Positions 1 through 20,000 of a stretch of 20,000 nt of DNA are shown here, in pieces. Source of the DNA: Chiloscyllium plagiosum. Its lineage: Eukaryota. Numbering within the stretch: position 1 is the stretch's first letter; the number at the start of each line of letters is the position of its first letter. The stretch lies in assembly GCF_004010195.1 (NCBI RefSeq), contig NC_057749.1, positions 16,622,534-16,642,533 of the forward strand, given 5' to 3'. Position numbers and translations under genes: made by a program. The notes beneath the pieces were generated by a model. The model saw nothing but the letters and a program-made list of their open reading frames with translations. It had not been told where the DNA came from and ran no database searches.

Positions 1-1586
1 AAATTAAACTGCACTTATTTCAACGCAAGAGGCCTAACAGGGAATGTAGATGAACTCAGGGCAAAGTTAGGAACATGGGACTGGGATTTCATAACAATTC
101 CAGAAATGTGGCTCAGGACTGGCAGCTTAATGTTCCAGGATACAAATGCTACAGGAAGGATAGAAAGGGGGGGGCAAGAGAGGAGGGGGAGTGGCATTTT
201 TGATAAGGGATAGCATTACAGCTGTACTTAGGGAGGATATTCCTGGAAATACATCCAGGGAAGTTATTTGGGTGGAACTGAGAAATAAAAAAAGGATGAT
301 CACCTTATTGGGATTTTATTATAGACCTCCAAATAGTCAGAGTGAAATTGAGAAACAAGCTTGTAAGGAGATCTCAGCTATCTGTAAGAATAATAGAGTG
401 GTTATGGTAGGGGATTAAAACTTTCCAAACATTGACTGGGACTGCCATAGTGTTAAGGATTTGATGGAGAGGAATTTGTTAAGTGTGTACAAGAAATTCT
501 TTTGATTCAGTATGTGGATGTACAAAATTTGACCTACTCTTGGAAAATAAGGCATGGCAAGTGATTCAGGTGTCAGTGGGGGAGCACTTTGGGGCCAGCA
601 ACCAGAATTCTATTAGTTTTAAAATAGTGATGGAGAAGGATAGACCAGATCTAAATGTTGAAGTTCTAAATTAGAGGAAGGCTAATTTTGATGGTGTTAG
701 CCAACATTGGGGGCAAATGTCCACAGGTAAAGGGACAGCTAGAAAATGAGAAGCCTTCAAAAATGAGATAGAGAGTGCAGAGACAGTATATTCCTGTTAA
801 GGTGAAAGGCTGGTAAATGGAGGGAATGCTGGATGACTAGAGAAATTGAGGGTTTCGTTCAGAAAAAGGAGGAAGCATATGTCGGGTATAACAGGATAGA
901 TCAAGTGAATCCTTAGAAGAGTATGAAGGCAGTAGGAGTATACTTAAGAAGGAAATCAGGAAGGCAAATAGGGGACATGAGTTAGCTTTGCCACAAGGGT
1001 TAAGGAGAATCAAAAGAGTTTTTTTATAAATACATTAAGGACAAAAGGGTAATTCAGGAGAGAATAGGGCCTCTCAAAGATCAGCAAGGCAGCCTTTATG
1101 TGGAGCCGCAGGAGATGGGGGAGATACTAAATGAGTATTTTGCATCAGTGTTTACTGTGGAGAAGACATGGAAGATACAGAATAGATGGTGACATCTTGA
1201 AAAATGTCCATATTACAGAGGAAGAAGTGTTGGATTTCTTGAAATGCATAAAGGTGGATAAATCCCCTGATCAGGTGTACACTAGAACTCTGTGGGAAGC
1301 TAGGAAAGTGATTGCTGGGTCCCTTGCTAAGATATTTGTATCATCGATAGTCACAGGTGAGGTGTCGGAAGACTGGAGGTTGGCTAACTTGGTCCCACTG
1401 TTTAAGAAAGATCGTAAGGACAAGCCAGGGAACTATACACCAGTGATCCTGACGTCAGTGGTGGGCAAGTTGTTGGAGGGAATCCTGAGGGACAGGATTT
1501 ACATGTATCTGGAAAGGCAAAGACGGATTAGGTATAGTCAACATAGCTATGTGTGTGGGAAATCATGTCTCATGAACTTGATTATG

Positions 1587-1903
1587 ATTAGATTAGATTC
1601 CCTGCAGTGTGGAAACAGGCCCTTCGGCCCGACCAGTTCACACCGACCCTCCGAAGAGTAACAAACCCAGACCCATTTCCCTCTGACTGATGCACCTAAC
1701 ACTATGGGCAATTTAGCATGGCCAATTCACCTGACCTGCACATCTTTGGACTGTGGGAGGAAACCGGAGCACCCAGAGGAAACCCACGCAGACACAGGGA
1801 GAATGTGCAAACTCCACACAGACGGTCACCCAAGGCTGGAATTGAACCTGGGACCCTAGTGCTGTGAGGCAGCAGTGCTAACCACTGAGCCACCATGCCA
1901 CCC
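1587..1903 (-). mobile_element. tRNA-derived V-SINE (HE1-like), full length, inserted in the CR1 RT
   Basis: Minus strand has A box tggctcagtgg (~1882-1892), B box ggttcaattcc (1838-1848), V-domain-like core and a CR1-like 3' tail ending in (aatct)n. The CR1 frame resumes on both sides (SCLMNLI / FFKEVTK). Confidence 0.9.
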
Positions 1904-2604
1904 ATGTTTTTTAAAGAAGTAACAAAGAGGATTGATGAGGGCAGAGTGGTGGACGTAATCCATATGGACTTCAGTAAGGGATTCAACAAGGTTCCCCATG
2001 GGAAACTGGTTAGCAAGGTTAGATCTCATGGAATACAGGGAGAACTAGTCATTTGGATACAGAACTGGCTCGAAGGTAGAAGACAGAGGGTGGTGGTGGA
2101 GGGTTGTTTTTCAGACTGGAGGCCTGTGACCAGTGGAGTGCCACAAGGATTGGTGCTGGGTCCACTACTTTTCATCATTTATATAAATGATTTGGAATGT
2201 GAACGTACGAGGTATAGTTACTAAGTTTGCAGGTGACACCAAAATTGGAGGTGTAGTGGACAGCGAAGAAGGTTACCTCAGATTACAAGGGGATCTTGAT
2301 CTGATGGTCCAATGGGCTGAGGAATGGCAGATGGAGTTTAATTTAGATAAATATGTGAATTACTACATTTTGGGAAAGCAAATCTTAGCAGGACTTATGC
2401 ACTTAATGGTAAGGTCCTTGGGAATGTTGCTGAACAAAGAGACCTTGAAATGCAGGTTCATAGCTCTTTGAAAGTAGAGTCACAGGTCGATAGGATAGTG
2501 AAGAAGATAGGTAAAAACAAGGACTGCAGATGCTGGAAACCAGATTCTAGACTAGAGTAGTGCTGGAAAAGCACAGCAGTTTAGGCAGCATCCGAGGAAA
2601 GGAA

Positions 2605-2640
2605 AATCGACGTTTCGGGCAAAACCCCTTCATCAGGAAT
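2605..2640 (-). ncRNA. Minimal hammerhead ribozyme motif in PLE terminus
   Basis: Minus strand reads attc-CTGATGA-a-gggg tttt gccc-GAAA-cgtc-gatt; one stem II mismatch. Confidence 0.7.
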
Positions 2641-3580
2641 AGAGGCAGAGTGCCTGCAGGGTGGAGAGATAAATGAGAGGAGGGTGGGGTGGGGAGAAAG
2701 TAGCATAGAGTACAATAAGTGAATGGGGTAGGGATGGAGGTGATAGGTCAGAGAGGAGGGTGGAGTGGATAGGTGGGAAGGAAGATTGACAGGTAGGACA
2801 AGTCATGGGGACAGTGCTGAGCTGGAAGTTTGGAACTGGGGTGAGGTGGGAGAAGGGGAAATGAGGAAACTGGAGAAGTCCACATTGATGCCCTGGGGTT
2901 GAAGTGTTCCGAGGCGGAAGATGAGGTGTCAGGTGGTGAGGGAGCGGCGGTGAAGGAGGCCCAGGACCTCCATGTCCTCAGCAGACTGGGAAGGGGAATT
3001 GAAATGTTGAGCCACAGGGCAGTATGGTCGATTGGTGTGGGTGTCCCAGAGATCTTCCCTAAAGCGCTCTGCTAGGAGACATCCAGTCTCCCCGATGTAG
3101 AGGAGACCGCATCGGGAGCAACGGATACAATAAATGATATTGGTGGATGTGCAGGTAAAACTTTGATGGATGTGGAAGGCTCCTTTGGGGCCTTGGATGG
3201 AGGTGAGGGAGGAGGTGTGGGTGCAGGTTTTGCAATTCCTTGCAGGGGAAGGTGCCAGGATGGGAGGGTGGGTTGTAGGGGGGGCGTGGACCTGACCAGG
3301 TAGTCATGGAGAGAATAGTCTTTGCAGAAGGTGGAAAGGGGTGGGGAGGGAAATATACCCTAGTGGTGGGGTCCGTTTGGAGGTGGTGGAAATGTCGTCG
3401 GATGATTTGGTTTATGATAAGGTTGGTAGGGTGAAAGGTGAGCACCAGGGGCTTTCTGTCCTTGTTACGTTTGGAGGGGTGGGGTCTGAGGGTGGAGTTT
3501 TGGGATGTGGACGAGATGCATTGGAGGGCATCTTTAACCTCCTCTCATTTACCTCTCCACCTTGCAGACACTCTGCCTCT

Positions 3581-3616
3581 ATTCCTGATGAAGGGCTTTT
3601 GCCCGAAATGTCGATT
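3581..3616 (+). ncRNA. Minimal hammerhead ribozyme motif in inverted pLTR copy
   Basis: attc-CTGATGA-a-gggc tttt gccc-GAAA-tgtc-gatt; the ACGT palindrome is mutated to ATGT. Confidence 0.65.
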
Positions 3617-4879
3617 TTCCTGCTCCTCGGCTGCTGTGCTTTTCCAGCACACTCTAATCTAGTGAAAAGGTGTTTGGTATGTTTTCCTTTATTGGTCAGA
3701 GTATTGAGTATAGGAGTTGGGAGGTCATATTGCAGATGTACAGGATGTTGATTAGGCCACTTTGGAATATTGCATGCAATTCTGGTCTCCTTCCAATCGG
3801 AAGGATGTTGTAAAACTTGAAAGTGTTCAGAAAAGATTTACAAGGATGTTGCCAGGATTGGAGGATTTGAGCTATGGGGAGAGGTTGAATAGGCTAGGGC
3901 TGTTTTCCCTGGAGCATCAGAGGCTGAGAAAAGACCTTATAAAGGTTTATAAAATCAGGAGGGGCATGGGTGGAATAAACAGACAAGGTCTTTTCCCTGG
4001 GGTGGAAAAGTCCAGAACTAGAGGGCATAGGTTTAGGGCGAGAGGGGTAAGATATAAAAAAAACCTAAGGGGCAACGTTTTCATGCAGAGGGTGGTGCAT
4101 GTATGGAATGAGCTGCCAGAGGAATTTGTGGAGGCTGGTACAATTGCAACATTTAAAAGGCATCTGGATGGGTATATGAATAGGAAGGGTTTGGAGGGAT
4201 ATGGGCCGGGTGCTGAAAGCGGGACTAGATTATGTTGAGATATCTGGTCAGTATGGACGAGTTGGACCGAAGGGTCTGTTTCTATGCTATGCATCTCTAT
4301 GACTCTATGACCCTAAATGACTTTAGTACAGGAAACAGGCTGTGAGCAAAAGCAGACCAACCAGTGTTAATTGCGAACATTTTCAAGTGCTAATACTGTG
4401 AGTTAGTTTGCGAGTCAAGATTGCTGTGTGGGAAATCAACGGGAGCTTTGCATCAATGCACTGATGTAGCTCTGCACTTTCACTGCCCAGATTAGTGGTG
4501 GAAGGGTAAGAGAGAAGTATGGTTGTGAATATGTTTGTTGCAACTGGGGACACAATGTTGCTCCACACTTAAAGAAAGGGACAGAAGTGTATTGCAAGTA
4601 ACAAAATGGAAATGTGACTGGAGATAGCTCTTGGATGGGGCGGGGCTGGGTACAATGTGAGGATACTATTCTGTGTCTAATCTGAGATGACAGTAAATAC
4701 TTGGCATTGACTGAAGACATCAAGGTCAGGGAAACCCACAAGGTTAACATCAAGTTCATCCGTCATCCCATGGACAAAACAGACTGGACCTCAGCCATTT
4801 TTAAAATTCAGTTGGGGGTCAATTGAAGCAGTGATAAAAGTTATTCATACAAGTGGCTGTTCAGCCATAAACCATCCAA

Positions 4880-5040
4880 ACATGCAGTCAAGGGAGGGTG
4901 GAGAAGCGATCTTTGAAGTTTTAGAGACAGACAATGAGGTGAAGAGGTTTAAAGAAGTGAATTTCAGACAATTGTGCTTTCTGGTTTCAAGCTCTGTCAT
5001 TGGTGAAATGAGAGGAAAAGGCCAGAGGACATAGAGCAGA
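4880..5040 (-). mobile_element. Old L2-like LINE 3' fragment
   Basis: Minus strand gaaattcacttctttaaacctcttcacctc...ttcaaagatcgc resembles the degenerate WNSLP.PLRL...FK C-terminus of L2 ORF2. Confidence 0.35.
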
Positions 5041-5064
5041 AGCAACTGAGCTAGGCTGTTGTGT

Positions 5065-5703
5065 TGTTATGGATCAGGCCAGACTCACTCAAAACATTTC
5101 AACAAAGTAGCCAGGATCTTAACTTTGATGGTTGTTTTAAGCAGGTAAGCAGTGGATATTCCTGAAGAGATCCAGCTGGTCAAACCATTTAGTTTTAAGT
5201 AAAACTGAATTTATTTACAAGATTATTGAATGAAACACAAACAAAAGAGAACAGAATACCGAATAACAGCCTATCCAAAAACTCAACAGATCATCCCAAC
5301 TTAATGCTGTTCCCAATACTTGCAACAATCCCCATAAACACCCCTTGGCACAAAAGGTAAAATCAAACCCAGGGCCTTACAGGAGAGATGTCAGAAAGAG
5401 AGAGGACCAACATGGCCCTGCTTCTTCGGGTCCAACAGCTTCAAAGCTAAAAGAGAAAAGCTAAAGCAACCCAAACCAAACCAGACCAGAGAAAAGCAAA
5501 GCTGGGAGAACAGTCCACTCCCCTTTCATTGTACAAGTGTTTCTTTTTAAACTGGAAAGCCTTTTGCCTGAGGAAATATCTGTTAGCTATAATCAAACTG
5601 GTCCTAAAACCCTTCAACTTAGACTTTTTGAAGTCTGTGTCTTTTACGACCTCTGGAAGAAACCAAGGAAATATAACCTTGTTAAAGGAGCAGCATCTTC
5701 ACA
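5065..5703 (-). mobile_element. Probable solo LTR
   Basis: Begins TGTTA, ends TCACA (TG...CA), about 640 bp and non-coding. Flanks gtgt/gggt match 3 of 4. AATAAA on the minus strand at ~5210-5215. Confidence 0.5.
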
Positions 5704-6004
5704 GGGTTAAGAGCCACCAAATGCTTAGCTTCATCAATCATGTCCCAGGCTCAGACTCAGAATTGGTCAATGATACTGCTCATTTGTTATTCCCTTCTCA
5801 GACCAGTCTATGGTTAAACCAAGCAAACCTTAAAAATTGCACCTAGCCTTCCACCGTGGGTATTATGTAGGTTCAAGGATGCAGTGCAGGCACTGAGTGG
5901 GAGGAGGGAGTCTTGACAGCTTTGTATTGTTAGCCATAACCAGTTCCATTAACCTGAAAACCAAATCCATAAATATGAGAGATTTTCACCAATCCTCCAT
6001 GCAG

Positions 6005-6250
6005 CTAATTTTGGAGAAAAATGTTAATCACAGATTATAAGAATGTGGAACGCATTGCCACAACAACTGGTTGAGATAAATAGCTGAGTTGCTTTTAAGA
6101 AAAGTCTAGATTTTATGAAAGGGAACCACGGAATGGCAAGATATGATGATAGGATTAGAAGCAGAGTGGTGGAAAAGGTTCGTACCGAGCAAATCTACAA
6201 TTTGTTACACCAAAAGCCCTGTTTCTCTGTTGTAAAATCTATGTAGTTCT
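6005..6250 (+). mobile_element. Old CR1 3' end fragment
   Basis: agaatgtggaacgcattgcca (MWNALP), ttttaagaaaagtctagat (FKKSLD), and tail ccctgtttctctgttgtaaaatctatg. Confidence 0.6.
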
Positions 6251-7179
6251 CTGTGTGAAACTAGGCTGGTGGAATTGAATCTAACATTCACTATAAGAAG
6301 TTTACAGGCCATTTCTGTCTGTGATTTCTCTCATCCACATTTCCAGAGATTGAACGAGAAAGCTTTGCAGCAACTAGTCCTTGCTTTCTGCAGGATAACT
6401 GAGCTAGGAAACTCTCCTACTTATACCACTTGCCATCAGGTGTGCGAGTAGGACTTATACGCTGATACATCAACTTGTTTGGCCACTTTATGAATGTATC
6501 TTCAACAAATAAGTCCTAGCATAGGACTCAACCAAGAGATTCTGGTCCAGATGTAGGGGCACTACCACTGCACCAACAAATCTCCCACAAAGGTCACTTC
6601 TAATGCCAAATAAAACTGTTTCAAGTTTCAGAGGACTGCATAAGAATTTCCAGCTTCCCACTGACATCATGTACCAGGGAAATTCAATGAGCTTCTCATT
6701 CCCTAGTTCCCATATCTTGGTAAAACAGTTTAATATTCAGCATCCCAGGTAAAAGGTCAAGACTGATAGAAGAGCATGTGAAAGTTTCAAGGAAGTGTGA
6801 AGACATGTCAAATCAGAATCTAGCTGGTCAGAAAAACACAATCTTGTTGAGGAGGGAAGACTATAGAAGGTGATTTTTAAAGCTGGGATAAGTGTGCGAG
6901 TATGGGATCCCAGCAGATAATAAAGGGAAGTTGTTTTTTAAAGCAGTGATTTGGGGACACAGCAAGGAGAGATTCCAAGTCAAGTGTTGTCAAAATTCTT
7001 CAGCTGGATAATCATATTGTGAGAACAGTGATGTTGATAATGCTCAAATTCCAAACTGGACAGATGTATTGCTGAGTCTACACAACCTGTCTGAGTCCAG
7101 CAGACATTGAGTGTTTCCTTCTGGATTATACAACAAATCAATTTCCTAAATTATTGTCTTTCATTATGACACAACAGAT

Positions 7180-7230
7180 AATCTTCTGACTCAGATTCAA
7201 GGGTGTTACCAACTGAGCTAAGCTCACATG
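7180..7230 (-). mobile_element. Fragment of a tRNA-derived (Deu-type) SINE head
   Basis: ttctgactcaga...ccaactgagctaagctcac resembles the head of the element ending at ~11484 (tcaactggtcccaagctcac). Confidence 0.35.
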
Positions 7231-7599
7231 TCAGTATAATTTAATAAACTGATCAGATTTAGAAATATACTTCATCGAGGCACAATTTCCTCATTCCTGT
7301 TGAACATGCCAACATTAATAGGACTGGTATGAGCTAACAATTCTCTAGAACAACAGAAAGTTGGCAAGGCTCCCTCCTCCCACACAATGCGTGCTCTGCA
7401 CACTTGAAACTATATGATGTCCACTTCAGCTGGCTTTTTGCACCCAGGGCAATCTTCAAACACAGGAAACCTTCTTGTCTGTCCATCAAAATTATAGCCA
7501 AGCCTTACTGGTAATAGAGCAGCTTTATTTAAATCTGAGAAACCTGACAGGAAAAGTCCACAGGATATGGCAAAAGGGAGACACAGGAGATAGTGTGTG

Positions 7600-8680
7600 A
7601 GATAAAACCAGAAAATATTGGAAGTCCTCAGCAGCTCATGAAACATTTGTTGTGGGAGAAACCAAGTTAGTGTTTCAAGTTGATGACTTTTCAAATGAAG
7701 TGGGGAAAATTAGAAATATACCAGTTTTAAACCATCTTAAAACTGGAATAGTGAAGGATTGAAAAAGAACAGAAAGGACAATTTATCATAGGGTGGAAGA
7801 TAGGAAAATCAGATGACAAGAGTTGCTAGCTTAAAGCCAAAATTACTATTCATCAGATGAGAAACAGAAGATGCGCATACTGGAGCCACCCAAAAGTGAA
7901 AGGAAGAGAAAAATGAGTAATGCTGAAACAAGCAGCATAAGGAAATAAAATGAGAGTAGAATACAATGTTGAATCTAGAAGGCTGTAAAATACTGAACTG
8001 AAAGTGAAGTGTTGTTCATTGGAACATTGTAGGATGCCAAGACAGAGAGTTCAGCATGAGAGCATGGTGGAAAGTTTAAAAAAATTCATCCATGGGCTGA
8101 GGGCATCACTAGCTAGGCTAACATTTATTGCCCATCCCAGAAAGCAGTTACAGGTCAACCACATTGCTGTGGATCTGGAGTCACATGTAGGCCAGACCAG
8201 GTAAGGATGGCAGTTTCCTTCCCTAAATGATATTTGTGAACCAGATGGGTTTTTCCAACAGTGGATTCATGGTCAGCATTAGACTCTTAATTCCAGATTT
8301 TTTCATTAAATTCAAATTTTACCATCTGCTGTGGCAGGATTCGAACCTGGGTCCACAGAATATTTCCTGGGTCTCTGTATTAACAGGCCATTGCCTCCCC
8401 CTCTCCCAAGACTGCGTACTTGGGATTATGTTTGCAAACCAAATAGAGGTGTTTCACAAAGTGAGCTCTCAATCTACATTTATCTCCTGAACGTATAACA
8501 AACTGTTATGAGCAGCAAATGTGGTTACAAATGCATGGAAACCATTGCATGGTGAGGAGAGGAAGTAAAAATGAAAATGCTGCATCTCTTGTTCTTGTTC
8601 TTGCGTGGCATGGGGTGAATGGGAAAGGGAGGTGTACAGGTAACTGATGAGTGAACTTGGAATGGTAAAAGGGCACATGG
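7600..8680 (-). mobile_element. Ancient degenerate Penelope-like element, interrupted by a SINE
   Basis: 7600-7700 resembles a PLE terminus with a decayed hammerhead (minus tttgaaaagtcatcaacttgaaacactaac). Minus ~8445-8520 gives frameshifted LLYV.E / KCRLRAHFVKHL, a GIY-YIG-like remnant. Confidence 0.55.
8076..8400 (-). mobile_element. tRNA-derived SINE
   Basis: Perfect B box ggttcgaatcc on the minus strand (8337-8347). Body ggagtcacatgtaggccagaccagg and tail catttattgcccat are shared with the copy at 10406-11370. Confidence 0.85.
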
Positions 8681-10464
8681 TATTTATATTCCTAATGCAG
8701 TTTTAAAATTTAGACAAAAAGATAAAGAGTCAAAAATTAAGTTTGCTGCTCCATGACTCTAACCCCAAAAATACCATTAGAACAGTGATAAGACTTGAGA
8801 GGAAACCAAAAGCCAGAAAGGTATACACCTTTGGAAGAATGCAATCCTGATGAATTTCCTTCCATTTTGTTGCTAGTCCATTCACCAAGATTTCAGCTCA
8901 ATTTTCAGCAGAAGTAACAAGAACTAAGCACAATTGCCAAAATATTGCAGTTAAGAGTTACATAAACTTTATTGCAGGTACATAGCTTGAGGGAATAGTA
9001 TTTTCCATTGCTATGCAACAGCTTGTGTGACTCAGGAGCAGTTAGAGAGAATCTACTACTGGATACGTTAAAATTTGAGAACTCCAAAATTTAGCAAAAA
9101 TAACTGTAGCAACATGCAACACAACAGTTCTCAAAAGAGGAAGTTAGGAGTTTTGAAAGTCACAGCTTTATTAGTGATGGCCTTAGCAGTTGTTACTCGC
9201 TGTTTTTAGGTCTCGATTTGTGCTGTAAAGGTAACCATTAACTGAGCTTTGCATTGCTTGTTTTTCATGGTATTTTAGCAAAACAAGAAAGGGCATGTTA
9301 TTATTAGGAGGCAAAGTGTGACTTACTCTATTTGACAAGACAATCAGGGTATCATTATTCTGTATCAAATCTTACTTTCATCATATGAAAGTGCTGCCTT
9401 GGATATCTAAAAGACATCACACCCCTTGGATTAGGTTCAGAAGGTACATGCAGAAAACCTCCTCAAACCACTGTATACTGATCAATGCCAGGCCCCAACG
9501 AAATACTTTAACAAGGTGAAGGACATAATTTTCCAAGCATTCAGGATGGTGAGAATTATCACTTGTTTCTGGTTACCAGCAGAAATGCCAGAATGCAGAA
9601 AGCACTTTTCATCAGGGTTTTGAAAGTTAAAGGTAGCAAATTTTTCCAAAGGTTTTGAAGGCTCCTGATGTGATAAATAGTAAAAGACTATTTGAACAGT
9701 CACAAAGATTCATCATACCTAAAAAGATATTAACTGGACAAAGAATGGAATTTGGGTCATCATGAAAATTAAATGAATGCTGCCCTTTGCAGTTGTATGT
9801 TAAAGTTCAGAACACTGAACTTTATACTGTGAATTATTAACAAAAGATTCTAATAGGAGATAAACACTTTAAAAGTTAACCTGTCATTTTTACATGGAAA
9901 TATAAACAAAATACTGGTGTTTTCTTTTAATTAATCAGGTCAGCAGGTCTCCAGCTGTCTGCCTTCAGAATGATACAAAATTAAAAGGGAGTGAGTTTGG
10001 ATTATTTCCTCTGAGACATATTCTTCAAGGGAAGAAAGAGACAGAACTCACACAACACCAATATTTATGTTGCTGTAGATAGAGAGAAAAATAATTTGTA
10101 TTTATATAGGAAAACAGATGTCTCAAAGCACTTTACAAAGCAATTTGTTTTTGAAGTGCAGTCATTTACGCGGAAAGATTTGCATTAAATTCCCAAATAC
10201 AGCATTGAGAAAATGGTAGTTAATCTGTTACTTTCCTGAAGCTGCCTTGACCATCACATTGGATACTGGCTAACAGGAACAAAAGGTAGTTCTAGAGACA
10301 CATGAAATAATGTGAAATGTCCACCTGAAGAAATGGTATTTCCCCATTTCTTTCCTAAACAGAAACACAGCACTTCCAACAATACAGTACTCCCACAGTG
10401 CTGCATCTTTATTTTATTTATTCACATGTGGGATGTGAGCGTCGCTAGCTAGGCCAGCATTTAT

Positions 10465-10674
10465 GGATCAGTGGTGCTGGAAGAGCACAGCAACTCAGGC
10501 AGCATCCGAGGAGCTTCGAAATCGACGTTTCGGGCAAAAGCCCTTCATCAGGAAGGGCTTTTGCCCGAAACGTCGATTTCGAAGCTCCTCGGATGCTGCC
10601 TCAGTTGCTGTGCTCTTCCAGCACCACTGATCCAGAATCTGGTTTCCAGCATCTGCAGTCATTGTTTTTACCTT
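10465..10674. mobile_element. 210-bp palindromic non-autonomous PLE derivative with hammerhead at its centre
   Basis: Arms 10465-10546 and 10552-10633 are 81/82 complementary with a 5-nt loop. Perfect 13-bp TSD ggccagcatttat (10452-10464, 10675-10687). Sequence matches the termini of the 2507 and 19283 elements. Confidence 0.92.
10520..10553 (-). ncRNA. Minimal hammerhead ribozyme motif (intact core)
   Basis: Minus strand tc-CTGATGA-a-gggc tttt gccc-GAAA-cgtc-gatt. Confidence 0.75.
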
Positions 10675-11058
10675 GGCCAGCATTTATTGCCCATTCCTAG
10701 TTGCCCTTAAAGTGGCGGTGGTGAGCTGCCTTCCTGAACCGCTGCAGTCCACCTGCTGTGGGTTGACCCACAATGCCCTTCCTGGTCTGTGAGATAGCTC
10801 TCCCAATTTTGGCACTAGACCACAGAGGTCACTAAGTGAGACTTTGCAGGGTCAACACGGCTGTCTTTTCTGATGCCAAGTTCGATGCCGGGTGATCACT
10901 CCAGTTTCATTTCTTTGAGACTTTGTAGCGATTGGTACAACTGAGTGGCTTGCCATGCCATCTAGAGGACAATTGAGAATCAACCAGATTGCCGTGGGTT
11001 TGGAGTCACATGTAGGCCAGACCAGGCAAAGACAGCAGATTTCCTTCCCTAAAGGACA

Positions 11059-11182
11059 TTGTTGCTGCTGTTGGACTGGGATGAACAACGTCAGAAGTCA
11101 CATGACACCAGGCTTTAGTCCAACAGGTTTATTTAAAATCATAAGCTTTCAAAGCACTGCTCCTTCGTCAGGTGATTTCTGA
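11059..11182 (-). mobile_element. 124-bp solo PLE terminus (second family) carrying a hammerhead motif at 11139-11175
   Basis: TSD cctaaaggaca (11048-11058, 11183-11193). Minus strand tcac-CTGACGA-a-ggagc agt gcttt-GAAA-gctt-atga, followed by aataaa. Confidence 0.8.
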
Positions 11183-11599
11183 CCTAAAGGACAAAAGTGA
11201 AGCAGAAGGATTTTTCTTATAGTCATCAGTGGATCTTTAATTCTAGATTTTTAAAAAAATTCAGTTAAATTCTACCATCTGCTGCAGTGAGATTCAAACC
11301 TGGGTCCCCAGAACTTTAGCAGAGTTTATGTCTGAATAGTCTAGCCATAATACCACTAGGCCATTACCCGTGACATCCCCACTAGAATGCCAGCCTGTAT
11401 TATATGCCTAAATCCTGGAGGTAAGCTTTAAACTCACAAGAGATTTTAATTCATATTAGTACTATCAACTGGTCCCAAGCTCACGTGGAAACAAATTCAA
11501 TATTTGCTACTTTGAACTGTGTCAACCAACAGATTTGTTATTTTTTTTTAAAAAAGGCAAAGGTAACATGGTCAAAAATGTCCAACAGCTTCTGAGAAA

Positions 11600-11950
11600 C
11601 TGTCCCAAACTTTTATCAAACTTTTAAAATGACAGTTGATGTTAGTGATTCAGGTAGGTGCGGTCTAATTGCAAAATGAAGAATCAGGAATAGAGAAGCT
11701 GTGAGGTACTTTTCTAAAAAAAAAGAAATTGAACCAATATCACAAATAGTAGTCAACAGCAGTAAAGTAAACTCTTAAGTTTATGTTTATCACGGCCACA
11801 AAGAAACATTAATATACACTGACTTTCATCCCTTGGCTTTTGTAGAAAAATTTAGAATTTGAAATGAGAAACTACTTTGATTGAGCTTATCAGTTGACCC
11901 ATATAAGAATTGTTCACATTGCTGGAAAGGACTATGTAATTGCAGACACA
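11600..11950 (+). mobile_element. Ty3/Gypsy LTR retrotransposon RNase H remnant (pseudogenised)
   Basis: Frameshifted FKMTVDVSDSG, GAV, LQNEESGIEK, YFSKK, TLIYTDFHPLAFVEKF, IVHIAGKDYVIAD correspond to Gypsy DAS.G.GAVL / YFSK / TDH.PL / G..NV.AD motifs. Confidence 0.8.
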
Positions 11951-12680
11951 CCAAGAACATGATGATGCTGGAATAGGTTGAAATTTTGTGAAGAAACAAG
12001 GAGTTCTACGAATCCTGCCTATAGAGTGAGTTGGGGTGACTGAATGCAATTGTGTTTTATTTACTGTATACACATTATGTTTACCTTATTAAACACATTT
12101 TAAAATGGTATTTCATCTCTTTAGCTTTGCAGACTTGCAAGGACAACATATATTTTATTTGCAATATAAATGGAGGTTTGGACTGCAGTGCTGTGGGGGA
12201 AAGAACCAGTTGCTTCTTTTATAACTCGAAACAAAAGTGGAACTGTGTGGTGTTCACTCATTGATTACATAAGAACATGTAACTTTTACTGACATTAGAT
12301 TTGATATTTCCATGAGACAAATTAGCCTTAGGTGCCTTTGGGTTTGGAATGGAAAAGTAACTGCAATGATAGCGTTTAAATTGTCTTTAAGTAACAGTTT
12401 GATACAGAACTGAGGAGACAGCATGTTTGGGCTTCAAATGTCTGCAAACAAGGCAGATTCCCCCCTCATGCACAGAATGGAAAATAAGTAACACTCAAGG
12501 ACTAAGGTCTAACTGACCAGCTACTGAATTGAGAATCATTGCAGTCGATAACAATGTGATAGAATTGTCAAAAAAACCAAACACAATGTTGAGAAAGTCA
12601 CTTAATTTACCTTGTGTTTTGGACACTTGATTCACAGACTTTTTTTCCCCTATATTTTCGACTTCACAATATTCCTGTAA

Positions 12681-12886
12681 AATTAGAATAGAATATAATA
12701 GAATCCCTACAGTGTGGAAACAGGCCATTTGGCCCAACAAATCCACACCGACCCTCCGAAGAGTAACCCATCCAGATCCATTCCCCCATCCTATTACTCT
12801 ACATTTACCCCTGACTAATGCACCTTACCTATACAGCCCTGAACACTATGGGCAATTTAGCACGGCCAATTCATCTAATCAGCATC
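12681..12886 (-). mobile_element. 5'-truncated HE1/V-SINE-like copy
   Basis: Near identical to 1595-1740 (cagtgtggaaacaggcc...caccgaccctccgaagagtaac...aacactatgggcaatttagca), with a (gaata)n tail. Confidence 0.88.
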
Positions 12887-13229
12887 GGTCTTGTCTATGC
12901 TATTTGTGAATGAATGTATCGATCTAAAGGATGTCCAGTTTAACTTTGCATGTTTGTAATTAATAATCTATTTTTGGTACATCAGATAATAGGCTTTTGT
13001 AACAAATTAGTTTTTTATTTTCAGTTCATTGATGAACCCTGGTGAGAGTTTCTTTCATCTTCAATAGTGGTCACAGTCAGGTATCAGCCACTGTAGAGAT
13101 TAATCAATTTCACATAGAGTTGTGGATTTCTAACTCAAACGCTGGAGTGTTTGATTTCTAATGCACTCTTCACATCAGGATCGTGGCAACAGTCACTGGT
13201 CAGAACCACAATCTATCTTTATATGTTAC

Positions 13230-13830
13230 CTTTAATATAGTAAAGCATCCCGAGGTTCTTCACAAAACCAAACCACATTAGGAAATACTAGAAGCATGTC
13301 ACAGCAGGTGATCCAAAGCGTGGTAAAATGGACTGGTTTGAAGGAACACATTAAAGGAGGAGAGAAGCAAAGGAATTTTGGAGCTTGAGGCCTCAGCAAC
13401 TGAAGGACTACTCTCCCAATGGCAGAAGAGTTAAAATAGAGGTCAGAATTCAAGATGTGCAGCTAATAGTATTGTAGAATCATTATAAAATGGTAGAATG
13501 TGGCCATGGAGGAAGTTGAAAATAAGGACAGAGGTAGAAACAGATTGTATTAGTAATAATGTTGATGTTAGTAAATTATCAAACTTATCTAGAAAAAGTG
13601 TAAATAGTTTGGTTCAGCCTCAGTTTCTAAGCAGGTGTCAATGGTTAGAAAATGGAGATCTTGGCAGGACTTACAAACAATGGACTCCTTATTCCCAATA
13701 TTTAATTAGAACAACGCAAGATGCCAGGTAATCAGTCCAATAACTTAGAGACATTAAGGGGTTGAGCGATGTTGTTGTAAGGTAGAGCTGAGGGGTGTCA
13801 ACATACAAGTGAAATCTGATGTTTTTTATG
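13230..13830 (-). mobile_element. Degenerate L2-clade LINE fragment (RT to 3' end)
   Basis: Minus IRFHLYVDTPQLYLTTTSLNP resembles L2 FH.YADDTQLY; 13230-13420 resembles an L2 3' end. Confidence 0.7.
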
Positions 13831-14330
13831 NNNNNNNNNNNNNNNNNNNNNNNNNNNNNNNNNNNNNNNNNNNNNNNNNNNNNNNNNNNNNNNNNNNNNN
13901 NNNNNNNNNNNNNNNNNNNNNNNNNNNNNNNNNNNNNNNNNNNNNNNNNNNNNNNNNNNNNNNNNNNNNNNNNNNNNNNNNNNNNNNNNNNNNNNNNNNN
14001 NNNNNNNNNNNNNNNNNNNNNNNNNNNNNNNNNNNNNNNNNNNNNNNNNNNNNNNNNNNNNNNNNNNNNNNNNNNNNNNNNNNNNNNNNNNNNNNNNNNN
14101 NNNNNNNNNNNNNNNNNNNNNNNNNNNNNNNNNNNNNNNNNNNNNNNNNNNNNNNNNNNNNNNNNNNNNNNNNNNNNNNNNNNNNNNNNNNNNNNNNNNN
14201 NNNNNNNNNNNNNNNNNNNNNNNNNNNNNNNNNNNNNNNNNNNNNNNNNNNNNNNNNNNNNNNNNNNNNNNNNNNNNNNNNNNNNNNNNNNNNNNNNNNN
14301 NNNNNNNNNNNNNNNNNNNNNNNNNNNNNN
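13831..14330. other. Assembly gap (500 N)
   Basis: Run of N. Confidence 1.
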
Positions 14331-15027
14331 CCACAAAGCATTCACAAAAACTAAAAGATGCTTGAAAGCTCAATATTGTAACCAACTATTTGGTTAGGTT
14401 TGCACAAAGCAACTAGTAGTAAATTTGCAAACCTTGGGGTTATTACAGAAGACATTGCTTGTTTAAGCCTTTCTGCAAGCTGAGGGAGTTTTGAGACTTA
14501 ATGGAGGGCAGTCTATTGGGCATATTGTGACACCATTTTTCTCTTTAAGTGGCAGGTTGCTGAAGTGCTGAAGAAATGTTGGCAAGCACTTTTCAGGGCG
14601 TAAGTGAGGAGGAGTGCCCCGAAATTCTGGGAACAAGGGGATGTCCAGTGAAGTGGCTGAGTTTTACATTGTTTCTGAGATTGACTCTGTGTCTTCTCAG
14701 TGGAGAAGCAGAATAGTGACATGATTAGGAACCTGGAAAGAACCCAGTATGTTTACAGCAAGTGACCACACAAAGCAATTACTAGCAGGTATAATCAGAA
14801 AAATGAGGGTTACCAACTTTGTGCAAAAGTCACGAAGAAATTGAATGATACTGTACAAGATAGGATGATATTTGGGATAATAGCTTGGGGTTTGGTGGTG
14901 GTGGTGGTAGTGGCAGGGGGATGGGAAAACCAGAGTGAAATGTATCTAAACTTCAAAGTTTGTGAGAAGATTTGTAGCTCGGGTGCTCGTTGCTGTGGTT
15001 CTGTTCGCCGAGCTGGAAATTTCTGTT

Positions 15028-15067
15028 GCAAACGTTTCGTCCCCTGTCTAGGTGACATCCTCAGTGC
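15028..15067 (-). ncRNA. Hammerhead ribozyme motif with extended stem II
   Basis: Minus strand gca-CTGAGGA-t-gtcacct agac aggggac-GAAA-cgtt-tgc; stem I is gca/tgc. Confidence 0.75.
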
Positions 15068-15260
15068 TTGGGAGCCTCCTGTGAAGCGCTTCTGTGGTGT
15101 TTCCTCCGGCATTTATAGTGGCCTGTCCCTGCCGCTTCCGGTTGTCAGTTTCAGCTGTCCGCTGTAGTGGCCGGTATATTGGGTCCAGGTCGATGTGTTT
15201 GTTGATGGAGTTTGTGGATGAGTGCCATGCTTCTAGGAATTCCCTGGCTGTTCTTTGTTT

Positions 15261-15534
15261 NNNNNNNNNNNNNNNNNNNNNNNNNNNNNNNNNNNNNNNN
15301 NNNNNNNNNNNNNNNNNNNNNNNNNNNNNNNNNNNNNNNNNNNNNNNNNNNNNNNNNNNNNNNNNNNNNNNNNNNNNNNNNNNNNNNNNNNNNNNNNNNN
15401 NNNNNNNNNNNNNNNNNNNNNNNNNNNNNNNNNNNNNNNNNNNNNNNNNNNNNNNNNNNNNNNNNNNNNNNNNNNNNNNNNNNNNNNNNNNNNNNNNNNN
15501 NNNNNNNNNNNNNNNNNNNNNNNNNNNNNNNNNN
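15261..15534. other. Assembly gap
   Basis: Run of N. Confidence 1.
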
Positions 15535-16621
15535 TGTTGTGGCCCTTTTGAATAGTGTCTTGATGCAACTTTGTTTGTGTGTGTTGGGGTGGTTGCTTTC
15601 ATAGTTCAGGACTTGGTCTGTGTGTGTAGCTTTCCTGTATACCTTTGTGGTGAATTCTCAGTTCGGTGTTCTCTGTATCATCACGTCTAGGAACGGGAGT
15701 TGGTTATCCTTTTCTTCTTCTCTCGTGAATTGGATTCCTGTTAGTATCTAAACTTGTTGATATGAAATTGGTGGGATATTGAAAAAAAGCTATAAATAGG
15801 TTGAGTTTAATACAGGAAGATGAGAGGTTCTACACTTTGGTAGGAAGATACAAAAAGCATATTATTTAAATGCACAGACTCCAGAAAGCACAGGACAGAG
15901 GGGTCTGGGTGTTCTTGCATATGAGACACAAAATTAGCATACAGGCACAGCAAGTAATTAAGAAAGCAATTGGAATTCTGGTCTTCATTGGTAGGGTTTG
16001 GAGTTTAAAAATAGGAGAGTCTTATTATAACTGTACAAAGTGTTAGTGAGGCCATACCTGGAGTATTGTGTACATTTCTGGTCCTAGTAGTTAAGGAAGG
16101 ACGTACTAGCAATGGACGCAGTTCAATAGGGATTCACTCAGGTGATTTCCTGGGATGAAAGGGCTGACTTATCAAGAACAGCTGAACAGGTTTGCCCTTT
16201 ATTCAGAGGTGTATTTATGAGAGCAGACCTTACTGAAACATATAAAATTCTGAGGCAGCCTGATAGGGTTGATGTTGTGAAGATGTTTCCACTAGTGGGG
16301 AGATCTTGAACTAAGGGACATAATTACAGTATAAAGAGATACTAATTTAAAACAGATGGAGGATTTCTTCTCCCAGAGGACATCGCATGCCAGTGATTCT
16401 CTGCCCAAGAGTTGTGCAGGCTAGATCACAAAGTATTGAAAGCGGAGGGAGATTTCTGAAACACCAGGAGTAGAGAGCTAAAAGGAGCTGGCACGAGAGA
16501 AGAGGCCTGGGGCAGATCAACTGTGATCATGTTAATGGAAAGGCAGGCTCAAGGGGCTGAATGGCCTACTGCTGGTATTTGTTACATTCTTGTATGACAT
16601 GTCTGTAAACAACTTTTACAG

Positions 16622-16992
16622 TAGAATGCCAAAATTAGCACTACCAAATGCTTTGAAGACTTTTACTGTAACAGTCAAGAAGATGAAGATGGATGTGTTG
16701 TATGAAGAATTTGTCATTGGAGAAAGAGTTATACCCTCAGCCAAGATGAAGGATTGGCAGATCAGTGAGGAGAAGTACCTGAAACTTTGTTCCAAACCCA
16801 AGGAAATAAAACACAAATATGAAGATCATTCTCATACAGGAGGTTTCTCCACGATGACCACTGCTTGGAGGAACGAGGGGTACAGACTGGAGGTGGTCAG
16901 TAGAACTCAACATATGCAATTTTTCAGAAGAACGCAAACACACATACCCCAGTTCTTGGAGGATAAATGTTTCCAAATATCACTGGGAATGG
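16622..16992 (+). CDS. Candidate internal host-gene exon, product unknown
   Basis: Stop-free ~123 codons with protein-like composition and no TE motif recognised. Acceptor cttttacAG at 16620-16621, donor G|GTGAGT at 16993 (alternative donor at 17072). Confidence 0.55.
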
Positions 16993-17088
16993 GTGAGTGT
17001 CAATTCGTATCAAACAATAGTCTCCCTGGGCTACTCCTTCTGCCGTCCCCCCTCCCCCCCCAAATGACTTGGTGAGTACATTGGCTTT

Positions 17089-17895
17089 AAACTTACAGAA
17101 ACAGATCCTTTGGTCCAATCATTCATACCAACCAGATATCCCAAATTAGTCCCATTTGCCAGCATTTGACCCATAATCCATCCAAACCCTTCCTATTCAT
17201 ATACCCATCCAGATGCCTTTTAAATATTGTAATTGCACCAGCCTCCACTATTTCCTCTGGCAACTCATTCCATACACACATCACCCTCTGCATGAAATAG
17301 TTGCCCCTTCAGTCCCATTTATTTCTTTCCCCTCCACCGTAAACCAATACCCTCTAGTTTTGGACTCTCCAATGCTCGGAAAAGGACCTTGGCTACTTAC
17401 CCTAACTATACCCCTCATGATTTTATAAACCACAAAAGGTCATCGTTCAACCTGCAACAGTCCAAGGAAAACGCCCCAGCCTATTCAGCCTCTCCCTCGA
17501 ACTCAAACTTTCCAGCCCTGGCAGCATCCTTGTAAGTATTGTCTGTACCCTTTCAAGTTAAGCAACATCTTTCCTATAGCAGGGAGACTAGAACTAAACG
17601 CAATATTCCAAAAGTGGTCTAACCAATGTCCTGTACAGCTGCAACATGACATCTCAACTCCTGTACTCAATGCTTTGACCAATAAAGGCAACCATACCAA
17701 ACACTTTTTTCACGACCCTGTCTACCTGCAACTTGACTTTCAATGCACCATGAACCTGCACCCTAGGTCTCCTTGTTCAGCAACACTCCCCGGGCCCTAC
17801 TATTAAGTGTACAAGTCCTGCCCTGATTTGCCTTGCCAAAATGCAGCATCTCACATTTATCCTTCTGCCACTCCTCAACTCATTTGCCCATCTAA
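17089..17895 (-). mobile_element. CR1 3' fragment, related to the 1-4310 family
   Basis: Reverse complement matches the 3' part of that element, e.g. aaacccttcctattcatatacccatccagatgcc, and encodes LQLYRTLVRPLLEYCVxF-like sequence. Confidence 0.9.
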
Positions 17896-18324
17896 TGGGA
17901 TTTTGTATGCCATTAGCACATGATATGAGCCTTTAAAATATCTGAGGAATTGTTATATTTGGTTATATCTTATTCACAATTCCCAAACAAATTTCAATGG
18001 ACAGCATAATGCCATTGCATACCCATCTATTGTTGTCCAAATAAATAATAAGTGGAGACTCTGTGCTTGTTCAGGTGAAAGCAAGAGATCCAATGACACA
18101 TTTCTAAATCAAGAGTAATATCCATCTCCACATTAAACATCAGTTCCTCAACCCAGATTAATTAGTGATCCAGCCCCATGAACAGGTGTGCATAACTAAC
18201 CAGCATGTTTACTTAGAGTGCTTGCACTTCAGAATTAACTCACTAGACAGGAAGTCCTTTAACTTTTATTACGGACTTGAAAGATGTTGTATTTGTCCCA
18301 GAGATCCCTGGGACATGCACTAAA

Positions 18325-18559
18325 CAACCCCACCGCCCTACCTTCATCTACCTATTGCATTCCCAGCTACCTTCCCCCAGTGCCACTCCCCTCCCATTTA
18401 TCTCTCAGCCCCCCTTGGGGACCCTCTCGTTCCTGATGAAAAGCTTATGCTCGAAACGTTGACTCTCCTGCTCCTTGGATGCTGCCTGACTGGCTGTGCT
18501 TTTCTAGCACCACGCTCTTTGACTCTGATCTCCAGCATCTGCAATCCTCACTTTCTCCA
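18325..18559 (+). mobile_element. PLE terminus (solo pLTR) with hammerhead motif at ~18430-18463
   Basis: Pyrimidine tract followed by ttc-CTGATGA-a-aagc ttat gctc-GAAA-cgtt-gac, then ctcctgctccttggatgctgcc...ctccagcatctgca, homologous to the other Neptune-type termini. Confidence 0.82.
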
Positions 18560-18819
18560 TTGAAGGAATGCTGGCTTGGGCAGAATTGCAACTGGTTGCC
18601 AAGAAACAAATTCAATAAAATTATTAAAGCTCTGAAAACAGAATACATTATTCAGCAACAGTGACACACAGAGGTGGGAGCAAACCATTACACACCTCCA
18701 CCCGAATGTTGTGTGTGAAAACCTCGTATTGGTCTTTCCAAGTTTATCTCATCACTTGAGTGCGTGGGAAGGATACTCGTTGCATTACTTTATTAAATGT
18801 GCCTGATATTTCATGGGGA

Positions 18820-19230
18820 CATGAGTAAACCATTCAGCTTAGAGAACCTGTTCACCATTCAATAGCATCGCGGCTGATCACTTCAACACCTTTCTGCCCC
18901 TACCCCACTAACCCCATATCCTTTTAAGTCATTGACAGGTCTCTAAATACCAATCTGATAATATTTAATGACTCAGTTTCCACAGTCCTTTGGGCACAGA
19001 ATTCTAAAGCTTCTGAGTAAAAGAATTTCTCCGCACCCTGGTCCAAAGCAGCTTCCTGTTTTTTCACTCCTAACTGAGACCACATCTCACCTGCATTTAC
19101 CCTGAGTACCCTTTGCAGGTTTCAATGAGACTACTTCTCATTTTTTTGGAACTTTAGAGAATACAGGCTCAGTTTTCCTAATTTCTCATCACATGACAGT
19201 CTAACCATCCCAGGGACATGTCTGGTGAAT
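18820..19230 (-). mobile_element. Old CR1 3' fragment
   Basis: Minus FTRHVPGMVRLSCDEKLGKLSLYSL resembles CR1 FTRMLPG..LSYEERL.RLGLFSL; tail-like sequence near 18825-18880. Confidence 0.7.
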
Positions 19231-19282
19231 GTTAACAGAAATTGCTGGAGGAACTCAGATCTGGACACATTTGCGGTGAAAA

Positions 19283-20000
19283 CAGATTCTGAATCAGTGG
19301 TGCTGGAAGAGCACAGCAATTCAGGCAGCATCCGAGGACAGGCAAAATCGACGTTTCGGGCAAAAGCCCTTCATCAGTAATAAAGGCAGAGAGCCTGAAG
19401 CGTGGAGAGATAAGCTAGAGGAGGGTGGGGGTGGGGAGAGAGTAGCATAGAGTACAATAGGTCAGTGGGGAAGGAGATGAAGGTGATAGGTCAGGGAGGA
19501 GAGGGTGGAGTGGATAGGTGGAAAAGGAGCTGGGCAGGTCGGACAAGTCCGGACAGGTCAGGGGATCGAGTTTCTGGAGGTTAGAAACTAGGATGAGGTG
19601 GGGGAAGGGGAAATGAGGAAACTGTTAAAATCCACATTGATGCCCTGGGGTTGAAGTGTTCCGAGGCAGAAGATGAGGCGTTCTTCCTCCAGGCATCTGG
19701 TGGTGAGGGAGCGGCGGTGAAGGAGGCCCAGGACCTCCATGTCCCCGGCAGAGTGGGAGGGGGAGTTGAAATGTTGAGCCACGGGGCGATTTGGTTGATT
19801 GGTGCGGGTGTCTCAGAGATGTTCCCTAAAGCGCTCTGCTAGGAGGCGCCCAGTCTCCCCAATGTAGAGGAGACCGCATCGGGAGCAACAGATACAATAG
19901 ATGATATTAGTGGATGTGCAGGTAAAACTTTGATGGATGTGGAAAGCTCCTTTAGGGCCTTGGATAGAGGTGAGGGAGGAGGTGTGGGCGCAGGATTTAC
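19283..20000 (-). mobile_element. Penelope-like element (Neptune-type), same family as 2507-3659, running off the window; hammerhead motif at 19346-19381
   Basis: Minus KSCAHT...FTCTSTNIIYCICCSRCGLLYIGETGRLLAERFREHL*...VAQHFNS...LGTLQPQGINVDF. Terminus atta-CTGATGA-a-gggc tttt gccc-GAAA-cgtc-gatt. Confidence 0.93.

Follow-up and report, generated by a model that had tools for sequence, protein, structure and literature searches.

Minimal type I hammerhead ribozymes of Penelope-like retrotransposons (PLEs) are the closest described system to the motifs analyzed here; according to Cervera and de la Pena (2014; PMC4209133), the monomer is inactive and dimers are weakly active. For the Anolis Poseidon element PAc, Frangieh et al. 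(2024; PMC11167929) reported that cleavage is protein-assisted and that the ribozyme is not needed for insertion in vitro. PLE insertions with an inverted pseudo-LTR (pLTR), a tail and a TSD have been described (Arkhipova et al. 2013, PMC3846280; Craig et al. 2021, PMC8557442). Two further groups have been described: the non-LTR retrozymes, whose type I hammerheads derive from PLE pLTRs and which a preprint reports in one cartilaginous fish genome (bioRxiv 10.64898/2026.07.22.740005), and the ultraconserved intronic hammerheads of amniotes, e.g., that of RECK, which are also type I and located in or near genes (PMC6155905).

The window, i.e., the whole 20,000-nt stretch of DNA that was analyzed, carries motifs that agree with the description in PMC4209133 in their type I topology, a monomer without helix III, a palindromic 15.2–16.2, one extra base between A9 and 10.1 and a G10.1–C11.1 pair. 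As described there, several families occur per genome, mostly as single copies in truncated elements, and close pairs lie on opposite strands. In our family A, helices I and II, with 2+1 bp and 4 bp, respectively, are shorter than in the Schistosoma consensus of the same report. PAc is likewise a vertebrate EN+ PLE with a hammerhead in its pLTR and a tail, and family B, as judged from its motifs, appears to resemble the PAc clade in having no zinc-finger linker; PAc cleavage, however, was measured and requires the PLE protein (PMC11167929), whereas that of the copies described here is predicted. The PLE insertion unit of PMC3846280 and PMC8557442 is found with the same layout at 2507–3659 and 10465–10674, with TSDs of 10–13 bp and a tail of 35–40 nt at one end, although the latter is its shortest form, with the inversion point within the catalytic core. 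Retrozymes, as described in the preprint, are head-to-tail tandem units each with a hammerhead; none occur in the window, where the nearest same-strand homologue is at least 3.7 kb away. RECK-type hammerheads are described as single, conserved across species and built from canonical helices, in contrast to the window copies, which are decaying members of repeat families. Our findings confirm a described motif in one more vertebrate; the motif itself is of a known kind (PMC4209133), and copy number is the sole striking point.

Hammerhead cores and their lineages

An earlier note, made from the sequence of the window, had listed seven hammerhead motifs. The exact CTGANGA...GAAANNTH core (C3–A9, G12–A14, A15.1, U16.1 and H17) was present at all seven sites (Table 1), in comparison to a mean of 0.33 and a maximum of 2 in 300 dinucleotide shuffles. 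Six of these cores have an ungapped stem II of at least 3 bp (shuffle mean 0.04, maximum 1). The decayed copy that had been suspected at ~7665–7700 is a genuine old pLTR relic with local scores of 41–42 against two old flank copies (shuffle maximum 28–29); its scores of 24, 18 and 19 against the window A, B and C copies were not significant. Chance matches to a short consensus would agree with an Rfam scan of the window and three other loci, which returned no hammerhead match up to E=10, and with the 8 of 56 exact-core matches in sampled DNA that belong to no family. The shuffle results, the fixed position of the motif within pLTRs and a 14-fold genome-wide excess over a reversed pattern stand against this reading, which is refuted for the seven listed sites and has a negligible probability overall. 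The miRNA and RRE matches that Rfam placed at 10468–10630 were rejected, being below the gathering score and reflecting a perfect hairpin.

Based on the flanks 3' of the cut site, the cores fall into three unrelated groups: A (2636, 3585, 10551 and 19377, with 18433 as a sub-branch; pairwise scores 33–89), B (15064) and C (11171). Flank scores between groups were 12–16, against a shuffle maximum of 24. The earlier estimate of at least three to four lineages was right about there being several, but the number is three. An automatic alignment of the seven copies was set aside because family B was misplaced in it.

Each lineage is tied to an RT/GIY-YIG ORF, A and B within the window and C through the sampled loci L029 and L030. 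For family A, the link was made by tblastn with E=8e-34, between the 2507–3659 insertion and an RT+GIY-YIG protein, and E=2e-31; Pfam matched GIY-YIG in that insertion with E=0.036 only. For family B, it consists of a thumb match (E=4e-8) and 89% identity to a flank copy with RT sequence. Family C is linked by a pLTR-ORF-pLTR element in L030, in which two same-strand cores lie 2.5 kb apart around an RT ORF; most of the 106 homologues of this ORF contain RT, and many also GIY-YIG. Zinc-finger-like linker cysteines are visible across a frameshift in family A and also in the best family C homologues, and they are absent from the family B flank copy, clade names (Neptune versus Penelope/Poseidon) being assigned by such motifs only. 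Judged by sequence, all seven motifs have the anatomy of a minimal type I hammerhead and belong to pLTRs from three lineages of Penelope-like elements, in agreement with the origin and anatomy that had been proposed.

The helices change in pairs between the lineages while the core stays, so that the claim of covarying stems holds at this level. Stem I is ATTC/GATT, GCA/TGC or CAC/GTG, depending on the lineage. Helix I has 3 bp in all six family B copies; in family C, pairs 2.1–2.3 form in 5, 8 and 7 of 8 copies, and in family A, pairs 2.1, 2.2 and 2.4 form in 27, 30 and 27 of 31, with U.U at 2.3, leaving a short stem of 2+1 bp. Helix II with G10.1–C11.1 and one extra base after A9 was found at the family level. 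Stem II had been said to differ between copies, which is correct across lineages, except that the 2636 copy reads GGGG/GCCC, with one mismatch. Genome-wide, one stem II pair occurs as G-C in 124,974 copies, A-C in 2,759, G-T in 2,426 and A-T in 1,785; the A-U pair is thus 33 times more frequent than the 54 expected under independence, although this count represents one lineage event and not 1,785 independent ones. Helix III is ACGT or AGCT across lineages and palindromic in 22/31 copies of family A, 6/6 of B and 8/8 of C; six of the eight family C copies end in A rather than T. The palindromic stem III described earlier is present in six of the seven window copies, with 3585 reading ATGT through CpG decay, but its length is 4 bp (ACGT or AGCT), since the 6-mers AACGTT and AAGCTT take in A14 and H17.

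Insertions, folding and the proposed mechanism

Table 1. Hammerhead cores (C3 to H17) and Penelope-like insertions in the window
Feature	Positions	Strand	Remarks
5'-truncated PLE insertion	2507–3659	−	thumb/linker and GIY-YIG fragment, inside a CR1-type LINE
Core in 3' pLTR of the 2507–3659 insertion	2636–2609	−	family A; predicted cut after 2609
Core in inverted pLTR	3585–3612	+	family A; would pair with the 2636 copy in a transcript spanning both
Old decayed pLTR relic	7600–7700	−	without intact core
Fold-back mini-insertion	10465–10674		two 86-nt arms with 98% complementarity; the 5-nt loop falls within the catalytic core
Core inside hairpin	10551–10524	−	family A; sequence intact
Solo pLTR	11059–11182	−	family C
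Core of this pLTR	11171–11143	−	family C; helix III AGCT; pair beside cut site broken
PLE 3' fragment	14940–15735	−	family B; RT thumb, assembly gap, endonuclease end, pLTR
Core of this fragment	15064–15031	−	family B
Solo pLTR	18345–18548	+	sub-branch A3
Core of this pLTR	18433–18460	+	family A, sub-branch A3
PLE 3' end, past window edge	19278–20000	−	family A; GIY-YIG fragment
Core of this element	19377–19350	−	family A

The traits of an EN+ PLE insertion, i.e., a TSD, an inverted pLTR and a tail on one end, were found in the window insertions. In the 2507–3659 insertion, the pLTR with tail occupies 2507–2640 and the inverted pLTR ~3538–3659, forming 84-nt arms that are 94% complementary; it is flanked by the TSD TAGTGAAGAAG (2496–2506) / TAGTGAAAAG (3660–3669), and the joint 2503>3667 was seen in other copies of the LINE, both as reads and as contigs. 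The fold-back at 10465–10674 has a tail on its + arm only and a 13-bp TSD, GGCCAGCATTTAT (10452–10464 / 10675–10687); an eighth, 5'-truncated copy at ~10552–10574(+) is the opposite arm of this near-perfect structure. Genome-wide, the fold-back junction was matched 3,905 times, as against 0 for a control. The family C solo pLTR is bounded by CCTAAAGGACA (11048–11058 / 11183–11193). The inverted pLTR of the 19278–20000 element lies past an assembly gap at window-relative position 22159(+) and is 97.5% identical.

Six of the seven window copies have a broken pair or lie within an inverted-repeat duplex. In the 18433 copy, G10.1 is changed to A (A.C) and the pair is lost; the stem I pair adjoining the cut site is broken in the 19377 (2.1–1.1) and 11171 copies, the latter also having a G.U in helix II. 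The 2636, 3585 and 10551 copies are fully paired in the MFE structures of their own insertions (ViennaRNA), and for 10551 the hammerhead-compatible fold lies 41 kcal/mol above the MFE, in energies that exclude tertiary core contacts. When each of the seven copies was cofolded in silico as a homodimer, the active fold came out 8–29 kcal/mol higher than the minimum; as the model has no tertiary terms, we take this as a hint only. Only the 15064 copy has its core, stems I and II and palindrome intact and no near inverted partner. Within 220 kb, 22 of 33 intact motifs have an inverted homologue at most 3.5 kb away, and none of the seven copies has a same-strand homologue closer than 3.7 kb. Loss of a key pair, capture in a duplex by an inverted partner or the lack of a near same-strand partner would leave most window copies inactive.

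The most probable explanation, to which we assign a probability of roughly 0.85, is that these are hammerheads of endonuclease-positive Penelope-like retrotransposons, left in truncated, non-propagating insertions and with cleavage as a predicted property. Following the literature, the 4-bp palindrome would join two motifs in the tandem pLTR-ORF-pLTR transcript of a source element, with weak cleavage after H17, for which the protein of the element itself may be required. The counts suggest that the motif is maintained by selection in source elements and that inserted copies may then decay nearly neutrally.

A role other than cleavage could instead explain why source elements retain the motif, which might serve as a structural signal, bind protein or mark the 5' edge of the template. 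In a set of 68 family A copies, similarity drops ~4 nt upstream of C3, at the stem I 5' edge, and by eye few family A copies start at the cut site, although subfamily differences upstream also reduce this similarity. The thousands of insertions that fold back at one junction within the core and the very short family A stem I would also fit, as would the reports of normal in vitro insertion by PAc core mutants and of an absence of RNA-seq ends at the PAc cut site (PMC11167929). However, three lineages with unrelated flanks retain every catalytic core base and a palindrome in helix III, as cleavage would require, and PAc cleavage was reported to depend on C3/G8 and to be rescued by the double mutant (PMC11167929); we consider a non-catalytic signal very unlikely.

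Genome-wide abundance and decay of inserted copies

In a genome-wide search, the pattern was matched 382,821 times and the reversed control pattern 26,546 times, and the motif density is ~1 per 10 kb; almost all long pre-mRNAs of the animal would then contain several copies in sense orientation. Strict core-plus-stem-II patterns matched 124,974 times for family A and 18,482 times for family C. PMC4209133 gives ~4,000 for the coelacanth and ~9,000 for Xenopus tropicalis, counts obtained with a stricter descriptor and thus not comparable like for like. We found no published count of shark PLE hammerheads in the literature, although the supplements of PMC4209133 may list cartilaginous fish; a whale shark preprint reports a PLE expansion, with 30% in introns (10.1101/443036). 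The earlier note had spoken of very many catalytic RNAs, and our counts support the abundance, but not the catalytic label for genomic copies.

Decay was followed in one family with one control set, using 17,139 family B copies chosen by their flanks only. The intact core is still present in most of them: ten non-CpG core sites were all retained in 15,237 copies (88.9%; 1.2% loss per site), in comparison to 14,179 (82.7%; 1.9%) for ten non-core sites. The catalytic G12 was kept in 15,965 copies (6.9% lost) and a control CpG G in 15,762 (8.0% lost), so that G12 decays at 85% of the control rate; together with the damaged or duplexed state of six window copies, this speaks against regarding genomic copies as catalytic RNAs. 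An excess conservation of core over flanks, which had been put forward as a check, does exist within family B, but it is small and the decay near neutral. It may reflect some selection on copies, and minor source lineages or mutational context would yield an equal excess. A within-family test addresses the wrong level, since it is the source elements that are under selection and a signal would be expected from comparing lineages. We infer that each inserted copy probably decays almost neutrally, the motif being selected in source elements.

Host gene context

The window lies between the stop codon in the last coding exon of FURIN and the start-codon exon of FES, and is thus either intergenic or in a FES 5'-UTR intron; in the latter case, five of its seven copies would be sense. 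The search for FES exons did not locate the non-coding exon 1. The neighboring FURIN, FES and MAN2A2 introns contain 7 sense and 7 antisense intact cores, a small sample, and the sense cores lie between identified exons (FURIN 3, FES 1, MAN2A2 3). In RNA run X5, a 2% sample of one polyA single-cell run with no positive control, no reads fell on 13 of the 30 bins, which hold nearly all of the unique sequence; no pile-up of ends was seen, in reads of a type that does not reveal 5'-OH or cyclic-phosphate termini. Those X5 reads that covered the motifs were mostly 90–95% alike and derived from other copies.

It had been proposed that sense copies in a host intron could cut pre-mRNA. If such dispersed copies cut measurably, be it over kilobases in cis, in trans or aided by protein, splicing or output of genes such as FES, FURIN or MAN2A2 would be affected. 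The motif density, the intact sense cores in all three genes, a direct sense-oriented pair 296 bp apart in a MAN2A2 intron (one copy with A9 changed), the possible sense orientation of window copies and the slight core-retention excess in family B are consistent with this, as is the under-representation of Xenopus retrozymes in introns reported in the retrozyme preprint (bioRxiv 10.64898/2026.07.22.740005). Conversely, sense and antisense cores are equally frequent in this small sample, G12 decays at close to the neutral rate for CpG, the activity described in the literature is weak even for dimers, the same preprint reports no cleavage for 8 of 9 Xenopus dimers, and X5 shows no end pile-up, which is weak evidence given its sampling. 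Measurable cleavage of host pre-mRNA is very unlikely, and in this window the proposal found no support, with six of seven copies damaged or duplexed and same-strand homologues distant. It is very unlikely that the element's protein, or pairing with distant copies, activates even a small share of the motifs; cleavage of nascent RNA would in that case act genome-wide as a load or a layer of control, and the inverted pLTR formed at insertion as a built-in off switch allowing build-up in introns. The >150,000 strict-pattern copies, of which ~7%, as counted in family B, have lost the catalytic G through CpG decay, provide a matched comparison of intact and dead motifs for harm to host transcripts.

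Pfam searches of 148 long ORFs across 220 kb gave no convincing cellular domain in or near the window, and neither did 149 of the 498 shorter ORFs (56–84 aa) between FURIN and FES, the searches being confined to these coding frames. A candidate exon at ~16674–16992(+) was rejected as a gene, having no Pfam match, no homologue among longer proteins and no atlas match of at least 0.9. We did not assign the FES promoter to a CpG-rich patch located 3 kb to the left of the window, since this patch overlaps an ORF with a weak zf-RVT match.

Hammerhead cores and their carrier elements

A pattern scan of the window recovered an exact hammerhead core (C3 to H17, predicted cut after H17) with minimal helix III at all seven sites listed in the earlier note, against a mean of 0.33 and a maximum of 2 cores in 300 dinucleotide-shuffled windows; the Rfam scan recognised none of the window's hammerheads. 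Copies are named by their C3 position. The decayed copy proposed at ~7665-7700 was borne out: the relic near 7700 scored 41-42 against two old pLTRs (terminal repeats of Penelope-like elements, PLEs) in the flanks, with a shuffle maximum of 28-29, and no core remains in it.

Sorted by the sequence that follows the cut site, the seven copies fall into three unrelated groups, A (2636, 3585, 10551, 19377 and a sub-branch, 18433), B (15064) and C (11171). More than one PLE lineage is present, in three groups and not four; the linker motifs of A and C look like those of Neptune elements, and that of B looks Poseidon-like. The family A insertion 2507-3659 comprises a tailed pLTR, a second pLTR in inverted orientation, a TSD and a fragment of GIY-YIG coding sequence, for which tblastn gave E=8e-34 and Pfam alone just E=0.036. 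It interrupts a LINE with RT and endonuclease (Pfam), which we take to be CR1; the interruption is confirmed by joints present in reads from other copies of the LINE. In family B, an RT thumb and an endonuclease end flank an assembly gap, with 89% identity to a flank copy containing RT sequence. Family C is represented in the window by a solo pLTR of 124 bp with an 11-bp TSD; outside it, an RT ORF lies between two cores on the same strand, spaced 2.5 kb apart, and has 106 homologues, mostly with RT and many with GIY-YIG too. The same insertion layout is already described for PLEs in PMC3846280 and PMC8557442.

Assembly gaps lie at 13831-14330 and 15261-15534 and at L019:1-2030, a nearby locus; the last two fall within PLE insertions and so may hide inverted partners or ORF parts. 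The tail of copy 19377 (19278-19295) seems shortened by internal deletion relative to those at 2507-2550 and 10638-10674. In family A, the core is preceded at a distance of ~17-20 nt by a pyrimidine tract and CAG within the pLTR, resembling a 3' splice acceptor; copies in sense orientation might serve as cryptic acceptors. By eye, ~11620-11965(+) resembles a decayed Ty3/Gypsy RNase H region.

Features of the window and a family C reference element
Feature	Position	Strand	Basis or remark
Hammerhead core C3..H17	2636-2609	-	pattern scan
Hammerhead core C3..H17	3585-3612	+	pattern scan
Hammerhead core C3..H17	10551-10524	-	pattern scan
Hammerhead core C3..H17	11171-11143	-	pattern scan
Hammerhead core C3..H17	15064-15031	-	pattern scan
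Hammerhead core C3..H17	18433-18460	+	pattern scan
Hammerhead core C3..H17	19377-19350	-	pattern scan
Broken CR1-type LINE copy	1-2506 with 3660-4310	+	split by PLE insertion and SINE-like insert ~1586-1905
Broken CR1-type LINE copy	~17100-17870	-	
Near full-length family C element, pLTR-ORF-pLTR	L030:274-2791	-	frameshifted; useful as family reference
Acceptor-like pyrimidine tract and CAG, family A pLTRs	~2655-2700, ~19395-19440, ~18385-18410	-, -, +	

Abundance, covariation and decay

The window hammerheads belong to an already known kind, correctly caught on first reading; the points of note are how many copies there are and the test across the genome that such numbers permit. In the 3.56-Gb genome the core pattern, which requires no stems and can count overlaps, gave 382,821 matches versus 26,546 for the reversed control, an excess of about one per 10 kb. 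Strict patterns with paired stem II gave 124,974 family A and 18,482 family C matches, and flank anchors picked 17,139 family B copies. Counts of ~4,000 in coelacanth and ~9,000 in Xenopus, reported in PMC4209133, compare only loosely because that descriptor is stricter.

The proposed covariation of stems was confirmed: between lineages, stem I (ATTC/GATT, GCA/TGC, CAC/GTG) and helix III (ACGT or AGCT, each a palindrome) change in pairs. In copy 3585 the palindrome is replaced by ATGT. At the second pair of family A stem II, the genome holds 124,974 G-C, 2,759 A-C, 2,426 G-T and 1,785 A-T forms, where 54 A-T are expected under independence; the A-T form is a single compensated lineage, not many events, and is rarer than the broken A-C form.

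Core conservation over flanks within a family was slight. Among the family B copies, selected on flanks alone (one family, one control set), ten non-CpG core sites were all retained in 88.9% (1.2% loss per site) and ten non-core sites in 82.7% (1.9%); catalytic G12, which lies in a CpG, was lost in 6.9%, versus 8.0% for the G of a control CpG that lies just beyond the motif. Core sites therefore fare slightly better, which would follow if minor source elements were obliged to retain them, although mutational context could give the same excess; their decay is of the same order as that of neutral sites. The motif is conserved between lineages and decays within them. A non-catalytic role of the motif appears very improbable.

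Individual copies and the site of action

Stem II of copy 2636 contains a G.G mismatch, 18433 has lost G10.1, and 19377 and 11171 lack the pair adjoining the cut site. Copy 10551 is intact in sequence but forms one arm of an 86-bp hairpin (98% complementary) whose loop sits within the catalytic core, with the hammerhead-compatible fold predicted to lie 41 kcal/mol higher than the minimum. In any transcript spanning their insertion, 2636 and 3585 are predicted to pair. Only 15064 passed all checks, and its closest same-strand relative is 11 kb off. The motif occupies the pLTR, and 22 of 33 intact motifs in the 220 kb sampled have an inverted partner within 3.5 kb.

According to PMC4209133, PLE hammerheads are inactive as monomers and weak as dimers. 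PMC11167929 describes cleavage as protein-assisted and dispensable for in vitro insertion, and reports no RNA-seq ends at the cleavage site; in bioRxiv 10.64898/2026.07.22.740005, one of nine Xenopus dimers cut. We infer, with a probability of roughly 85%, that the ribozyme would act, if at all, in tandem transcripts of source elements, dispersed copies being relics.

In 68 family A copies compared by eye, similarity falls ~4 nt upstream of C3, not at the cut site. The fold-back mini-insertion 10465-10674 has its inversion point within the catalytic core, and its identical junction recurs 3,905 times genome-wide. Together, the edge and the recurrent junction are consistent with self-priming at the motif's 5' edge.

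Neighbouring genes and transcripts

The sampled loci (L009-L028) hold FURIN, FES and MAN2A2 in that order, with ~62 kb from the FURIN stop to the FES start-codon exon, each 21 kb from the window. These genes mark the host as a vertebrate, and its repeats suggest a cartilaginous fish. In window-relative coordinates, Pfam and PDB matches placed exons of FURIN at +81.6 to +41.3 kb and coding exons of FES at -21.1 to -55.7 kb; MAN2A2 extends leftwards of a CpG island (-63 kb), and all three genes are on the minus strand. Mannosidase domains in Pfam, together with synteny, presumably identify the third gene as MAN2A2. A splice acceptor just upstream of the FES start-codon exon implies a non-coding first exon somewhere rightward; the window is either intergenic or within a FES 5' non-coding intron, and if intronic, its five minus-strand copies are sense. 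The open frame 16536-17075(+), 179 codons of unique sequence, has acceptor- and donor-like ends and drew no Pfam, homologue or atlas support.

The suggestion that dispersed copies cut host pre-mRNA seems very unlikely, if a little less so than a non-catalytic role. Of the intact cores that lie between exons identified in FURIN, FES and MAN2A2, seven are sense and seven antisense, with two further antisense cores past the last identified exon. A single-cell polyA run (2% read) showed no end pile-up, with 13 of 30 bins lacking reads and unique sequence nearly devoid of them; having no positive control, it weighs little. Within a MAN2A2 intron (locus L011), two family A pLTRs form a direct sense pair at window-relative -73770 and -74066 (-), 296 bp apart and 98.8% identical, the upstream copy with A9 changed to G; of the local sites, this pair is the strongest candidate for cutting a host transcript as a dimer.
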